Of a DNA stretch of 64,000 bases, positions 1-64,000 are shown one piece after another (within the stretch, counting starts at the first letter, position 1; every line of letters starts with the position of its first letter). The stretch comes from a virus (lineage: Duplodnaviria; Heunggongvirae; Uroviricota; Caudoviricetes). The position numbers were made by a program, and so were the translations under genes. The notes beneath the pieces are model-generated. The model was not told where the DNA came from. It saw only the letters and a list, made by a program, of their open reading frames with translations, and did not search any database. The stretch is from IMG/VR virus record IMGVR_UViG_3300042349_000626. One strand, given 5' to 3'.

Positions 1-173
1 GTATTGCTAAAGAGAAAAAGCAATTGGAAATTAAGACAAAGATTCTCGAAAGAACTGGGTATGAGCATGTAATGTATACAGAAAATTTCGAGGGTGAGAT
101 GGCAGGACTTAATCAAAGTTATTCCGACATGTCTGGAATCAAAGAAACACTTGAAATTAAGAACAAACGATGA
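1..173 (+). CDS. gp55: Late sigma factor gp55, C-terminal fragment (5' truncated by the window)
   Basis: Frame from nt 3 reads IAKEKKQLEIKTKILERTGYEHV...KNKR, stop TGA 171-173 overlapping the gp47 ATG; standard gp55-gp47 order. Confidence 0.8.
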   Translation, partial: IAKEKKQLEIKTKILERTGYEHVMYTENFEGEMAGLNQSYSDMSGIKETLEIKNKR

Positions 174-1219
174 CAGTAGCATTGATCACCGACCAGCATT
201 TGGATGGACGTAAAGGTAGTGTTATTTTTTGGGAATACTTTAAGGAGTTTTATGACAATGTGTTTTTTCCAACATTGGAGGAACAGGGAATATCTACCAT
301 TATCGACCTCGGAGATACGTTCGATAATCGTAAGGGCATTGATTTTAATGTTTGGAATCGTATTCGCCGTCATTACTTTGACCGTATCCGTGAGCTTGGC
401 ATTACTCTTCATATGATTACGGGGAATCATGATGTGTATTACAAAAATACAAATGACATAAATTCTCCAGAGCTTCTTCTTTCCGACTATGAAAACATCA
501 TCGTCTACTCAAAACCCACCACCACAACTATTGAAGGTGTTTCTATCTGTATGCTGCCTTGGATCAATTCTGAAAATGAAGCAGAGACACATCAGCACTT
601 AAAGCAAACTTCGGCAAAGATTGTGATGGGACATCTTGAACTGAATGGGTTTGAGGTTTCTCCTGGTATGCCTCACGAAGGTGGCATGGACCCAGATGTG
701 TTCTTTAAATTTAAACAAGTATTTTCGGGACACTTTCATCACAAGTCAAGTCGTGGTAATATCACATACTTGGGCAACCCCTACCAGATGTTCTGGAATG
801 ATTACAAAGATCCCAGAGGATTTCACCTTTATGAACCGTCATCCAATAAGTTACGTTTCGTCAAAAACCCATACGAAATTTTCCAAAAGATTTATTATGA
901 TGATGCTGATCCTAATTTCGGCGTCGATCCCAGTGAGTATTCAAACACTTTTGTTAAGGTTGTCGTAGAGAACAAGAATGACTTTTTTAAATTTGAAAAG
1001 TTAATTGAAAATCTTTATGAAGCTGGTGTACATGATTTAAAAGTAATTGAAAACTTGGTTGAAAAAGATACAGTAAAACACAAAGATACTGATCTTGAAA
1101 TTAAAGATACTCTCTCACTTTTAAATGAATATATTGACGAAGTTGAGATGACCGTAAATAAAAATAATCTCAAACAAGTTATGAGATCTCTATATATTGA
1201 AAGTTGTGAAGTAATCTAA
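170..1219 (+). CDS. gp47: Recombination endonuclease subunit (Mre11/SbcD-like)
   Basis: Metallophosphoesterase motifs TDQH, DLGDTFD, GNHD, GHFH; upstream of gp46. Confidence 0.95.
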   Translation: MTVALITDQHLDGRKGSVIFWEYFKEFYDNVFFPTLEEQGISTIIDLGDTFDNRKGIDFNVWNRIRRHYFDRIRELGITLHMITGNHDVYYKNTNDINSPELLLSDYENIIVYSKPTTTTIEGVSICMLPWINSENEAETHQHLKQTSAKIVMGHLELNGFEVSPGMPHEGGMDPDVFFKFKQVFSGHFHHKSSRGNITYLGNPYQMFWNDYKDPRGFHLYEPSSNKLRFVKNPYEIFQKIYYDDADPNFGVDPSEYSNTFVKVVVENKNDFFKFEKLIENLYEAGVHDLKVIENLVEKDTVKHKDTDLEIKDTLSLLNEYIDEVEMTVNKNNLKQVMRSLYIESCEVI

Positions 1220-1485
1220 TGTATATTCTCACGCTCAAAGGAAATTCGGAAGGTGTTTTTTCTGTAATTGATCCAGATAATAATGAACAAATTATTCCCA
1301 TATTTGAGTGTGAAGATGATGCTGAACGATACCAAGAACAATTAGAAGTTAGAGCAAGCAAATACAAACTACAGGTTGTTGAAATACCTGAAGAAGCAAT
1401 TATCACTGCTTGTGAAGAACGTGATCAAAAATATGCTATAATAACCATCGATGATTTTATTATTCCACCAGACGGTATAACATGA
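1219..1485 (+). CDS. Conserved hypothetical protein (DUF3110-like)
   Basis: 88 aa, FECEDDAERY motif, overlaps both neighbours between gp47 and gp46. Confidence 0.65.
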   Translation: MYILTLKGNSEGVFSVIDPDNNEQIIPIFECEDDAERYQEQLEVRASKYKLQVVEIPEEAIITACEERDQKYAIITIDDFIIPPDGIT

Positions 1486-3221
1486 TTGTATTCAAGACAT
1501 TAAAATGGAAAAACTTTTTGAGTACTGGAAATACATTCACTGAGTTTAATTTAAATGGTGCCAAAACAAATTTAATCGTGGGAGCAAACGGAGCAGGCAA
1601 AAGCACTATTCTGGATGCTCTTACTTTTTCTTTGTTTGGAAAACCATTCAGAAAGATCAACAAACCAATGCTCATGAACAGCATTAATGGTGCTGATCTT
1701 GTTACCGAAATTGAATTTGAATCTGGTAAGAATCAATTTAAGATTGTTCGTGGTATTAAACCTGGCGTGTTTGAGATCTGGCAAAACGGAGTTCTTTTAG
1801 ATCAATCATCTTCCACCACAGATTATCAAAAATATCTTGAGCAAACTATTCTCAAGATGAATTACAAATCATTCACACAGATTGTGGTTCTTGGATCATC
1901 AACTTTTGTTCCTTTCATGAGACTGCCTGTAGCATCTCGTAGAGAAATTATCGAAGACATTCTTGATATTCAAATTTTCTCCATCATGAATCTGAACTTG
2001 AAGGAAAAAATTAAAACTTCTGGTGATGAGTTGAAAGAGAAAGATTATGAGATTGATCTGCTAGAAGAAAAAATCTCAATGCAGAAAAATTTTATTGCTA
2101 ATCTTGAACTTCAAAACAAGAATGATATAGAAGAAAAGAGTAATAAAATTTCTAATCTTACTTCTCTCGAAAAGGAAGTTAATATTACAATTAAACAACT
2201 TGGCGAAGAAAGAAATGCTCTCAATAAAGAGATGAGCAATTTTGAAAATGCTACTACTAAACTTAAAAAGCTCGGAAACCTTCGTGGTAAGATCCAACAG
2301 AAATTTTCCACTCATAAAAAGGAACATCAATTTTTTACAGAAAATACTACTTGTCCTACTTGTACTCAGCATATCGATGAAGACCTTCGTGATACTAAAG
2401 TTTCTGAGATCATGAATTCGATTAAAGAGCTTCAGCAAGGTATGGAAGAAATGGAGCAAGCTATTGCTTTAGAGGAGGAAAGAGAAACTAAGTTTACTGA
2501 GTTGAGTGAAAAATGGACTAGCCTTTTTAACAATATTCAGATTCATCAATTTCAGGTTAGTTCCTATCAATCACAAATTCAAGATCTTCAGAAAGAAATT
2601 TCTGATCTTCAGAATAATAACTTTAGTCATAACGAAGAGTCTGCTAAACTTGTTGCTCTTCAAACGAAACTGGAGGAGTCTAAAAATCAGTTAACAACTA
2701 TTAAGGAAGAACAAGAATGCCTTAGGGCAGCTGCTATGCTTTTGAAGGACAACGGAATCAAAACCCGTATCATCAAAAGATACTTACCTGTGATGAATGA
2801 TCTCATCAATAAGTATCTTCAAAACATGGACTTCTATGTAAACTTTACATTGGATGAAAACTTTGAAGAAACTATTAAATCCAGATACAGAGATTCATTC
2901 TCGTATGAATCGTTTAGTGAAGGAGAAAAAGCTCGTATTGATATCGCTCTGCTGCTTACTTGGAGAGCTGTTGCTAAGCTTAAGAATAGCGTGGATACTA
3001 ACCTCCTAATTCTTGACGAGATCTTTGATGGATCACTTGACACAAACGGTAGCAGTGAGCTAGGGTGGATACTTAAAAATTTCGATGACAATACTAATGT
3101 GTTTGTCATTTCCCACCGTGAGAACATGGAAGACAAGTTCGACAAAACTTGGAAGTGTGAGAAAATTAAAAACTTCAGCGTCGTCCGAGAGACAGTTAAT
3201 GAAGTGGCACAGGAGGGGTGA
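1482..3221 (+). CDS. gp46: Recombination ATPase subunit (Rad50/SbcC-like)
   Basis: Walker A GANGAGKS, CPTC zinc hook within a coiled coil, signature FSEGEK, Walker B LILDE. Confidence 0.96.
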   Translation: MIVFKTLKWKNFLSTGNTFTEFNLNGAKTNLIVGANGAGKSTILDALTFSLFGKPFRKINKPMLMNSINGADLVTEIEFESGKNQFKIVRGIKPGVFEIWQNGVLLDQSSSTTDYQKYLEQTILKMNYKSFTQIVVLGSSTFVPFMRLPVASRREIIEDILDIQIFSIMNLNLKEKIKTSGDELKEKDYEIDLLEEKISMQKNFIANLELQNKNDIEEKSNKISNLTSLEKEVNITIKQLGEERNALNKEMSNFENATTKLKKLGNLRGKIQQKFSTHKKEHQFFTENTTCPTCTQHIDEDLRDTKVSEIMNSIKELQQGMEEMEQAIALEEERETKFTELSEKWTSLFNNIQIHQFQVSSYQSQIQDLQKEISDLQNNNFSHNEESAKLVALQTKLEESKNQLTTIKEEQECLRAAAMLLKDNGIKTRIIKRYLPVMNDLINKYLQNMDFYVNFTLDENFEETIKSRYRDSFSYESFSEGEKARIDIALLLTWRAVAKLKNSVDTNLLILDEIFDGSLDTNGSSELGWILKNFDDNTNVFVISHRENMEDKFDKTWKCEKIKNFSVVRETVNEVAQEG

Positions 3222-3247
3222 CACCCTCCTTTTTTATGGTCTATACT
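3211..3247 (+). terminator. Intrinsic terminator overlapping a sigma70-type promoter
   Basis: AGGAGGG-gtgaca-CCCTCCT followed by a T tract; GTGACA 3218-3223, 18 nt spacer, TATACT 3242-3247. Confidence 0.65.
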
Positions 3248-3269
3248 GACCTCAGTTGAAACGAAACCA

Positions 3270-5453
3270 ATGTCCGCCGTTAACCACGAAGTCAAAGGTA
3301 CTCTTGCCAAACTGCTGGCAACGGAGAACCTCATCATTGAGCACAAGAAGGTGCCTACAGCATGTTTTGATGTCCAGCGCCGTGTCCTGACCCTGCCGAT
3401 TTGGGACAGGGCTTCTGGGGTCGTATACGACCTTCTGGTGGGGCATGAGGTAGGACATGCTATCTACACACCCAATGAAGACTGGCGTAGTATTGCTGAC
3501 GTTCCTAAAGACTATGTGAACGTTGTTGAAGATGCTCGTATTGAGAAACTGATGAAGCGTAAGTTTCCTGGTCTCGCTCGTACCTTCTACAATGGGTACA
3601 GCGAACTGAATCGTGATGACTTCTTCAGTATTGCTGATGAAGATCTTAATAAACTTACTCTCATTGATCGTATCAATCTTCACTTCAAGATTGGTGCCTA
3701 TGCTCAGATGCCGTTCAACGAGTTTGAACAGCAGTTTGTTGAGATGATTGAAGGTGCTGAAACTTTTCAACAGGTGCTGACCATCTGTGAACTGATTCAC
3801 AAGTATGTAAAAGAAAAAGCACAGGAAGAACTGTCACTTTCCATGCCATCTAGTGATTCTGGTGAAGCTGGTTCGGGCAATTCTAATGGTCAATCCGATC
3901 AGCAAATGACCAGTGACGGGCAGGGTATGACTAATCCTGGTGGCGATGCTCAGCAGGAACAAACTAGTGGTGGCGGTGCTACTGAAGCTCCAGATGCTCC
4001 TATTGGTTCTGGTGGTGGCGGTCCTAATGACGAACAAAACGAAGAAATTTCCAAAACCCAGCAAGCATTTGATCAGCAAACAGAAAAACTGACCAATCAT
4101 CACACGAGTGAAACTACTTATATTGAGTGTCCTCAACTAAAAATTGATGAGGTAATTGCTGATTACAAAATGCTGAACGATTACATCAACAATTCTTTTG
4201 GTGAAGTTCTCACTTGTGGTCGTTATTCCACGAATGCTTTTGATAAAGTCGATAAAGATTATCGGAAATATCGTACAGAAGCACAGAAGGAAGTGAACTA
4301 TCTGGTCAAAGAGTTTGAGATGAAGAAGTCGGCAGATGCTTACCAGCGTATGTCTACTGCTCGTACTGGCACTCTAGACACCACCAAACTTCACACTTAC
4401 AAGTACAATGAAGATATCTTCCGTAAGGTTTCTGTGATTCCTGACGGCAAGAATCACGGTCTAGTGTTTGTACTGGACTGGTCTGGTTCCATGAATGATT
4501 ATCTTCTGGATACTGTGAAGCAACTGCTGAACCTTGTGTGGTTCTGTAAGAAGGTTCAGATTCCTTTTGAGGTGTATGCTTTCACCTATGAGTGGAGCAA
4601 CGCTTATGCTAATCCTAATTACAGTGCCCCAAAAAATCTGTACAAAAAACAGGATGGATCTATTGAAGTTCATAATCGGTTTCGACTTTTGAATTTTCTG
4701 AGTTCCCGTGCCAACAATAAGGTGCTTGACAATTGTATTTTGAATCTGTGGCGTCTTGCTGCCCGAGAGGATTCTAATTACGCTGGGGCTACCTATCACG
4801 ATTATGCCGTACCTAATGGTTTGGATTTGAGCGGAACTCCTCTCAACGAATCCATCATTGCTCTTCATCAAATCATCCCCCAGTTTAAAACTCGTAACAA
4901 ACTTCAAAAAGTTAACGTCGTGATTCTGACTGATGGTGAAGGTAACCATTTGAATTTTAATTTGAATATCAGTCGTCAAAATGGGTCTTCCAATTATTTG
5001 GGCCAAAATTACATTAGTGCTAACAATGCCCTACGAGATCGTAAAATTGGTTACGTGTATCGTAACTTCGAAATGGATAACGTGAATAGCAACCTCACTG
5101 CTATTCTGCTTGAGAATCTGAAAGACAACTTCCCTGAAGTCAATCTAATTGGATTCCGAATTGCTAGTGGAAATTCTTTCTCGTATCTTTATCGTTCCCT
5201 TTACAAATCTATTGGTGGTGTTGAACCAGATGAAGCTATGAAAGTGTGGCGTAAAGAAAAGACCTATGAAATCAATGGCATGGGCTATGATGCTCTGTAC
5301 ATGATTTCTTCCAGTGATCTGTCAGTAGACACCACGCTGACAGTTGAGGAAGAGGCCACTGCTGCTGACATTGGCAAGGCATTCCGTACTATGCTTAAGA
5401 AGAAGACGACGAACAAAAAGCTTCTGTCGTCCTTCGCCACTCTGGTCGCCTGA
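3270..5453 (+). CDS. Metallopeptidase (HEXXH) plus vWA domain protein, CobT-like partner of the AAA ATPase
   Basis: HEVGH zinc motif, G/S/Q-rich linker, MIDAS motif DWSGS, GTPL and LTDGE. Confidence 0.85.
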   Translation: MSAVNHEVKGTLAKLLATENLIIEHKKVPTACFDVQRRVLTLPIWDRASGVVYDLLVGHEVGHAIYTPNEDWRSIADVPKDYVNVVEDARIEKLMKRKFPGLARTFYNGYSELNRDDFFSIADEDLNKLTLIDRINLHFKIGAYAQMPFNEFEQQFVEMIEGAETFQQVLTICELIHKYVKEKAQEELSLSMPSSDSGEAGSGNSNGQSDQQMTSDGQGMTNPGGDAQQEQTSGGGATEAPDAPIGSGGGGPNDEQNEEISKTQQAFDQQTEKLTNHHTSETTYIECPQLKIDEVIADYKMLNDYINNSFGEVLTCGRYSTNAFDKVDKDYRKYRTEAQKEVNYLVKEFEMKKSADAYQRMSTARTGTLDTTKLHTYKYNEDIFRKVSVIPDGKNHGLVFVLDWSGSMNDYLLDTVKQLLNLVWFCKKVQIPFEVYAFTYEWSNAYANPNYSAPKNLYKKQDGSIEVHNRFRLLNFLSSRANNKVLDNCILNLWRLAAREDSNYAGATYHDYAVPNGLDLSGTPLNESIIALHQIIPQFKTRNKLQKVNVVILTDGEGNHLNFNLNISRQNGSSNYLGQNYISANNALRDRKIGYVYRNFEMDNVNSNLTAILLENLKDNFPEVNLIGFRIASGNSFSYLYRSLYKSIGGVEPDEAMKVWRKEKTYEINGMGYDALYMISSSDLSVDTTLTVEEEATAADIGKAFRTMLKKKTTNKKLLSSFATLVA

Positions 5454-5473
5454 CCAATTCTCAATCTGTCCAC

Positions 5474-5509
5474 TGGGGGTGGCAACGCCCCCAATCCACC
5501 TGCTACAAT
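5474..5509 (+). promoter_or_regulatory. Early sigma70-type promoter with an extended -10 and a GC hairpin
   Basis: TGGGGG...CCCCCA hairpin 5474-5493; TGcTACAAT 5501-5509. Confidence 0.5.
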
Positions 5510-5538
5510 TACCTCATCCACAACGGAGATTACTCATC

Positions 5539-6672
5539 ATGGCTCGTAAAGCAAACATTGAACAAGAAGCTCTCGTCGCTTACATTTCCACCCACTTTGG
5601 CGAAGACTTCGGCAGCAACGCTGTAATTGCTGCTGCCGATGAATTCGGTAGTTCTTATCCCACCATTGCCAAGCGTCTTGAGCAATACAAGACTGGTCAT
5701 GGTCGTTGGAACCTGACTGCCCAAGATATTGAAAACACTTACAACGCTCCTGCTGCCGAACCTGTCGAGCAAGCAGTTGAGCATGTTGTGATCCACCGTG
5801 AAAACCTGATTCCTGATAAAGATGCTAACTTCGTCAGCTTTGGTAACTTTAGTGATGTTAAGAAAATTATTTCTTCTGGGATTTTCTATCCTGTGTTCAT
5901 CACTGGTATGTCTGGTAACGGCAAAACTTTCGGTGTGGAGCAAGCTTGTGCTCAACTGAAGCGTGAACTGATTCGTGTCAACATCACCATCGAGACTGAT
6001 GAAGACGATCTGATCGGTGGCTTCCGTCTGATCAATGGCGAAACTGTGTGGCATAACGGTCCTGTGATCGAAGCACTTGAGCGTGGTGCTGTTCTGCTGC
6101 TTGACGAAATCGACCTTGCTTCTAACAAGATCCTGTGTCTCCAGTCCATCCTTGAAGGTAAGGGTGTGTTCCTGAAGAAGACTGGTCGTTATGTCAAACC
6201 CACCGCTGGTTTCACTATCGTTGCCACTGCTAACACCAAAGGTAAGGGCAGTGATGACGGTCGTTTCATCGGCACCAACGTTCTGAACGAAGCATTTCTT
6301 GAGCGATTTGCTCTCACCTTTGAGCAAGACTATCCTGCTCCTAAGACTGAGCAGAAGATCCTTCAGAAGCTTTCTGCCAAACTTGGCTGCTTGGATGAAG
6401 AGTTCTGTGAGAAGCTTGCTTCCTGGGCAGACATCATTCGTAAGACTTTCAAGGATGGTGGTGTTGATGAAGTGATCAGCACTCGTCGCCTGTCTCACAT
6501 CATTCGTGCTTACAGCATCTTCGGCAAGCGTATGAAAGCGATTCAAGTTTGTGTGAATCGTTTCGATGACGAAACCAAGTCCAGCTTCATGGAGCTGTAT
6601 GACAAGATCGATGCTAGCATTGGTGCTGATGCTGATACTCAAACTGAAACTGAGGTAAATGAAGAAGCCTGA
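5539..6672 (+). CDS. cobS: CobS/MoxR-like AAA+ ATPase
   Basis: Walker A GMSGNGKT, Walker B LLLDE, NEAFLERF; start MARKAN at 5539 after GGAG (the ORF-track start is over-extended). Confidence 0.9.
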   Translation: MARKANIEQEALVAYISTHFGEDFGSNAVIAAADEFGSSYPTIAKRLEQYKTGHGRWNLTAQDIENTYNAPAAEPVEQAVEHVVIHRENLIPDKDANFVSFGNFSDVKKIISSGIFYPVFITGMSGNGKTFGVEQACAQLKRELIRVNITIETDEDDLIGGFRLINGETVWHNGPVIEALERGAVLLLDEIDLASNKILCLQSILEGKGVFLKKTGRYVKPTAGFTIVATANTKGKGSDDGRFIGTNVLNEAFLERFALTFEQDYPAPKTEQKILQKLSAKLGCLDEEFCEKLASWADIIRKTFKDGGVDEVISTRRLSHIIRAYSIFGKRMKAIQVCVNRFDDETKSSFMELYDKIDASIGADADTQTETEVNEEA

Positions 6673-6826
6673 GTTTCACGGTTACGTTGGTAACATTGCC
6701 GTCCTTCGGGACGGCAGTTCCGTCAAGATTCTTGGCGGACATAATTCAAAACTTTTTGTGAAGACACTTGACGGAACAATCAAAGAGTGCTATCATGAAG
6801 ATCTACAGTATGTAACGGAGGAATGA
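6659..6826 (+). CDS. Small hypothetical protein, 55 aa (MKKPEFHGYVGNIAVLRDG...YVTEE)
   Basis: GAGGT Shine-Dalgarno before ATG 6659; fills the gap and overlaps both neighbours. Confidence 0.6.
   Translation: MKKPEFHGYVGNIAVLRDGSSVKILGGHNSKLFVKTLDGTIKECYHEDLQYVTEE
6768..6796 (+). promoter_or_regulatory. sigma70-type promoter for the gp45 operon
   Basis: TTGACG, 17 nt, TATCAT. Confidence 0.65.
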
Positions 6827-7137
6827 AAATGCAATGGAAGTACAATGAGGATAAGATCCTCAAGGATGTCGAGGATTATGTAGTCAGCACTTACCATGGC
6901 CACTATTGTGGTGACGAAGATGGATACGCTGACATTCAAACAATTGATCTGATGGCAGCAAAGAAACTTGCCGCTGGATTCTGTCAAGCAAATATCCTTA
7001 AGTATGGGTCACGCTATGGTGATAAAGATGGTCGTAACAAGCGGGATTTGATGAAAGTGATTCATTATGCTATGTTGCTACTTCACTTTGATAGTCACTA
7101 CACCCGCACTCAAAACGGTCTCCAGGAGTTCAAATGA
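6823..7137 (+). CDS. Conserved hypothetical protein (DUF3310-like)
   Basis: GHY...GFCQANILKYGSRYGDKDG...DLMKVIHY pattern. Confidence 0.7.
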   Translation: MKMQWKYNEDKILKDVEDYVVSTYHGHYCGDEDGYADIQTIDLMAAKKLAAGFCQANILKYGSRYGDKDGRNKRDLMKVIHYAMLLLHFDSHYTRTQNGLQEFK

Positions 7138-7805
7138 GCATTGTTAATTTTTCTAAACCTACTCTTTCTGTACTAAAAAACTTTTCAACCATTAATGGTT
7201 CCATTGTCATTCGTGAAGGATCTACTCTCAAAACTATTAATGTTGGTGAGAACCTGATTGCTCAATATGAATGTGGGGAAACATTTCCTCAAACATTTGC
7301 CATCTATGATCTTAATCAGTTTCTTGCTGGCATGTCTATTTTTGATTCTCCTTCTTTGGTATTCGGTAATGAAGAATATCTGACAATCAAAGGAAACGGT
7401 AGAAGCGCCAAGTATTATTTCTCGGATCCTGAGATTACTTTGAAGACAGCACCAGATCGTAATGTTAACTTTCCTGGTGCTGATATTGAATTCACTATTC
7501 AAGAGAAAGATTTGGAAAATCTTCGTAAGGCATCTGATGTTTATTCGATTCCAGATCTGGTATTTAAATCACATGGAGGCGGCACAGTAGAATTGAATCT
7601 TTGTGATCGTGAAAATGAAACTAGTAATGTATACACCCAAGAAATTCTTGGTGACAATACTGGTGAGTATGAACTGGCAATGAAGATGGAAAATATTCGT
7701 CTTCTTCCTGGAGAATATGAAGTAAAAATTTCCAGTAAACTGATTACTCAGTGGAAACATAAATCTCTTAACCTGACCTATTGGATTGCTCTCGAACCTC
7801 AATGA
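7134..7805 (+). CDS. gp45: Sliding clamp
   Basis: LKNFSTIN, FAIYDLNQFL, YYFSDP, YWIALE; upstream of gp44. Confidence 0.93.
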   Translation: MSIVNFSKPTLSVLKNFSTINGSIVIREGSTLKTINVGENLIAQYECGETFPQTFAIYDLNQFLAGMSIFDSPSLVFGNEEYLTIKGNGRSAKYYFSDPEITLKTAPDRNVNFPGADIEFTIQEKDLENLRKASDVYSIPDLVFKSHGGGTVELNLCDRENETSNVYTQEILGDNTGEYELAMKMENIRLLPGEYEVKISSKLITQWKHKSLNLTYWIALEPQ

Positions 7806-8746
7806 ATAAAAAGTTTCTCTGGGTAGAAGAATATCGTCCTCATACTCTTGACGATTGTATTCTTCCTACCAATATCAAAAATTCTTTTAAGGGTTTTATT
7901 GAGCAGAAGGAAATTCCGAACCTTCTGCTCTGTGGTTCTGCTGGAGTGGGTAAGACAACTGTTGCTAAAGCAGTATGTGATGAAATTGGCGCTTCCTACA
8001 TCGTGATCAATGGATCAGATGAGGGGCGCTTTCTGGATACGGTTCGGAACAAGGTCAGGCAATTCGCCACAACTGTCTCATTGACCTCTGGAGCCGCCCA
8101 CAAAGTCGTCATTATCGACGAGGCAGATAACACCACTAGCGATGTCCAGCTCTCGCTCAGGACTGCTGTGGAGGAGTTTCATGGCAACTGCCGTTTCATC
8201 TTCACCTGTAACTTCCCAAACAAAATCATTGACCCTCTACACTCCCGCTGTACGGTAATTGATTTCAAAATCAAGAACGATGAAGTTGACAAACTACAGG
8301 CAAAGTTTTATGTTCGTCTTAAAAATATTCTAGACGAGAATAGTATTGAATATGAAGATAAGATTCTAATAAAATTAATTAAACGATATTATCCAGATTG
8401 GAGAAGGTTAATCAATGAAGCACAGAGACACAGTGCCAGCGGAAGCATTTCTAATTCTATTCTTGTTGACATTGCCGACATTAATCTGGATGATCTGGTA
8501 CGGGCGTTAAAGAACAAGGAATTCACTACAGTCAAAAAGTGGGTCGTAGATAACATCGACAATGATCCTGCCTTGGTTATGAGGAAGATTTACGATGCTC
8601 TTTATGATACTCTCAAGGGTCCGTCTATCCCAGAGGCAGTTCTTATTATTGCCAAGTACATGAGGGATATCAATATTGTTGCTGACCAAGAGATTAATCT
8701 TCTTGCTTGTTTAACTGAAATTATGATGGGATGTGAATTTAAATGA
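7802..8746 (+). CDS. gp44: Clamp loader large subunit
   Basis: LWVEEYRP, GSAGVGKTT, IIDEAD, PLHSRC; start MNKKF at 7802. Confidence 0.95.
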   Translation: MNKKFLWVEEYRPHTLDDCILPTNIKNSFKGFIEQKEIPNLLLCGSAGVGKTTVAKAVCDEIGASYIVINGSDEGRFLDTVRNKVRQFATTVSLTSGAAHKVVIIDEADNTTSDVQLSLRTAVEEFHGNCRFIFTCNFPNKIIDPLHSRCTVIDFKIKNDEVDKLQAKFYVRLKNILDENSIEYEDKILIKLIKRYYPDWRRLINEAQRHSASGSISNSILVDIADINLDDLVRALKNKEFTTVKKWVVDNIDNDPALVMRKIYDALYDTLKGPSIPEAVLIIAKYMRDINIVADQEINLLACLTEIMMGCEFK

Positions 8747-8982
8747 AAGTAAAAACTACTCCTGAAAATGTTCGTGAAGCTAATGAGGGATTGTTTCGTG
8801 CCACAATGAATTTGCCTTTTGCTGCCGAACATTGTGGGATGACCATGAAAGAAATGAAAATGACTTTTCGAGAATTTCTTAAATACAATCCATCTGACTA
8901 TGCCACTACAGGAACTGGCACTACCCTGAATCACGGTGCCCAGTATCCTTTTATAATTGATGAAACCCAAGGAGGATTTTAA
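8743..8982 (+). CDS. Hypothetical protein
   Basis: 79 aa ORF coupled to gp44 by an ATGA overlap. Confidence 0.6.
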   Translation: MKVKTTPENVREANEGLFRATMNLPFAAEHCGMTMKEMKMTFREFLKYNPSDYATTGTGTTLNHGAQYPFIIDETQGGF

Positions 8983-8984
8983 TT

Positions 8985-9122
8985 ATGCGCTGCCGTGTTC
9001 AACTCTATGTCGCTGGTAAAGTTTTCAACGAAGAGGTTGAAGCTCGTAATTACCAGGAAGCAAAGGAAGTTGCTCTTGCTCGTAATCCAAACGCTAAAGT
9101 AGTTGGTGTGACTGCTGTATGA
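8985..9122 (+). CDS. Small hypothetical protein, 45 aa (MRCRVQLYVAGKVFNEEVEARNYQEAKEVALARNPNAKVVGVTAV)
   Basis: GGAGG Shine-Dalgarno; ATGA overlap with gp62. Confidence 0.7.
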   Translation: MRCRVQLYVAGKVFNEEVEARNYQEAKEVALARNPNAKVVGVTAV

Positions 9123-9505
9123 AATATGAGTTGAAAGATTATCTTAACGCTATCAATCAAACAAAAAAGAAACTTCTTGATGATGATCAAGAAGCAGTGA
9201 AAGGGTATCCACCTTTTATTGTTAACAAATGCTTGTCTTCATTTACAGATACTATTCTGTACGTCAATGAGATGAACAAGAATGCTCATCTGGACAAGAA
9301 ACTTCAATTTGATTTTTTTATAAATACTTTGAAACCAAGAAAACGTTATAGTCCTTGGGTCAAAAAGCAAACGCTTGAGCATCTTGAATTGGTGAAAGAG
9401 TATTATGGCTATAGTCATAACAAAGCTCTCGAAGCATTACAGATTCTTACAACAGATCAACTTGAAATTATAAAAAAAGCATTGAATAAGGGTGGAACAA
9501 AATGA
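9119..9505 (+). CDS. gp62: Clamp loader small subunit
   Basis: YPPFIVNKCLS, LVKEYYGYS; between gp44 and regA. Confidence 0.9.
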   Translation: MKYELKDYLNAINQTKKKLLDDDQEAVKGYPPFIVNKCLSSFTDTILYVNEMNKNAHLDKKLQFDFFINTLKPRKRYSPWVKKQTLEHLELVKEYYGYSHNKALEALQILTTDQLEIIKKALNKGGTK

Positions 9506-9921
9506 CAGATGATATTGTAATTCAGTGGCAACAATCTGATATGGTGGAGGTTTCTCTGGCTGAGCCAGATGACTTTTTGAAAGTTCGTGAAACCCTTACG
9601 AGGATTGGTGTTGCTTCTAGAAAAGAAAAGAAAATTTACCAATCTTGCCATATTCTTCATAAGCAAGGTAGATATTACATCGTTCATTTCAAAGAACTAT
9701 TTGCTTTGGACGGTAAGCATACCAATCTTTCGTTGAATGACGTTCAGCGTAGGAATCGTATCATTCAATTGCTTTCTGATTGGGGACTTATTACCGTAGT
9801 AACTCCTGAAAAAATTGAGGATGTTGCTCCACTCAATCAAATTAAAGTTCTTGCCTTTAAAGAAAAGGACGAATGGACTTTAGAAAGCAAGTATAATATC
9901 GGTAGAAAAAAACCTGAATGA
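9502..9921 (+). CDS. regA: Translational repressor RegA
   Basis: DDFLKVRETLTRIGVAS, SCHILHKQGRYYIVHFKELF. Confidence 0.96.
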   Translation: MTDDIVIQWQQSDMVEVSLAEPDDFLKVRETLTRIGVASRKEKKIYQSCHILHKQGRYYIVHFKELFALDGKHTNLSLNDVQRRNRIIQLLSDWGLITVVTPEKIEDVAPLNQIKVLAFKEKDEWTLESKYNIGRKKPE

Positions 9922-10046
9922 GAACAGTCAAGGTTCAGTTTCTCACACCAGAAAAAACTATAGTGTGGATAACAATACCTTGGGGTAAAGCTCATTTGGA
10001 TTGGTATCGTAAACGTGGTTATACAATACTGATGACCGAACAATAA
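9918..10046 (+). CDS. Small hypothetical protein, 42 aa (MRTVKVQFLTPEK...LMTEQ)
   Basis: ATGA overlap with regA; ends at a terminator. Confidence 0.45.
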   Translation: MRTVKVQFLTPEKTIVWITIPWGKAHLDWYRKRGYTILMTEQ

Positions 10047-10075
10047 TGGTAGGGGAATCCTCCTACCATTTTTTG
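10045..10075 (+). terminator. Intrinsic terminator
   Basis: AATGGTAGG/CCTACCATT stem followed by a T tract. Confidence 0.75.
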
Positions 10076-10149
10076 TTGTTTTGTAATAAATTATTATGAG
10101 ATGCCTTCGGGGTCTTATATAACACTCGCTTATTTAAGGAGAAAACCAA

Positions 10150-10614
10150 ATGACTAATTTATCTTGGCAAGTTTATCAACCATTTAACGTAGGATTGGAT
10201 GACATTTTTAATCGTTTAGATGCTATGTCTGGTCACAATACCAACTATCCTCCGTACAATCTTATCAAACATGATAACGCTAATTACGAAATTGAAATCG
10301 CTCTTGCTGGATTTAAAGCAAATGAGATTGAAGTCACTACAGAACAGAACATTCTCAGAGTTACCTCTAAAGTTGAGAAACGAGATACTGAAAGAAATTA
10401 CTTACACAAAGGCTTGTCCAAACGTTCCTTTAATAATTCGTGGCAACTATCTGAGGATGTAAAAGTTTCTTCTGTTGATTTTGAAGATGGTTTGTTGACA
10501 ATCTCTTTGGAAAAAATTATTCCTGAACATCAAAAGAAAACAACTTATAATATTGGTAGATCTATTAAAACTTCTCAATTTTTGACAGAGGATACAAATT
10601 CCAACCACAATTAA
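10150..10614 (+). CDS. hsp20: Small heat shock protein
   Basis: NYPPYNL, IEIALAGF, HKGLSKRSF, DGLLTISLEK; AAGGAG Shine-Dalgarno. Confidence 0.95.
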   Translation: MTNLSWQVYQPFNVGLDDIFNRLDAMSGHNTNYPPYNLIKHDNANYEIEIALAGFKANEIEVTTEQNILRVTSKVEKRDTERNYLHKGLSKRSFNNSWQLSEDVKVSSVDFEDGLLTISLEKIIPEHQKKTTYNIGRSIKTSQFLTEDTNSNHN

Positions 10615-10653
10615 ATAAATACTGACGGGGTTACCCAAATATCGTCGTCGCTT

Positions 10654-10707
10654 GGGGTCTGGTTGGCAAAATCCAACCTTGACCCCCGTTTCTTTTTGTG
10701 GTATAAT
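10654..10707 (+). terminator. Terminator hairpin fused to a sigma70 promoter
   Basis: GGGGTC-GGTTGG/CCAACC-GACCCC stem followed by a T-rich tract; TTGACC 10679-10684, 17 nt, TATAAT 10702-10707. Confidence 0.75.
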
Positions 10708-10730
10708 TAAAGTATTGAAAAATTAAATTT

Positions 10731-11081
10731 ATGGAAGACATTAAAATTGTTATGCTGAAAAATAAACAGCATATCATATGTAAATTAACTGAGTTAATGG
10801 TTGAAGAAACTGAAGATCCTTTGTGCTTCTTGATTGAAGTTCCTATGGTAATTTCTTACACATTTCCAAAAGACACACCTGATGAAAATGAAGTAAGAAT
10901 TATTTTTCAGCAATGGTCACCATTCTCTAAAAGCTTACAATTTAGAATTCCTTTTGATTATGTTGTTAGTATAGGAGAACCGAAAGATCAAATTTTAGAA
11001 AAATATATTGAAACTGTACAACCATATTACAGTGTAATTGACAACCAAGAAATTTTTAATGAGGTAAAAGAAAATGAATAA
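10731..11081 (+). CDS. Hypothetical protein, paralog 1 of a tandem trio (possible Sm-like fold)
   Basis: WSPFS...FRIPFDYVVSIGEP motif shared with the next ORFs. Confidence 0.65.
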   Translation: MEDIKIVMLKNKQHIICKLTELMVEETEDPLCFLIEVPMVISYTFPKDTPDENEVRIIFQQWSPFSKSLQFRIPFDYVVSIGEPKDQILEKYIETVQPYYSVIDNQEIFNEVKENE

Positions 11082-11472
11082 ATCACCAGCAATCGTAATT
11101 TTAAAAACTGGAGAAAAAATAATCACTCTTCTTCAAGAAGCTTTTGAGGGAGACGGGGAAGATAAAAAGGGCATTTGTTTAGTTTTTACTCACCCATATA
11201 CCCTTTCACTTGTGGAAGTAAAAAATACAGATAATCCAGAACAAGATTTACAAGTTAAATTTAGTAAGTGGTGTCCTTATTCTACTGATGTTCAATATAA
11301 AATTCCCTACGATGGAGTTCTTGCTATAGGACAACCAGATCCAGGATTATCGGTAGCTTATCAATCCAAAATTGAGCAAGCGGAAAAAATAATTGAAGAA
11401 AATGAAAATGCTCGTCTTCAACAAGAAGAAATTAGAAAAGTTATTAATCCTGAAGTGATGCCAAATGAATGA
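11074..11472 (+). CDS. Hypothetical protein, paralog 2
   Basis: ILKTGEKII...WCPYS...YKIPYDGVLAIGQP. Confidence 0.65.
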   Translation: MNKSPAIVILKTGEKIITLLQEAFEGDGEDKKGICLVFTHPYTLSLVEVKNTDNPEQDLQVKFSKWCPYSTDVQYKIPYDGVLAIGQPDPGLSVAYQSKIEQAEKIIEENENARLQQEEIRKVINPEVMPNE

Positions 11473-11752
11473 TGTTAAATTAATCAGGTTTGCTGGCATC
11501 TGGATTGTTTCAGAAATTGAAGAAATTCCTGATGTGGAGTTTGGGGATCCTGATTGTGTGCTAAAATACCCGTATGAGGTGGAGGGTTCCTGCCTAGGAG
11601 CCTTCCCTCCCCACGCTAAAGACCGTGAATTTATTGTCAGATCATCTGAAATCAGTTTAATTGCGGACCCATCCAATTTTATTTACAATCAGTATCGTGC
11701 TTCGGTCGATATTGAAAAACCTGTACCTATTGACGAAGAACCTGAAGAATGA
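11465..11752 (+). CDS. Hypothetical protein, divergent paralog 3
   Basis: VKLIRF...LKYPYEV...FPPHAKDREFIVRSSEISLIADP; overlaps gp43. Confidence 0.55.
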   Translation: MNDVKLIRFAGIWIVSEIEEIPDVEFGDPDCVLKYPYEVEGSCLGAFPPHAKDREFIVRSSEISLIADPSNFIYNQYRASVDIEKPVPIDEEPEE

Positions 11753-14244
11753 AATTTTACACCAGTGTTGAACAATCCGGGAATTCTATTCTCGTTCGTG
11801 GTTATGAAAATGGTAGAAAATTTCAAGACAAAGTTCAATTCAATCCAACATTGTTCCTTCCTTCTGCCAAGCAGGAGGAATGGAAAACTCTTGACGGAAA
11901 GAATGTTCGCCCAGTAATGCAGGGGAGTATCCGTGATGCCAAACAGTTTATTGAAGATCATAAAGATATTGATGACTTTCAAATCTATGGTCAGACACGG
12001 TTTCTGAATCAGTATATTTTTCAAGAGTATCCTGAAGATGAAATGAAATATGACACTAGTAAGATTCGTGTCTTTACTCTCGACATCGAGACAGGAGCAG
12101 AAAACGGATTTCCTGATATTGAATCTGCCGATCAAGAGATTCTTTTGATCAGCATCAAGGACAGTGAGATGGGTCGTATTACTGTTTTTGGTTCTCGTCC
12201 ATATCATAACGACGATAAAGAAGTTAACTACCTTCACTTCGATTCTGAAATTGGTTTGTTGAAAGGTTTCCTTCACTGGTGGATGGAAAATTATCCAGAT
12301 GTGATTACTGGATGGAATGTCCAGTTGTTCGACATTCCGTACATCTATCGTAGGATTGAGCGTATGGTGGGAGAAGCAGAAGCTCGTCTTCTTTCTCCTT
12401 GGAAAAATACAATGTCCAGGGAAATTTTTATCAAAGGTCGTAAGAACTTTGCTTATGATTTGATGGGTATTGCTACACTAGATTATCTTGAACTGTATAA
12501 GAAATTTACTTATACTAATCAAGAATCATATCGTCTTGATCATATTGCTTTTGTAGAACTGGATGAAAAGAAACTCGATCACTCTGAGTTCGATACTTTT
12601 AAGGAGTTCTACACTAAAGATTGGGATAAATTTGTTAAGTACAACATCATTGACGTTCGACTGGTTGACAAACTAGACGACAAGATGAAACTTCTTGAAC
12701 TTGCTTTTACTATGGCATATGATGCCAAGGTAAATTTTGAGGATGTATATTCTCAAGTACGTATGTGGGATAACATCATTTATGTTTATCTCGCCAAACA
12801 AAAAATTGCTATTCCTCCTAAGAAAGAAAGTAGCAAAGATAATAAGTATGCTGGAGCATTTGTAAAAGAACCTGTTCCTGGATTGTATGATTGGGTTGTG
12901 AGTTTTGACCTTAATAGTCTATACCCTCACTTGATCATGCAATATAATCTTTCTCCAGAAACACTTCTAGGGGAAAGGCATCCATACGCTAACGTAGATA
13001 GATTGCTGAATCGGGAGATAAATTTAGGTGACTTGTCAGGAAAAACTCTCTGTGCTAATGGCACTTTTTATACAACTGAGTATCAAGGATTCCTGCCAAA
13101 GCTCATGGAAAAAATCTATGAGGAACGTACTATCTACAAAAAGAAAATGTTGGCTGCCAAGCAGGAGTATGAAAACAATCCAACGGTTGAATTGAAGAAA
13201 GAGATTTCTCGTTGTAATAACATTCAGATGGCACGTAAGATTCAACTTAACTCTGCCTATGGCGCCATCGGCAACGAGCACTTCCGTTACTACAAACTGG
13301 AAATCGCTGAGGCAATCACTCTTTCTGGTCAACTTTCTATTCGATGGATTGAGCGAAAGATGAATCAGTACTTAAATAAAATTCTCAAAACTACTGAAGT
13401 TGATTATGTTATTGCTTGTGATACTGATTCTATGTACCTTAATCTGGGTCCTTTGGTGGAAACTATATACAAGGGAAGAGAGAAAACTAATGAAAGCGTT
13501 GTCTCATTCCTTGATAAGATCTGTAAAATGGAACTTGAGAAATTTATTAAAAGTTCTTACCAAGAATTGGCCGACTATGTAAATGCTTATGACCAAAAAA
13601 TGGTAATGAAGCGGGAGAACATTGCTAACCGTGGATTCTGGACTGCCAAGAAACGTTATGTTCTTAACGTATGGGATAGTGAAGGTGTTCGATACAAAGA
13701 ACCCAAGATGAAAATCTGTGGTATGGAAACCGCTAGGTCTTCCACCCCAGCATACTTTCGAGACAAGTTGTATAAAGCATACACGATCATCATCAATCAA
13801 ACCAATGATGACATTATTAATTTTATTGAACAGATAAAAGAAGATACTCGTAAACAAAATTATCTTGACATTTCTTTCCCACGAGGTTGTAATGGTTTAC
13901 AAAAATATTCCAGTCGTTCAACAATTTATAAGGAGAGGACTCCTATTCAAGTCAGAGGTGCATTATTGTATAATCACTATGTACGAAGTAATAATCTTAC
14001 TCATAAGTACCCTCTTATCCAAGAAGGAGAGAAGATCAAGTTTCTCTACCTCAAGATGCCAAACCCAATCCAAGAAAATGTAATTTCGTTTTTTGGTAGG
14101 TTGCCAGAAGAATTTAATTTGGATAAGTACGTGGACTATAGGACACAATTTGAAAAGTCGTTTTACGATCCGCTCAGAAATGTGCTAGAATGTATTGGTT
14201 GGGATGCCGAGCGAAAGATTTCGCTCATGAGTTTTTTTAGTTAG
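11749..14244 (+). CDS. gp43: Family B DNA polymerase
   Basis: Exonuclease [27 protein letters not shown]; no intein or intron seen. Confidence 0.98.
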
Positions 14245-14251
14245 GAGAATT

Positions 14252-15283
14252 ATGGATTTTTTACAACAAGTAATTAAGGATAGTAAAAATGAATTCGCTG
14301 CCCTTGCTGCTGATGGCATTGCTGCTGGCGACGTTGAATCTTTTGTTGATACTGGGAGTTACATATTTAATGCCTTGGTTTCTGGATCTTTGTTTGGGGG
14401 TATTCCCTCAAATAAAATTACGGCTATTGCTGGAGAATCGGGCACGGGAAAGACTTTTTTCTGTCTTAGTGTCGTTCGTAATTTCCTCAATATTGATCCT
14501 AACGCTGGAGTCATTTACTTTGAAACTGAGTCTGCCATTAGTAAACAGATGATTGAAAGCAGGGGAATTGATTCTAAGCGTATGGTTATTTTCCCTGTGG
14601 ATACGATTGAGGAGTTTCGTACTCAGGCCGTTAGAATCATCGATAAATACATGGAGCAACCAAAAGAGGAGCGTAAGCCCCTCATGTTTGTTCTCGATTC
14701 CCTTGGAATGCTTGCCACAAATAAAGAAGTTGAGGATGCTTCTAACGACAAGAATGTTCGTGACATGACCAAGGCACAGCTAACCAAATCAGTGTTTAGA
14801 ATTCTCACACTGAAACTTGGCAAAGCAAACATTCCCATGTTAGTTACTAATCATACCTATGACGTTGTTGGCGCTTACGTTCCTACGAAAGAGATGGGCG
14901 GTGGTAGTGGTCTTAAGTATTCTGCTAGCACAATCATTTATCTCTCAAAGAAAAAAGAAAAAGACGGAACCGATCTCATCGGAAACATTATTAAATGTGA
15001 GGCGAAGAAGTCCCGTTTGACACGAGAAGGATCTAAAGTTGAGACTCGTCTGTACTTTGATGAACGTGGTCTCGAACGCCACTACGGTCTGCTAGAATTG
15101 GGGGAGCGGGCTGGCATCTGGAAAAACAGTGCTGGTCGCTATGAAGTCAACGGTAAGAAAGTTTATGGTAAAGAAATTCTACGAAATCCAGGTGACTATT
15201 TTACCGATGATATAATGGCAAAGCTACAGGAACAAGCATCAGTTGAATTTCTTTATGGGGTAAGTGATGACGGAGAAGATTGA
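14252..15283 (+). CDS. uvsX: RecA-like recombinase
   Basis: [23 protein letters not shown]. Confidence 0.95.
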
Positions 15284-16655
15284 AGCAACTATTCTGAGAA
15301 ACTTAATTTGTAATGAGGAATACTATCGGAAGGTAGTTCCTCATCTCAAAGCAGAATATTTTGAAGAGTATTCTGAGAAAGTTATCTTTGAAGAGATTCA
15401 CGATTTCTCCGTCAAGTATGATAAAGTTCCTACAAAGGAAATATTAATCTTAGCACTACAAGATAGAAATGATCTCACTGAAGACACTTATAAAGAAAGC
15501 CTTACAAAAATCAAAGAGTATAGTGATGAATCAATCGACAAAGATTGGGTCGTCACAGCAACAGAAAAGTGGTGTAAAGACAGGGCCATTTATAACGCCC
15601 TACTCCAGTCAATCAAAATTGCTGACGGGGGAGATCCGAAGTTATCAAGAGATTCAATCCCATCGATACTTCAAGAAGCCTTGGCAGTTTCGTTTGATGA
15701 ATACATAGGACACGACTACGTAGATAACGTAGAGCAACGTTATGAATATTATCATAAAGATGAATCAAAGATTCCATTTGATCTTGAGAAATTCAATCTT
15801 ATCACCAAAGGGGGACTCCCGAATAAGACGCTTAACGTTGCTTTGGCTGGAACTGGTGTGGGCAAGTCTCTTTTTATGTGTCACTGTGCCGCTTCTAATC
15901 TTTCCCAGGGGAAGAATGTTCTTTACATTACCATGGAGATGGCAGAAGAGAAGATTGCTGAACGCATTGATGCAAACTTACTAAACGTAAACATTAAAGA
16001 TATTGGATCTATTCCAGAATCAATCTTCACTTCTAGAGTTCATCAGATTGGACAGAAGACACAAGGTAAACTTATTATTAAAGAATACCCTACTGCTTCT
16101 GCTCACGTTGGTCACTTCAAAGCATTGCTCAGTGATCTACGATTGAAAAAAGATTTCGCTCCCGACATCATTTACATTGACTATCTTAATATCTGTGCTT
16201 CTGCTAGATATAAAGGTCATATCGTAAATTCATATACGTATGTTAAAGCGATTGCTGAGGAGCTTCGTGGTCTTGCTGTTGAGCATAACGTACCAATTGT
16301 CACTGCTACTCAGACTACTCGTTCTGGTTTCGGGAATTCTGACGTTGATCTTACCGACACTTCTGAATCCTTTGGTCTACCTGCTACAGCAGATTTTATG
16401 TTTGCTCTTATTGCCACTGAGGAGCTTGAACAGTCTGGGCGTATCATGGTTAAACAACTTAAGAACCGATACAACGATCCGACTTACTACAAGAGGTTCA
16501 CTGTGGGTATTGACAGAGCGAAGATGAAGCTGTATAATGTAGAGGACTCGGACGGTTCTATTACGGACACCGAAGAGGAAGAAACCTTTGAACGCTTTGA
16601 AGATACTTCCAATAAACAATCTCGTCTTAATAAATTTTCAACTTTTGTAATTTAA
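15264..16655 (+). CDS. gp41: Replicative helicase
   Basis: [26 protein letters not shown]. Confidence 0.96.
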
Positions 16656-16658
16656 CTT

Positions 16659-17069
16659 ATGTCTGATACTATTGTATTTCAACGCTACGAAGAGTTTGTA
16701 GATGCCGTTACCAGCGATGCTTCTAAAGATTTTTGCTCCCTTGCTGATCGGCTTGTTGAGCTTGATGGTAAGGGTGCCAATATTGAACGACTGCTTACTG
16801 CTGGCGTTGGTATTAATGCTGAAGGTGGCGAGTTCTTGGAAATCGTTAAGAAGATGGTTTTTCAAGGTAAGCCTTGGAACGACGATAACCGAGAACATCT
16901 TATTATTGAGTTGGGTGATGTTATGTGGTACGTAGCTCAAGCAACACAAGCACTTGGTGTTTCTTTTAATGAAGTCATAGAGCGTAATGTAAAAAAACTT
17001 GAGAAACGTTATCCCGGTGGAGCATTTGATATCTACTACTCTGAGCACAGAGCAGAAGGTGATCTCTAA
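16659..17069 (+). CDS. mazG: MazG-like pyrophosphohydrolase
   Basis: EGGEFLEIVKK, ELGDVMWY, NVKKLEKRYP. Confidence 0.93.
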   Translation: MSDTIVFQRYEEFVDAVTSDASKDFCSLADRLVELDGKGANIERLLTAGVGINAEGGEFLEIVKKMVFQGKPWNDDNREHLIIELGDVMWYVAQATQALGVSFNEVIERNVKKLEKRYPGGAFDIYYSEHRAEGDL

Positions 17070-17140
17070 ATAGAAATGATAGAGTTCAAGTCCCTGTTAT
17101 ATCCTTATGAGGTATATCACACTTGAACCATCAAAAATAC

Positions 17141-17226
17141 GGAAGATTGGCCGAGTGGTTGATGGCGATAGTCTTGAAAACTATTAACGTTAGTAGCGTT
17201 CCAGGGTTCGAATCCCTGATCTTCCT
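17141..17226 (+). tRNA. tRNA-Ser(TGA)
   Basis: Acceptor GGAAGAT/ATCTTCC, anticodon loop CTTGAAA, long variable arm, T-loop TTCGAAT; no encoded CCA. Confidence 0.92.
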
Positions 17227-17244
17227 TTTAAAATAAATCCTTAA

Positions 17245-17538
17245 ATGAAAAGTTTCAAACAATTAAGACAGGAAGTAACACAAGAGTGTTACATTCAAAA
17301 AGAAATTTTTCAGGAAGGTGATTGTGTAATGAATGTTAACACTGGAGAGAAGGGAACGATTATTCGTTCTGGTGTTAACTATGTGATTGCTGTCACGGAA
17401 TCTGGCAAAATGTTTCGTGCTTGGGTAAAGGATATTCGTGAAGTCAATATTGTCGAAAACATAAATAAAGAAAGGAAAAATAGTAGTATCTTTACAAATG
17501 GAAAGACAGAGAGCAACAACACAGATGGCGCATTATGA
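17245..17538 (+). CDS. Hypothetical protein resembling the C-terminal domain of the cyanophage cytidylyltransferase-like protein
   Basis: IFQEGDCVMNVNTGEKGTIIRSGVNYVIAVTE...FRAWVKDIRE; family assignment from recall. Confidence 0.55.
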   Translation: MKSFKQLRQEVTQECYIQKEIFQEGDCVMNVNTGEKGTIIRSGVNYVIAVTESGKMFRAWVKDIREVNIVENINKERKNSSIFTNGKTESNNTDGAL

Positions 17539-18385
17539 TGAATATTCAAAGGCATTGATTTCATCTGCTGTAGCATATCTTGGTGAAGAGGGGATTCCTT
17601 CATTACAGAAGAAAGGTAATGAAGATGATTTCTCGAAGAAAGATCCTAAAGAAAAAGCAGCTCCAGCAGATCCAGCGATTAATATTGCTGCTGGCACTGG
17701 AACAAAACAATCCCATGGAGCTGAGATTGAATACACAACAGTGAAGGCAAAAAATGTACAGAAAGAAGAATCTGAATTAGAAGAAGCTAAGAACAAAGAA
17801 GGTAAAGAGCAAGGTGCCGATGGTAAAGCTTGCTGGAAAGGTTACAAGTATGCTGGTACTGAAAAAGGCAAAGATAAGTGTGTGAAGGAAGAAGACGAAA
17901 GCAAGGCAGAAGAAGAAAAAGAAAAGAAGATGAGCAAGTCTGCTAAGGAAAAGCATGAGAAGGCTGAGGACAAAGCAGAGAAAAAAGCTGGCATGAAGGA
18001 GCAAGTAACTCTTCAGGATATCGTTGAGAAGGCTGTGAGCAAGTCTCAGCAAAGATTTATGGGCATGGTTCACGCCAAAAAGAAAGGCGAAATGGAAGGT
18101 GGTTCTGGGGAAGTTAAGAAAGCTGCTGCTTCTATGACTGATAAAGAAGCTACCAAATTTGCTTCCACTAAGCATAAAGGTCTTCCTGAGAAAAAGAAAA
18201 CTAATGAAGGTCTTGATCCAGTAGGTAAGGAAGATGCTGATGTAAATAACGATGGTAAGACTGACAAGCAAGACAAATTCCTTAAAGGTCGTCGTTCAAA
18301 AGTTAGTAAGATCATCGCTGCCAAAAAGAAAGTTGATGAAATGATTGCTCTTGAGCAGGAGATTATTGCTGAAAAAAAGCAGTGA
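17498..18385 (+). CDS. K/E-rich late protein, probable internal head protein built from short motifs
   Basis: TAAATA at 17462; CWKGYK, SKSQQRFMGMVHA...FASTKHKGLP and EGLDPVGKED motifs. Confidence 0.6.
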   Translation: MERQRATTQMAHYDEYSKALISSAVAYLGEEGIPSLQKKGNEDDFSKKDPKEKAAPADPAINIAAGTGTKQSHGAEIEYTTVKAKNVQKEESELEEAKNKEGKEQGADGKACWKGYKYAGTEKGKDKCVKEEDESKAEEEKEKKMSKSAKEKHEKAEDKAEKKAGMKEQVTLQDIVEKAVSKSQQRFMGMVHAKKKGEMEGGSGEVKKAAASMTDKEATKFASTKHKGLPEKKKTNEGLDPVGKEDADVNNDGKTDKQDKFLKGRRSKVSKIIAAKKKVDEMIALEQEIIAEKKQ

Positions 18386-18531
18386 AGGCAGAGCCTACTG
18401 TCGAGGTAATGCCAGAAATTCCTAATACTCCTGACGACGAAACAAGTTCTAAGAAAAACAAAAAATATATAAAGCAAGCGATGAGTAGCCAGAAAAAAGA
18501 TAAGATAAATATTACCGGGAATCCCAGATAA
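18382..18531 (+). CDS. Small hypothetical protein, 49 aa, GTG start
   Basis: GTGA overlap; VKAEPTVEVMPEIP...NPR. Confidence 0.45.
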   Translation: MKAEPTVEVMPEIPNTPDDETSSKKNKKYIKQAMSSQKKDKINITGNPR

Positions 18532-18547
18532 TATTCGGAGAAAAACT

Positions 18548-18715
18548 ATGAAAATCTTTCTAGGTGTAGCTGAAAAAATTGTTCAGCATTTTATGAATAG
18601 CCCTGAAGTTAAACAATTTGTTATTAAACTTCTTGAAGGTTATGTAAAAAATACAGATAATGATATTGACGACGTAATTGTTGCCATGGTGAGAAAAGCA
18701 CTTCTTCGTGAGTGA
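18548..18715 (+). CDS. Small conserved protein, 55 aa (MKIFLGVAEKIV...TDNDIDD...LLRE)
   Basis: GGAG Shine-Dalgarno, TAAATA upstream, TDNDIDD motif. Confidence 0.7.
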   Translation: MKIFLGVAEKIVQHFMNSPEVKQFVIKLLEGYVKNTDNDIDDVIVAMVRKALLRE

Positions 18716-18742
18716 AAGTAATAACGATTTAAAATATTTACT

Positions 18743-18776
18743 AGGGGGGAGGTTAACTCCCCTTTTTTTATAAATA
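18743..18776 (+). terminator. Terminator followed by a T4-type late promoter
   Basis: GGGGAG/CTCCCC stem with a T tract; TATAAATA 18769-18776. Confidence 0.75.
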
Positions 18777-18811
18777 TGTTTTAGATATAAAGTTCATGCT
18801 GGGGAAAATAA

Positions 18812-19750
18812 ATGACTCTCTACAGTCGTTCAGAAAATAACGCACAAAGTTTAAAAGTATTAAACACTACAGAAAAAAATTCTGTAGATAAGTACGATTG
18901 GGATAATACTCTTATTGATGATGGTCCTAGCACTGTTCCTGGATCACAGGGATATGCCACTGCTGCCAGAAGATCAATTTTTATTGATGCTGTCGAAGCA
19001 ACACTTGCTGAAAATAAAGAGCGTGGTTTAAATTCTCCTGGTTGGTGGGAGTACATGACTTATACTGATGCCGATGGCAAGACCCGTCATAAAGCACAGC
19101 AACTTGTATCATTCAAGTCTGCTCCTGCTAACACCGCTGACCTTGATGATAATGTTGCTGCTGACGTAGCATCTGCTATCACAATTTCTGGTCAACCTGC
19201 TAACGCTACTGCTTTCACACCCGCTGGTTCAATTACTAATTACACAACCGGAACAACCACAACAATTGTTGGCGAAGCAAATGAAGTATATACTCTAACT
19301 GGTCTTGTTGGATCGGTTGCTGGAACTGGAGCAGCATTCACTGTAACTAGAGGTGCTGGTGGAGCAGTAAGCAGCGTTGCTATTACTGCTGTTGGCACTG
19401 GATTTGTTGCTGCCGAAACCATTACTATTCTTGGTTCTCTAATTGGTGGTGTTAACGTAACTGATAATTTAGTACTCACTGTAACTGCTGTTGGCACTGC
19501 CGCTGCTACCTTCTCGGTAACTGCTGCTGCTTCTACTGGATCACTTGTTTATCAGTGGCAACGTAGAACAAGCACCACCGCTAAGTGGACAAATGTTTCT
19601 GGTGCTACCAGTTCTTCACTAGCTCTCACGACACTTACCACCGCTTCTAACGGTTATCAGTATCGTGTCAAGCTTACATCATCTGCTGGTGCTGAAGAAG
19701 TTATTTCTAATACAGCAACCCTAACAGTTGATAATAATAATTTTGCTTGA
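18812..19750 (+). CDS. Virion structural protein with a C-terminal Ig-like domain
   Basis: PGWWEYMTYTDADGKTRHKA; Ig pattern ITISGQP...TFSV...YQWQ...GYQYRVK. Confidence 0.75.
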   Translation: MTLYSRSENNAQSLKVLNTTEKNSVDKYDWDNTLIDDGPSTVPGSQGYATAARRSIFIDAVEATLAENKERGLNSPGWWEYMTYTDADGKTRHKAQQLVSFKSAPANTADLDDNVAADVASAITISGQPANATAFTPAGSITNYTTGTTTTIVGEANEVYTLTGLVGSVAGTGAAFTVTRGAGGAVSSVAITAVGTGFVAAETITILGSLIGGVNVTDNLVLTVTAVGTAAATFSVTAAASTGSLVYQWQRRTSTTAKWTNVSGATSSSLALTTLTTASNGYQYRVKLTSSAGAEEVISNTATLTVDNNNFA

Positions 19751-19756
19751 TAGTAT

Positions 19757-20113
19757 ATGAACTTTGGTGAATTGACGAAGGACAATTGGGTTCTCTTTGC
19801 TATTAAACATTATGATAATCCTTCGTCAGTTACATATGATGACTTTGAAGAAGATCTAAATAAGTTTAAGTACTTGAAGAGATTATTTAAGCGGTATGAA
19901 TTGACAGGTGAATTAAAAACTCACCTGATTTTAAATCATATCATTCTACTTTATAATGTATTTGATGACGCTGCCACCCCGTTGTTTTTCTTTAAAATAG
20001 AAGCAGCGTATTGGCCAATTTTAAAAGCTTTCTTGCTTTTTTTAAACCGATTACCAGAATCCCTTAATAAAGAAGTTGATCAAGAATGTCTAAAGCAACT
20101 GAATCTAATTTAA
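19757..20113 (+). CDS. Conserved T4-like hypothetical protein
   Basis: FAIKHYDNP, DFEEDLNKFKYLKRL, HLILNHII. Confidence 0.7.
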   Translation: MNFGELTKDNWVLFAIKHYDNPSSVTYDDFEEDLNKFKYLKRLFKRYELTGELKTHLILNHIILLYNVFDDAATPLFFFKIEAAYWPILKAFLLFLNRLPESLNKEVDQECLKQLNLI

Positions 20114-20814
20114 ACGAATTTGCTAATGTCGCTGGTGACGGTAGCGGTCTTCAATTACCTCCTTCGTTTGTCTTGGTAAATCCAAAGCAACACCGTAAAT
20201 ATAAAAAATCAAATAAAATTTATATTGACGGACGAACAAAAGGAGCAAAAAATTTACTCTCTCGTATATCAAAAAGAAAACAAATGAAAGAAGAATTAGC
20301 ACAACTTATTTCTGAGGCGGTTCCCTCCGAAACCGAGAGAGCCCAAAAACAAATTGGTCAGCAGAAAAAACTGAATCGTCAAAAAGATCTTCAAAAGAAG
20401 CGTGACGAAGCGAAAGCTAAGATGATGACCAAAACAAAAGAAATGGATACATTAATGAAAGCACGTCTTTCAGATTTTAAAAAGAGGGCATCTGAACAAC
20501 AAAAGAAAGTGTCCTTAAAAAATTCTTATGAACCTACTGTTGGAATGACTATGACTGAATCGACTAATCAATTAGATGCTTTAGATGTTGCCTTACAAGT
20601 TGCTACTTCTGAGCTAACTCATGGAGAAACTCATTTTGCTAAAATTAAATTTGACGATGGATCTGTACAAAATTTAGATAATTTTTCTGCTAAGAAAATT
20701 GCTGCTACATATGCTTCTCTTTCTCCAGAGAATCAAACACAATTTAGATATATGCTTAATAAAGATGCTTCTACGTATCAAAGTGCTCTTGACTTTGCCG
20801 TAAGAAATATTTAA
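20086..20814 (+). CDS. Hypothetical late protein with a coiled coil (start uncertain)
   Basis: 242 aa ORF; DGRTK motif; K/Q-rich helix. Confidence 0.6.
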   Translation: MSKATESNLNEFANVAGDGSGLQLPPSFVLVNPKQHRKYKKSNKIYIDGRTKGAKNLLSRISKRKQMKEELAQLISEAVPSETERAQKQIGQQKKLNRQKDLQKKRDEAKAKMMTKTKEMDTLMKARLSDFKKRASEQQKKVSLKNSYEPTVGMTMTESTNQLDALDVALQVATSELTHGETHFAKIKFDDGSVQNLDNFSAKKIAATYASLSPENQTQFRYMLNKDASTYQSALDFAVRNI

Positions 20815-20829
20815 ATTGCAGATAAGTAG

Positions 20830-21261
20830 ATGTTTAACAATTTTTCAAAAGACCTCGCCAAATTGGATGTATTGGAATCTAAATTAAACATCTATGAATC
20901 ACTATCAAGGGAGATGCTCGACAAGTTGGAGAATGCTGTAGATAAAATTTCGGAAGGCAATTCTCGTATTGCCACGATTTTAGCTAAGCATGACGAACGT
21001 ATTGAGCAAAGTCTCAAGACAGATGAACTTATGATTAAAATGATCGATGAAGTAAAACATTCAAATTCTGAAGAACATAAAGCGGTAATTAAAAGAATAG
21101 AAACAGTAGAAACTAATATTTCCGAGTTATCAAAATTTAAATGGCAGGCGGCGGCCCTTGTTGGTGCTGCCGTTTTGCTTGTGGGGATGATCGTTCCCTT
21201 TGTTGACAACCTGCTTAGTATGCCCTATAATGGTAGGAGCGAGCAGACCCGTCTTAAATAA
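20830..21261 (+). CDS. Coiled-coil protein with a C-terminal transmembrane helix
   Basis: Heptad pattern followed by WQAAALVGAAVLLVGMIVPFV. Confidence 0.65.
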   Translation: MFNNFSKDLAKLDVLESKLNIYESLSREMLDKLENAVDKISEGNSRIATILAKHDERIEQSLKTDELMIKMIDEVKHSNSEEHKAVIKRIETVETNISELSKFKWQAAALVGAAVLLVGMIVPFVDNLLSMPYNGRSEQTRLK

Positions 21262-22253
21262 TGAGTTACATTGATGTCAAGTACATTGGTCTAGTTTCTC
21301 CCCAGCTTCAAAAATTCTCTAAGAAAAAAGATTCCCTCTACAACTTCCGGTGTCCTTACTGTGGTGACAGTAAGAAACATCAGAACAAAACTAGAGGGTA
21401 TCTTTTTAAGGTCAAGAATGACTTTGTTTTTAAGTGTCACAATTGTGGTGTAGGAAGAACGCTTACCAATTTTCTAAAAGATAATTGTGTTCATCTGTAT
21501 AATCAATACGTGATGGAACGTTATCGTGAAGGTCTTACTGGAAAAAATACTCAAACTAAAAATCCAGATTTTGATTTTAAATCTCCTGAATTTAAGAAAA
21601 AGAAAACAGGAGTTGAGCTAGATAAAATTTCAGAACTAAATATTACACATCCAGCACGGGTGTACTTAGAAAACAGAAAAATTAAAGATCTCGATTATTT
21701 TTATTACTGTCCCAAATTTAAAGAATGGACAAACTCTCAGCTTCCTGTTTTTCCAAACCTGAAGCAAGATAGTCCAAGAATTATTATACCGTTACGGGAT
21801 AAAGATGGAAACATGTTTGGATATCAAGGAAGATCCTTAGCACCGAAAGCAAAGATTCGCTACATCACAGTGATGTTAGACGAATCAAAACCAAAGGTAT
21901 TCGGACTTGATAGGGTAGACGAAACCAAAGCAGTTTATGTAACGGAGGGACCATTTGACTCAATGTTTATTCCAAATAGCATCGCTATGTGTGGTAGTGA
22001 TGTTAATCTTGGAGGATACGGTTATCAATTCGTGTATGTATTTGATAACGAACCAAGAAATAAACAGATCGTTCAGAAAATATCTGATACAATTGATAAA
22101 GGATTATCCGTAGTTATCTTTCCTTCTAATATAGAAGAAAAAGATATAAACGATATGATCATGGCTAACTATGATGTCCAAACTTTAATTAAACAAAACA
22201 CTTATCAAGGGTTGGAAGCAAAACTTAAATTAATCGAATGGAAGAAAGTATGA
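21261..22253 (+). CDS. gp61: DNA primase
   Basis: Zinc finger CPYCGD...CHNC; TOPRIM VTEGPFDS, DNE, KDIND. Confidence 0.96.
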   Translation: MSYIDVKYIGLVSPQLQKFSKKKDSLYNFRCPYCGDSKKHQNKTRGYLFKVKNDFVFKCHNCGVGRTLTNFLKDNCVHLYNQYVMERYREGLTGKNTQTKNPDFDFKSPEFKKKKTGVELDKISELNITHPARVYLENRKIKDLDYFYYCPKFKEWTNSQLPVFPNLKQDSPRIIIPLRDKDGNMFGYQGRSLAPKAKIRYITVMLDESKPKVFGLDRVDETKAVYVTEGPFDSMFIPNSIAMCGSDVNLGGYGYQFVYVFDNEPRNKQIVQKISDTIDKGLSVVIFPSNIEEKDINDMIMANYDVQTLIKQNTYQGLEAKLKLIEWKKV

Positions 22254-24562
22254 GCAACGGGATTCAAGTTAAAAAGCGTAGTGGTTCTGTAGAACCTCTT
22301 AACCTAGACAAAATTCATCGTATGGTAGATGAAGCATGTGATGGTCTTGCTGGTGTTTCTGCTTCACAAGTAGAAATGAATTCGGGAATACAATTTTATA
22401 ATGGCATCACAACGGAAGAAATTCAAGAAATTCTTATTCGTTCCGCCAGTGATCTTATTTCTTTAGATAATTCAAACTACCAGTTTGTAGCAGCAAGGCT
22501 TCTTTTGTTTTCGCTGAGAAAGCAAGTGTTTCATAAAAACATTTGGAAAGAAGGAATGCCGAGCATCTATGATGTTGCTCTTTACAATTCTACTGTTCTG
22601 AAAGTTTACGACGAAGAAATTCTTGATAAGTATAGCGATGAAGATTGGACAAAAATTAATGGTTGGGTCGATCATGACCGTGACTATTTGTTTTCATATG
22701 CTGGTCTTCGTCAGGTAGTTGACAAGTATCTTGTACAGGATAGAAGCAGTGGAGAAATTTTTGAAACTCCACAGTACATGTACATGATGATTGCTCTAAC
22801 TCTCTTTGCTGAGTATCCTCTGTCGGTGAGATTAGATTACGTTCGCCGTTATTACAATGCCATCTCCAAGCACAAAATCAACATCCCAACACCAATCATG
22901 GCGGGAGTCAGAACACCCCTTAGACAGTTTGCTAGTTGTGTTCTTATTGATAGCGATGACACCCTCAATAGCATCTTTAGCAGTGACATGGCTATTGGTC
23001 GCTACGTTGCTCAAAGGGCGGGCATCGGCATCAACGCTGGCAGAATCCGTGGTGTCAACAGCAAAATTCGAGGGGGAGAAGTTGCTCATACAGGGGTTAT
23101 CCCATTCCTCAAAAAGTTTGAAGCAACTGTCCGATGCTGTACACAAAACGGGATTCGTGGTGGAAGTGCTACTGTCCACTTTCCAATCTGGCACCAAGAG
23201 ATAGAAGATATTCTTGTTCTTAAAAATAATAAAGGAACAGAAGATAACCGTGTTCGTAAACTTGATTACTCAATTCAAATCAGCAAATTGTTCTATGAAA
23301 GGTTTATCAAAAATGAGGACATCACGTTATTTTCTCCCCATGATGTCCCTGGTCTTTATGACGCTTTCGGCACTACTGAGTTTGATGATTTGTATACCGC
23401 TTACGAATCAGATTCTTCAATCCCACAAAAGCGAATTGGTGCTCAAGGATTAATTCTCGATCTTCTTAAAGAACGTGCCGAAACTGGGCGTATCTATATT
23501 ATGAATATCGATCATTGCAACTCTCATTCTTCTTTTAAAGATAAGGTTTACATGTCCAATCTGTGCCAAGAAATTACTCTTCCCACAGATCCTCTAGAAC
23601 ATATTGATGGTGATGGTGAGATTGCTTTGTGTATTCTTTCTGCTATCAATGTGGGTAAACTGAAGAACCTCGATGATCTAGAAGAACTTTGTGATCTTGC
23701 TGTTCGTGGTTTGGAAGAATTGATTGATTATCAAAACTATCCAATTAAAGCAGCAGAAATTTCTACATTGAATCGCCGTTCACTTGGTATTGGATATATT
23801 GGTCTAGCACATTACTTAGCAAAACATGGAGAACACTATGATGATCCAGGAGCATGGAAACTCGTCCACGACCTTACTGAAGCTTTCCAGTTCTATCTGC
23901 TCAAATCCTCAAACGACATCGCCAAAGAAAAAGGGAAGTGTGGTTATTTCGATAGAACAAAGTATTCAGACGGTATCCTCCCAATCGACACTTATAAATC
24001 TGACGTAGACGAAATCGTACCCAACAACCTCAATTATGATTGGGAAGAACTTAGGACATCCATCTTGGCTCACGGTCTCAGGCACTCAACATTGTCCGCA
24101 CAGATGCCTTCGGAGAGCAGTTCCGTTGTGTCAAACGAGACAAATGGAATCGAGCCACCTAGAGATTACTTGTCCATTAAAAAATCAAAGAAAGGACCAC
24201 TTAAGCAGATTGTTCCCTCTTATCAATCTCTTAAAAATAACTATACGCTTCTTTGGGATATGCCTAACAATACTGGTTATATCAATATTGTTGCTGTTAT
24301 GCAGAAGTTCTTTGATCAAGCAATCTCAGGTAACTGGTCGTATAATCCAGAAAATTATCCCGATAATGAAGTACCTGTGTCGGTAATGGCACAAGACTTC
24401 CTCAACACTTATAAGTATGGGTGGAAAACTTCTTACTATCAAAACACATATGATGCTAAGAAAGATGAATCAATTGACGAACAAAAGAAACAAGACATAG
24501 AATCTATGCTTGATGATTTACTAAACTTACAGGAGGATGATTGTGACAGTTGTAAAATTTAG
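22250..24562 (+). CDS. nrdA: Class Ia ribonucleotide reductase alpha subunit
   Basis: ATP cone VKKRSG, PTP, SNLCQE, C-terminal CDSCKI; start MSNG at 22250. Confidence 0.97.
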   Translation: MSNGIQVKKRSGSVEPLNLDKIHRMVDEACDGLAGVSASQVEMNSGIQFYNGITTEEIQEILIRSASDLISLDNSNYQFVAARLLLFSLRKQVFHKNIWKEGMPSIYDVALYNSTVLKVYDEEILDKYSDEDWTKINGWVDHDRDYLFSYAGLRQVVDKYLVQDRSSGEIFETPQYMYMMIALTLFAEYPLSVRLDYVRRYYNAISKHKINIPTPIMAGVRTPLRQFASCVLIDSDDTLNSIFSSDMAIGRYVAQRAGIGINAGRIRGVNSKIRGGEVAHTGVIPFLKKFEATVRCCTQNGIRGGSATVHFPIWHQEIEDILVLKNNKGTEDNRVRKLDYSIQISKLFYERFIKNEDITLFSPHDVPGLYDAFGTTEFDDLYTAYESDSSIPQKRIGAQGLILDLLKERAETGRIYIMNIDHCNSHSSFKDKVYMSNLCQEITLPTDPLEHIDGDGEIALCILSAINVGKLKNLDDLEELCDLAVRGLEELIDYQNYPIKAAEISTLNRRSLGIGYIGLAHYLAKHGEHYDDPGAWKLVHDLTEAFQFYLLKSSNDIAKEKGKCGYFDRTKYSDGILPIDTYKSDVDEIVPNNLNYDWEELRTSILAHGLRHSTLSAQMPSESSSVVSNETNGIEPPRDYLSIKKSKKGPLKQIVPSYQSLKNNYTLLWDMPNNTGYINIVAVMQKFFDQAISGNWSYNPENYPDNEVPVSVMAQDFLNTYKYGWKTSYYQNTYDAKKDESIDEQKKQDIESMLDDLLNLQEDDCDSCKI

Positions 24563-25730
24563 AAAAGAGAATAACGAAATGTCTAAGCACATTGATGGCA
24601 TGACTGTTTTCAATACTGATAAAGTTAATTCACTTAAACAACCGATGTTCTTTGGTGCCCCCTTGGGGGTCCAAAGATACGATCAGTTTAAGTATCCTGT
24701 ATTTGATAAACTAACTCAGCAGCAACTTGGATATTTCTGGAGACCAGAAGAAGTTTCTCTTCAAAAAGATAGAGCTGATTTCCAATCACTTCGCCCAGAA
24801 CAAAAGCATATTTTTACTGCTAATCTAAAGTATCAAATTCTTCTTGACTCTGTTCAGGGTCGTGGTCCAAGTATGGCATTTGCTCCATACTGCTCTCTTC
24901 CAGAACTTGAAGCTTGTATGAAAGCTTGGGAGTTTATGGAAATGGTTCACTCACGGTCTTACACTTACATTATTAAAAATGTATATGCTGATCCCACCGA
25001 AGTGTTTGATACTATTATTAACGATGAACAGATTCTTCAGCGGGCACGTAGTGTAACCAAATCATATGATGAATTTATTCAAGCTGCTCAAGATTATTCT
25101 TCTGGACAACAATGGCGCCATCAACTTGAAGGAGTTGATGCTGCTAAAGATACTCTTTATGAACTAAAACGAAAACTTTATCTTGCCATCACAAATGTTA
25201 ATATTCTTGAGGGCATTCGTTTTTATGTAAGTTTTGCTTGTAGCTTTGCTTTTGGTGAACTTAAATTAATGGAGGGTAACTCTAAAATTATTGGTTTGAT
25301 TGCTCGTGACGAATCACAACATCTTGTCATCACTCAAAACATTCTTAACAAATGGCATAACGGGGATGATCCTGATATGGTAACTATTGCTAAAGAAGAA
25401 GAACAAAATGTTTATTCTATGTTTAAGCAATGTGTTGAAGAAGAAAAACTTTGGGCTGAGTATTTGTTTAAAGATGGTTCAATGATTGGTCTTAATGCTA
25501 AACTACTACAGAAGTATGTTGAGTGGGTTGCTAATCGTCGTCTTAAAGCAATTGGTTTGAATCCAATTTTTGATGCTCCTCTAAACAATAATCCACTTCC
25601 TTGGACTGAGCATTGGCTTTCTTCTAAAGGTCTTCAAGTTGCTCCTCAAGAAACAGAAGTAGAATCTTATGTTATTGGTGGCATTAAACAAGACGTTAAG
25701 GAAAATACTTTTGCTGGATTTAAACTTTAA
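24537..25730 (+). CDS. nrdB: Ribonucleotide reductase beta subunit (start uncertain, 24537-24579)
   Basis: FWRPEEV, EMVHSRSY, EGIRFYVSF, IARDESQH. Confidence 0.96.
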   Translation: MIVTVVKFRKENNEMSKHIDGMTVFNTDKVNSLKQPMFFGAPLGVQRYDQFKYPVFDKLTQQQLGYFWRPEEVSLQKDRADFQSLRPEQKHIFTANLKYQILLDSVQGRGPSMAFAPYCSLPELEACMKAWEFMEMVHSRSYTYIIKNVYADPTEVFDTIINDEQILQRARSVTKSYDEFIQAAQDYSSGQQWRHQLEGVDAAKDTLYELKRKLYLAITNVNILEGIRFYVSFACSFAFGELKLMEGNSKIIGLIARDESQHLVITQNILNKWHNGDDPDMVTIAKEEEQNVYSMFKQCVEEEKLWAEYLFKDGSMIGLNAKLLQKYVEWVANRRLKAIGLNPIFDAPLNNNPLPWTEHWLSSKGLQVAPQETEVESYVIGGIKQDVKENTFAGFKL

Positions 25731-25741
25731 AATCGAATAGA

Positions 25742-25770
25742 TAAATACCCCTAGTGATAGGGGTTTTTTA
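25742..25770 (+). terminator. Late promoter TAAATA adjoining a terminator
   Basis: ACCCCTA-gtga-TAGGGGT followed by a T tract. Confidence 0.7.
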
Positions 25771-25772
25771 TT

Positions 25773-26108
25773 ATGAAAGTACAATCAGCAAAAGCGAAAG
25801 GTCGTCGCCTTCAACAATGGGTTCGTGATAAACTTATCGAAATGCTTGATGTTCATCCTGAAGATATTGAAAGTAGATCCATGGGTGCTGGTGGCGAAGA
25901 TTTAATTATGGCACGAGCTGCCAGACAAAAGTTTCCCCATAGCATTGAATGTAAAAATGTGGAGAAGTTAAATGTTTGGGATGCTTACGAGCAAGCTCAA
26001 GCAAACTCAGGTGATTATGAACCAGTTCTTGTTATGAAAAAGAATGGCAAAAAACCATTAGTCGTACTAGATGCCGAGTATTATATTCAACTTCATAGAG
26101 AAAAATAA
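25773..26108 (+). CDS. PD-(D/E)XK nuclease, Holliday junction resolvase-like
   Basis: SAKAKGRRLQQWVRD, GEDL, SIECKN. Confidence 0.7.
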   Translation: MKVQSAKAKGRRLQQWVRDKLIEMLDVHPEDIESRSMGAGGEDLIMARAARQKFPHSIECKNVEKLNVWDAYEQAQANSGDYEPVLVMKKNGKKPLVVLDAEYYIQLHREK

Positions 26109-26812
26109 TGAAAATTAATTTACTTAACTTCTTCAAACATTTTGATGAGAAGAATCCCAACCACGTAAAAGCAGCTGAAATACTTTTACGTGCCTTAGAA
26201 AAATCAGCACCAGAACAACTAGAAGATACTTCTGAATGGGTAAAAACATTTAGAACATCTGCTCAAAAACAAGCAACTAATATTCTAGAAAATTTCCCTT
26301 GGTTCCCTCAAACAGATAACTATAGAGATGCTCAGAGAACTTGTAATAGTTCTGCCTGTGCTATGTGCTTAGAGTATTTAAAACCAGGCACACTCAAAGG
26401 ACCTAAGGGTGATGATGCTTATGTACAAAAAGTATTTGCTACTGGAGACACTACAGATCACACAGTTCAAACCAAAGTATTGATGTCGTATGGCATTAAT
26501 TCTGCTTTTAGATATAACTTAACATTTGCTGACCTAGACCGAGAACTTTCTGCCAAACGTCCCATAGTAATTGGCATCCTTCACAGGGGGTCTCTGGGTG
26601 CCCCTACAGGAGGCCATATGGTAGTTGTGATGGGGAAGACCCCAGCAGGTGATTACATCGTTCACGACCCATACGGAAGCCTTAACGATGGATATACTGG
26701 CCCCGTGACCAACGGCATAGGTGCTGTGTACAAACGAGGCGATCTTGTTCGTAGATGGTGTCCAAAAGGTAACGATGGGTGGGGTAGAGTTTTTGATGCT
26801 GTAAAAAAGTAG
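26108..26812 (+). CDS. Peptidase C39-like protein (N-terminal part of a putative frameshift endolysin)
   Basis: TCNSSACAM (Cys), GGHMVVV (His), VHDPYG (Asp); ends GTA AAA AAG TAG. Confidence 0.8.
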   Translation: MKINLLNFFKHFDEKNPNHVKAAEILLRALEKSAPEQLEDTSEWVKTFRTSAQKQATNILENFPWFPQTDNYRDAQRTCNSSACAMCLEYLKPGTLKGPKGDDAYVQKVFATGDTTDHTVQTKVLMSYGINSAFRYNLTFADLDRELSAKRPIVIGILHRGSLGAPTGGHMVVVMGKTPAGDYIVHDPYGSLNDGYTGPVTNGIGAVYKRGDLVRRWCPKGNDGWGRVFDAVKK

Positions 26813-27288
26813 AAAGTGTTGCTTCCGCTATTCCTCAACAGGGAGTAGCACTTATTAAAGAGTTTGAGGGTTGTCATTTAAAATCATATCCAGATCCTAA
26901 AACAGGTGCTGCTCCTATCACTATAGGTTGGGGCAGTACTCGTAGACCAGATGGATCTACTTTTATGCTAGGACAATTTATTACTCAACAGCAAGCAGAT
27001 GATTATTTGATGTATGATGTCGAGCGTAGATTTTTACCACAATTAGCCAAAATACCATACTGGGAGGAAATGAATGACAATCAAAGGGGGGCTTTACTTT
27101 GCTTTGCTTACAATCTTGGTGCAGATTTTTATGGTCATCCTGACTTCAATACTATTACAAGGACATTAAAAAATAAAGAATGGTCTAAAGTACCCGATGC
27201 TCTTTATCTTTATAGAAATCCTGGTAGTAATGTAGAGGCAGGATTAGCAAGAAGAAGAAAAGCAGAAGGTAAACTTTGGATTAGTTAG
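26803..27288 (+). CDS. GH24 phage lysozyme domain, probably reached by -1 frameshifting
   Basis: Frame opens after TGA 26794-26796 and reads KKVESVASAIPQQGVALIKEFEGCHLKSYPDP...TIGWG...ALLCFAYNLG...GLARRRKAE; first ATG (26965) is downstream of the catalytic E/D/T. Confidence 0.85.
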   Translation, partial: KKVESVASAIPQQGVALIKEFEGCHLKSYPDPKTGAAPITIGWGSTRRPDGSTFMLGQFITQQQADDYLMYDVERRFLPQLAKIPYWEEMNDNQRGALLCFAYNLGADFYGHPDFNTITRTLKNKEWSKVPDALYLYRNPGSNVEAGLARRRKAEGKLWIS

Positions 27289-27521
27289 TCTTCCATCTTT
27301 GCTTTTAATCCAAGCAATGCTGTAAAGATAGTAAACAAAGCACTATACCCTTTGTCTATAGAGTTCTCACACTTTATAGATGGGGGGTTTTTTAATATGC
27401 CTTTTGCATTGGCACTTTCAATTGATCCAGGAACCATGTAGTTACAATTAACAAAAGTAATTCCAACATATCCTACAGTACAAACAACAATGATAATGAT
27501 TAGTTTGTCTAGTATTTTCAT
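27285..27521 (-). CDS. Small protein with two hydrophobic segments
   Basis: LIIIIVVCTVGYVGITFV and YSALFTIFTALLGL. Confidence 0.55.
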   Translation of the reverse strand: MKILDKLIIIIVVCTVGYVGITFVNCNYMVPGSIESANAKGILKNPPSIKCENSIDKGYSALFTIFTALLGLKAKMED

Positions 27522-27709
27522 CTTCCTTCTTGTTTATGAATCCAAGTTTTCAACTCGTGTAAATATTGCCTAAGTTGATCTGCTTTTTGTAGATGCCAAA
27601 TCTCGCCACTCTTGAAATATTCTTGAGTGTGATTATCAATTGCTTTTAATGTGTTATGTATAGGAGCATTCCATGGCTCCCTAATCGGAGTGTTCCACTC
27701 TCTTGGCAT
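27518..27709 (-). CDS. Small conserved hypothetical protein
   Basis: MPREWNTPIREPWNAPIH...; minus-strand TAAATA at 27733-27738. Confidence 0.65.
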   Translation of the reverse strand: MPREWNTPIREPWNAPIHNTLKAIDNHTQEYFKSGEIWHLQKADQLRQYLHELKTWIHKQEGR

Positions 27710-27749
27710 ACGTTCGGGTTCCCCACCAAATATATTTATCCAGGGGGGG

Positions 27750-27779
27750 TTGACAAGACGACTAAATAGGTGCTATAGT
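27750..27779 (+). promoter_or_regulatory. Composite early and late promoter
   Basis: TTGACA, 18 nt, TATAGT, with TAAATA (27763-27768) inside the spacer. Confidence 0.7.
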
Positions 27780-27840
27780 ATGAGTGCTTTACAGTTTGTA
27801 ATAATTGTAAAGCTCATATCATGACAACGTGAGTGACAAT

Positions 27841-27907
27841 TAGAGCCGTGGAAAGTGCCCTCCGAGAGGTTGGGTGTACCCCCTTTCTATACGGATGTAG
27901 AGTTCTA
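27841..27907 (+). ncRNA. Candidate structured 5' leader RNA, family unassigned
   Basis: Nested pairings TAGAGC/GTTCTA, CCGTG/TACGG, GAAAG/CTTTC, GCCC/GGGT; GC-rich island just before the ATG. Confidence 0.5.
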
Positions 27908-27916
27908 TTCAATTAA

Positions 27917-28279
27917 ATGCTTTTTAAAACCCTTTCAATTTTTGCCATTGCCGCTGTAGGACTAGCACCCCTTCAAGTAAAGGCAGCGAGCGGATGTTCC
28001 CTCGCCTCTCATTATGGAATCGGTGACGGATATCACGGGCAGACAACTGCCAATGGCGAAAGATACAATGCTTATGGAAAATCGGTAGCACATAAGTGGT
28101 TGCCATTCGGAACAAGGTTAAGAGTGACTAATCAACGAAATGGTAAATCAGTGATTGTGCGTGTGAATGATCGTGGTCCCTATGTAGGTGGTAGAGATCT
28201 AGATTTGTCTTATGGAGCATTTTCCACAATTGCTTCTCCAAGTCAAGGTGTAGCTAGCATCTGTTATTCACGGGTCTGA
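27917..28279 (+). CDS. RlpA-like DPBB lytic transglycosylase with a signal peptide
   Basis: ASHYG...TANGERY...VAHKWLPFGTRLRVTN...VRVNDRGPY...DLDLS. Confidence 0.88.
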   Translation: MLFKTLSIFAIAAVGLAPLQVKAASGCSLASHYGIGDGYHGQTTANGERYNAYGKSVAHKWLPFGTRLRVTNQRNGKSVIVRVNDRGPYVGGRDLDLSYGAFSTIASPSQGVASICYSRV

Positions 28280-28323
28280 CAACACCATAAATAATGGGGA
28301 GTGCTGCAGACCTCCCCTTTTTT

Positions 28324-28725
28324 ATGAACCTTAAACAAAAAACAATTAGGTTTGCCATCATTGGCATTACATTAACAACAATAGTAGCATCTCTTTCAAA
28401 ATGTACAGGTATTGATGAGAAACATCTTTATGACCTACTTGACGAAATCCAACGAAAGTATTTTCCAAATACTGAATTGAACGAATACATTATCAAAGAT
28501 CCTAAACTTTTAGACAATAGAGTTAAGCGTGACGTTGACAAAGCAATTGCTGAGTATGAACGCTTGACAGGAGACGATGGACGTGTTAGAATGCCATCGC
28601 CACGACGCTCAGAGAAACCAGTAGACATCTCGGTGTGCTACACTCCTGAATGTCAAGCACTCGGAGGAGAAATCCGAATCTGTTCCCCATGGGTTGACAA
28701 CTGCCCATCGGGTATGGTAGACTAG
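28324..28725 (+). CDS. Hypothetical protein, possibly a lipoprotein
   Basis: Hydrophobic N-terminus followed by SKC; likely start 28324 after a terminator hairpin (28296-28323). Confidence 0.55.
   Translation: MNLKQKTIRFAIIGITLTTIVASLSKCTGIDEKHLYDLLDEIQRKYFPNTELNEYIIKDPKLLDNRVKRDVDKAIAEYERLTGDDGRVRMPSPRRSEKPVDISVCYTPECQALGGEIRICSPWVDNCPSGMVD
28694..28723 (+). promoter_or_regulatory. sigma70-type promoter for the tRNA cluster
   Basis: TTGACA, 18 nt, TAGACT with a TG extension. Confidence 0.6.
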
Positions 28726-28735
28726 ATGAGTGATT

Positions 28736-28809
28736 GGGTTAGTAGCTCAGATGGATAGAGCAATTCACTTCTAATGAATTGGTCGGGGGTTCGAGTCCCT
28801 CCTAACCCG
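28736..28809 (+). tRNA. tRNA-Arg(TCT)
   Basis: Acceptor GGGTTAG/CTAACCC; anticodon loop CTTCTAA. Confidence 0.93.
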
Positions 28810-28835
28810 TTGGGGATTAACCCCAATTTAAATAA

Positions 28836-28907
28836 GGGCGATTAGCGCAGCGGTAGCGCACCTCCTTTACACGGAGATGGTCACTGGTTCGAATCCAGTA
28901 TCGCCCA
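28836..28907 (+). tRNA. tRNA-Val(TAC)
   Basis: Acceptor GGGCGAT/ATCGCCC; anticodon loop TTTACAC. Confidence 0.92.
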
Positions 28908-28974
28908 TTATACTAATAAATAACTATGGAAGAAATTCAAAGTGAACTGAAAGATATCAAAAGGATGTTAAAAG

Positions 28975-29226
28975 ATGTTAATAGTCAGATGCAAGAATTG
29001 CGGGAAGCAATTAGAGGAGCACCCTTCCCAACTCAGATGCTGCCAATGCCCCAACCTTACGAGCATCCGTGGTGGCAATATCAGTGGAGTGGATCTCAGC
29101 CTTGTAGAAATAATCTCGGGGGCCAAGTCCAAGCGCCCAGATTCCGTTTTGACGAAACAGGATCTACAGTTTCAGGAACAACGAAAGCAGCGTAAAGTTC
29201 GTAAATTGGATTTTGAAGTACGATGA
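28975..29226 (+). CDS. Zn-ribbon hypothetical protein
   Basis: CKNC...CQCPN; C-terminal RKVRKLDFEVR. Confidence 0.7.
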   Translation: MLIVRCKNCGKQLEEHPSQLRCCQCPNLTSIRGGNISGVDLSLVEIISGAKSKRPDSVLTKQDLQFQEQRKQRKVRKLDFEVR

Positions 29227-29345
29227 GACATTTGATTGTCACCGTGATGGAGAACCCACTATTAGTATCGCTAATGGGTTCTCTATTGATCATTCCCCCG
29301 ATCTGTGGTATCATGATCATACATCGGAAACCTAACGGAATGTAG
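29223..29345 (+). CDS. Small membrane protein, 40 aa
   Basis: MRHLIVTVMENPLLVSLMGSLLIIPPICGIMIIHRKPNGM; ATGA overlap; stop lies within the tRNA-Pro 5' end. Confidence 0.5.
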   Translation: MRHLIVTVMENPLLVSLMGSLLIIPPICGIMIIHRKPNGM

Positions 29346-29409
29346 CTCAGTTTGGTAGAGCACTCGCTTTGGGAGCGAGATGTCGCAGGTTCGAATCCTG
29401 TCATTCCGA
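29336..29409 (+). tRNA. tRNA-Pro(TGG)
   Basis: Acceptor CGGAATG/CATTCCG; anticodon loop TTTGGGA. Confidence 0.94.
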
Positions 29410-29427
29410 TTGTCATTACGACATACT

Positions 29428-29622
29428 ATGATTGAAATTACACAACAAGAATTTGAAGACAACTTCGATGCTTATATGGATCGGGTTGAAAAACATAAAG
29501 AATTATTTTTAATTCGAATGCCAGATGGTCGTGGTGTTGTAATGACTCCAGTTGAAGACGATCTAAAAGATTTATTTACTGACGTTATTGAGAAAAATTA
29601 TGTCCCTGAAATCACAGATTGA
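29428..29622 (+). CDS. Phd/YefM-like small protein
   Basis: ITQQEFEDNFDAYMDRVE...FLIR...GVVMTPV pattern. Confidence 0.55.
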   Translation: MIEITQQEFEDNFDAYMDRVEKHKELFLIRMPDGRGVVMTPVEDDLKDLFTDVIEKNYVPEITD

Positions 29623-29839
29623 AACAGCAAAAGATGCTGTGAGTAAAGCACTCATTACAGCACTTCAAGATAAAAATGAAACTGCCGTCAGTGATTTGTT
29701 TGATGCTTATAACAAACTTGTAAGTATTCAGATTACTGAAACTAATAAAAATATGTTTACTATTGGTAATCATATTCCTTGTAGTTATTATGGTAGTTCT
29801 ATGAACGATGATGTAATTTCATTCACTGGTCTGGGCTAG
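29600..29839 (+). CDS. Hypothetical protein
   Basis: MSLKSQIETAKDAVSKAL... Confidence 0.55.
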   Translation: MSLKSQIETAKDAVSKALITALQDKNETAVSDLFDAYNKLVSIQITETNKNMFTIGNHIPCSYYGSSMNDDVISFTGLG

Positions 29840-29883
29840 ACTTTAAACTTGCTCTGGTGGAGTCAACTTACCCTCTGTAGATT

Positions 29884-30084
29884 ATGCTGGCAGTTAATAT
29901 GAGATTTGTCGAAGAACTCGACAATGGTGACAAAGTGATTACGTATTACAGTGTGAAAGAGATTGACAAAAAATTCTACTACGTGTATAATGATGTCAAT
30001 CACGGTCCTTATGAGGATCTTGATGCTGCTGTTGAAGCAGCTTATGAAGATTTAATTCTTCAATTAGACATGGAGAGTCTCTAA
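29884..30084 (+). CDS. Hypothetical protein
   Basis: 66 aa; HGPYEDLDAAVEAA. Confidence 0.55.
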   Translation: MLAVNMRFVEELDNGDKVITYYSVKEIDKKFYYVYNDVNHGPYEDLDAAVEAAYEDLILQLDMESL

Positions 30085-30206
30085 AAACCCTGGTCGGGAA
30101 ACCCCCTCGATGAGTTTCCAATTTCTCTAAAAAATTGGTGGTGCGGATGGGGAATTCTTTCTCCGCCTGGTTTCTTGCCTCCAGTCAAAGGGCAAGTGGC
30201 GAGCCT
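30085..30206 (+). ncRNA. Structured ncRNA with two pseudoknotted UGGYG units (manA/wcaG-class cyanophage motif)
   Basis: Stems CCAATTT/AAATTGG and CTTGCCT/GGGCAAG, each followed by TGGYG; loop-to-5' pairings GAG/CTC and CTGG/CCAG; next to a tRNA. Confidence 0.7.
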
Positions 30207-30235
30207 GCTCACAGGGGATTGACCATCCCCACCCT

Positions 30236-30307
30236 GCGGAATTAGCTCAGCGGTAGAGCGCCTTCCTTCCAAGTAGGATGTCAGGGGTTCGAATCCCCTA
30301 TTCCGCT
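30236..30307 (+). tRNA. tRNA-Gly(TCC)
   Basis: Acceptor GCGGAAT/ATTCCGC; anticodon loop CTTCCAA. Confidence 0.92.
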
Positions 30308-30374
30308 TGCCCGTAAAGTTGTAAAACTTTACAAAGGGCTACTAAATAAACCTTGTAGTTAATTATACAATACT

Positions 30375-31253
30375 ATGATGATTCGTTCTTTTATTGCTGC
30401 CGCCGCTGTTGCTGCTACTGCTGCTCCTGCTATGGCACAAGTGACCAGTGTAAAGCAACTGAGTGATGTTCAACCTACCCAGTGGTCGTATCAAGCGATC
30501 ACCAATCTGGTTGAGCGTTATGGTTGTGTTGCTGGTTATCCCAATGGCACCTTCCAGCCTGGTCAACCTGCTACCCGTGCCGAACTGGCTGCTCTGACTA
30601 ATGCTTGTCTGGATCGTATTAGTGAGTTTCAAAGTGCTGCTGATGCTGCTCTTGCTGCTGCTCTTCGTGCTGAGTTTGCCAAAGAAATTGGTGCTACTAA
30701 TGCCCGTGTAACCGCCCTTGAAGTTGCTGCTGCTCAGAAAGCACAAGGCGTTGGTAACTACCTTGGTCTTGGTGTTCTTCTGAACAAGCAAGGTGTTGAT
30801 GGTGGTGGTTATACCTCCAATCGTACTATCTCTGGTGCTACTCTTCAAGCACGTTATGCTGCTAAGACTTTCAGCAATCAGAATGCTGTGTCGATTCGTC
30901 CTTACCTGAATGCTGTTGCTGGTCCTAACAGCAACATCGGTACTGCTGGTGGTGCTCTGCTGTCATATGACTGGAGTATTTCTCGTGCTGCTTCTGGTGT
31001 AAGCCGAGCAAACATCTACACTGGTGTTGGTTATCAAGTTCCTTTCGCTAACGATACTCAAGCAAACTTCCAGTCTGCTGTAGGAGATCGTGGTCAAGTT
31101 GTTCTTGCTCTGGGTGTAGAAGGTCGTATCACTAACTCTCTGGTTGGTTTTGCTGATCTGAAGTTCCCTACCACCAACGCTACTAACAGTTATGGTGCTA
31201 CCAACGGAACTTATTCTCCTGTGTTCACCACTGGTCTCGGTATCAAGTTCTGA
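30375..31253 (+). CDS. SLH-domain outer-membrane beta-barrel protein (cyanobacterial porin-like N-terminus)
   Basis: Signal peptide; SDVQPTQWSYQAITNLVERYGCVAGYPNGTF...TRAE SLH domain; coiled coil; C-terminal GLGIKF. Confidence 0.8.
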   Translation: MMIRSFIAAAAVAATAAPAMAQVTSVKQLSDVQPTQWSYQAITNLVERYGCVAGYPNGTFQPGQPATRAELAALTNACLDRISEFQSAADAALAAALRAEFAKEIGATNARVTALEVAAAQKAQGVGNYLGLGVLLNKQGVDGGGYTSNRTISGATLQARYAAKTFSNQNAVSIRPYLNAVAGPNSNIGTAGGALLSYDWSISRAASGVSRANIYTGVGYQVPFANDTQANFQSAVGDRGQVVLALGVEGRITNSLVGFADLKFPTTNATNSYGATNGTYSPVFTTGLGIKF

Positions 31254-31265
31254 TTTTATAACAAT

Positions 31266-31300
31266 GGGGGGTTGACAGACCCCCTTTTTTCATATATACT
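31266..31300 (+). terminator. Terminator fused to a sigma70 promoter
   Basis: GGGGG-gttgacaga-CCCCC followed by a T tract; TTGACA 31272-31277, 17 nt, TATACT 31295-31300. Confidence 0.75.
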
Positions 31301-31326
31301 ATTGTAACAATTCGTAATACAACAAG

Positions 31327-31536
31327 ATGACCGTAACGACTAATGAGCATGGACAACAAAATCTGTTTGCTCGTGAACCAAAAATGTATATTTCTGATGA
31401 GGATGCCATCAAGTATGGCATGATGACCCACAACGAACGAGCAGAGCTTGCCAACGGGCGCTGGGCTATGCTAGGATTTATTGCTGGCATCGTGTCCTAC
31501 GTTGCCACTGGCAAACTGTTTTTTGGCATTCTCTGA
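31327..31536 (+). CDS. hli: High-light inducible protein
   Basis: AELANGRWAMLGF. Confidence 0.93.
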   Translation: MTVTTNEHGQQNLFAREPKMYISDEDAIKYGMMTHNERAELANGRWAMLGFIAGIVSYVATGKLFFGIL

Positions 31537-31549
31537 CATTTGATTGACA

Positions 31550-32083
<534 letters not shown>

Positions 32084-32087
<4 letters not shown>

Positions 32088-32203
32088 AATTTGGATGGAC
32101 CCCTGAGGCTGAGATCCTCAACGCTCGTCTGGCAATGCTTGGATTTGTAATTGCTGTAGGAACTTACTTCACCACTGGACAAATTATTCCAGGCATCTGG
32201 TGA
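32084..32203 (+). CDS. hli: High-light inducible protein (short form, 39 aa)
   Basis: MKFGWTPEAEILNARLAMLGFVIAVGTYFTTGQIIPGIW; GAGGAG Shine-Dalgarno; absent from the ORF track. Confidence 0.9.
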
Positions 32204-32207
32204 TAAC

Positions 32208-32948
32208 TTAATACAAATAATCTTTGAGTTGGGGAAATAGATTTTCTATTTTCTCAACTCTTTTTTGTATGTCTAAATCATACAAAGACATAGTAGTTTC
32301 AATCAATCCATATGAAGGAAAAGTATATTCTATATGTTCTGTTTGATTGAACGTATCAATAACAGTATCATCTCTTCCATTTAATCTTGTTTTTTTCACA
32401 TCAATATCACAGAAAGAAAAGTCGGTTACTTCTGGTAAGTTAAAGTGATTACATACCTTCTTCAAAGTTTCTTTTTTATCTTGTAAAAAATCATTCGTAG
32501 TTATCCACAAAACATTTGAACTATCTAACATACGAAATACGCTATACAACCAAACGTATGTTACTTTATCAAGTTCATCTTTTGGTTTCCAATTAATTGC
32601 TGGGTGATTATGATTTTTTAGAATATAATCTGTCTTAGGTAATCTTTGTTTAATCCACATAGGATCAACAGATTTAATTTTACATAGATGTTGTGCTAAA
32701 GGTCTGTATAAAAATACTTTATTGCCAGGAAAGTTTGTTTCAAAGCAAGTAGTCATGCTTGGAAACTTAACAACAGACCCATAGAAATTTTCTATGTTTT
32801 TATATGGATCTATTCCAATCAATAAAGACTTTGCCCATGATGGTTCAGCATATGCTTTACATACTGTAGATAGCAATGAGGTCATTAGTGTAGAACCACA
32901 CCTTGCTACGTGATAGATTTGATGTATTTGTTCAGACATAATTATCAC
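32208..32948 (-). CDS. Sulfotransferase-like P-loop protein
   Basis: YHVARCGSTLMTSLL 5'-PSB-like motif; LYRP. Confidence 0.5.
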   Translation of the reverse strand: MIIMSEQIHQIYHVARCGSTLMTSLLSTVCKAYAEPSWAKSLLIGIDPYKNIENFYGSVVKFPSMTTCFETNFPGNKVFLYRPLAQHLCKIKSVDPMWIKQRLPKTDYILKNHNHPAINWKPKDELDKVTYVWLYSVFRMLDSSNVLWITTNDFLQDKKETLKKVCNHFNLPEVTDFSFCDIDVKKTRLNGRDDTVIDTFNQTEHIEYTFPSYGLIETTMSLYDLDIQKRVEKIENLFPQLKDYLY

Positions 32949-33549
32949 TATTTTTTACACTCATAAACTGAGATATACAGTATCTCCCATCACCATTCCA
33001 ATAAGCATCATCATTTATAGATACTTTTTTTACGCCGTGCTCTACATATCCAGGCAATAAGATGAAAGTATTATGTGAGCATTCAACTTGATATTTGTAT
33101 TGTGGAAAATACAATTCACCGCCACTAAACTTTTTAGGTGTGGTATGAAAATAAGAGAAGGTTAAAAACTCATGTCCAATATCTGTATGAGGTTGGTATC
33201 CCTCTCCATCGTGGTAGTATCTTAACTTTGTGATAATCGTATTAACATATCTGAGACGTAATAAATGAGGCCATTTATTTACAATTGTTGATATGAATGG
33301 GGTATCTAATGTCTTCTTTGTAACTTGAAGAATATTAGATAACTCTGGCATAGCATATGCTTTTTCCAGGTGTAGTGCTCTGCTTTCAGTAAGTTCTGTA
33401 TTACTAGTGTGATGAACTCCTGGTTTGTATAATTTGTTTGGGTATGATAAGAATTTAATTTCTTCTTGTATTAATGCTAACTCTTTTTCACTATAAAAGT
33501 TTTCAATTAATACATGCGGGAATGGATTATCAAGTAATTTTATATTCAT
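32932..33549 (-). CDS. 2OG-Fe(II) oxygenase (prolyl hydroxylase-like)
   Basis: PFPH, HTD, FSGGEL, HGV, terminal R. Confidence 0.85.
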   Translation of the reverse strand: MNIKLLDNPFPHVLIENFYSEKELALIQEEIKFLSYPNKLYKPGVHHTSNTELTESRALHLEKAYAMPELSNILQVTKKTLDTPFISTIVNKWPHLLRLRYVNTIITKLRYYHDGEGYQPHTDIGHEFLTFSYFHTTPKKFSGGELYFPQYKYQVECSHNTFILLPGYVEHGVKKVSINDDAYWNGDGRYCISQFMSVKNSDNYV

Positions 33550-33800
33550 TCATCTCCAGCAAGAATAACAAACTCATCAATTGTTTCATCGTAATACATT
33601 CCAATACCAGCATACCTTCCTCTAGTGTTTCCATTATATGAGGTTTGCTTCCAGTTAGTATTTTCTCCTTGAAGGTTTCTGCAGAATTGAATACCAATCT
33701 CTTCGTTTTCTTCTCCATTTTCGTCAACGATATCATCGTTAGATACAACAATAACTTCGATTACTTTATTGTTCTCGTCTAATTTAGCAAAGTGTGCCAT
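33546..33800 (-). CDS. Small conserved phage protein associated with Gly-rich fibre genes
   Basis: MAHFAKLDENNKV...WKQTSYN...YAGIG. Confidence 0.65.
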   Translation of the reverse strand: MAHFAKLDENNKVIEVIVVSNDDIVDENGEENEEIGIQFCRNLQGENTNWKQTSYNGNTRGRYAGIGMYYDETIDEFVILAGDE

Positions 33801-33802
33801 GC

Positions 33803-34729
33803 TTATAAAACAGTAAATGTATTAGAACCTGTAAAAGTATGTATAACGTAAGCAGTTCCACCTACTGTAACATATGTAATGGTTCCTCCAGTTGCTTTAG
33901 CAACAGTGCCAGGATATCGAATTACAACTACCCCAGAACCACCACTAGATGAAGTAGGTGTTGAAAAATTAGCAGTTACTCCATGAGCACCACCGCCACT
34001 ATTTGCTGGGGCATTTGTTGTGAATGAATTATTTGGATCTCCATTAGTTCCAGTAGTACCTTCACCTGCTCCACCGCCTCCCCATCCAACATAACTATCA
34101 GAAGTAGTAGAAAATGATGTTAAATTATATGCGGCACCACCATTGCCTCCAGTACCACCAAAAGGTCCCACGCTAGTAGTAGTGCCAGCACCTCCATATC
34201 CACCACCACCGCCGCCACCATAATCCAAGATATTTGCGCCACCTCCATTATTACCTTGACCAGCAGTTCCTGTTCCTGCAGTAAGTCTTGCTGTTGGAAA
34301 CCCAAGTGCCCTAGAAGAAGTACCACCACCACCAGAACTACCATTTTTATCTGTGCCAGAACTTCCCCCAGAACCACCACCTAATGATGTAAAAACAGCA
34401 ACCCCACCAGCAGATAAAGCATAATATGTAGAACTTCCTTTACCAGTAGAGTTGTCAGCAGCAGCACCACCAGCACCAATAGTAAGATATAAAGAACTTC
34501 CGTTTGCTGTAGTTCCGCTGGTGGTTCTTACGCCACCACCACCTCCGCCTCCAGAATAAGTTGGATAAACAAAATCATCATCAGATGCTGTGCCATACCA
34601 TGGGGCATAAGAACCTCCGCCACCACCAACTAATAACATTTCCCAATCCAATGGAACTGCTGGTAATATTGTTGATTTTGCTATACCAAATGCTCTACTA
34701 CTTCCTAAACCAAATGCTAATGGGCTCAT
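33803..34729 (-). CDS. Glycine-rich virion or tail-tip protein
   Basis: LVGGGGG, GGGGGGV, SGGSGVVVIRY, HTFTGS. Confidence 0.7.
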   Translation of the reverse strand: MSPLAFGLGSSRAFGIAKSTILPAVPLDWEMLLVGGGGGSYAPWYGTASDDDFVYPTYSGGGGGGGVRTTSGTTANGSSLYLTIGAGGAAADNSTGKGSSTYYALSAGGVAVFTSLGGGSGGSSGTDKNGSSGGGGTSSRALGFPTARLTAGTGTAGQGNNGGGANILDYGGGGGGGYGGAGTTTSVGPFGGTGGNGGAAYNLTSFSTTSDSYVGWGGGGAGEGTTGTNGDPNNSFTTNAPANSGGGAHGVTANFSTPTSSSGGSGVVVIRYPGTVAKATGGTITYVTVGGTAYVIHTFTGSNTFTVL

Positions 34730-34737
34730 GTTAGACC

Positions 34738-37700
34738 TCAGCTAAAGTTTGTATTGCCTGAACCAAATACGTTGATGGTTCCAGCACCATCTCTTACGAT
34801 GGTGAATGTGATTACATCGAAGTTATTTGTTGCTGTTGGAGCAGAACCGCCAGACCACTTAACTCCACCAGAAACAGCAGAGCCATTTACACTACAAGCA
34901 TCACCATAGGTTTGTGCTGTATCTCCATCAATAATTAGTGTTACTGTTGTTGCTTTGCTGTTTGCTGTTGGAACATTAGTAAATGCCCAAGTAGTTACAG
35001 AAGCATTTAAGTCACCAAGAACTACAGTTCCTACTGATGTATCTACTGTAAGTGTTCCAGTGGAAGGAGAAAGTGTGGTGTTGAAATTATTTACAGAAGT
35101 TTCTGTGATCTGTTTGAGGTTCGTTGTAGTGGCAACAGTAAGACCACCAAACATAGTTACGTCACCAGTAGAAGCAGAAATAGTTAATCGTTCAGTAAAT
35201 ACAGTATTAGCATCATTAACTGTTCTGAATGTAAAATAACCGCCACTATTATTGTAAGCACGAAGATCCCATTTACTTTGATTTGCTGTTCCTCCACTTA
35301 CAGTATATCTGATGAATGGATCTGTAGATGTTAAGTTTACTGAACCAGAAGAAGCACTACCAACAGAATTAAAAGTGGATGTTCCACTTACAGTTAGACT
35401 TGTTAGAGAACCAACAGAAGTTAAACTAGAACTTGTGACACCACCCCCTAAAGCAAATGAACCAGACGAAGGACCAATCTGAGAATTACTAGCAATTAAA
35501 ACGTTACCAATTCTATATTGTTTTGTGTTTGATAAGTCAATATGTTCAGTAACTGTCCAAGCATCGGTAGCATCAGTCCAAGTAATTTTCTTTTCGGTCG
35601 TTCCTTTGAGAACAATGCCACCACCATCAGCTGATAAATCGGATGGTCCGACAGCATTAAAGGTAGCGGCACCAGAAGAACCAGAAACAGGATTGGATAG
35701 TGTTGCTGCGTTGCCAGTAATTGAAACAATTGTTGTGCCGAAAGGAACACTAATACCACTAGTAGTGATGCTAACTTCCATACCAGGAATTAATCCAGCA
35801 GTTGGGGTAACTCCTGTAATATTTGCGCTACCATTAACAATGGTTGCCACAAATGTTGAGTTTACAACAGCACCAATTTCAATAGTCTTGTCGTCTACAG
35901 AAAGAACGGAAGAATTAATTGTAGTTGTAGATCCATTTACTGTAAGATTTCCACTAATAACAAGATTTTCGCCAACATTCAAGTTTCTTGGAACAGTAAC
36001 GTCAAAAGCATTTGATCCTCGGATCCATGTTTCTGTTCCAGATCCAATAACTAATTGTCTGTCTCCACTAACTGAAGGTGGTTGGTATGTGGCATTAGTG
36101 CTGTTCTCGTCATCAGCTGGACCGATTAAAACGTTACCAGATCCAAGACAATTATATCCAGCAAAGTGACCAATACAAACGTTAGAACTTCCACTGGCGT
36201 TTTCATTTAATGAACTAACACCAACTGCTATATTTTTAGCTCCATTTAAAAGACCTAGTAGAGCATCTCTACCAACAGCAACGTTGGAAGATCCTGTGTT
36301 AGCATTTCTGAGTGCTCTATAACCGTATGCTGTGTTTGCTGCTCCGGAGTTTAGTGTTGATCCTGCTTCATAACCAACGGCAGTGTTCTGACTACCAGAT
36401 GAATTATTTTGAAGAGCATTAAATCCAACTCTTGTGTTTGTAGCAATAGAATTGCCTCCTCTACCAATACGGAATGGGTTAACACTTGTTCCACGAATAG
36501 TAACGTCAGCATTTACAAAATCAACAGTGCCATTAATTGTTAGTGTGTCGCCAACAATTGTTCCTAACGTAACATTCTTTGAAACAGTTAAACCATGACG
36601 AATTGTTGTAGTACCAGTTCCGTTGGCGCCTAAAGTAATTGCTGTAGCAACACCAAAAGCACTCACTGAAGTTGCTGTTGAGTTTAATAGTGAGAAAGAT
36701 GTGCTTGATGTGATAATACTATCAACAAAACTTGGGTTTTGGTTGAATACTAGAACCCCAGTACCAGTACTATCAGAAATAATACCTCTTAATTGAGTAG
36801 ATGTTGTGGTAGCAAAAACAGCTAATGTGTCTGCTACGTAAGCAACACTACCTCCAGTTCTAAAAGCAACAGTAGAACCATCAGTACCAGAAAATGTTAC
36901 TGTGTTACTTGCTGTTAAAGTTTTTGAGTTGGCAATTGTGAGTGTGCCAGATGCTGTGGTTGTAATTGCTAATCCATTAATGGTTGTTGCTGTAGCAATA
37001 CCCAGAGTTGGACTAGTAAGAGTTGGGGAAGTTAGAGTTTTGTTAGTTAAAGTTTGTGTTTCGGCTTCAGTTACTAATCTACGACGAACAGATCCGTCAT
37101 AAACACTCCAGTATGAACCAGATTCAAACCACTGGAGTGATGTGTATGTTTGTGCTACTCCAGAAGAATTAGTAGTTCTGTTTAAACGAATACCACCATC
37201 AGAACCAACGAGATTATTTCCTCTTCTTAATTCAATTTCGTTATCAGTAACGGTTAGAGTTTGTGTATTTAAAGTCGTAGTTGTTCCACTAACAACAAAG
37301 TCACCACCAATAGTTACTGTTGATCCGTCGTCGGTAATGATGCTATTAGTAAATTGTTTGTTCGAGTTATCCCATTTAATAACTTTAGAATCAGTAAAGT
37401 TGTTTGAGTTTTTAACAGAAAAAGCAGTTGATGATAATGTTAGACCACCATTTGCTCCAGCAGTATATGTTGTATTTGTGTCTACTGATGAGATATTAAT
37501 TGTGTTTCCGGTTTGTGATACTGTAGCAGATCCAGAAGAAGTGAATGTAACATCACCAGAAACATAGGTTCCTGTTGCTGTTCCTCTTAATCTAGTTATT
37601 GTATTTGTATCAGTTGATGTTATTGTAATTGTTGAATCGGTTTGTGATACTACCGATGCTCCGTCAGCAACAATAGTAATGTCTCCTGTATTGTATGATG

Positions 37701-38517
37701 CTGTAGTGCCACCTCTTACACGAGTAATAGTATCTTGGGAAGAAATTGTGATATCACTACCACTTTGAGTAACAGTACTAGCACCACCTTGAAGGAAAGT
37801 AAAATCACCAGAAGCTAAAGTTTGACCAGTTCCAGCCCTTAATCTGGTAATAGTGTCGGTGAAGGTAGATGAAATTGTAATTACGCTTCCTGACTGAGAT
37901 ACCGTTGATGATCCAGCAGCAGCAATTGAAATGTCTCCAGATACTAAAGAACCTCCCGATGCTGACTGGAGGCGTGTTACTGTATTTGTATCAACATAAC
38001 TGGAGTTGATTGTAATGACATCACCAGTTCTACTTAATGTAACATTATTTCCTGCTGCAAATGTCACATCGTCAGTTACGCCAGCACCAGCATTTCCTCC
38101 AGATGTTAAACGAACGATCTTTTCTGATGCTGCTAATCCATCAACAGCAGAGATACTATATGTTGTGTTATTATCTGGGGTTGTTACGCTTCCTCCCAGC
38201 GAAATAGAAACGCCATTAACATTAATGTTAGAATTAACTAACGAACTGTTTGGAATATTTGAAATTATATTAGTACTACCAGATATAGCACATGTGGTCA
38301 AAGTTTTGTTTAATAATGTTTGGGTGGCATCGAGATATACATTACCGGGATTATCCCAAACCAATCCAGTTCCAGTACTTTTTAAATATTGCCCAGAAAT
38401 TCCAGTTGATCCACTCGTCAACAACCCATTACCAGTTAAATTTAAATTGTCTCCAGATACTAACTCTTCAATCTTTTTTGAGATAGCATTAACTATAAGG
38501 GGAAAACGATCTGCCAT
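34738..38517 (-). CDS. Long tail fibre / receptor-binding-like structural protein
   Basis: 1259 aa, T/S/G-rich, with internal repeats; two minus-strand TAAATA motifs at about 38539-38561. Confidence 0.75.
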   Translation of the reverse strand: MADRFPLIVNAISKKIEELVSGDNLNLTGNGLLTSGSTGISGQYLKSTGTGLVWDNPGNVYLDATQTLLNKTLTTCAISGSTNIISNIPNSSLVNSNINVNGVSISLGGSVTTPDNNTTYSISAVDGLAASEKIVRLTSGGNAGAGVTDDVTFAAGNNVTLSRTGDVITINSSYVDTNTVTRLQSASGGSLVSGDISIAAAGSSTVSQSGSVITISSTFTDTITRLRAGTGQTLASGDFTFLQGGASTVTQSGSDITISSQDTITRVRGGTTASYNTGDITIVADGASVVSQTDSTITITSTDTNTITRLRGTATGTYVSGDVTFTSSGSATVSQTGNTINISSVDTNTTYTAGANGGLTLSSTAFSVKNSNNFTDSKVIKWDNSNKQFTNSIITDDGSTVTIGGDFVVSGTTTTLNTQTLTVTDNEIELRRGNNLVGSDGGIRLNRTTNSSGVAQTYTSLQWFESGSYWSVYDGSVRRRLVTEAETQTLTNKTLTSPTLTSPTLGIATATTINGLAITTTASGTLTIANSKTLTASNTVTFSGTDGSTVAFRTGGSVAYVADTLAVFATTTSTQLRGIISDSTGTGVLVFNQNPSFVDSIITSSTSFSLLNSTATSVSAFGVATAITLGANGTGTTTIRHGLTVSKNVTLGTIVGDTLTINGTVDFVNADVTIRGTSVNPFRIGRGGNSIATNTRVGFNALQNNSSGSQNTAVGYEAGSTLNSGAANTAYGYRALRNANTGSSNVAVGRDALLGLLNGAKNIAVGVSSLNENASGSSNVCIGHFAGYNCLGSGNVLIGPADDENSTNATYQPPSVSGDRQLVIGSGTETWIRGSNAFDVTVPRNLNVGENLVISGNLTVNGSTTTINSSVLSVDDKTIEIGAVVNSTFVATIVNGSANITGVTPTAGLIPGMEVSITTSGISVPFGTTIVSITGNAATLSNPVSGSSGAATFNAVGPSDLSADGGGIVLKGTTEKKITWTDATDAWTVTEHIDLSNTKQYRIGNVLIASNSQIGPSSGSFALGGGVTSSSLTSVGSLTSLTVSGTSTFNSVGSASSGSVNLTSTDPFIRYTVSGGTANQSKWDLRAYNNSGGYFTFRTVNDANTVFTERLTISASTGDVTMFGGLTVATTTNLKQITETSVNNFNTTLSPSTGTLTVDTSVGTVVLGDLNASVTTWAFTNVPTANSKATTVTLIIDGDTAQTYGDACSVNGSAVSGGVKWSGGSAPTATNNFDVITFTIVRDGAGTINVFGSGNTNFS
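36120..36440 (-). repeat. 14-aa NxAxG beta-roll repeats (YadA-head-like)
   Basis: NTRVGF/NTAVGY/NTAYGY/NVAVGR/NIAVGV/NVCIGH/NVLIGP at about 14-residue spacing. Confidence 0.7.
37471..37992 (-). repeat. About four tandem ~42-aa repeats (DT(N)TITRL...GD(I/V)T...TVSQ.G..I.IS)
   Basis: Visible in the translation, aa ~176-350. Confidence 0.8.
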
Positions 38518-38632
38518 TACACTAACTAAGAGAGGGCGTATTTATTCTTAAAGTTATTTATGCCCAAGTGATGTCCTCCGATAAGGGATCTTAATGTCAG
38601 CACCTCCTGACCATTGTAGGTACTAATACCCA

Positions 38633-38666
38633 TTGACTTCCTAAATAAAAGGTTGTATTATAAATA
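38633..38666 (+). promoter_or_regulatory. psbA promoter: sigma70 plus T4 late
   Basis: TTGACT, 17 nt, TATTAT; TATAAATA 38659-38666. Confidence 0.7.
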
Positions 38667-38732
38667 AGTCGGTGAGGGAGCTTAACATTCCTTCACATAC
38701 TTTTTAATAAACCTTTACGTTCTTTTAAAACT

Positions 38733-39812
38733 ATGACTGCTACCCTCGCTCAACAGCGTGGAAGCAACACTTGGGAACAATTCTGTGAGTGGGTGACTTC
38801 TACCAACAATCGTCTTTACGTTGGTTGGTTTGGAACTCTAATGATTCCAACACTTCTCGCTGCTACTATTTGTTTCATTGTTGCTTTTATCGCTGCCCCT
38901 CCTGTCGATATCGACGGCATCCGTGAACCAGTTGCTGGTTCTCTAATGTATGGAAACAACATCATCTCCGGTGCTGTTGTTCCTTCTAGCAACGCTATCG
39001 GTCTTCACTTCTATCCCATCTGGGAAGCCAATTCACTCGACGAATGGCTATATAACGGTGGACCATTTCAATTGGTCGTATTCCACTTTCTGATTGGTAT
39101 CTATGCCTATATGGGTCGTGAATGGGAACTATCTTACCGACTGGGTATGCGTCCTTGGATTTGTGTTGCCTACTCAGCACCCGTTGCTGCTGCTAGCGCA
39201 GTGTTTCTGGTCTATCCCTTCGGTCAAGGATCCTTCTCTGACGCTATGCCTCTGGGGATTTCGGGAACTTTCAACTACATGCTTGTTTTCCAGGCAGAAC
39301 ATAACATTCTTATGCACCCTTTCCATATGTTGGGAGTTGCTGGTGTCTTCGGTGGTTCTCTTTTCTCTGCTATGCACGGATCTCTTGTCACCTCTAGTCT
39401 TGTACGTGAGACGACAGAAACTGAATCACAGAACTATGGTTACAAGTTCGGACAAGAAGAAGAAACCTACAACATTGTAGCTGCTCATGGTTATTTTGGT
39501 CGCCTTATCTTCCAATATGCTTCCTTCAATAACTCACGTTCACTACACTTCTTCCTTGCTGCTTGGCCAGTAGTTGGCATCTGGTTCACTGCTCTTGGTG
39601 TTAGCACTATGGCATTCAACCTCAATGGTTTCAACTTTAACCAGTCGATTGTTGATAGTCAGAACCGTGTGATTCCTACTTGGGCAGACATCCTGAATCG
39701 TGGTGGTCTGGGTATGGAAGTGATGCACGAACGTAATGCTCACAACTTCCCACTTGATCTTGCTGCTGCTGATATGACTCCTGTTGCTCTTACAGCACCA
39801 GCTATCGGTTGA
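38733..39812 (+). CDS. psbA: Photosystem II D1 protein, intron-less, Glu130 form
   Basis: Full D1 sequence; [13 protein letters not shown]; HNFPLDLA. Confidence 0.99.
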
Positions 39813-39837
39813 TAACAACTGAATAACTGATATAACT

Positions 39838-39864
39838 AAGAGGGTATAACAACCCTCTTTTTTT
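39838..39864 (+). terminator. psbA terminator
   Basis: AAGAGGGT/ACCCTCTT stem followed by a T tract. Confidence 0.8.
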
Positions 39865-39984
39865 ATGTCTCACAATACTGAATACGAAAAGATTCCCAAT
39901 TGGGTAATTTGGGCAGGGATAGGACTTATGGTATTCACTATACTTTGCTTTGTTTTACTGACTGTTGGAATGATTTATGGATGA
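39865..39984 (+). CDS. 39-aa single-TM protein
   Basis: MSHNTEYEKIPNWVIWAGIGLMVFTILCFVLLTVGMIYG. Confidence 0.5.
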   Translation: MSHNTEYEKIPNWVIWAGIGLMVFTILCFVLLTVGMIYG

Positions 39985-40013
39985 TTTGTTATGTCTTCAA
40001 TTCGTAACAAAAT

Positions 40014-40042
40014 CTGACACCTTAGCAAGAACTCCGTATAAT
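40014..40042 (+). promoter_or_regulatory. sigma70-type promoter for talC-gnd
   Basis: CTGACA, 17 nt, TATAAT. Confidence 0.65.
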
Positions 40043-40065
40043 TACTTATGAGTTCTTACTTTTAT

Positions 40066-40722
40066 ATGAAGATCTTTTTAGATACCGCCGATGTTTCGAT
40101 GATTAGTCCAGCATATGAGACTGGACTGTTGGATGGAGTTACCACAAATCCCACTTTGATTCTTAGAAGTGGTAGGCAACTCTTGGAAGTTATTAGTGAA
40201 ATTTCAAAAATATTTCCAGATTTACAAAGCATCTCTGCCGAAGTTGTTGCTGATACAGCAGAAGAAATGCTTTCTGAAGCACGACAATATTATACAATTG
40301 CTCCAACAGTTACAATTAAAGTTCCTTGTACAGTTGAGGGACTTAAAGCATGTAAGTTTCTGACTGATAAAGGAATTCAAGTTAATGTAACCCTTGTGTT
40401 CTCAGTTTCTCAGGCAATTCTTGCATCAAAGGCAGGAGCAACATTCATCTCGCCATTTGTTGGTCGTTGGATGGACAATTCTATTGATGGAATTGAACTC
40501 ATCAAGAACATTCGTAAGGCATTTGATTACTCAGGAACATCTACACAAATTCTTGCGGCATCTCTTCGTGATGTGAGACAGGTAGAACAATCTGCTCTAC
40601 ATGGTGCTGATGTTGTCACAATTCCTCCAGTAGTATTTTGGGCAATGTATAAGAACATTATGACTGATAAGGGTCTCGAACTCTTTCAGAAAGATTGGAA
40701 TTCCGTTTTAGATAATAAGTAA
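40066..40722 (+). CDS. talC: Transaldolase (TalC/FSA family)
   Basis: MKIFLDTAD, GVTTNP, IKVP, SPFVGR, LAASLR. Confidence 0.96.
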   Translation: MKIFLDTADVSMISPAYETGLLDGVTTNPTLILRSGRQLLEVISEISKIFPDLQSISAEVVADTAEEMLSEARQYYTIAPTVTIKVPCTVEGLKACKFLTDKGIQVNVTLVFSVSQAILASKAGATFISPFVGRWMDNSIDGIELIKNIRKAFDYSGTSTQILAASLRDVRQVEQSALHGADVVTIPPVVFWAMYKNIMTDKGLELFQKDWNSVLDNK

Positions 40723-40928
40723 TGAAACCACAACACCAATGTTGGCATTTTATAATGTCATCATTCTCTAGAACTTATGGAGTTAAACGAGTTATGAGTG
40801 AACAAAAGTTTCATGAAATTGCTCTACAATGGTGTGATGATCATGATTATGTTTGTAATATTCACTTGGATAGTTTGACTAAAGTTGATATACATTTTAA
40901 AAAAATTTACGAGGATTGGGAAAAATGA
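40722..40928 (+). CDS. Hypothetical protein
   Basis: 68 aa; overlaps both neighbours. Confidence 0.55.
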   Translation: MKPQHQCWHFIMSSFSRTYGVKRVMSEQKFHEIALQWCDDHDYVCNIHLDSLTKVDIHFKKIYEDWEK

Positions 40929-41959
40929 AAGTTGGTTTGATTGGGCTAGGGAGAATGGGTGAAGGCATGTCTCGTCGTATGATGAAGGCAGGAATAGAAG
41001 TTTGGGGGTATCGTAGAAATTACGAGAAGGCAAGTGAAGCATATGAGAAAGGATATGTGAATGGAGTTGCGACTACTATCGAAAACCTTGTTAAAATAGT
41101 TAAACAAAAAACAAATGGTGGTAATCAACCAGGAATTTTCCAGATGGTTGTGCCTGCAGAAACAGTAGAGGAGACGATTAATGAGTTACTACGATATTGT
41201 GGTGAAGGAGATATTATTATTGATCATGGCAATAGCAATTTTAAGGACAGTCGGAAGAGAGCAGAACGCCTGGCAAAACTTGGTGTCCAATATATTGATT
41301 GTGGCACTAGCGGCGGTGTTTATGGTCTGGATCGTGGATACTGTCTTATGGTTGGTGGCGGAGATACTGCGGTCTCCACTTGTTCAAGCATTTTTAATGC
41401 CCTCTCCCCAGGAATTGACGCTGCCCCCAGGACTCAATTTGACTCAGACATAACTTCTGCCGAATATGGATGGTTGCATTGTGGTGGTCCAGGTGCTGGA
41501 CACTTTGTAAAAATGGTTCATAATGGAATTGAATATGGTATGATGCAAGCATATGCCGAAGGATTTAACATCATTAAGAATGCTAATGTAGGTGCTCAAT
41601 ATGTCAGAGAAGGAGATGCTGAAGTTGCTCCAATGGCAGACCCAGAATCCTATTGCTATGATATTGACGTTGCTGAGGTTGCTGAGTTATGGCGCCGTGG
41701 TAGCGTGGTTGGGTCTTGGTTACTCGATCTTACTGCTGATGTGCTACGTGGGGATGGTCAGCTTAAACAGTTCTCTGGAGGCGTATCCGACAGCGGTGAG
41801 GGTCGTTGGACTGTTTCTGCCGCTGTGGATCTGGGGGTCCCCGCTCCTGTTATTACTACTGCCTTATTTGAAAGATTTAACTCACGTAATCTTGGATCAT
41901 TTGGAGCAAAAATCTTAAATGGAATGCGTTATATGTTTGGGGGTCATCACGTTAGGTGA
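40925..41959 (+). CDS. gnd: 6-phosphogluconate dehydrogenase (short form)
   Basis: GLGRMG, DCGTSGG, GHFVKMVHNGIEY, DSGEGRW. Confidence 0.96.
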   Translation: MKVGLIGLGRMGEGMSRRMMKAGIEVWGYRRNYEKASEAYEKGYVNGVATTIENLVKIVKQKTNGGNQPGIFQMVVPAETVEETINELLRYCGEGDIIIDHGNSNFKDSRKRAERLAKLGVQYIDCGTSGGVYGLDRGYCLMVGGGDTAVSTCSSIFNALSPGIDAAPRTQFDSDITSAEYGWLHCGGPGAGHFVKMVHNGIEYGMMQAYAEGFNIIKNANVGAQYVREGDAEVAPMADPESYCYDIDVAEVAELWRRGSVVGSWLLDLTADVLRGDGQLKQFSGGVSDSGEGRWTVSAAVDLGVPAPVITTALFERFNSRNLGSFGAKILNGMRYMFGGHHVR

Positions 41960-41983
41960 TTAAACCTGTCAGTTCCTGTGCCC

Positions 41984-42012
41984 TTGACAAACCCAAGAAA
42001 ACGGCGTACAAT
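41984..42012 (+). promoter_or_regulatory. Early sigma70 promoter
   Basis: TTGACA, 17 nt, TACAAT. Confidence 0.75.
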
Positions 42013-42034
42013 GACAAGGTAATTTTTGAAACCT

Positions 42035-42703
42035 ATGGCAACCTACAAAATTTGGGTCAGCTCTGGCGAAGATTCTTTTGCTAGAACATATTTTAATGAG
42101 CTTGGGGCAGTCCAATTAACTCAAGAACAAGTCGATAAGTATTTTACTTTTGACGAAGATGGCAAAATTGAATTTGATCAAGATCTTATTGCTGAAGAAA
42201 CTGATCGTGACTGGAATGATCCTGAAAAAGATCTTCCCACATGGGATGACATCACAGATGGGTGTCTTTGCTGGGGTCCTGATGTAGATGATCAAAACAT
42301 TGGTGTCTGCTTGGCAGAAGATGAAGAGAATCAAATCTGGGTCAAGCCTATTTCTGCTTTGACATATTACACAGCAGAGGATATTGAAAACTCTCTTCAT
42401 TATGAAGAAGATCCTGGTAATGCTATTGCTTGTATTCATTATGAATTAGAAGATTCTGATGGCGTGTGGATTGTTTATAATTCATATGAACGTGGTGGTT
42501 ACATTGGCGAGTTTGAATTGCCTGATGGCGAAGAATTTGACCCCGCTAAATTGATTGTCAACCTTACCGAAGTTGCTGAGTCTTGGACTGTTGTGAGCGG
42601 TATGGAATATAATGGCGAAGATATCTATTGTGATGGAGACACCATGGGCAAAGGTATCGATTGGTATGTTTATCATAAAGGAAACCTTTATAACTTTAAA
42701 TAA
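42035..42703 (+). CDS. Highly acidic hypothetical protein
   Basis: D/E-rich ORF; start MATYK assumed (ORF track 42026). Confidence 0.6.
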   Translation: MATYKIWVSSGEDSFARTYFNELGAVQLTQEQVDKYFTFDEDGKIEFDQDLIAEETDRDWNDPEKDLPTWDDITDGCLCWGPDVDDQNIGVCLAEDEENQIWVKPISALTYYTAEDIENSLHYEEDPGNAIACIHYELEDSDGVWIVYNSYERGGYIGEFELPDGEEFDPAKLIVNLTEVAESWTVVSGMEYNGEDIYCDGDTMGKGIDWYVYHKGNLYNFK

Positions 42704-42713
42704 GTTTAAGCAC

Positions 42714-42759
42714 TTGACAAAATTCTCTAAACCGCTTACAATACAGTAGCGGTTTTTTC
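42714..42759 (+). promoter_or_regulatory. sigma70 promoter whose -10 lies in a terminator hairpin loop
   Basis: TTGACA, 17 nt, TACAAT; AAACCGCT/AGCGGTTT stem followed by a T tract. Confidence 0.65.
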
Positions 42760-43416
42760 ATGCTTATGATAGAAACATCGGAAAGATATATATTTCCTAC
42801 ATTTATTTACGAATCTATAGACAAAGAATTTTCTTACCAAAAAGAATTGATTGATTCTTGTTATTCTTTGGCAACTATTTACCCATTGTTAGCAAGACCA
42901 AGATCTAATGTAAATGGGTGGCAAAGTCCAATGTTTAATTATAATAATGATCCATTATTTTTTAAAAGTAATATTTTTAAAAGTATATGGAATCAATTTA
43001 CTCAAACTTCCAAGTATATTGATTTGAAAGATGAGTATTGTTTTTCCTTGAAGGAAATATGGGTAAATATAAATTATCCTGGATCATATAACTTATCTCA
43101 TACCCATCCTTTATCATCTATTTCTGGAGTTTTTTATATTAAAGTTCCTGAAAATTCTGGTGGTATTGTGTTTCAAAATTTATTTGAAACTAATGCTGCT
43201 ATTCCAGCTTTTAGTAAAAATAAAGAATTATCAATTACCGAAAAAATTAAACCAGAAGAAGGAAAAATGGTTCTGTTTAATTCTTATTTACCTCATTACG
43301 TAGAACAAAATCATTCCGATGATGATAGAATAAGCATGTCTTTTAATGTTGGGATTTCAATTAAAGAATCTTTTAACGCAAAACAAAGAAAAATTAAACA
43401 CATTTTTAATCATTAA
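42760..43416 (+). CDS. 2OG-Fe(II) oxygenase (TIGR02466-like)
   Basis: WVNINYPGSYNLSHTHP, ISGVFY, LPHYV, RISMSFN. Confidence 0.85.
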   Translation: MLMIETSERYIFPTFIYESIDKEFSYQKELIDSCYSLATIYPLLARPRSNVNGWQSPMFNYNNDPLFFKSNIFKSIWNQFTQTSKYIDLKDEYCFSLKEIWVNINYPGSYNLSHTHPLSSISGVFYIKVPENSGGIVFQNLFETNAAIPAFSKNKELSITEKIKPEEGKMVLFNSYLPHYVEQNHSDDDRISMSFNVGISIKESFNAKQRKIKHIFNH

Positions 43417-43418
43417 TT

Positions 43419-43670
43419 ATGAACATTCACATTTATAAATCACCTGGCTGTGGATATTGTGTTAAAATTATTGAACTTATGGAAAGAGCTGGAGTTCCTT
43501 ATCATTCAACTGTAGTTGGAACTGATATTACTAGAGAAGAATTTAAAGAACTTTATCCAAAAGCATCAGGATTCCCTTACGTAATTGTTGACGATGAACC
43601 TATTGGAGGATTGATAGAAACAGTTAAACTATTTGTTGAGAAAGGTTTAGTAAGTTCTAGAAAAAAATGA
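43419..43670 (+). CDS. nrdC: Glutaredoxin
   Basis: CGYC, FPYV, IGG. Confidence 0.85.
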   Translation: MNIHIYKSPGCGYCVKIIELMERAGVPYHSTVVGTDITREEFKELYPKASGFPYVIVDDEPIGGLIETVKLFVEKGLVSSRKK

Positions 43671-43831
43671 ATAATGATAACGAAACTCCAATAAATAAAG
43701 GTGTGGAGCTAATGCTCAGGAGGGTAGCGAAAGAACCAAAAAAATATGGTCTTCAAATACTTAAAGAATTCACCCTCCACCGAAAACAATTCTTATTTAA
43801 ATTTGAATTTACCTGGAGGAATTTAACCTAA
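43667..43831 (+). CDS. Small hypothetical protein, 54 aa
   Basis: ATGA overlap; INKGVELMLRR motif. Confidence 0.55.
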   Translation: MNNDNETPINKGVELMLRRVAKEPKKYGLQILKEFTLHRKQFLFKFEFTWRNLT

Positions 43832-43853
43832 CCAAGTCGCTCGGAGAATTTAA

Positions 43854-44090
43854 ATGGAATCACCTACAATACTCTTTTTTATGGCGTGTTTTGTAGTTCT
43901 ATTTTTGATTGTTGGAATTATAGCGGGTTGGTTTATTAACGACATTGTTTATAATTTTTATAACAAAAATAATTCTCCTCAACTTCACCCTGAAATGTAT
44001 GATGACGATGGAATTGTTATTAACGAAGAGCTACTCTCAGTAAGATTTATTGACGAAGAGGAGGAAGAAGAAGAGGATGATTATTATTGA
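43854..44090 (+). CDS. Single-TM protein with an acidic tail
   Basis: Hydrophobic N-terminus, HPEMYD, poly-E. Confidence 0.65.
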   Translation: MESPTILFFMACFVVLFLIVGIIAGWFINDIVYNFYNKNNSPQLHPEMYDDDGIVINEELLSVRFIDEEEEEEEDDYY

Positions 44091-44940
44091 CATGAATCAA
44101 GTTATGATTAGTAACTTGATGGCACAACTTAAAAAGGATGAATTGAATGAAAATTTGGTTCGTCATATGGTTCTCAGAAGTTTAGTTTCCTACGAGAAAC
44201 AATATAAAAACGAATACGGAGAAGTAGTATTAGCTTACGATAGTAAGCATTATTGGAGAAAAGATTTTTTCCCATACTACAAATACAATAGAAAAAAAGA
44301 TCGTAAAAGTTCTGGTCTCGATTGGCATTCTATTTTCGATGTTTTGAATAAAATTCGAGACGAGATTAAAGAATATTTTCCATACAAAGTTATGGAAATA
44401 TATGGGACAGAAGCAGACGATATCATCTCCGTATTGTGCAGACACAAGAAAGCGAAAGAAAAGATTTTAATTCTTTCTGGGGATAAAGATTTTATTCAAC
44501 TACATAAGTATCCTGGAGTGTTTCAATACAATCCAGTGATGAAAAGTTACATCACATCAGATAATCCGTATACTTTTATCAAGGAACATATTATTAAAGG
44601 TGATAAATCAGATGGCATTCCTAATTTTCTTTCCGAAGATGATACGTTTGTCAATGAAAAAAGACAAAAACCAATTAGCCAGAAAAAGTTAAACGTTTGG
44701 GTTGATCAAGACCCATCAATGTTCTGTAAAACCAAATCTGAAATTGATAATTACTATAGAAATAGAACTCTTATTGATTTAGATTATGTTCCCGAAGAAC
44801 TAGAGCAAAAAATTCTTGATCAATTTAATAACCTAAATACAATTGTAAAACAAGTTCCTTTAGAATACTTTCGGGAACATCAATTAAATGATTTGATGGA
44901 AGTATTCTATTTCCGTAGTTCATCGCCATTTAAAAAATGA
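44077..44940 (+). CDS. rnh: RNase H / 5'-3' exonuclease
   Basis: MIIIDMNQ, YKYNRK, EADD, SGDKDFIQL, GDKSDGIPN. Confidence 0.94.
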   Translation: MIIIDMNQVMISNLMAQLKKDELNENLVRHMVLRSLVSYEKQYKNEYGEVVLAYDSKHYWRKDFFPYYKYNRKKDRKSSGLDWHSIFDVLNKIRDEIKEYFPYKVMEIYGTEADDIISVLCRHKKAKEKILILSGDKDFIQLHKYPGVFQYNPVMKSYITSDNPYTFIKEHIIKGDKSDGIPNFLSEDDTFVNEKRQKPISQKKLNVWVDQDPSMFCKTKSEIDNYYRNRTLIDLDYVPEELEQKILDQFNNLNTIVKQVPLEYFREHQLNDLMEVFYFRSSSPFKK

Positions 44941-45371
44941 AACTATTAATTTCAGAAGTGCTCCAAAAAGTGAGCAATGCCAAAACCAAAGCAGAAAAAA
45001 TCAAACTACTAGATGAGCATAATACACCTGCTCTTCGTTCTATATTCATCATCAACTTTGATGAGAGTGTAGTATCTATGCTTCCTGAGGGTGATGTTCC
45101 ATACACCCCTAACGATGCTCCAAAAGGCACTGAGCATACTGTTCTGGAACAAGAGTATCGTAAGTTGTATCTGTTTTTTAAAGGTGGTAATTCTTCTATT
45201 AACCAAACCACTAGAGAAAATCTTTTCATTCAACTTCTTGAAGGTCTTCATGAAGAAGAAGCAAATCTTCTTGTCTTGGTGAAGGATAAATCTCTTGGTA
45301 AAAAATATAAAATTACCCGAGCATGTGTAGAAGAAGCGTTCCCCCAAATCAAATGGGGAGGTCGTAGTTAA
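44937..45371 (+). CDS. Conserved T4-like hypothetical protein
   Basis: LPEGDVPY, RENLFIQLLEGLH. Confidence 0.75.
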   Translation: MKLLISEVLQKVSNAKTKAEKIKLLDEHNTPALRSIFIINFDESVVSMLPEGDVPYTPNDAPKGTEHTVLEQEYRKLYLFFKGGNSSINQTTRENLFIQLLEGLHEEEANLLVLVKDKSLGKKYKITRACVEEAFPQIKWGGRS

Positions 45372-45625
45372 TGAAGATTCTCCATCAAAATTGTGATCCT
45401 GAACTAGCAAACGATAGAAGTTTGCCTTATACAGCATACATTGTGACATATGAAATCGATGGAGCAATTACTTACGACATAGTAATACCCCATAATAAGA
45501 TTGAAATATTTGATTTTTATTGGGATAAATATCGTGAAGGTTTAAAAGAATTTAAACAGGCAGAAGGAAGAGTAAACCCAAAATTATGGGGTTATAAACC
45601 TAAAGAAGAAAAAAAGAAACGCTAA
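45371..45625 (+). CDS. Conserved hypothetical protein
   Basis: DRSLPYTAYIV, GRVNPKLWG. Confidence 0.7.
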   Translation: MKILHQNCDPELANDRSLPYTAYIVTYEIDGAITYDIVIPHNKIEIFDFYWDKYREGLKEFKQAEGRVNPKLWGYKPKEEKKKR

Positions 45626-45873
45626 TGGAAAGTAGTACTAAAAATACATTTTGTATTCAATATTGGAAAGTATTGGATCCAAAAGATGTTAAAGTTCTTC
45701 GAAGAATTAATAAGAATGGAACTCCAGTATCCACGAAAAAATATTCCGAAGTATTCTTTTATACTAATTTGAAAGATGCTATTCCTGATGCCAGATTTTT
45801 GATGGAAAATGGTTATGATATTAAAATTAGAAAATGTTGTAAAGGTACTAACGATAATTTTTGGCTGATGTAA
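45625..45873 (+). CDS. Hypothetical protein
   Basis: 82 aa; TAATG overlap. Confidence 0.5.
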   Translation: MESSTKNTFCIQYWKVLDPKDVKVLRRINKNGTPVSTKKYSEVFFYTNLKDAIPDARFLMENGYDIKIRKCCKGTNDNFWLM

Positions 45874-46200
45874 ATGGGAAAACATTACTTATTAAATCTG
45901 TACGGCTGCTCGTTGTCTTTACTTGACAACGAGTTTTTTCTCTGTGATCTATTGGAGAATGCTGCTGAAGCATGTGGTGCTCATGTGCTTCAAACTATGT
46001 CACATCAATTCAAACCTCAAGGGGTGACAGCGATTTGTTTGCTTTCCGAAAGTCACATTAGTATTCATACATGGCCAGAAAAAAGAGAAGCGGCAGTTGA
46101 TGTATTTACTTGTGGTGATTCGGAACCTAAAATTGCTTGTGATATTATTATTGAACAACTTCAAGCATTAGACTACAGGTTAGAATACGTAGTTCGGTAA
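45874..46200 (+). CDS. speD: S-adenosylmethionine decarboxylase
   Basis: GKHYLLNLYGC, LSESHISIHTWPE, DVFTCG. Confidence 0.93.
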   Translation: MGKHYLLNLYGCSLSLLDNEFFLCDLLENAAEACGAHVLQTMSHQFKPQGVTAICLLSESHISIHTWPEKREAAVDVFTCGDSEPKIACDIIIEQLQALDYRLEYVVR

Positions 46201-46210
46201 CAAAAGATAC
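46197..46210 (+). promoter_or_regulatory. NtcA-binding box
   Basis: GTA-ACAAAAGA-TAC matches GTA-N8-TAC exactly, with an A-rich flank. Confidence 0.65.
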
Positions 46211-46232
46211 AAAATTAATGTGATAGATACTA

Positions 46233-46279
46233 TACGTTCATCCCTCATTGGGACGGAAGTAGGGAAACCGAAGGAACGC
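46233..46279 (+). ncRNA. Glutamine riboswitch (glnA RNA motif)
   Basis: P1 CGTTC/GAACG, P2 TCCC/GGGA, CGGAAGTA junction, P3 GG-GAAA-CC, GAA of the E-loop. Confidence 0.88.
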
Positions 46280-46309
46280 TCTTTAGCCTAAAAATTAAGG
46301 AGAAATCCC

Positions 46310-46468
46310 ATGTCACAAGCAACATATCGTGGTTGTCAGTATAACACTGACACACCTAAAGAAGAATATCGAAAGTGGTATTCACAAACTCATGCTCCAG
46401 CACATCCACAGAATACTTATCGTGGTGTTGCCTACCGCCCATGTAAGAATCAGGAGGTAGCACAGTGA
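46310..46468 (+). CDS. DUF4278-like small protein (IF17/GifB-related), 52 aa
   Basis: MSQATYRGCQY...NTYRGVAYRP with a duplicated YRG motif; AAGGAG Shine-Dalgarno; absent from the ORF track. Confidence 0.8.
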   Translation: MSQATYRGCQYNTDTPKEEYRKWYSQTHAPAHPQNTYRGVAYRPCKNQEVAQ

Positions 46469-46548
46469 GTTGGTTGGAAGTTATTCGTAGACGAATTCAA
46501 AAAGAAAAACGTTTGAAACAAGCACAACTTGTAATGGCAATGAAATGA
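46465..46548 (+). CDS. 27-aa basic peptide, GTG start
   Basis: AGGAGGT Shine-Dalgarno, GTGA overlap; VSWLEVIRRRIQKEKRLKQAQLVMAMK. Confidence 0.55.
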   Translation: MSWLEVIRRRIQKEKRLKQAQLVMAMK

Positions 46549-46552
46549 TTTT

Positions 46553-46587
46553 GAGGGGTTGACACCCCTCTTTTTTTGTGTTATGAT
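46553..46587 (+). terminator. Terminator fused to a sigma70 promoter
   Basis: GAGGGG/CCCCTC stem followed by a T tract; TTGACA 46559-46564, 17 nt, TATGAT. Confidence 0.75.
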
Positions 46588-46610
46588 ATGAACAAATCTG
46601 CTGAGATTCT

Positions 46611-46913
46611 ATGGCATCTTTAAAGCGGGCTACTAAAATGCTTACTAAAGCATTAGATAACCCAGTATACACACATGATCAACACGTTGAAATTCTCAAG
46701 CGTCGTCATGAAATTAAGAAACTACGTCAAAACCTACAAAACTATGAGCGAGCAACCCGTGGATTTGGATACAACATCGACCCAACTATCTTTGAACAAT
46801 CAGTCAGTGAAGTTAGTGACAGTGACTCCGAAAGCGGAGGAGACGATGGCGTATGTAGCGAGGGTGAGCAACCCGAACAACCAGGAGAACCCGAAGATTT
46901 CGGGGCTGCTTAA
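46611..46913 (+). CDS. Hypothetical protein overlapping the thyX 5' end
   Basis: First ATG after the promoter; basic helix followed by an acidic tail. Confidence 0.55.
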   Translation: MASLKRATKMLTKALDNPVYTHDQHVEILKRRHEIKKLRQNLQNYERATRGFGYNIDPTIFEQSVSEVSDSDSESGGDDGVCSEGEQPEQPGEPEDFGAA

Positions 46914-47436
46914 GTATTGTATTGAACATGGTCACTGGAGTGTCTTTGAACAGGCACACATGACCCTGGAGATTAATACTACTCGTGGTCTGGCAGCTCA
47001 AATTTTGCGCCACCGTTCGTTCACATATCAGGAATTTTCACAACGATATGCTGACACTAATCTTCTGACAGAAGAGATTCCTTTGCCAGAACTTCGTCGT
47101 CAAGATACCAAGAATCGTCAGAACTCTATTGATGATCTTGATCCTGAACTTGTGATTGCTTTCCAGAGACGAATGAAAATGTTGTTTGCTGAAGCACAAG
47201 AACTATATGATGATATGCTTGGTGCTGGCGTGGCAAAGGAATGTTCACGGTTTGTGCTTCCTTTGGCTGTACCAACAAGAATTTACATGACGGGATCTGT
47301 AAGGTCTTGGGTACACTATATAGAATTACGCTCAGCAAATGGTACTCAAAAAGAGCACATGGAAATTGCTGAGATGTGTAAAGAAATTTTCTCTACACAA
47401 TTCCCAACTGTTGCCCAAGCTTTGGAGTGGAACTGA
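46744..47436 (+). CDS. thyX: Flavin-dependent thymidylate synthase (start uncertain)
   Basis: HGHWSVFEQ, QILRHRSFTYQEFSQRY, RSWVHYI. Confidence 0.95.
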   Translation: MSEQPVDLDTTSTQLSLNNQSVKLVTVTPKAEETMAYVARVSNPNNQENPKISGLLKYCIEHGHWSVFEQAHMTLEINTTRGLAAQILRHRSFTYQEFSQRYADTNLLTEEIPLPELRRQDTKNRQNSIDDLDPELVIAFQRRMKMLFAEAQELYDDMLGAGVAKECSRFVLPLAVPTRIYMTGSVRSWVHYIELRSANGTQKEHMEIAEMCKEIFSTQFPTVAQALEWN

Positions 47437-47678
47437 TGCCTACCTACCCTGTAATTCATAAAGAAACTGGAGAAACCCAGGAACTCTATATGTCAATGAA
47501 AGAGTATGATCAATGGAAAAAAGACAATCCCGATTGGGATAAAGACTGGTCTAAAGGATGTGCTGGTGTCGGAGAAGTTGGAGACTGGAAAGATAAAATG
47601 AACAAAACCCATCCTGGATGGGCTGATATTATGAAGAACAAGGTGGCGAAAGCTCCTGGTTCCCGTGTCAACTGGTAA
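47436..47678 (+). CDS. Conserved small protein (MPTYPV...)
   Basis: TGATG overlap; HPGWADIM...APGS. Confidence 0.7.
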   Translation: MPTYPVIHKETGETQELYMSMKEYDQWKKDNPDWDKDWSKGCAGVGEVGDWKDKMNKTHPGWADIMKNKVAKAPGSRVNW

Positions 47679-47695
47679 TTTTACAATAAACAATT

Positions 47696-48448
47696 ATGCC
47701 CCGAGCAAGAAAAAGAAACACCCCTGATATTGCTGGTATGAGCACTAAGCAAATGAAAAGGAAGAAGCCAATTAGTTCTGATTATCTTTTGAATGTAGAA
47801 CCTCTTACAGATAATCAGCGTATTATGTTTGAAGAGTATGGTAAAGGTCAAAACATCTTTGCCTATGGTGCTGCTGGAACTGGTAAAACATTCTTAGCTT
47901 TGTACCTTGCTCTTCGTGATGTTCTGGATGAGCATACTCCATACGAAAAAGTATATGTGGTACGTTCACTAGTCGCCACTAGAGAAATTGGTTTCCTTCC
48001 TGGCACACACGAAGACAAAGCATCACTTTACCAAATTCCATATAAGAATATGGTAAAGTATATGTTTGAAATGCCTAATGATGGAGCGTTTGATATGCTC
48101 TATGAAAATCTAAAGGCACAGGAAACTGTTAGTTTTTGGTCTACCTCATTCCTTCGTGGCACTACGCTTGATAAAGCTATTGTTATCGTGGATGAATGCC
48201 AAAACCTGAACTTCCATGAATTGGATTCTATCATCACTCGTGTTGGTGAAGATACTAAGATCCTATTCTGTGGTGATGCTAGACAATCTGACCTACAACG
48301 TAGTAATGAACGTTCTGGCATTATTGATTTCCAACGTATTCTTCAACAGATGAAGGAGTTCTCTTTAATCGAGTACGGTGTTGATGACATTGTTCGTTCC
48401 GGTCTTATCAAGTCTTATCTAATTGCTAAAATTAATCTAGGTCTCTAA
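47696..48448 (+). CDS. phoH: PhoH-like ATPase
   Basis: GAAGTGKT, REIGFLPG, RGTTL, DECQN, GDARQSD. Confidence 0.95.
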   Translation: MPRARKRNTPDIAGMSTKQMKRKKPISSDYLLNVEPLTDNQRIMFEEYGKGQNIFAYGAAGTGKTFLALYLALRDVLDEHTPYEKVYVVRSLVATREIGFLPGTHEDKASLYQIPYKNMVKYMFEMPNDGAFDMLYENLKAQETVSFWSTSFLRGTTLDKAIVIVDECQNLNFHELDSIITRVGEDTKILFCGDARQSDLQRSNERSGIIDFQRILQQMKEFSLIEYGVDDIVRSGLIKSYLIAKINLGL

Positions 48449-49140
48449 TGAAAATTTTTAATCATGTTGGTCTGATTGAACCAATTGAAATGAATACTGT
48501 TATGATTGAAGGTAGGAGATATTATAATACCCCTACTGGAAATAAACATAAATCAGTAACCACCGTGATTAGTAACAATCCTGAAAAGCAAAAGGGACTT
48601 GCTAGGTGGAGAGAAAGAGTTGGGAAAGAAAAAGCTCAACAAATCTCTAGTCGTGCCGCCACTCGTGGTAATCGTTACCACAAATTAGTAGAGAACTATT
48701 TTAATAATGAACATAATCCAAATCTTTATAAAGAATATCCTTTGGTTTGGATTATGTTCAATTCCTCACGGAAAATTCTGGACAACATAAATAACATATA
48801 CTTACAAGAAGCTGGATTATATTCTGACTTTTTAGGAATCGCCGGTCGTGTAGATTGTATTGCTGAATATAATGGTAAACTTTCTATCATTGACTTTAAG
48901 ACATCGGCAGAAGAAAAGAAAGAAGAGTATCTCTACGATTATTACGTTCAAGAAATAGCATATGCTTGTATGCTTCAAGAACTTTATGATATTAAAGTAG
49001 AACAACTTGTTACTATTATTGCTTGTGAAAGCGGTGATACTCAAGTAGTTATCCAGCCCCCGAGAAAAGAATATTTTATTAAGTTACAACAGTATATCCA
49101 CGAGTACGAACAAAAATATGAAAGAAACATTGGAGGATAA
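48448..49140 (+). CDS. PD-(D/E)XK exonuclease
   Basis: SVTTV, AGRVDCIAEY, IIDFKTS, QEIAY. Confidence 0.88.
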   Translation: MKIFNHVGLIEPIEMNTVMIEGRRYYNTPTGNKHKSVTTVISNNPEKQKGLARWRERVGKEKAQQISSRAATRGNRYHKLVENYFNNEHNPNLYKEYPLVWIMFNSSRKILDNINNIYLQEAGLYSDFLGIAGRVDCIAEYNGKLSIIDFKTSAEEKKEEYLYDYYVQEIAYACMLQELYDIKVEQLVTIIACESGDTQVVIQPPRKEYFIKLQQYIHEYEQKYERNIGG

Positions 49141-49363
49141 ATTTATGACAGCTGCGAGATTTTCGCAGGAAGTGGAAAAGATAGCTCACGAAAACTCAAT
49201 GAATTATATTGATGCTATTGTTCACTATTGTGAAAAAAATGAAATTGAAATTGAATCAGTACCTAAACTGATTTCAAAACCACTTAAAGAAAAACTAAAG
49301 TTTGATGCTCAGAAATTAAACTTTATGAAAAAAACATCGAAAGCAAAACTTATGCTTGTTTAA
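49118..49363 (+). CDS. gp33: Late transcription co-activator
   Basis: YIDAIVHYCE, ISKPLKEKLK. Confidence 0.88.
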   Translation: MKETLEDKFMTAARFSQEVEKIAHENSMNYIDAIVHYCEKNEIEIESVPKLISKPLKEKLKFDAQKLNFMKKTSKAKLMLV

Positions 49364-49365
49364 TT

Positions 49366-49707
49366 ATGGGAAACTTTTTTAAATCTGAAATGGTGAGAGG
49401 GGACCTTCAAGAAATGGCAGAACTTCAACAGTTTTGTATGAGATCGATGGTTGCCTTTGCTGTCTTAAATAAAGAAAAGAAACTTCAATATTTTGAAGTG
49501 ATGGAACAACTGATTGAAAAACAGAAAATTTTTCATGCTAGAATTTGTTTGAGCGATGATCCAGAAGCAATGGAGATGGCGGAAAGTATGAAGCAGGCTG
49601 CTGTAATGCTTGGTGCCACCCCAAATCAAAGCATGGGTTCCATGTTCGATGACCTTCTGGAAAAAGTCCGTGTCATGAAAGAACAACTAGAGGTTCAGGA
49701 GGATTGA
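49366..49707 (+). CDS. Conserved cyanophage protein (DUF1825-like)
   Basis: FFKSEMVRGDLQEM, RICLSDDPEA. Confidence 0.7.
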   Translation: MGNFFKSEMVRGDLQEMAELQQFCMRSMVAFAVLNKEKKLQYFEVMEQLIEKQKIFHARICLSDDPEAMEMAESMKQAAVMLGATPNQSMGSMFDDLLEKVRVMKEQLEVQED

Positions 49708-49732
49708 CGCTACCCTGAACCTGTGCTATGAT
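49704..49732 (+). promoter_or_regulatory. sigma70 promoter for gp32, with its -35 inside a hairpin loop
   Basis: TTGACG, 17 nt, TATGAT; AGGTTCAGG/CCTGAACCT stem 49691-49722. Confidence 0.7.
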
Positions 49733-49786
49733 GTCTAGGTGATACAGCGTCACACAAGCCAAATCCAATTATCCAAGGAAATCCGT

Positions 49787-50668
49787 ATGTCTTTTGCTGA
49801 TCTTAAGCGTAAGTCCCAGAGCAATTTTGAGTTTCTTCAGAAGGAACTTGAAAAGTCCAGCACTCAATCAGGTGCCGACGAGAGGCTCTGGAAGCCCGAA
49901 CTTGACGCTTCTGGTAACGGCTATGCCGTTATTCGTTTTCTGCCTGCTCCTGAAGGGGAGTCAGTGCCGTGGGCTAAACTTTATACTCATGCCTTCAAAG
50001 GCACTGGTGGATGGTTGATTGATAACTGTCCCACAACAAACGGTGATAAGTGTCCCGTTTGTGCTGGCAATACTAAACTGTGGAACAGTGGTCATGAATC
50101 TGATAAAGCAGTTGCTCGTGATCGTAAGCGTAAACTGTCTTACTACAGCAACATCTATGTTGTGAATGATCCTAAGAATCCTGACAACAATGGTAAGGTG
50201 TTCTTGTTTAAGTATGGTAAGAAGATTCATGATAAGATTCTTGCTGCTATGCAACCTGAGTTTCAAGATGAAACTCCTGTGAACGTCTTTGACTTCTGGG
50301 AAGGCGCCAACTTCAAGATTAAAATCAAGACCGTTGGTGGTTACTGGAACTACGATGCTTCTGAGTTTTCTTCGCCAGCAGTGCTCAGTTCTGATGATGA
50401 TGAAATGGAAGCTATCTGGAAACAAGCATATTCGTTGGAAGCATTTGTTGCTCCTAGTGAGTTCAAATCTTATGAAGATCTTGAGACTCGAATGAATAGT
50501 GTTCTTGGTGCTGCTCCTGCTACTCGTCAGGCTCAGCAAGAAGAAGAGCAAGATCCTGCTCCTGTTGCTGCTTCAACTCGGCAACGTGATGTTGATCTTC
50601 CTTCGTTCAAGTCAGACGATGACGATGATGCTCTGAGCTACTTCGCTCGTCTTGCTGAAGAAGATTGA
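49787..50668 (+). CDS. gp32: Single-stranded DNA-binding protein
   Basis: MSFADLKR, GNGYAVIRFLP, CPVC, acidic tail. Confidence 0.96.
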   Translation: MSFADLKRKSQSNFEFLQKELEKSSTQSGADERLWKPELDASGNGYAVIRFLPAPEGESVPWAKLYTHAFKGTGGWLIDNCPTTNGDKCPVCAGNTKLWNSGHESDKAVARDRKRKLSYYSNIYVVNDPKNPDNNGKVFLFKYGKKIHDKILAAMQPEFQDETPVNVFDFWEGANFKIKIKTVGGYWNYDASEFSSPAVLSSDDDEMEAIWKQAYSLEAFVAPSEFKSYEDLETRMNSVLGAAPATRQAQQEEEQDPAPVAASTRQRDVDLPSFKSDDDDDALSYFARLAEED

Positions 50669-50675
50669 TAAAAGT

Positions 50676-50700
50676 AAAGGGGGCTTACGCCCCCTTTTTT
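50676..50700. terminator. Bidirectional terminator between convergent genes
   Basis: AAAGGGGGC-ttac-GCCCCCTTT. Confidence 0.8.
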
Positions 50701-52037
50701 TATATGCCGGTTTTCTTTAATCTATTATTAATAAAATCACTTGACTTGCCATAAAGATTTGTCTTTCTAAAATCAGATAAAAAGGCATCTAAGTATGTTG
50801 GTTTGAGTAAATAAATTTCTCTCTTTTTTTCATTCTGTTCTTCTTCGTATTCAAATACATATACTGGTCTACATATTTGAACCCCATTTATTTCTACTGT
50901 AGTAGTGCCATTAAAATATTTGATTCCATTTCCGGTTTTTCTTTTCCAATTTTCTCCATCGTACTTCCAGTAAACTCCATCAATTAAATACGACGTTGGG
51001 CTTAATTCTACCACTTCATAATCTAATGGAGTGGTTTTTTGGTATGAACCAATAAATTCTATACTACGTATTCCATAATGATCGTTTCCTGGACCACTAC
51101 TATTTGCTTGATATAATCTAAAGTAAGTATTATTTTGCTTGGCTCCTTGAGGTATATTAACCGAGTATAGATTCAATTCATTTCCAGCATTTCCGGCTCC
51201 ATCGTCTGTTGTTGGTACAATAATACCCATATTAATCCAACCAGATGGGTTAGTAGAACCGACTTGATATTGTATTCTTAGTTCTTCTTGACCAGCAATG
51301 TCTGGTGTTTCTCCACCATTAAGATCGTTTCCACGAATTACTAATCCAGTTATTGTATTCAAATTTGTAGCATCAATTGGTTTTAATGTTGCCCATCTTT
51401 CGCCACTTTTAATCTCACCAAATTTTAGATGATTGCCAATACCAAAGCCACCATCATCTCCTGCTCCAGTTCCGTTTGTAGCAATGTATGTACCATTAAA
51501 ATCTAAAATGTTTCCTGGAATTCTTGTATCTATAATTTTAGATATTGGTATTGTTTCTACCGTAGGTTCTGTTTGTGGTAACGTATCGATAACAAATGTC
51601 TCTTCTGAGTTATAAAAATTTTCATCTACAATTGTGCCACCTTTCAATATTACTTGACCAAACATTTGTGTTTGTTCTTTATCATCGATAACTTTATAAT
51701 GTTTTATTGTTGAATAAGGATCGTCGTATGTAGATTCTAAAAATTTTCTTAGGTCATTCTGACTTAATGGTAAATCAAATAATGGATTTATCATATTGTT
51801 TGTCAAAGCAATAACCCAATCAAAGAAAGGATTTCCATATGCTTTTTCTGCTATAGTATCTAAACGCTCTCCTTCTTCTATAGAATACTTTTTAAAGTAT
51901 ACTGCATAAGAAAATACATCTGGGTTAACTTGATATCTTCTGAAGAAATTTTTAGCTACAACAAAATCAGATTCAGAGAATGGATACTGAATTGGTTTTT
52001 TATCGTACTCGATATTAGGAATGAATGAGAAATACAT
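50700..52037 (-). CDS. gp53: Baseplate wedge protein with a large inserted domain
   Basis: YSIEEGERLDTIAEKAYG...DWVIAL...INP; C-terminal FEYE...NEKKREIYLLKP. Confidence 0.88.
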   Translation of the reverse strand: MYFSFIPNIEYDKKPIQYPFSESDFVVAKNFFRRYQVNPDVFSYAVYFKKYSIEEGERLDTIAEKAYGNPFFDWVIALTNNMINPLFDLPLSQNDLRKFLESTYDDPYSTIKHYKVIDDKEQTQMFGQVILKGGTIVDENFYNSEETFVIDTLPQTEPTVETIPISKIIDTRIPGNILDFNGTYIATNGTGAGDDGGFGIGNHLKFGEIKSGERWATLKPIDATNLNTITGLVIRGNDLNGGETPDIAGQEELRIQYQVGSTNPSGWINMGIIVPTTDDGAGNAGNELNLYSVNIPQGAKQNNTYFRLYQANSSGPGNDHYGIRSIEFIGSYQKTTPLDYEVVELSPTSYLIDGVYWKYDGENWKRKTGNGIKYFNGTTTVEINGVQICRPVYVFEYEEEQNEKKREIYLLKPTYLDAFLSDFRKTNLYGKSSDFINNRLKKTGI

Positions 52038-52038
52038 T

Positions 52039-53151
52039 TTAGATACCCTCTCCTGTTTCTGTATCTACTTCGCCAGCAAATACTAACTTTGATTCTAGGA
52101 ATGATATGGTTAATTCTGTTGCCACTGGAGAACCGTCTCCCATTGTGGCGTATGCCCCAGCAGCAGTGTAGTTAATACTTACGTCAGTAATACCACACAA
52201 TTTATATTTTGGTAAGAATGGATGAATGCCAGATCCTTTCATAAAAAGAACTTGACAAAGATCTGGAATCGTTATTAGATTTGCTGTTTCTTGAGAAGCG
52301 CCAAAAATTGCTTGACCTCCAAATTTAGGAAGCATTGCTTTTTTAAATATATTACAAATTTGTTTTATATCTTTAGCTTCTTTTCCTGTCCGAGGAACCA
52401 GTTTAAATTTCAAACTAAAGTTTCTTAGTTTGGGTGCTTCGTAAGCAAGTTCTACGTTAGGGTTTAAGATTGTTCCTGTAACTGTTCCTAAGGCTTGATT
52501 TAAATTAATATTTGCTCCAGCAACAGCATTTATTCCAGAAATAAGAGCATTAAACGTAGCTGCTTTTACCCCACCCATAGCTGAGCTAGTTCCTGCTTGA
52601 ACTAAAGCACTCCAATCTTTTTGGTTATTGATAGATCCAGCAACTCCAAGCATACCAGCAGCCGCTGCTCCAAACCCAGCTCCATTCCATCCAGCCCCAA
52701 ATTGAGTTTGAATATCTTCTGGCATATAAAGAATAACTGATTTTAAACCAGAAGGATTTTTATATGATCTATCACTGGAATCTTGGTAGTTAGAATATCC
52801 CCATGGGTTACTGGGAGATTTTGATGCTGAATTTGCATCTGCTCTATTTGGAGTATCTCTTCCTCCTCCAAAAGGTGGAGCGTAGCTATAAAAACTAAAC
52901 AATACATAATCACTATCTGCTTCGATTGCCGCTGGGTCAGAAGGATATCTTACAGAACTGCTTCGATTATTTGGTAGTTGTATGTTTAATTTAATTGGTT
53001 CTTCTTTTGTTGGGTTGCTGCCTCCTCCCGATTTATTAGCAGGATTGTTTTCACTTTTTGCCCACACTGCTTCCGGCACATACTTAGTACCATCCCAAAA
53101 TCCAGGAACTGTGCCAGCGGCGTTTTCTTTTTTTTCTCCTAACTGTGGCAT
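52039..53151 (-). CDS. gp48: Baseplate tail tube cap
   Basis: VILYMPEDI, ILNPNVELAYEAPKLRNF, ELTISFLE. Confidence 0.85.
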   Translation of the reverse strand: MPQLGEKKENAAGTVPGFWDGTKYVPEAVWAKSENNPANKSGGGSNPTKEEPIKLNIQLPNNRSSSVRYPSDPAAIEADSDYVLFSFYSYAPPFGGGRDTPNRADANSASKSPSNPWGYSNYQDSSDRSYKNPSGLKSVILYMPEDIQTQFGAGWNGAGFGAAAAGMLGVAGSINNQKDWSALVQAGTSSAMGGVKAATFNALISGINAVAGANINLNQALGTVTGTILNPNVELAYEAPKLRNFSLKFKLVPRTGKEAKDIKQICNIFKKAMLPKFGGQAIFGASQETANLITIPDLCQVLFMKGSGIHPFLPKYKLCGITDVSINYTAAGAYATMGDGSPVATELTISFLESKLVFAGEVDTETGEGI

Positions 53152-54014
53152 TACTTGACCCTCTCTATGTCTTTCCTGTTAGTTCCTTTTATGATCCTTG
53201 TGCCTTTGATACGATCATTCCAGTGTTGGTTAATCTCTTCCCAAACATATTCTTTTGGGTATTCAATTTTTCCATCACCTTTCATTAGCACGAAATCTTC
53301 TACAGGAAGAGCAGAAGCAGACACCCATTCTTCTTTCGCTAAATCTAAGAACAAACTTTTACATCTTTTATAAAGATATTTATGAATGATTACTTTGGGA
53401 ATATCTATCTGACCTTTCTCCAATTTATTCACAACGATTAATCTTTTCTTTGGTTCTAGATAATGTAAATTAGCTCCCCAAAATTCTCCACCAGATACTT
53501 TCATTACATATAATAAAGGATACTTATCATAGTACGGAAGGTCTGGTGTTTCTGCTTTATATTCGAAAAAACATAAGTGACCAGGAAATAATTTACGACG
53601 ATTTACATTCTGATCTTGGTTAACCAACGCTCCAATTGAATCAAATTTTTCCTGCTCATTCATACGAGAGGGCTCTGTTTGAACACTAGCACTTAACGTT
53701 TTAAGTTTTGCTTTGTACCATAGTAAATTTTTTGCTTCTCCCTCAGTTTCTTCTTTTATTTTTTCAAATATCGTTAATCGCCTTTGTTTTTTTCCTGCTT
53801 GTTTAAATCCCTCAGTTTCACTTACCGCTTGTGCTAACTCATTCATATCTTTGTATGAAGAGTAACGTTTTATGCCATACTTAGAAGCAAGAGCACGTAT
53901 TTGATCACGAGTGTAATTACTTAATGATGGTAACTCATGACCGCTCAAATAAGACCATCTATCAATAGCATCTTTAGCATATGATTTTGGCTTTAAATTA
54001 TTCTTAGCTGCCAT
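53151..54014 (-). CDS. gp2: DNA end protector protein with an N-terminal extension
   Basis: FFEYKAE...LPYYDKYPL, GANLHYL. Confidence 0.8.
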   Translation of the reverse strand: MAAKNNLKPKSYAKDAIDRWSYLSGHELPSLSNYTRDQIRALASKYGIKRYSSYKDMNELAQAVSETEGFKQAGKKQRRLTIFEKIKEETEGEAKNLLWYKAKLKTLSASVQTEPSRMNEQEKFDSIGALVNQDQNVNRRKLFPGHLCFFEYKAETPDLPYYDKYPLLYVMKVSGGEFWGANLHYLEPKKRLIVVNKLEKGQIDIPKVIIHKYLYKRCKSLFLDLAKEEWVSASALPVEDFVLMKGDGKIEYPKEYVWEEINQHWNDRIKGTRIIKGTNRKDIERVK

Positions 54015-54015
54015 G

Positions 54016-54453
54016 TTATACTCCTAGATGATCTTCTGTGAGAATTAAAAACTTCATCTGTCTATCTTCACAGAAGTCTTCTGCTGCTGCCCACTTGGCA
54101 CGGTTCTTCATGTAGGTTAGGACTTCTCTTTTCCAAGCAGCAGTTTTTCTTTTTGGTTTCTCGACTGGACCAGCAACTTGTTTTTTTGGTTTAACTTCAA
54201 TCAAATACTTATTAATATTTCCTTCTTTATTTTTAACTTTGATGTAGAAGTCTGGAAAGTATCTATGAACTCTACCATCAGTAGGACAACGATAGGGAAT
54301 AATTACTTCTTCACTTCCCCACTCTACAATACTATCGTTGCCATCACAAAACACCATAAACTTCCGCTCCCACATAGAACGGTAGATAATTCTTGTAGGG
54401 TTTCCTCTATATTTTTTTGGATTCTTTGGTTTGTAGATTCCAGAATAAGCCAT
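54016..54453 (-). CDS. gp4: Head completion nuclease
   Basis: MAYSGIYKPKNPKKYRG, YRSMWE, HRYFPDF, EVKP. Confidence 0.92.
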   Translation of the reverse strand: MAYSGIYKPKNPKKYRGNPTRIIYRSMWERKFMVFCDGNDSIVEWGSEEVIIPYRCPTDGRVHRYFPDFYIKVKNKEGNINKYLIEVKPKKQVAGPVEKPKRKTAAWKREVLTYMKNRAKWAAAEDFCEDRQMKFLILTEDHLGV

Positions 54454-54482
54454 AAATAAATATATCCCTCCGACTATATTTA
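54453..54482. promoter_or_regulatory. Divergent pair of late promoters
   Basis: TAAATA on + at 54453-54458 and on - at 54477-54482. Confidence 0.55.
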
Positions 54483-54484
54483 GA

Positions 54485-55192
54485 GTGGCAAAAGGATCAA
54501 TAGACAACTTCATATCAGCCATAGCTAAGAATGGCGGCATGGCAATGTCGAATGGCTATGATGTTGAATTTGATTTTCGTGGAAAAGTTGATCTAGAAAA
54601 ATATATAAAAACTATTGGAGTAGATTTGCCTGCTAAAAGTGATAGTGGGGAAGCCGGAGCATTAATTAATTTGTTTTGTGACGAAGCACAACTACCGAAT
54701 ATTTCCGCTGCTACTGGGCAAATTACTGGAAGGTATTTGGGAGAAGGTACTATCAATTATCCTCATACTAGAATAGTAAGTGACTTCAATCTTTCGTGGA
54801 TGTGTGATGCTAACATGATCCCATTTAAATTTTTAAACGCTTGGCACGAGTATATTTTTGGGCAAGATAAAATTGAAAATCGAGTTGGAACCGATAGATT
54901 TTTGAGAGATGCTAAAGCAAATGACGCCAAAACAAAACTAATTAACAGAACAAATCGCCTTAGATATCCTGATCAATATCAAACTACGTTAAGAATATCA
55001 AAAGCAGAACGAGGAGCTAATGCTCCAAATGAAAGAGTTTCTTTAGTTTGTGTGCTTGAAAATGTATATCCATATTCCATAGATGCTGTTCCTATGTCTT
55101 ATGGATCATCACAAATAACAAGAGTGAGTGCTAGCTTTTATTATACTCGCCACACATATTACAACTACGACATCCGTAATTATAGAGGATAA
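54485..55192 (+). CDS. Tail tube initiator / tube-fold protein (gp54-like), GTG start
   Basis: CDEAQLP, YPYSIDAVPMSYG, VSASFYY. Confidence 0.65.
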   Translation: MAKGSIDNFISAIAKNGGMAMSNGYDVEFDFRGKVDLEKYIKTIGVDLPAKSDSGEAGALINLFCDEAQLPNISAATGQITGRYLGEGTINYPHTRIVSDFNLSWMCDANMIPFKFLNAWHEYIFGQDKIENRVGTDRFLRDAKANDAKTKLINRTNRLRYPDQYQTTLRISKAERGANAPNERVSLVCVLENVYPYSIDAVPMSYGSSQITRVSASFYYTRHTYYNYDIRNYRG

Positions 55193-55220
55193 ATAATTAC
55201 ACGAATTGAAATAAAGTTTT

Positions 55221-55934
55221 ATGGCATTACCAAAAATTGGAATTCCTACTTACGAATTAGAGTTGCCATCCACAGGCAAAACAATTAAGTACAGACCTTT
55301 TGTAGTGAAGGAAGAAAAGGTTTTACTACTGGCATTAGAATCTGAAGATGAAAAAGAGATTAAAAATGCCGTCAAAGATCTGATTAAAAATTGTGTTCAA
55401 ACTAGGATTAAAGTTGATGACTTGCCTAGCTTTGATTTGGAATATATCTTTTTACGAATTCGTGCTGCTTCGGTTGGAGAAGAAATTAGTATGATTGTCA
55501 CTTGTCAAGATGACAATAAGACTCAAGTTGAAGTAACCATTAATTTGAATGAAGTTAATGTGTTTAAACCTGAAGGACACACTAATAAAATTATGCTTGA
55601 TGATATCACAGGCATTGTTTTGAATTATCCTGGCATGGATAGATTTATTGATTCTGAATTTTTGAATAAAGATATTAAAACTGATGAAGTAATTAATTTT
55701 ATTGCTGATTCGGTTGATCAAATTTTTAACAGTGAAGAGGTGTGGGATTCTTCTACAACTTCTAAAAAAGAAATGAGAGAGTTTATAGAAGGTCTTACTG
55801 CTAAACAATTTGAACCATTACAAAAATTCTATGAAACTATGCCTAGGCTAATTCATAAATTCAAAGTAATTAATCCAAACACTGGCGAAGAATCCGAATA
55901 TACAATTGAGGGACTACAGAATTTTTTCGTATAG
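55221..55934 (+). CDS. gp26: Baseplate hub assembly protein / putative tail assembly chaperone
   Basis: YRPFVVKEEK, DLEYIFLRIRAASVGE, ends GLQNFFV. Confidence 0.9.
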   Translation: MALPKIGIPTYELELPSTGKTIKYRPFVVKEEKVLLLALESEDEKEIKNAVKDLIKNCVQTRIKVDDLPSFDLEYIFLRIRAASVGEEISMIVTCQDDNKTQVEVTINLNEVNVFKPEGHTNKIMLDDITGIVLNYPGMDRFIDSEFLNKDIKTDEVINFIADSVDQIFNSEEVWDSSTTSKKEMREFIEGLTAKQFEPLQKFYETMPRLIHKFKVINPNTGEESEYTIEGLQNFFV

Positions 55935-56110
55935 CACTCTTCCAGAATAGCCTGGAGGGGTACTTTAGAACTAATTTTGCTTTGATTCAGTATCATAAAT
56001 ACTCTTTAGCAGAAGTAGAAAATCTTATTCCTTGGGAAAGAGAAGTGTATACATCTTTGTTAATTCAACATCTTAAGGAAGAGGAAGCAAAGAGAGCAGC
56101 TAATCAATGA
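55922..56110 (+). CDS. gp51: gp51-like C-terminal module with no ATG; probably made as a -1 frameshift fusion to gp26
   Basis: -1 frame reads RIALFQNSLEGYFRTNFALIQYHKYSLAEVENLIPWEREVYTSLLIQHLKEEE; ends with an ATGA overlap into the next gene. Confidence 0.8.
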   Translation, partial: FFRIALFQNSLEGYFRTNFALIQYHKYSLAEVENLIPWEREVYTSLLIQHLKEEEAKRAANQ

Positions 56111-59100
56111 TACCCGAGAAGGCGATAAAACCAATAATAAAAAACGGCAGGGACAATACTGAAATTGCTGTTGGAACTCTTATTGCCTATGGTGTTTTTC
56201 CTCACACAACTGAGGGCATAGAAAAAGCTAAGAAGCTAATTGAGGAATCTGAAAATTGGTTGGTGCCATCACAACTACCAGATTATTATGATGGTATTGA
56301 TAGTGATTTAATTGTTGGTAGAGAGACTCCAGGTATTTTATCAATAAGAAGAAAATTAAAAGAGTTTTATAAAATCTCTGCTGGCACAGAAGAATTTATA
56401 GATACAACTGTATACACTCCAGCAGATAAATTTGTTGATGATGGTAAAGAATTTGCTGTAAAAATAGAAACTGATCTTGAAGATGCTTTAGAAAAAACAT
56501 CTGACGAGATCATGGATTCTATTGATGAGATTCTTAGACAAGATCAGGAAAAGTTTGAAGAGTTTAAAAGAAAACAAGAAGAAGAATTAAAGAAAAAAAT
56601 TGAGAAACTTAATACACCAGAAAGAGTTTCTCAAGAACTTACAATAAAAATTCCTCCAGCTCATTATATACAGGGAACTGCTGGTAGATGGCAACCAGAA
56701 TTTGAAAATGATATTGATCATGCCGTATACTTTGCTGGCAAATCTTCATTACCGAAAGGAGCAAAGCAAAGAGAAGTTCTTGATTGGTTAAAAAGTTTAG
56801 GCTTAACGTTTGAACAAATACATAACCACCGTGAGAAAGTATTAGATCAAATTCGAGAAACTATTTCTCTTCCTGGTGTGGAAGAAGAGTATCCATATGT
56901 TTATATTGATGCTGTCGATCAAGATTTTGTACTGGAAGATGATGAGGAAGACTATGAAGATCTTGAAGAAGATTTTGATGGATTAGATGATCTATTAAAT
57001 GAGGTTAGAAATGAAGAACAAATTTCCGAAAAAGAAGTAGCTGATAATATTGAAGAAGAAATCATCGATGCTGCCGAGGATGAAGAAGATCCTATGGCTG
57101 ATGCTGATGTAGACATACAAGCCATATTGGATGGGGATGAAAACGAAACAAAAAGTATTACTGAAAAATTAACTGACACAATAAACAAACCTAAGAAAGA
57201 ATCTTCTTACGCTAGCAACAAAAAAATTCTGGATTCTATTACCGTAAACTTTGGAAGAATACAAGAAACATTAAACATTGTAAATCGTAATTTAGAAGAA
57301 CAGAATACATTAATAAGAGCAAACATTGATACACAACTTGCTGTCGGTGATTTAATAAGTAATCAGACAGATCTTTTGGCATCTAAATTTGATTTGATAT
57401 TGGAACATTTTGAAAGACAGTTACAACATTCTGAAGAACTTGATGAAGCAGAAAAAAGAAAGGCGAATGAATCTAAATTAGAAGCACAGCGTGATGCTGC
57501 TGGGTCTTCTGACTTTCGAGATCTTACACAAGGTGGTGGTAAATCAAAAAGGCAATCTAAAATTGGATTATATTATAGAAGAAAACTTCTCAGAAAATTA
57601 TACAGAAAAACTCCAAAAAAATTAAGATCCTTAAGGACTAAAGCAAGAAAACTTCAAAGGGTTCCTGACAAATTAAAAACTTCTGCTGCTAATAGAGTTA
57701 CCCAAATGTTGCCTAAGCGAGCAGGTAAAGCTGTTGGTAATTTGAGATCAGTAAAATCTGTTGGAACAAGACTTCCTGGAGTAAGACAAGCATTTGCTGC
57801 TTGGGAATATTCTGATAGAAAGGCTGCCGGACAATCCGATGTTCAAGCGTTGGCTGGTGTTGGTGCTGGCCTAGGTGGGGCTGCCGCTGGGGGTGCTGCT
57901 GGAGCTGCTACAGGGGCAGCGATAGGTGCTGCTTTAGGATTACCTTTCTTTGGTATTGGAGCTGCTCCTGGAGCTGCTATAGGCTCTGCCATTGGTGGAA
58001 TTCTTGGGCTTGTTGGTGGATTTTTTGCTGGAAATGCCGCTTCCGATGCTGCCGATAAGCTTACTGGAGCAGATCAAATTGATAATCAGTATGAAACTGG
58101 TGGATTAACTAAACCAGGAACGGCAATACTTCATGGTACTGAAGCAATTATTAATCGTGATGCTATTGATATGTCACCATTGAATACTCTTGGTGGCATA
58201 ATGATTGCTTCGACCACAGAGTATATTAATTCTGCTGGTGCTGTAGCTGCTCCCATAGCACCTTCATTGAGAGGTGTATCAACACAAATGGCGAGACAAT
58301 ATGATGTTCCTGCTACTTTAGCTCAAACCAATGTTGGTGGTACTTTGCCTAAGATAGATAATGAATTGAAAAAAGTTAGGGAAAAAAGAACAGGTGGTGA
58401 TCAAGAAGAATTCTCTGGTCAAGAAAAACAATTATTAGAAACAACAGATGAAGATAATTTTGCTGAAAAATTATTAAAGATGATAGATCCAGATGAAAAA
58501 TTCCTTAGTATACTAAAGAATATTAATAACAGAAACCCTTTGTTGCCCCCAGAAGATTATGATGGCACAGGAATTGATGGAGATTTGGAAGGAAATATAG
58601 TAAACCCAATGGAAGGTGGGGTTATGGAAGATTATCCTGGTGCTAAGTTTGGTGCTTCTAGAGATGGAGGAAAGAGAAAACATAAAGGTAGGGATCTTGT
58701 TGGTCCTCCTGGAATGAAAGTTGTATCTGCTTTGCCAGGAACTGTCACTGGTATAATTGATGTTGGCAAATTACCTGGAGGTGGGTGGAGCAAAGGAATA
58801 TATGTGAAACATTCTAATGGTATGGAAACCCGCTATCTACACGTACATCCATCTGTAAAAGTTGGCGATCAAGTTAAAGCTGGACAACAAATTGCTAAAA
58901 TTACAGCAATGGATGATATTAGTTCTGTACCACACCTACACTTTGAAGTTATTGTGAATGGGCGACATGTTGATCCAGAACCAATTGTGAGAGGATCTTT
59001 AAAGATGAGTGATATAGCGGCAGGAAAAGTTCCTGGGCTTTCTGTGAAAGCACCTAAAAATCCAGCTGAAATTGAAAACCATAGTGGAACTGAAGTTTCT

Positions 59101-59574
59101 GATAAAACTCCGCCGTCATCTCCACCATCTTCTATGGCAACTCCTCAGCAAGTATCTTCTACTTCTACAATTGCTGAGAAATTAGTAGCACAAACATTAG
59201 AATCCGATGGAAGCATGGATGGCATGGTTGCTGCTACGTATGGAGCAGGAGTTCCTAAAACTCCGAGATGGATGCAAGAAATAGAAAGGCAATATAATGA
59301 AGTTAAAGATAAGCCATTTAGTCCAGGAACACCGAAGCCAGGAAGAGGAATGGGAGATACGTGGCTCCCTAAGGCGTCATTGGATCAAGGTAGTCAAATT
59401 GCTAGTTTATCTAGATACGAACAAGAATCTGAAAGCAATACGGTATTAATTAATAATCAATCTTCGCCAATGCCAGCAATGCCTTCTTCCGGAGGAACAG
59501 AAATTATTCAAATGGGTGGAGTTAGTTCTTCTGAGTTATTAAAAAGTTTGATGTTACAAAGATTAAACGCCTGA
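56107..59574 (+). CDS. Tape-measure / baseplate hub-like protein with an M23 peptidase domain
   Basis: Coiled coils, G/A-rich hydrophobic segment, HKGRD...HVH...HLHFEV. Confidence 0.75.
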   Translation: MIPEKAIKPIIKNGRDNTEIAVGTLIAYGVFPHTTEGIEKAKKLIEESENWLVPSQLPDYYDGIDSDLIVGRETPGILSIRRKLKEFYKISAGTEEFIDTTVYTPADKFVDDGKEFAVKIETDLEDALEKTSDEIMDSIDEILRQDQEKFEEFKRKQEEELKKKIEKLNTPERVSQELTIKIPPAHYIQGTAGRWQPEFENDIDHAVYFAGKSSLPKGAKQREVLDWLKSLGLTFEQIHNHREKVLDQIRETISLPGVEEEYPYVYIDAVDQDFVLEDDEEDYEDLEEDFDGLDDLLNEVRNEEQISEKEVADNIEEEIIDAAEDEEDPMADADVDIQAILDGDENETKSITEKLTDTINKPKKESSYASNKKILDSITVNFGRIQETLNIVNRNLEEQNTLIRANIDTQLAVGDLISNQTDLLASKFDLILEHFERQLQHSEELDEAEKRKANESKLEAQRDAAGSSDFRDLTQGGGKSKRQSKIGLYYRRKLLRKLYRKTPKKLRSLRTKARKLQRVPDKLKTSAANRVTQMLPKRAGKAVGNLRSVKSVGTRLPGVRQAFAAWEYSDRKAAGQSDVQALAGVGAGLGGAAAGGAAGAATGAAIGAALGLPFFGIGAAPGAAIGSAIGGILGLVGGFFAGNAASDAADKLTGADQIDNQYETGGLTKPGTAILHGTEAIINRDAIDMSPLNTLGGIMIASTTEYINSAGAVAAPIAPSLRGVSTQMARQYDVPATLAQTNVGGTLPKIDNELKKVREKRTGGDQEEFSGQEKQLLETTDEDNFAEKLLKMIDPDEKFLSILKNINNRNPLLPPEDYDGTGIDGDLEGNIVNPMEGGVMEDYPGAKFGASRDGGKRKHKGRDLVGPPGMKVVSALPGTVTGIIDVGKLPGGGWSKGIYVKHSNGMETRYLHVHPSVKVGDQVKAGQQIAKITAMDDISSVPHLHFEVIVNGRHVDPEPIVRGSLKMSDIAAGKVPGLSVKAPKNPAEIENHSGTEVSDKTPPSSPPSSMATPQQVSSTSTIAEKLVAQTLESDGSMDGMVAATYGAGVPKTPRWMQEIERQYNEVKDKPFSPGTPKPGRGMGDTWLPKASLDQGSQIASLSRYEQESESNTVLINNQSSPMPAMPSSGGTEIIQMGGVSSSELLKSLMLQRLNA

Positions 59575-59609
59575 TGAGAAATAAATACTGTGATAGGAGA
59601 ATAGTATAA

Positions 59610-62234
59610 ATGTCGGCAGGCACACAGGGTTTTACAGATACTCGAAAAGATACTAATCACATTGGTGCTGTTATTAGTAAGGTGCTTGAGGCAAGAAAAC
59701 TTGCTGAGCAAGAAAGGGAATACGCTGAATCAGTAGCAGAAAAATATCAAACCTCACTAGAAGAATCTGGAATACAACGAGGATATTTTTTCAAGAAAGC
59801 ATTAAGATGGAAGTTTGGCGGGGAATTTAAAGCTAAGAAACAAGCACAGTTACAAACTTGGAAATCTCGTGCTGACTTATTTAAATCTGCTGCCACTGGC
59901 AAATCAGGCAGGAATAAACTAAACAAGTTTGAAAGATCACAAGCGATCTTTGATATGTTTAAATCTGGTGATAAGCCAAAAACATTTAGAGATAAATTTA
60001 AACTATTATACGAAGGATTTGTAGACGATCCGATGACTAGACCACAAAGTCATTGGGTTAAGCCAGGAGCAAGAAAGAAAATACAAAAAGCAACTTCCAG
60101 AAGTAATCGTGTAAGTAAAGAAGATATTTTAAATTCTCTTTCTGCTATTACTGATTCAATTGAGAGAGTTGCTGAATCTATATCAGAAAAAAATAAAGTA
60201 ATTGCTGATCAGATGGTTCATTCATCTGTCTTACAAGGCATGATGCACCAGCAGCTTAAGACAAGTAATGATTCTTTAGAAGATAAATTACAAAAAATTG
60301 TTGATGTTTTATCTAATCAAACTCAATACCAAAAACAATCTGTAGATAAAATTGAAGCAAAATCTGCTGAAAATAAATTAGAAAGACAAAAAGATGCTGC
60401 TAGTATAGTTAATTTTGATGACCTCACTACTAAAGAAGATGAGAGTAAAATAGCAGCAACTTCTGCTCAGGACATGGAGTTCCAGCAAATGTCTGCTTAC
60501 GAGCAGAATGACATACCACAAGCAGAAACTGGCGGTATTATTTCTGGTCCTGACAGTGGGTATCTTGCCAAACTTCATGGCAACGAAATGGTCATTCCAT
60601 TAGATAATAATTATACACAAGGAGAACCTAGTGCTATTGATGGGAAGGTTAGACCTAAACCACAACAGCCTATTGCCACTCCAAAAAGTATTGAATCAAT
60701 GCCCAAGTATGAAATGGGCACCAGTAAAATTGTTAATAATTATCCTAAGTATGAAATGGGGAATAGCACAGTAAATTCTGCTCCCATAACGTCTAAGTTT
60801 GGATTTAATACTACTCAAAACATTGTTGGTAATGCTGGAGGAGGAACTACCGAAAGTTCTAAATTAACTCAATCAATGGTTGATGTGATGTCGTTACCAA
60901 TGATGGCTGCTGGAGGTACATTACTTTCGGCAACTACAAAGTATATGCAAAGTTTGGGTGGGGAAGGAGCAAATATAAACCCCGAAATAGAAAGAGTATC
61001 GAGACCTATTGCCAACGTATTTGGATTGCCTCCAACAATAGTAAGTGCTGCTAAGGGAAGCACTTCAAGAAGAGCTGTTGGGGAGGAAGAACAAAAAGAA
61101 GACGGCGAATCCAAGAAAGATTTATTTGCTAAACTCACTGATGGGTTTGGTAAGTTACTTGAAAAACTTGGTAATAGTATTAATAATAGACCAACAGATA
61201 CTACTACAGATGATGACACAACAGGAAACGGTCCAGGTGGAAGTGGTCAAGATTTTGCCACATTAGCAACTATTGCTGCTCTAGAATCTGGGTCTGCTCA
61301 AGGACAAGCTGATGTTGCTCAATCTGTATATAATAGATTGGGAGATACTGGTCAAATGTATGGGAAATCTATTACAGAAATTTTAACTAGAGATAATCAA
61401 TATCAAGTAGCTTTTAAAGATCCGAATGCTAGTAGTGGCGAGGGAGCAAAAGTGGCAGATGTATTTAAGAATATTAAAAACGAGGATGATGCTGCAAAAG
61501 CAATCATGTATTATTATTCTAAACGAGGTAGACCAGTAACTGAAGAACAGGCAAGACAAATGTATCGCTCATCTGCTAAAGCAATTTCTGATGCTAAATT
61601 GAGAGAAAATGCTGCTAGACATGTTGGCGGCAGAACTGAATTTTTGGGTAGAGGATTAGGGGGAGCTGGATCTGTTTCTAGAGGCGGTGGATCAGATAAT
61701 GATTTTTTTGCTGCTTATGGATCTAGAACACAGATGGCTAGAGGAGCACAAGCAGCGCCATCTGGATTATTTAATGCTCCCTCACCTTCTCAATCAGCAC
61801 CTCCAACACCAGCACAACTTGGTCAAGCAATAACGAGTAATTATGGTCTTAAAGTTGGTCAAGAAAGACAATTCACCCACCCAGAATATGGAACAATAAA
61901 AGCACATAAAACAGCAACTGGATTTGATTTTTATGATGGTCCTACAAAACTAGATATGTCTAAACCACAAGGTAAAGCAATTGTGGAATATTTTAAATCT
62001 ACTAACGGTGGGCAACAAATATCTCCACCACAAGCAGGACAACAGATATCTTCTCTTTCAACTTCATCTTCAAAATCTTCTGGTGGAGGAATAACTGTAT
62101 TAAATACAGGTGGTGGGCAACAAATTGCTTCTGCTGGTTCGAGTCCTCAACCATCTGCTGATGGTGGGGTAGAATCTGGTAGAAATCCTACTCAAGATTT
62201 CTTTAGTAATTCATTCTCGTTAGGTGTAGGATAA
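59610..62234 (+). CDS. Second tape-measure / hub-like protein with a SleB/CwlJ-like hydrolase domain
   Basis: TIAALESG...DVAQSVYNR...EILTRDNQYQ; ETGG...LHGNE module shared with the upstream gene. Confidence 0.7.
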   Translation: MSAGTQGFTDTRKDTNHIGAVISKVLEARKLAEQEREYAESVAEKYQTSLEESGIQRGYFFKKALRWKFGGEFKAKKQAQLQTWKSRADLFKSAATGKSGRNKLNKFERSQAIFDMFKSGDKPKTFRDKFKLLYEGFVDDPMTRPQSHWVKPGARKKIQKATSRSNRVSKEDILNSLSAITDSIERVAESISEKNKVIADQMVHSSVLQGMMHQQLKTSNDSLEDKLQKIVDVLSNQTQYQKQSVDKIEAKSAENKLERQKDAASIVNFDDLTTKEDESKIAATSAQDMEFQQMSAYEQNDIPQAETGGIISGPDSGYLAKLHGNEMVIPLDNNYTQGEPSAIDGKVRPKPQQPIATPKSIESMPKYEMGTSKIVNNYPKYEMGNSTVNSAPITSKFGFNTTQNIVGNAGGGTTESSKLTQSMVDVMSLPMMAAGGTLLSATTKYMQSLGGEGANINPEIERVSRPIANVFGLPPTIVSAAKGSTSRRAVGEEEQKEDGESKKDLFAKLTDGFGKLLEKLGNSINNRPTDTTTDDDTTGNGPGGSGQDFATLATIAALESGSAQGQADVAQSVYNRLGDTGQMYGKSITEILTRDNQYQVAFKDPNASSGEGAKVADVFKNIKNEDDAAKAIMYYYSKRGRPVTEEQARQMYRSSAKAISDAKLRENAARHVGGRTEFLGRGLGGAGSVSRGGGSDNDFFAAYGSRTQMARGAQAAPSGLFNAPSPSQSAPPTPAQLGQAITSNYGLKVGQERQFTHPEYGTIKAHKTATGFDFYDGPTKLDMSKPQGKAIVEYFKSTNGGQQISPPQAGQQISSLSTSSSKSSGGGITVLNTGGGQQIASAGSSPQPSADGGVESGRNPTQDFFSNSFSLGVG

Positions 62235-63646
62235 TGTCAGATAATTTAAAACCTTATGCTTCTAGTTTTCAATTAAAAAGTGTTGTTATATACCGAGTAA
62301 AATCAAGTGAGTCATATGATATTACTGATTTAGTTCAGCGTTTTGATTACTTCGAAAGCATTACATCTCCTGTCATATCTGGCACGTTAGTTATGGTAGA
62401 TTCGGGATCTAATTTAATATCATCACTACCTATCCAGGGAACTGAGCGTGTTGTAATTAATCTGATTGCTCCAAACAATGAACAGCATGAGTATGACTTG
62501 AGAGTTTATAAAATTGGTAGTAGATTTGGAGCAGAAAGATTCCAAACGTATACCTTAGGTTTGATTTCTCAAGAAGGACTTCTCAACGAAGGGATCCGAG
62601 TTACGAAAACCTTGAGTGGCAAATCTAATAAAATTGTGAGTGACTTGCTAAAAGATTATTTAAAAACAGATAAAGATTTGGAAGTGGAAACTACTAAATT
62701 TAATATCATTTTTAATGCCGGAAAAAAATCTCCGTTTGCTATCATCAATAGTATTCAATCAAAATCTGTTTCCGATTCTAGTACATCTAAAGTAACAGAA
62801 AGTAAAAAATCTTCTAAGTCATCTCCTTCTGATAATAAAACTGTATCTTCTTTAAAACCAGTTGATAGTTCTGACTACGGCAGTGTAACTGGTAGTGCTG
62901 GTTATTTTTTCTTTGAAAACAAGGATGGGTATGTGTTTAAATCAATTGATACTCTATGTTCTGGTGTTAATTCTGCTGGAACTTATTTTCAAGAACCAAT
63001 TGATGTAAACTCTCCTCCAGATAAAAAGATATTATCAATTGATTTTTTAAATGAGATTGATATTCTAACTAAATTAAGAACAGGAGCATTCTCTTCAGTA
63101 ATTTGTTACTACAACTTCAGCACTGGAGCATATGAAGAGTATACTTATTCACTAGACAAAGCTTACGATAGTATGAAACATATGGGATCCCAAAAAGGAT
63201 TGCCTTATGGTCAAAAAGAATTATCTAAGTATCCTACTCGTGTTATGAGTATGATATTAGATCACGAAACATGGTTTGATGGTGAAGAAGCTGCTTCCCC
63301 AGAAAAAAGAGATGGTGAAAATGGAGCAACTCAATTTCCTGATTATCAAAAATTTTACATGGCACAATCTATATCAAGATTGAATTCATTAACAAATCAA
63401 AAAGTAAAAATAAAACTTAACGGATCACCAGCAATTAAAGTTGGAGATGTAATTGACATCATGATTCCTAATCAGGTAACACAGCAACAAAAGATAGTTG
63501 AAAAATATGATCCAGAACATAGCGGAACGTATTTAATTTCTGAGGTTAATCATGTATTTAATCCTAAGCAGAGAAGATGCTATACGTTCTTAACTTTAAT
63601 TAGAGATTCATATGGCATGAAAGATTATGCCTCCAAAACACAATAA
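62234..63646 (+). CDS. Baseplate hub protein (gp27-like position)
   Basis: YFESITSPVISG, YFFFENKDGYVFKSID, HSGTYLISEVNH; directly before gp5. Confidence 0.6.
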   Translation: MSDNLKPYASSFQLKSVVIYRVKSSESYDITDLVQRFDYFESITSPVISGTLVMVDSGSNLISSLPIQGTERVVINLIAPNNEQHEYDLRVYKIGSRFGAERFQTYTLGLISQEGLLNEGIRVTKTLSGKSNKIVSDLLKDYLKTDKDLEVETTKFNIIFNAGKKSPFAIINSIQSKSVSDSSTSKVTESKKSSKSSPSDNKTVSSLKPVDSSDYGSVTGSAGYFFFENKDGYVFKSIDTLCSGVNSAGTYFQEPIDVNSPPDKKILSIDFLNEIDILTKLRTGAFSSVICYYNFSTGAYEEYTYSLDKAYDSMKHMGSQKGLPYGQKELSKYPTRVMSMILDHETWFDGEEAASPEKRDGENGATQFPDYQKFYMAQSISRLNSLTNQKVKIKLNGSPAIKVGDVIDIMIPNQVTQQQKIVEKYDPEHSGTYLISEVNHVFNPKQRRCYTFLTLIRDSYGMKDYASKTQ

Positions 63647-63669
63647 ATAGTATATAAATTCAGTGTGAT

Positions 63670-64000
63670 ATGGATCCCGTATTATCCTCGCTATTTCCAG
63701 TAAATCAGATAGGATCGGATGGATTCAACTGGTGGATTGGTCAGGTTGAATCAAATAAGCATGATGATCCTAAAAATTCTGGTAGGTATCGTGTAAGAAT
63801 TGTTGGTCAGCATCTAAAAGATTGTGATGCTACACCAACAACCGAATTGCCTTGGGCAAACGTAATGATGCCAGTCACCGCTCCCTTTACTGACGGTGGT
63901 GTTACTGGTGCTTCGGTTGATTTGAGACAAGGTAACTGGGTGATTGGCTTTTACATGGATGCTGATAAGCAGAAGCCAATTATCATGGGATCTATTGGTC
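63670..64000 (+). CDS. gp5: Baseplate hub / tail spike gp5, N-terminal OB fold (3' truncated)
   Basis: WWIGQVE...RYRVRIVG...LPWA...GNWVIGFYMD. Confidence 0.88.
   Translation, partial: MDPVLSSLFPVNQIGSDGFNWWIGQVESNKHDDPKNSGRYRVRIVGQHLKDCDATPTTELPWANVMMPVTAPFTDGGVTGASVDLRQGNWVIGFYMDADKQKPIIMGSIG

Follow-up and report, generated by a model that had tools for sequence, protein, structure and literature searches.

How is an active lysozyme made from a reading frame that has no usual start codon ahead of its catalytic glutamate? The question is raised by an operon of a T4-like cyanophage, within a window (the whole stretch of DNA that was analysed) of 64 kb, in which the gene for a PDDEXK nuclease is followed by a C39-like peptidase and then by a GH24 lysozyme. 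The unit is flanked on both sides by terminator-like hairpins and no promoter-like site was found on the + strand between the peptidase and lysozyme genes; the three genes are probably a single transcription unit. The nuclease stop overlaps the peptidase ATG (TAATG), and these two genes are therefore probably co-translated. The layout is as follows.

25747 to 25764, + strand: hairpin resembling a terminator, between nrdB and the operon
25773 to 26108, + strand: PDDEXK-type nuclease gene, the S-PM2 counterpart of which is annotated as a RusA-like resolvase
26108 to 26812, + strand: zero-frame ORF encoding a helical module at the N-terminus (roughly residues 1-50) and a C39-like papain-fold cysteine peptidase, assigned by PF13529, phrog_3617, the Cys/His columns and the fold
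26108 to 26260, + strand: the N-terminal module, a homologue of the extension with which stand-alone lysozymes begin in related phages
27347 to 27388, + strand: T-run hairpin resembling a terminator, about 60 nt past the lysozyme stop

The zero-frame product (234 aa, 26.0 kDa) matches Peptidase_C39_2 (PF13529) with 41.8 bits against a Pfam cut-off of 24, and C79, C84 and H170, its Cys and His columns, are invariant in the family. The predicted structure (pLDDT 71) weakly resembles C39 peptidase domains (TM 0.4-0.6), and a sequence search against solved structures gave no match. The N-terminal module is shared with stand-alone lysozymes of related phages, one of them 210 aa long (hhalign probability 94.8%, E 5e-8), a relation revealed only by profile-profile comparison, as the two N-terminal regions gave no hit to each other in BLASTP. 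Each catalytic domain might need this shared module, a doubtful idea that would account for the lysozyme being either fused or equipped with its own copy.

The lysozyme lies in the -1 frame relative to the peptidase, where two features matter.

26809 to 27288, + strand: -1 frame extension of 159 codons plus the stop, encoding a linker (VESVASA) and then the complete GH24 lysozyme
26866 to 26868, + strand: catalytic Glu codon (within FEG at 26863-26871), upstream of the first ATG

Preceded by a TGA (26794-26796), this frame runs from 26797 to 27288. The earlier note, made from the sequence alone, had placed a complete lysozyme here, and the translation indeed matches PF00959 over its full length (E 2.5e-21, profile positions 1-125 of 125) and contains the motifs LIKEFEG, YPD and TIGWG. 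Both frames together tile a single profile, phrog_3617 (405 positions), at 1-234 and 242-404. The note had also found ATG, GTG and TTG to be absent from the -1 frame before the catalytic Glu, with the first in-frame ATG at 26965, and its coordinates agree with ours. In alignments with the -1 frame translation, stand-alone GH24 lysozymes of known structure begin to match at its residue 12-14 (about 26830), so that a start at ATG 26965 would lose the catalytic Glu. No second lysozyme was found in the 64-kb window by tblastn, and apart from a frameshift no standard route could yield an active enzyme from this copy.

The peptidase ORF ends GTA AAA AAG TAG, and the sequence around this junction contains the elements of a candidate frameshift site.

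26803 to 26809, + strand: slippery heptamer A_AAA_AAG, in the X_XXY_YYZ register of the peptidase frame
26810 to 26812, + strand: zero-frame TAG directly 3' of the heptamer, which may stimulate slipping as a 'shifty stop'
26814 to 26853, + strand: hairpin (26814-26826 with 26841-26853), a putative 3' frameshift stimulator supported by folding and family covariation
26827 to 26849, + strand: alternative hairpin (26827-26835 with 26841-26849) using the same 3' arm, 9 bp, -12.6 kcal/mol

Each of these had been described in the earlier note and each was recovered, including the 13-bp stem with three G-U pairs, which begins 4 nt past the heptamer; in E. coli a spacer of this length is near the lower limit of the working range. 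The heptamer by itself is at chance level (38 AAAAAAG in the window, 38.2 expected), and the hairpin (-18.0 kcal/mol, z -2.36) is moderately unusual for one sequence, with 6 of 200 shuffles folding equally well. What is above chance is the position of heptamer and hairpin, and their conservation in relatives. Two further stimulators were considered and rejected. The upstream candidate, a Shine-Dalgarno-like element in the G-rich GWGR codons, ends too far upstream, about 17 nt from the heptamer, and is constrained by coding; a pseudoknot of 7 bp between the loop (26832-26838) and the FEG codons (26864-26870) gains only slightly from its own partner (-8.3 against -7.25 kcal/mol with others), both sides being fixed by coding. 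An Rfam search matched no frameshift element, that of dnaX included; its one hit, to the model of an unrelated sRNA, was at chance level.

A nucleotide search of phage records with the locus gave only a short match to S-PM2, and relatives were therefore compared at the protein level. The comparison set consists of 107 distinct junctions out of 168 loci, 87 of them with an adjacent lysozyme; as the junctions share ancestry, all counts exceed the number of independent events. Wherever the lysozyme lies directly downstream and out of frame it is in the -1 frame (76/76). The earlier note had allowed that relatives might all be in-frame fusions or have their own start, an objection that fails, as 57 of the 87 junctions lack an overlapping start and have their lysozyme in the -1 frame; they include those of S-PM2, S-CAM7 and dozens of uncultured relatives, and 31 of the 57 have no ATG, GTG or TTG at all. 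Nine linker lengths occur among the start-less junctions and the frame is kept in every one; read in the -1 frame, the linker is free of stops in 57/57, compared with 23/57 in the +1 frame. These 57 junctions all have an intact lysozyme frame, with 60-80% amino-acid identity, no stops and the same one-base offset. The heptamer is in register in all 57, as A_AAA_AAG in 56 and as T_TTT_TTT in S-CAM7, which has this other slippery run and its own hairpin at the equivalent position. A zero-frame stop adjoins the heptamer in 51/57, and the codon preceding Lys-Lys varies in its amino acid (V, A, T, E) while its third base is A in 56/56 A_AAA_AAG junctions. The possibility of an assembly error in the A6 run, also foreseen in the note, is countered by the same run in an independent 99%-identical contig (L005) and in two S-PM2 records, there being 56 distinct A_AAA_AAG junctions in all.

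Judged by these sequences, the putative slip signal tends to be absent where the lysozyme does not need it: the heptamer occurs in 0/7 junctions in which the lysozyme has its own N-terminal extension and is lost or altered in 3/12 with an overlapping ATGA or GTGA start, and in-frame fusions that lack the heptamer also lack the hairpin. In two natural A7 variants (L119, L124-127) peptidase and lysozyme are joined in frame by a linker of the same type, and a fusion of the predicted type therefore exists in nature.

RNAalifold found no single consensus structure for all 57 start-less junctions because the stems occupy different registers. They form 18 stem families, beginning 2-8 nt past the heptamer and differing in sequence, and the consensus approach was replaced by a permutation test of own against other arms and a count of pairs within one stem family. 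Each 5' arm pairs better with its own 3' arm (mean -17.1 kcal/mol) than with the arms of other sequences (-9.1 kcal/mol; p < 1e-4), and in the one family (n=18 sequences) 98.4% of cells are paired, with compensatory changes in 4 of 14 pairs, a result matched by 0 of 500 shuffles.

The conserved heptamer, constant frame and covarying hairpin support the view, proposed in the earlier note, that the locus is a -1 programmed ribosomal frameshift, here of the dnaX/IS3 type, to which we assign a probability of about 0.8. Most ribosomes would end at the TAG at 26810, giving the 234-aa N-module and C39-like peptidase, and a fraction would slip by -1 on A_AAA_AAG, either in tandem with two tRNA-Lys or in the P site with the TAG waiting in the A site, the hairpin downstream pausing the ribosome and favouring the slip. 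Slipped ribosomes would read on through GTA GAA into the short linker and the complete lysozyme, the predicted fusion having the junction ...VFDAVKK-VESVASAIPQQG... and a computed size of 393 aa and 44.0 kDa, in line with the two products of 26 and 44 kDa expected previously. The sole presence of tRNA-Lys(UUU) is a condition for high shiftiness of A_AAA_AAG in E. coli (PMC5009743). Synechococcus MIT S9451 (43 tRNAs) and Cyanobium N.Huapi 1H5 (39 tRNAs), stand-ins that may not be the real host, each have one tRNA-Lys(UUU) and no CUU. We infer that slippage occurs at this junction; a fixed ratio of the two products, and a lysozyme dose set by recoding, may follow, as the earlier note suggested.

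It is distinctly unlikely that the lysozyme initiates alone, at a non-canonical codon (e.g. ATT 26830 or ATT 26854) or by re-initiation after the TAG, giving a free enzyme and no fusion. Near-cognate codons (ATT, ATC, ATA, CTG) are found in the -1 frame of 56 of the 57 start-less junctions, but they vary in position and many are ATC, while the GGAG-like stretch that precedes an in-frame ATT in the window and in S-PM2 is missing from several stem families. Some relatives, e.g. S-SRM01, do start their lysozyme through an ATGA overlap. An in-frame ATT start had been named beforehand as an objection to frameshifting, and it keeps its share of this small likelihood; however, such initiation gives no reason for the constant -1 frame across nine linker lengths, for open linkers and heptamers in 57/57, or for the hairpin, and a free lysozyme would miss the N-module borne by the stand-alone lysozymes of related phages.

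Slippage of RNA polymerase rather than the ribosome, adding an A in the A6 run (or a U in the T8 of S-CAM7) so that some mRNAs encode the fusion in frame, would produce the identical protein and is about equally unlikely. The naturally occurring A7 genomic variants fit such slippage, and the run of eight T in S-CAM7 is of a length at which it becomes plausible, but, judging by work in E. coli, six A are few for a bacterial RNA polymerase to slip on efficiently, and the run is constant, A6 then G and never longer, in 56 distinct junctions. A covarying hairpin 2-8 nt downstream is moreover a hallmark of ribosomal, not polymerase, slippage. The precedent is Thermus dnaX, which uses polymerase slippage (PMC5009743), although the stand-in hosts, with their sole tRNA-Lys(UUU), are unlike Thermus. 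That the lysozyme goes unmade, from an in-frame fusion decaying by a one-base deletion in A7 or from a sequence error, deserves very little credence: in-frame fusions are known in relatives (ACG-2014f, L093-098 and the A7 forms), but decay is contradicted by the intact conserved frame with the same offset in 57 distinct junctions and by the lack of another lysozyme in the window, and error by the agreement of independent assemblies with both S-PM2 records.

Ribosomal frameshifting, the preferred reading, might be part of a more general arrangement, which we offer tentatively and consider doubtful. The cassette would be kept whatever the frame of the lysozyme and act as a two-output device, in which A6 forms yield the peptidase in the zero frame and the fusion by slipping, and ACG-2014f and A7 forms yield the fusion in the zero frame and the peptidase alone by slipping, with one-base changes flipping the product ratio and the domains perhaps each needing the N-module. 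In ACG-2014f and the A7 variants a slip would reach a stop after 1-12 codons.

Both products, we infer, act on the cell wall at lysis; the endolysin role is predicted from annotation (phrog 'endolysin' families) and from the peptidase-lysozyme fusion itself. No published report of a frameshift at a cyanophage lysin, or of frameshifted endolysins, was found in the literature searched. If the reading is true, endolysins would be a new class among the genes that use programmed frameshifting, and the peptidase and peptidase-lysozyme fusion from one locus would have been missed by current annotations. In the model cyanophages S-PM2 and S-CAM7 the annotated 'lysin' is a truncated fragment that lacks its catalytic Glu; a frameshift would account for this, and annotations in many Kyanoviridae genomes would need correction. 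T4-like cyanophages are responsible for a large part of picocyanobacterial mortality in marine and fresh waters, and to our knowledge they are without the T4 lysis genes; the locus provides a concrete, testable model of how they make and dose wall-degrading enzymes, and S-PM2 and S-CAM7, being cultured, permit direct experimental tests.

Among known systems, the in-frame two-domain lysins of ACG-2014f (405 aa) and S-CREM1 (393 aa, in reverse order), and those of phrog_3617 and phrog_10051, have the same two catalytic domains and N-module; the ACG-2014f and S-CREM1 lysins are joined by ordinary decoding, whereas the joint in the window would need a change of frame. Lambda-like phages make the tail assembly chaperones G and GT by a -1 frameshift at G_GGA_AAG without a strong hairpin. 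This is likewise a conserved frameshift of a dsDNA phage giving a short and a long product, but it differs from the cyanophage lysin in slip site, in having no strong hairpin and in its product, a structural chaperone. In the IS3 family (IS911, IS150) A_AAA_AAG lies near the end of orfA, and a -1 shift stimulated by 3' structure fuses orfB, which has no efficient start. The cyanophage junction shares the heptamer near the end of the upstream ORF, the fusion to a start-poor ORF and the 3' structure, although IS3 elements encode transposases and here the products are lysis enzymes of a lytic T4-like phage. In MS2, as summarised by PMC5009743 from Kastelein 1982, rare frameshifts in the coat gene lead to termination and re-initiation at the L start; there too phage lysis depends on ribosomes leaving the frame of the upstream gene, but in that summary with neither a fusion protein nor a slippery cassette, unlike the cyanophage lysin. 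Closest is E. coli dnaX tau/gamma, which likewise has A_AAA_AAG, a stem-loop a few nt downstream and two products per gene (PMC5009743), and whose reliance on a sole tRNA-Lys(UUU) is paralleled in the two stand-in host genomes. At the cyanophage junction, unlike dnaX, a stop directly follows the heptamer, and no convincing upstream Shine-Dalgarno-like stimulator was identified. The dnaX shift shortens the protein, whereas the cyanophage shift would add a whole enzyme domain; ACG-2014f and the A7 variants, in which a shift would yield the short product, would be the dnaX-like mirror form.

The C39-like ORF of the window (26108-26812, 234 aa; Peptidase_C39_2 in Pfam, 41.8 bits, cut-off 24) ends GTA AAA AAG TAG, as seen both by direct reading of 25900-27500 and in the ORF list, placing the heptamer A_AAA_AAG (26803-26809) in the X_XXY_YYZ register of the peptidase frame. 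The -1 frame extends from 26797, just after a TGA (26794-26796), to 27288 and, as the earlier note had it, encodes a complete lysozyme (Phage_lysozyme in Pfam, E 2.5e-21, profile 1-125 of 125). Alignment of the -1 translation to stand-alone GH24 lysozymes of known structure begins at its residue 12-14 (~base 26830), the catalytic Glu codon lies at 26866 and the first ATG of the frame only at 26965, so an active lysozyme requires entry into the -1 frame within 26797-~26830; no ATG, GTG or TTG is present in the frame over this interval. The PHROG profile phrog_3617 (405 positions) is tiled by the two frames in turn, 1-234 and then 242-404, the signature of a single protein read from two frames. 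The heptamer is unremarkable alone (38 copies of AAAAAAG in the window vs 38.2 expected), and no second lysozyme was found within the 64 kb.

Relatives collected by tblastn of phage records, two IMG/VR scans and eight annotated records gave 168 loci, representing 107 distinct junctions.

Distinct junctions by class (heptamer tallied for the first four classes)
Start-less, lysozyme in -1 frame: 57; 56 A_AAA_AAG, 1 T_TTT_TTT
Overlapping start, ATGA or GTGA: 12; heptamer kept in 9, A7 in 1, lost in 2
N-terminally extended lysozyme with its own start: 7; no heptamer
In-frame fusion: 11; 4 A_AAA_AAG, 2 A_AAA_AAA, 5 none
Peptidase alone: 20

The arrangement put forward for the window recurs in related phages: all 57 start-less junctions have a slippery heptamer in register and a hairpin 3' of it. 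A stop immediately follows the heptamer in 51 of them (43 TAG, 8 TAA), the codon 5' of Lys-Lys specifies Val, Ala, Thr or Glu, with A as its final base at every A_AAA_AAG junction (56/56), and in 31 of the 57 ATG, GTG and TTG are wholly absent before the catalytic Glu. Nine linker lengths occur, all keeping frame, and every linker can be read through in the -1 frame (57/57, vs 23/57 for the +1 frame). Among phages with the peptidase alone, three have a lysozyme at another site, a 210-aa gene in the one inspected. Production of the lysozyme by non-AUG initiation or re-initiation is improbable, as it would leave the frame linkage, the open linker and the kept signal unexplained.

Two cultured model cyanophages share this start-less organisation, each with a truncated lysozyme annotation that begins past the catalytic Glu:
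S-PM2 (L001) 2181-2678, start-less -1 frame lysozyme
S-CAM7 (L085) 2193-2717, start-less -1 frame lysozyme
The S-PM2 junction, GCA AAA AAG TAA, has the layout of the window, and its lysozyme is annotated as a 72-aa 'putative lysin' beginning 3' of the Glu codon; the S-CAM7 'lysin' is likewise truncated, and here T_TTT_TTT, with its own hairpin, replaces A_AAA_AAG. Since the frame offset is identical in two independent S-PM2 records, and an independent contig 99% identical to the window (L005) shows the same A6 junction, assembly error is excluded.

The 13-bp hairpin of the window (26814-26826 / 26841-26853, three G-U pairs), 4 nt 3' of the heptamer, was confirmed (-18.0 kcal/mol, z -2.36), together with the alternative 9-bp pairing (-12.6 kcal/mol). 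In all start-less junctions a stem begins 2-8 nt 3' of the heptamer (-9 to -29 kcal/mol), its 3' arm within the codons of a conserved G-V-x-L-I and its 5' arm within the variable linker. These stems fall into 18 sequence families, and RNAalifold found no common structure for the 57 sequences together because the stems lie in differing registers. Pairing between a sequence's own arms averages -17.1 kcal/mol vs -9.1 with the arms of other sequences (permutation p < 1e-4). Within a single family comprising 18 distinct sequences, pairing holds in 98.4% of cells, vs 30-48% in slid controls, and both sides have changed in 4 of 14 pairs, matched by 0 of 500 shuffles. Where the lysozyme has an overlapping start of its own, the hairpin is weak or small; in-frame fusions have a strong hairpin where the heptamer is kept and none where it is absent. 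A possible pseudoknot joins the window's hairpin loop (26832-26838) to the FEG codons (26864-26870) by 7 bp, or 9 bp in the L028 group of relatives; its conservation proves nothing, as coding fixes both sides.

The phage psbA (38733-39812) is 92-94% identical to Cyanobium and Synechococcus genes, suggesting a picocyanobacterial host, possibly of fresh or brackish water. As stand-ins for the phage's own host we took Synechococcus MIT S9451 (43 tRNA genes typed) and Cyanobium N.Huapi 1H5 (39 typed); in each, a single tRNA-Lys(UUU) was typed and no tRNA-Lys(CUU); the five phage tRNA genes in the window do not include Lys. In E. coli the sole tRNA-Lys is held responsible for the exceptional shiftiness of A_AAA_AAG, while Thermus, with two, uses polymerase slippage in place of frameshifting (PMC5009743). 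Transcriptional slippage would give the same protein here, and the T8 run of S-CAM7 is its strongest case, but the fixed length of A6G, the covarying hairpin downstream and the single tRNA-Lys of the stand-in hosts make it very unlikely. A decaying gene is scarcely credible, being contradicted by conservation of the lysozyme frame. Ribosomal -1 frameshifting, by which ribosomes would slip at A_AAA_AAG and continue into the lysozyme frame to make the fusion, is the candidate mechanism consistent with all lines gathered, and we give it a probability of about 80%. The earlier note's proposal of a programmed -1 frameshift is supported by the junction survey, the covarying hairpin and the open linkers.

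Fusions of the predicted kind exist in nature, as relatives with seven A's (L119, L124-L127) encode in-frame peptidase-lysozyme fusions through a similar type of linker. ACG-2014f (L003 2212-2250) is an in-frame fusion that retains GCA AAA AAG, followed after 5 nt by an 8-bp hairpin, and its -1 frame reaches TGA after one codon; a slip there would yield a peptidase-only product, a lead from a single lineage, resembling dnaX in that slipping would give the shorter product. Across L003, L119 and L124-L127 the -1 frame from the heptamer ends after 1-12 codons, and slippery heptamer and hairpin are both retained, so slipping would give peptidase only, mirroring the window layout. The cultured relative S-CREM1 (L004 1006-2187) has a reversed fusion, lysozyme followed by N-terminal module and peptidase; the family thus shows great fluidity in how the domains of this lysin are arranged.

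In a structure model the peptidase begins with a small helical module (residues ~1-50). The module has no Pfam family and is homologous to the N-terminal extension of related phages' stand-alone lysozymes (hhalign, probability 94.8%, E 5e-8).
Window 26108-26260, N-terminal helical module, ~50 aa
L109 (relative) 2187-2330, the same module
L170 (relative) 1354-1986, region with the same module
Being common to peptidases and stand-alone lysozymes, the module thus tends to accompany each catalytic domain, and a frameshift-type lysozyme would gain it solely via fusion. The match of this model (pLDDT 71) to C39 peptidase domains is weak (TM 0.4-0.6), and the peptidase's putative action on peptidoglycan is inferred from the accompanying genes and domains.

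The window derives from a T4-like cyanophage, with nrdA, nrdB, psbA and a T4-type RNase H among the flanking genes and its closest named relatives in Kyanoviridae. A PDDEXK nuclease gene upstream overlaps the peptidase ATG by its last base, there is no + strand promoter-like site between peptidase and lysozyme, and the three genes are flanked on both sides by terminator-like hairpins:
25747-25764, 5' of the three genes
27347-27388, 3' of the three genes
Minus-strand ORFs of 78 and 63 aa (27285-27709) converge on the lysozyme stop, and in S-PM2 and S-SRM01, too, similar small genes on the minus strand come after the lysozyme. PHROG gave no match for the 78-aa product, which contains two hydrophobic segments and is possibly a membrane protein of holin type. 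An RlpA-type lipoprotein (27917-28279; phrog_7930, 'lipoprotein precursor') lies shortly 3' of the lysozyme, as in S-PM2 and S-SZBM1, and possibly belongs to the same cell-wall gene cluster.

The literature searched, including the 2016 recoding review (PMC5009743), yielded no report of frameshifting for an endolysin or for a lysis gene of a cyanophage. Rfam contains no matching element. The proposed lysin frameshift would bring a known type of recoding to a gene class for which this literature gave no case. Frameshifting of this -1 type is the classic mechanism of dnaX and the IS3 family, and the mechanism proposed for the phage lysin is the same.

Follow-up and report, generated by a model that had tools for sequence, protein, structure and literature searches.

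The gene located at 55221-55934 of the analyzed DNA very probably encodes a tail assembly chaperone, with a long form that arises from a stem-stimulated ribosomal -1 slip on the heptamer T TTT TTC. This DNA, hereafter the window, is a whole stretch of 64,000 nucleotides; it shows 65-72% nucleotide identity with Synechococcus and Prochlorococcus myoviruses and is part of a T4-like cyanomyovirus. According to the mechanism that we propose, most ribosomes would stay in frame and stop at 55934, giving a short form of 237 aa (gp26, TAC-N). A minority would pause at a stem-loop (55936-55961) with two tRNA-Phe on UUU-UUC, slip one base back on U UUU UUC and read the -1 frame to 56110. The product of this slip would be a long form of 296 aa (TAC-NC), whose last 60 residues would constitute a three-helix module equivalent to the T4 gp51 C-terminus. 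By analogy with the G/GT proteins of lambda, the N-terminal chaperone domain shared by the two forms may coat the tape-measure protein encoded by the next gene, and the extension may link the chaperone/tape-measure complex to hub or tube proteins. The ribosomal nature of the slip, its efficiency and the binding partners of the two forms are what we infer. A lambda G/GT-type -1 frameshift joining gp26 to a gp51-like C-terminus had already been proposed from the letters of the window alone, and this original prediction is supported here by the signals, their conservation, covariation and homology.

Chaperone locus and conservation of the slip site

The chaperone locus (55221-56110, plus strand) sits between a gp54-like tube gene and a tape-measure-like gene. 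The genes found upstream on the minus strand encode a gp53-like wedge protein (50700-52037), a gp48-like tube cap (52039-53151), a gp2-like DNA end protector (53151-54014) and a gp4-like head closure protein (54016-54540). On the plus strand, the gene encoding the gp54-like tail tube initiator (Phage_TTP_2; 54485-55192; PF23849, E = 2.2e-53; phrog_45) is located directly 5′ of the chaperone gene, and the order tube-like gene then gp26 is also annotated in phi-ST2, phiN3 and RB16. The 0-frame product of the chaperone gene (237 aa) matches phrog_150 (E = 4.5e-75) and PF12322 (T4_baseplate; E = 2.3e-69), with a score against the latter of 233.8 bits for a curated cut-off of 24.5. Downstream, also on the plus strand, are found (i) the gene of the tape-measure-like protein (56107-59574), an 1155-aa protein that carries an M23 peptidase domain (PF01551, E = 3.5e-20) and has weaker PHROG matches to tape measure and tail lysin families, (ii) the gene of an 874-aa protein (59610-62234), (iii) the gene of a phrog_350 tail protein (62234-63646), and (iv) the start of gp5 (63670 onward).

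Read from the sequence, the gp26 gene ends with AAT TTT TTC GTA TAG. The slippery heptamer T TTT TTC (55922-55928, plus strand) has the X_XXY_YYZ phase in the 0 frame, and the 0-frame stop TAG (55932-55934) is found one codon past it. Once past a TGA at 55907-55909, the -1 frame is open from 55910 and ends with the TGA at 56108-56110; its overlap with the 0 frame covers only 22 nt (55910-55931) and includes the heptamer. The part of the -1 frame that extends gp26 (55928-56110, plus strand; 60 codons and the TGA) encodes a gp51-like C-terminal module, and its TGA overlaps the ATG of the tape-measure-like gene at 56107 (ATGA). A slip at the heptamer would thus give a predicted fusion of 236 + 60 = 296 residues, with the predicted junction peptide ...GLQNFF-RIALFQNSLEGYFR and a predicted tryptic junction reading ...GLQNFFR, then IALFQNSLEGYFR. 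When the sequence was re-read, the originally described coordinates, junction peptide, gp26 end, heptamer and stem-loop all proved correct.

Considered alone, the heptamer is not rare, as TTTTTTC occurs 54 times on the two strands of the window for 42 expected occurrences; therefore, the weight of evidence has to be placed on its conservation. A Shine-Dalgarno-like GAGGG (55908-55912, plus strand), likewise read from the sequence, is located 9 nt 5′ of the heptamer. It is a possible stimulator of the slip, but this is only a guess, since GAGGG overlaps Glu-Gly codons in which only the GG of Gly is invariant and its role is therefore inseparable from protein constraint.

Conservation was examined in 80 IMG/VR loci related to the gp26 of the window (59-100% identity), to which were added three cultured cyanophages (S-PM2, S-CAM3 and S-CAM1), four distant T4-like phages (Methylophilales phage Melnitz, Vibrio phage phi-ST2, Caulobacter phage Cr30 and Sinorhizobium phage phiN3) and a further 163 IMG/VR loci related to the distant phages, with gp26 identities down to about 30%. 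Both gp26 and the extension could be placed in 244 loci. In all of them but one (243/244), the extension is read in the -1 frame and the overlap includes an in-phase T TTT TTN, and this holds for cyanophages, KVP40-like vibriophages, rhizobiophages, Cr30 and Melnitz-like phages. The sole exception is the contig L061, which has an indel inside gp26. The alignment of gp26 3′ ends thus agrees with the original prediction, for which a heptamer that is not conserved would have been damaging. The heptamer is TTTTTTC in most cases (n = 175), the other variants being TTTTTTT (n = 39), TTTTTTA (n = 28) and TTTTTTG (n = 1). The distance from the heptamer to the 0-frame stop is 3 nt in 183 loci and 0 nt in 49, and the heptamer persists in the loci whose stop is found 6 nt (n = 2), 9 nt (n = 3) or even 24 nt (n = 6) further on. 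Since this distance varies and the heptamer stays, the constant element is the heptamer and not the stop.

In the clade of the window (63 unique junctions for the entropies, 60 for codon usage and stem pairing), all seven bases of the heptamer and the next G are invariant (zero entropy). Three of these invariant positions are synonymous sites; the mean entropy of the 0-frame third positions located 5′ of the heptamer is 1.44 bits. Phe is encoded by TTT in 73% of the cases elsewhere in gp26, and codon usage of this gene leads to expect NNT TTT TTC in about 12% of the sequences, compared to 60/60 observed. It is precisely at the heptamer that the codon periodicity of the variation leaves the 0 frame for the -1 frame. 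From +6 and over the first 54 nt, the entropies at the three codon positions of the -1 frame are 0.41, 0.29 and 1.09, and the periodicity is equally strong further on. Judging from this pattern of substitutions, the extension is under purifying selection.

Stem-loop and entry into the -1 frame

A stem-loop that is likely a frameshift stimulator is located 3′ of the heptamer (arms at 55936-55945 and 55952-55961, plus strand), with a 7-nt spacer, a 6-nt loop and a 10-bp stem comprising six G-C, two A-U and two G-U pairs. Its minimum free energy (-15.5 kcal/mol, z = -3.4) is the lowest of all 45-nt segments in its own 4-kb stretch. At least nine of the ten pairs are kept in 45 of the 60 unique sequences of the clade. 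As a control, the 3′ arm was slid by 1-3 columns: 87.7% of the cells are paired in register compared to 36-63% in the slid alignments, and cells with a double change amount to 36 in register compared to 0-16. Pair 15/38 is C-G in 32 sequences, G-C in 14 and A-U in three, its switch corresponding to a Leu/Val change on one arm and to a synonymous Gly change on the other. Covariation of the originally described hairpin was therefore found in the clade of the window, where, as these double changes indicate, the stem is kept by compensatory change. Other structures are found in other clades: at this position, the S-PM2 subclade forms an AU-rich stem of about 13 bp that differs from that of the window, and a third stem, of 11-12 bp, occurs in another clade (L230-L255). 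The search for a stable structure downstream of the heptamer was negative in the TTTTTTT and TTTTTTA loci (median percentile of 0.55-0.64 among segments of their own locus). Therefore, the stimulator is clade-specific and not universal, and the TTTTTTT and TTTTTTA clades might recode differently. No Rfam family was found at 55700-56300.

Rather than the ribosome, RNA polymerase could be the slipping enzyme: it would drop one U (or add two) in the T run, and the edited mRNA would be translated normally. We consider such transcriptional slippage quite improbable as an explanation for the locus. It would be consistent with the fact that what is conserved is an uninterrupted run of 6 to 8 T and with the lack of a downstream hairpin in the T7-T8 and TTTTTTA clades, and it is in the T7-T8 clades lacking a hairpin that it is most plausible. 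However, the number of T in the heptamer is limited to six in the window and in 204 of the 243 loci, whereas productive bacterial transcriptional slippage usually needs nine or more T. Furthermore, all 243 loci keep the run in X_XXY_YYZ phase and have T at the synonymous site that precedes it, and this phase is needed for ribosomal re-pairing but not by the polymerase. Finally, a covarying stem located 7 nt downstream is a classical ribosomal stimulator, whereas the known hairpins that stimulate slippage of the polymerase lie upstream. A ribosomal slip is therefore favored because the phase is kept, the synonymous T is kept, the run mostly has six T and the covarying stem is at the canonical distance.

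Still less probable is that the -1 frame holds a small gene in its own right, gp51, whose translation would begin at a start codon of its own or by re-initiation past the gp26 stop. It is annotated in this way by RefSeq in S-PM2, S-CAM3 and others. Furthermore, an ATG is present no more than 18 nt from the heptamer in 37 of the 182 unique junctions, where it often overlaps the stop, and in KVP40-like phages, Cr30 and phiN3 an ATG overlaps the gp26 stop (TAATG, TGATG); the heptamer is kept nonetheless, and coupled re-initiation could add to slippage in these phages. Against separate initiation, no ATG is found in the whole extension of the window (-1 frame, 60 codons), as originally stated, and no GTG either. 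Its first TTG is at 55982, and a start there would cost 18 conserved residues, which show the -1-frame periodicity. In close relatives, the first start codon of the extension varies from +9 to +102 nt. When only ATG is considered, 135 of the 182 unique junctions have none or have the first one over 33 nt past the heptamer. Only 4/182 junctions have an ATG, GTG or TTG in the -1 frame 5′ of the heptamer. In 12 of the 182, the -1-frame stop abuts the heptamer, so that the frame can be entered only at the heptamer. A separate start would also leave the heptamer and the invariance of its synonymous sites without any reason. The heptamer is kept even when the stop is 24 nt away. In addition, the module is found in T-even phages only fused to a gp26-like domain. 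Two candidate starts that had been named as possible refutations of the frameshift, CTG at 55952 and TTG at 55982, were rejected: the stretch that holds them is conserved as protein, relatives do not keep either of them as a start, and the -1-frame periodicity begins at the heptamer. Separate or coupled initiation thus does not account for the window, nor for most relatives.

No conserved start with a ribosome binding site was found for a stand-alone gp51 in the window. Likewise, the gp51 annotations of RefSeq disagree with each other, with 57 aa in S-PM2, 37 aa in S-CAM3 and no annotated gene in S-CAM1. These inconsistent starts give weight to the earlier claim that stand-alone gp51 annotations are wrong in cyanophages. 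Hundreds of cyanophage records carry a stand-alone CDS named 'baseplate hub assembly catalyst' whose start is arbitrary, or miss this CDS. The correct feature for the gp51 of these records is most probably a joined CDS (ribosomal slippage), and correcting this annotation is the practical use of the finding.

Lastly, the chance that a sequencing or assembly indel has split one gene, or that the downstream frame is a dead remnant, is practically negligible: the related contig L061 does have an indel inside gp26, but 243 loci, drawn from independent metagenomes and cultured isolates, share this frame arrangement, the dozens of contigs and isolates that carry it independently exclude a read-level indel, the best 120 database proteins listed have 225-238 aa (exactly 237 aa for 118 of them) with full query cover (95% for one), and the purifying selection on the extension does not fit decay.

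Relation to T4 gp26 and gp51

T4 gp26 (208 aa) and gp51 (249 aa) are hub assembly chaperones (Leiman et al. 2010, PMC3004832). Both match PF12322 (E = 9e-64 and 4e-52, respectively), and they are therefore paralogues, as stated in the original prediction. The extension of the window matches phrog_634 'baseplate hub assembly catalyst', i.e. gp51 (E = 3.8e-25), which bears out the description of the -1-frame peptide as gp51-like, and it also matches the last 42 positions of the gp26 profile phrog_150. Residues 147-246 of T4 gp51 match phrog_634 as well (E = 1.2e-23), and pairwise BLASTP of the extension against the C-terminus of T4 gp51 gives an E-value of 0.001. From its matches to PF12322 and phrog_634, T4 gp51 thus consists of a gp26-like body followed by the module found in the -1 frame of the window.

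Two genes matching PF12322 are found in all the T-even-type phages that were checked (5/5: T4, RB49, 44RR, RB16 and Acinetobacter phage Octan), compared to a single one in all the other phages checked (5/5: S-PM2, phi-ST2, Cr30, phiN3 and Melnitz). The fusions predicted for the window, Melnitz, phiN3, Cr30 and phi-ST2 align without any gap across the junction to the gp51 of the five T-even phages, and the end of T4 gp26 (...EFFEL) aligns with the end of the 0-frame product (...NFFV). These two alignments provide independent support for the site and the direction of the shift. The 0-frame product of the window therefore corresponds to gp26, with the same end, and the predicted trans-frame product is collinear with gp51 and has the same domain order. 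The difference is that T4 has two hard-wired genes and needs no heptamer. Most members of the family also have a CxxC-type zinc-ribbon motif, whereas the protein of the window is devoid of it. In GenBank, the record of Acinetobacter phage Octan names both gp26 and gp51 'tape measure protein assembly chaperone'.

In RB16, the two genes stand in tandem after gp54 (gp54-gp51-gp26), an arrangement that resembles a duplication intermediate. T4 has an inverted gene 26, its gp26 and gp51 genes being on opposite strands. An unrooted maximum-likelihood tree of 49 proteins places the single-gene forms on one side of a branch (support 99/94) and groups the gp51 of T-even phages (100/100) and their gp26 (90/68), the KVP40-like single-gene forms adjoining the T-even node. 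KVP40 is classed in Straboviridae, as is T4, and this classification, together with the topology, is consistent with a single duplication that took place on the T-even stem once the slip had been lost. Since the tree is unrooted, the polarity of this duplication is what we infer. The original prediction of a 237-aa gp26 and a 296-aa gp26-51 fusion is thus in line with the gap-free alignments of the predicted fusion, and its suggestion that the T4 pair is a duplicated and hard-wired version of G/GT agrees with the two PF12322 copies found in T-even phages versus one elsewhere and with the collinearity of the fusion.

Chaperone fold and comparison with known recoded genes

The AlphaFold2 model of gp26, built from 82 sequences (pLDDT 93.7, pTM 0.88), was aligned to 48,161 PDB representatives. 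The top three matches of its N-domain (residues 1-95) are 2ob9 (HK97 gp13, Z = 7.9), 3fgx (Rbstp2171, Z = 7.7) and 3klu (YqbN, Z = 7.7), each covering 84-85 residues, and the next unrelated match has a Z-score of 4.3. These three structures are exactly the solved phage tail assembly chaperones (PMC9603447). Their Z-scores of 7.7-7.9 are below 8, and therefore within the range for which the tool indicates 'possibly only a common arrangement'. With this caution, the modeled N-domain of gp26 appears to have the chaperone fold. With Foldseek, no PDB structure reached E ≤ 0.001, and the HK97 chaperone was found only weakly (E = 0.6, probability 0.89). No Pfam Phage_TAC family matched gp26 at E up to 0.1, and a profile search of PDB sequences found no chaperone. 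The relation of gp26 to known chaperones is therefore visible only at the level of the fold and of gene order. The remainder of gp26 (about residues 88-237) has a weak likeness to zinc-ribbon-like folds (Z about 3). Modeled alone with AlphaFold2, the extension would form three helices (pLDDT 85). The complex predicted for the 60-aa extension and the gp54-like tube initiator scored 0.00 in both runs, a value that speaks neither for nor against binding.

A -1 frameshift is conserved in tail assembly chaperone genes, with gpG and gpGT of lambda as the example, according to the passage of PMC9024508 that cites Xu, Hendrix and Duda (2004). The E and E+E′ proteins of P2 were grouped with lambda G/GT as a comparison system. 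The window and lambda share the order tube gene, chaperone, tape measure gene (V-G-T-H in lambda); by analogy, the long form would be a minor product extended at its C-terminus, and the N-domain would have a chaperone-type fold. However, the lambda gene has no detectable sequence similarity to that of the window. Its heptamer is G GGA AAG, whereas that of the window is U UUU UUC with a 0-frame stop one codon past the slip site, and gp26 has a second domain of about 145 residues that is absent from lambda G. The dnaX gene of Escherichia coli is another case of -1 frameshift, with an upstream Shine-Dalgarno-like element, a heptamer and a downstream stem-loop, and the window is built in the same way: GAGGG lies 9 nt before the X_XXY_YYZ heptamer, and a short spacer separates the latter from the stem-loop. 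The two genes are unrelated and the outcomes differ: the shifted frame of dnaX terminates early and gives a shorter product, whereas the shift in the window would give a longer one.

The closest precedent concerns T4-like phages themselves. Vladimirov, Gautam and Davidson (2022, Virology 566:9-15, DOI 10.1016/j.virol.2021.11.003) appear to have already reported the slip. The likeness, as reported by papers citing this article, concerns the PF12322 family, the short and long forms, the poly-T -1 slip at the 3′ end of TAC-N and, for T4 itself, the use of a short gene beside a fused long gene. In the passage where PMC12846349 cites this article, 'polyT-containing sequences' are given as 'known -1 frameshift signals' in connection with 'TAC-N genes of T4-like phages'. 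The core idea, i.e. the chaperone identity of gp26 and gp51, the hard-wired pair of T4 and the poly-T slip in other T4-like phages, therefore appears to be published. The window belongs to an uncultured cyanomyovirus, which apparently is not named in the 2022 article. With the core idea apparently in print since 2022, the window is one more well-documented instance and not a discovery.

Overall, with this finding the near-universal G/GT rule also covers the largest group of marine myoviruses, and the clade-specific stimulators are possibly a useful addition if they are not covered by the 2022 article. We also put forward, as a tentative and rather unlikely reading, that a single orthologous chaperone gene may be recoded by different mechanisms in different T4-like clades: (i) a hairpin-stimulated ribosomal slip in the U UUU UUC clade, (ii) an unstimulated slip or transcriptional slippage in the T7-T8 and TTTTTTA clades, and (iii) a hard-wired duplication in T-even phages. 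If this were true, the family would be a natural series in which recoding signals were gained, exchanged and finally replaced by gene duplication.

Frame rule and putative stimulators around the heptamer

Only one of the 244 loci in which both parts could be placed violates the rule that the gp51-like extension lies in the -1 frame behind an in-phase T TTT TTN heptamer. In this locus, L061 (IMGVR_UViG_3300002040_000003; match span of 710 nt), gp26 contains a one-base length anomaly, probably an indel introduced by assembly or sequencing, and the reading frame is lost about 60 nt upstream of the heptamer.

In the window, a Shine-Dalgarno-like GAGGG (55908-55912), a putative stimulator of frameshifting, is located 9 nt upstream of the heptamer (55922-55928). 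In dnaX of Escherichia coli, a Shine-Dalgarno-like element with the same spacing stimulates -1 slippage. The GAGGG motif falls on Glu-Gly codons, and its invariant part is limited to the GG of the Gly codon. Downstream of the heptamer, no stable hairpin was found in the clades carrying T TTT TTT or T TTT TTA (L084, L125-L129 and L178-L228), which are loci related to Melnitz and to pelagiphage-like contigs. These clades keep, directly after the stop codon, a pyrimidine-rich sequence beginning with GCCCT(C/T)TC that codes for Ala-Leu-Ser-His; it may be another putative stimulator or may reflect a protein constraint only.

Genes flanking the chaperone gene

With its listed GTG start at position 54485, the gp54-like gene shares 56 nt (54485-54540) with the gp4-like gene, which lies divergently on the minus strand (54016-54540) and has its 5′ end in the shared segment. 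Because of this overlap and since many homologues have 212 to 225 amino acids, the real start may be an internal Met located about 19-21 codons into the listed ORF. On the 3′ side of the chaperone gene, the window carries two very long tail protein genes in succession, and both products are tape measure candidates: (i) a 1155-aa protein (56107-59574) that includes a Gly/Ala-rich hydrophobic stretch and a peptidase domain of the M23 type (PF01551, E = 3.5e-20), and (ii) an 874-aa protein (59610-62234) with a weak match, below the cut-off, to a Cell Wall Hydrolase domain (PF07486, E = 3e-4).

Paralogue pairs of T-even-type phages and breadth of the gp26 fold

Escherichia phage RB16 (HM134276.1, 62487-63800) has a tandem of the two paralogues, encoded by the same strand and with an 8-nt overlap; the gene order is gp54-gp51-gp26, and this arrangement looks like a duplication intermediate. 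Gene 26 is inverted in T4, RB49, 44RR and Octan. In the GenBank record of the latter, an Acinetobacter phage (MT409116.1), gp26 and gp51 are both called "tape measure protein assembly chaperone"; therefore, the chaperone reading is already present in some annotations.

The comparison of the gp26 fold (model mddd9d1aae249) with BFVD revealed matches (E < 1e-5) in myoviruses that are distant from T4, among them Ralstonia phage phiRSL1, Bacillus phages SP-15 and BCD7, Campylobacter phage CP220 and, in Ackermannviridae, a "cysteine-rich protein". Because of these matches, the chaperone family may be much wider than PF12322 suggests.
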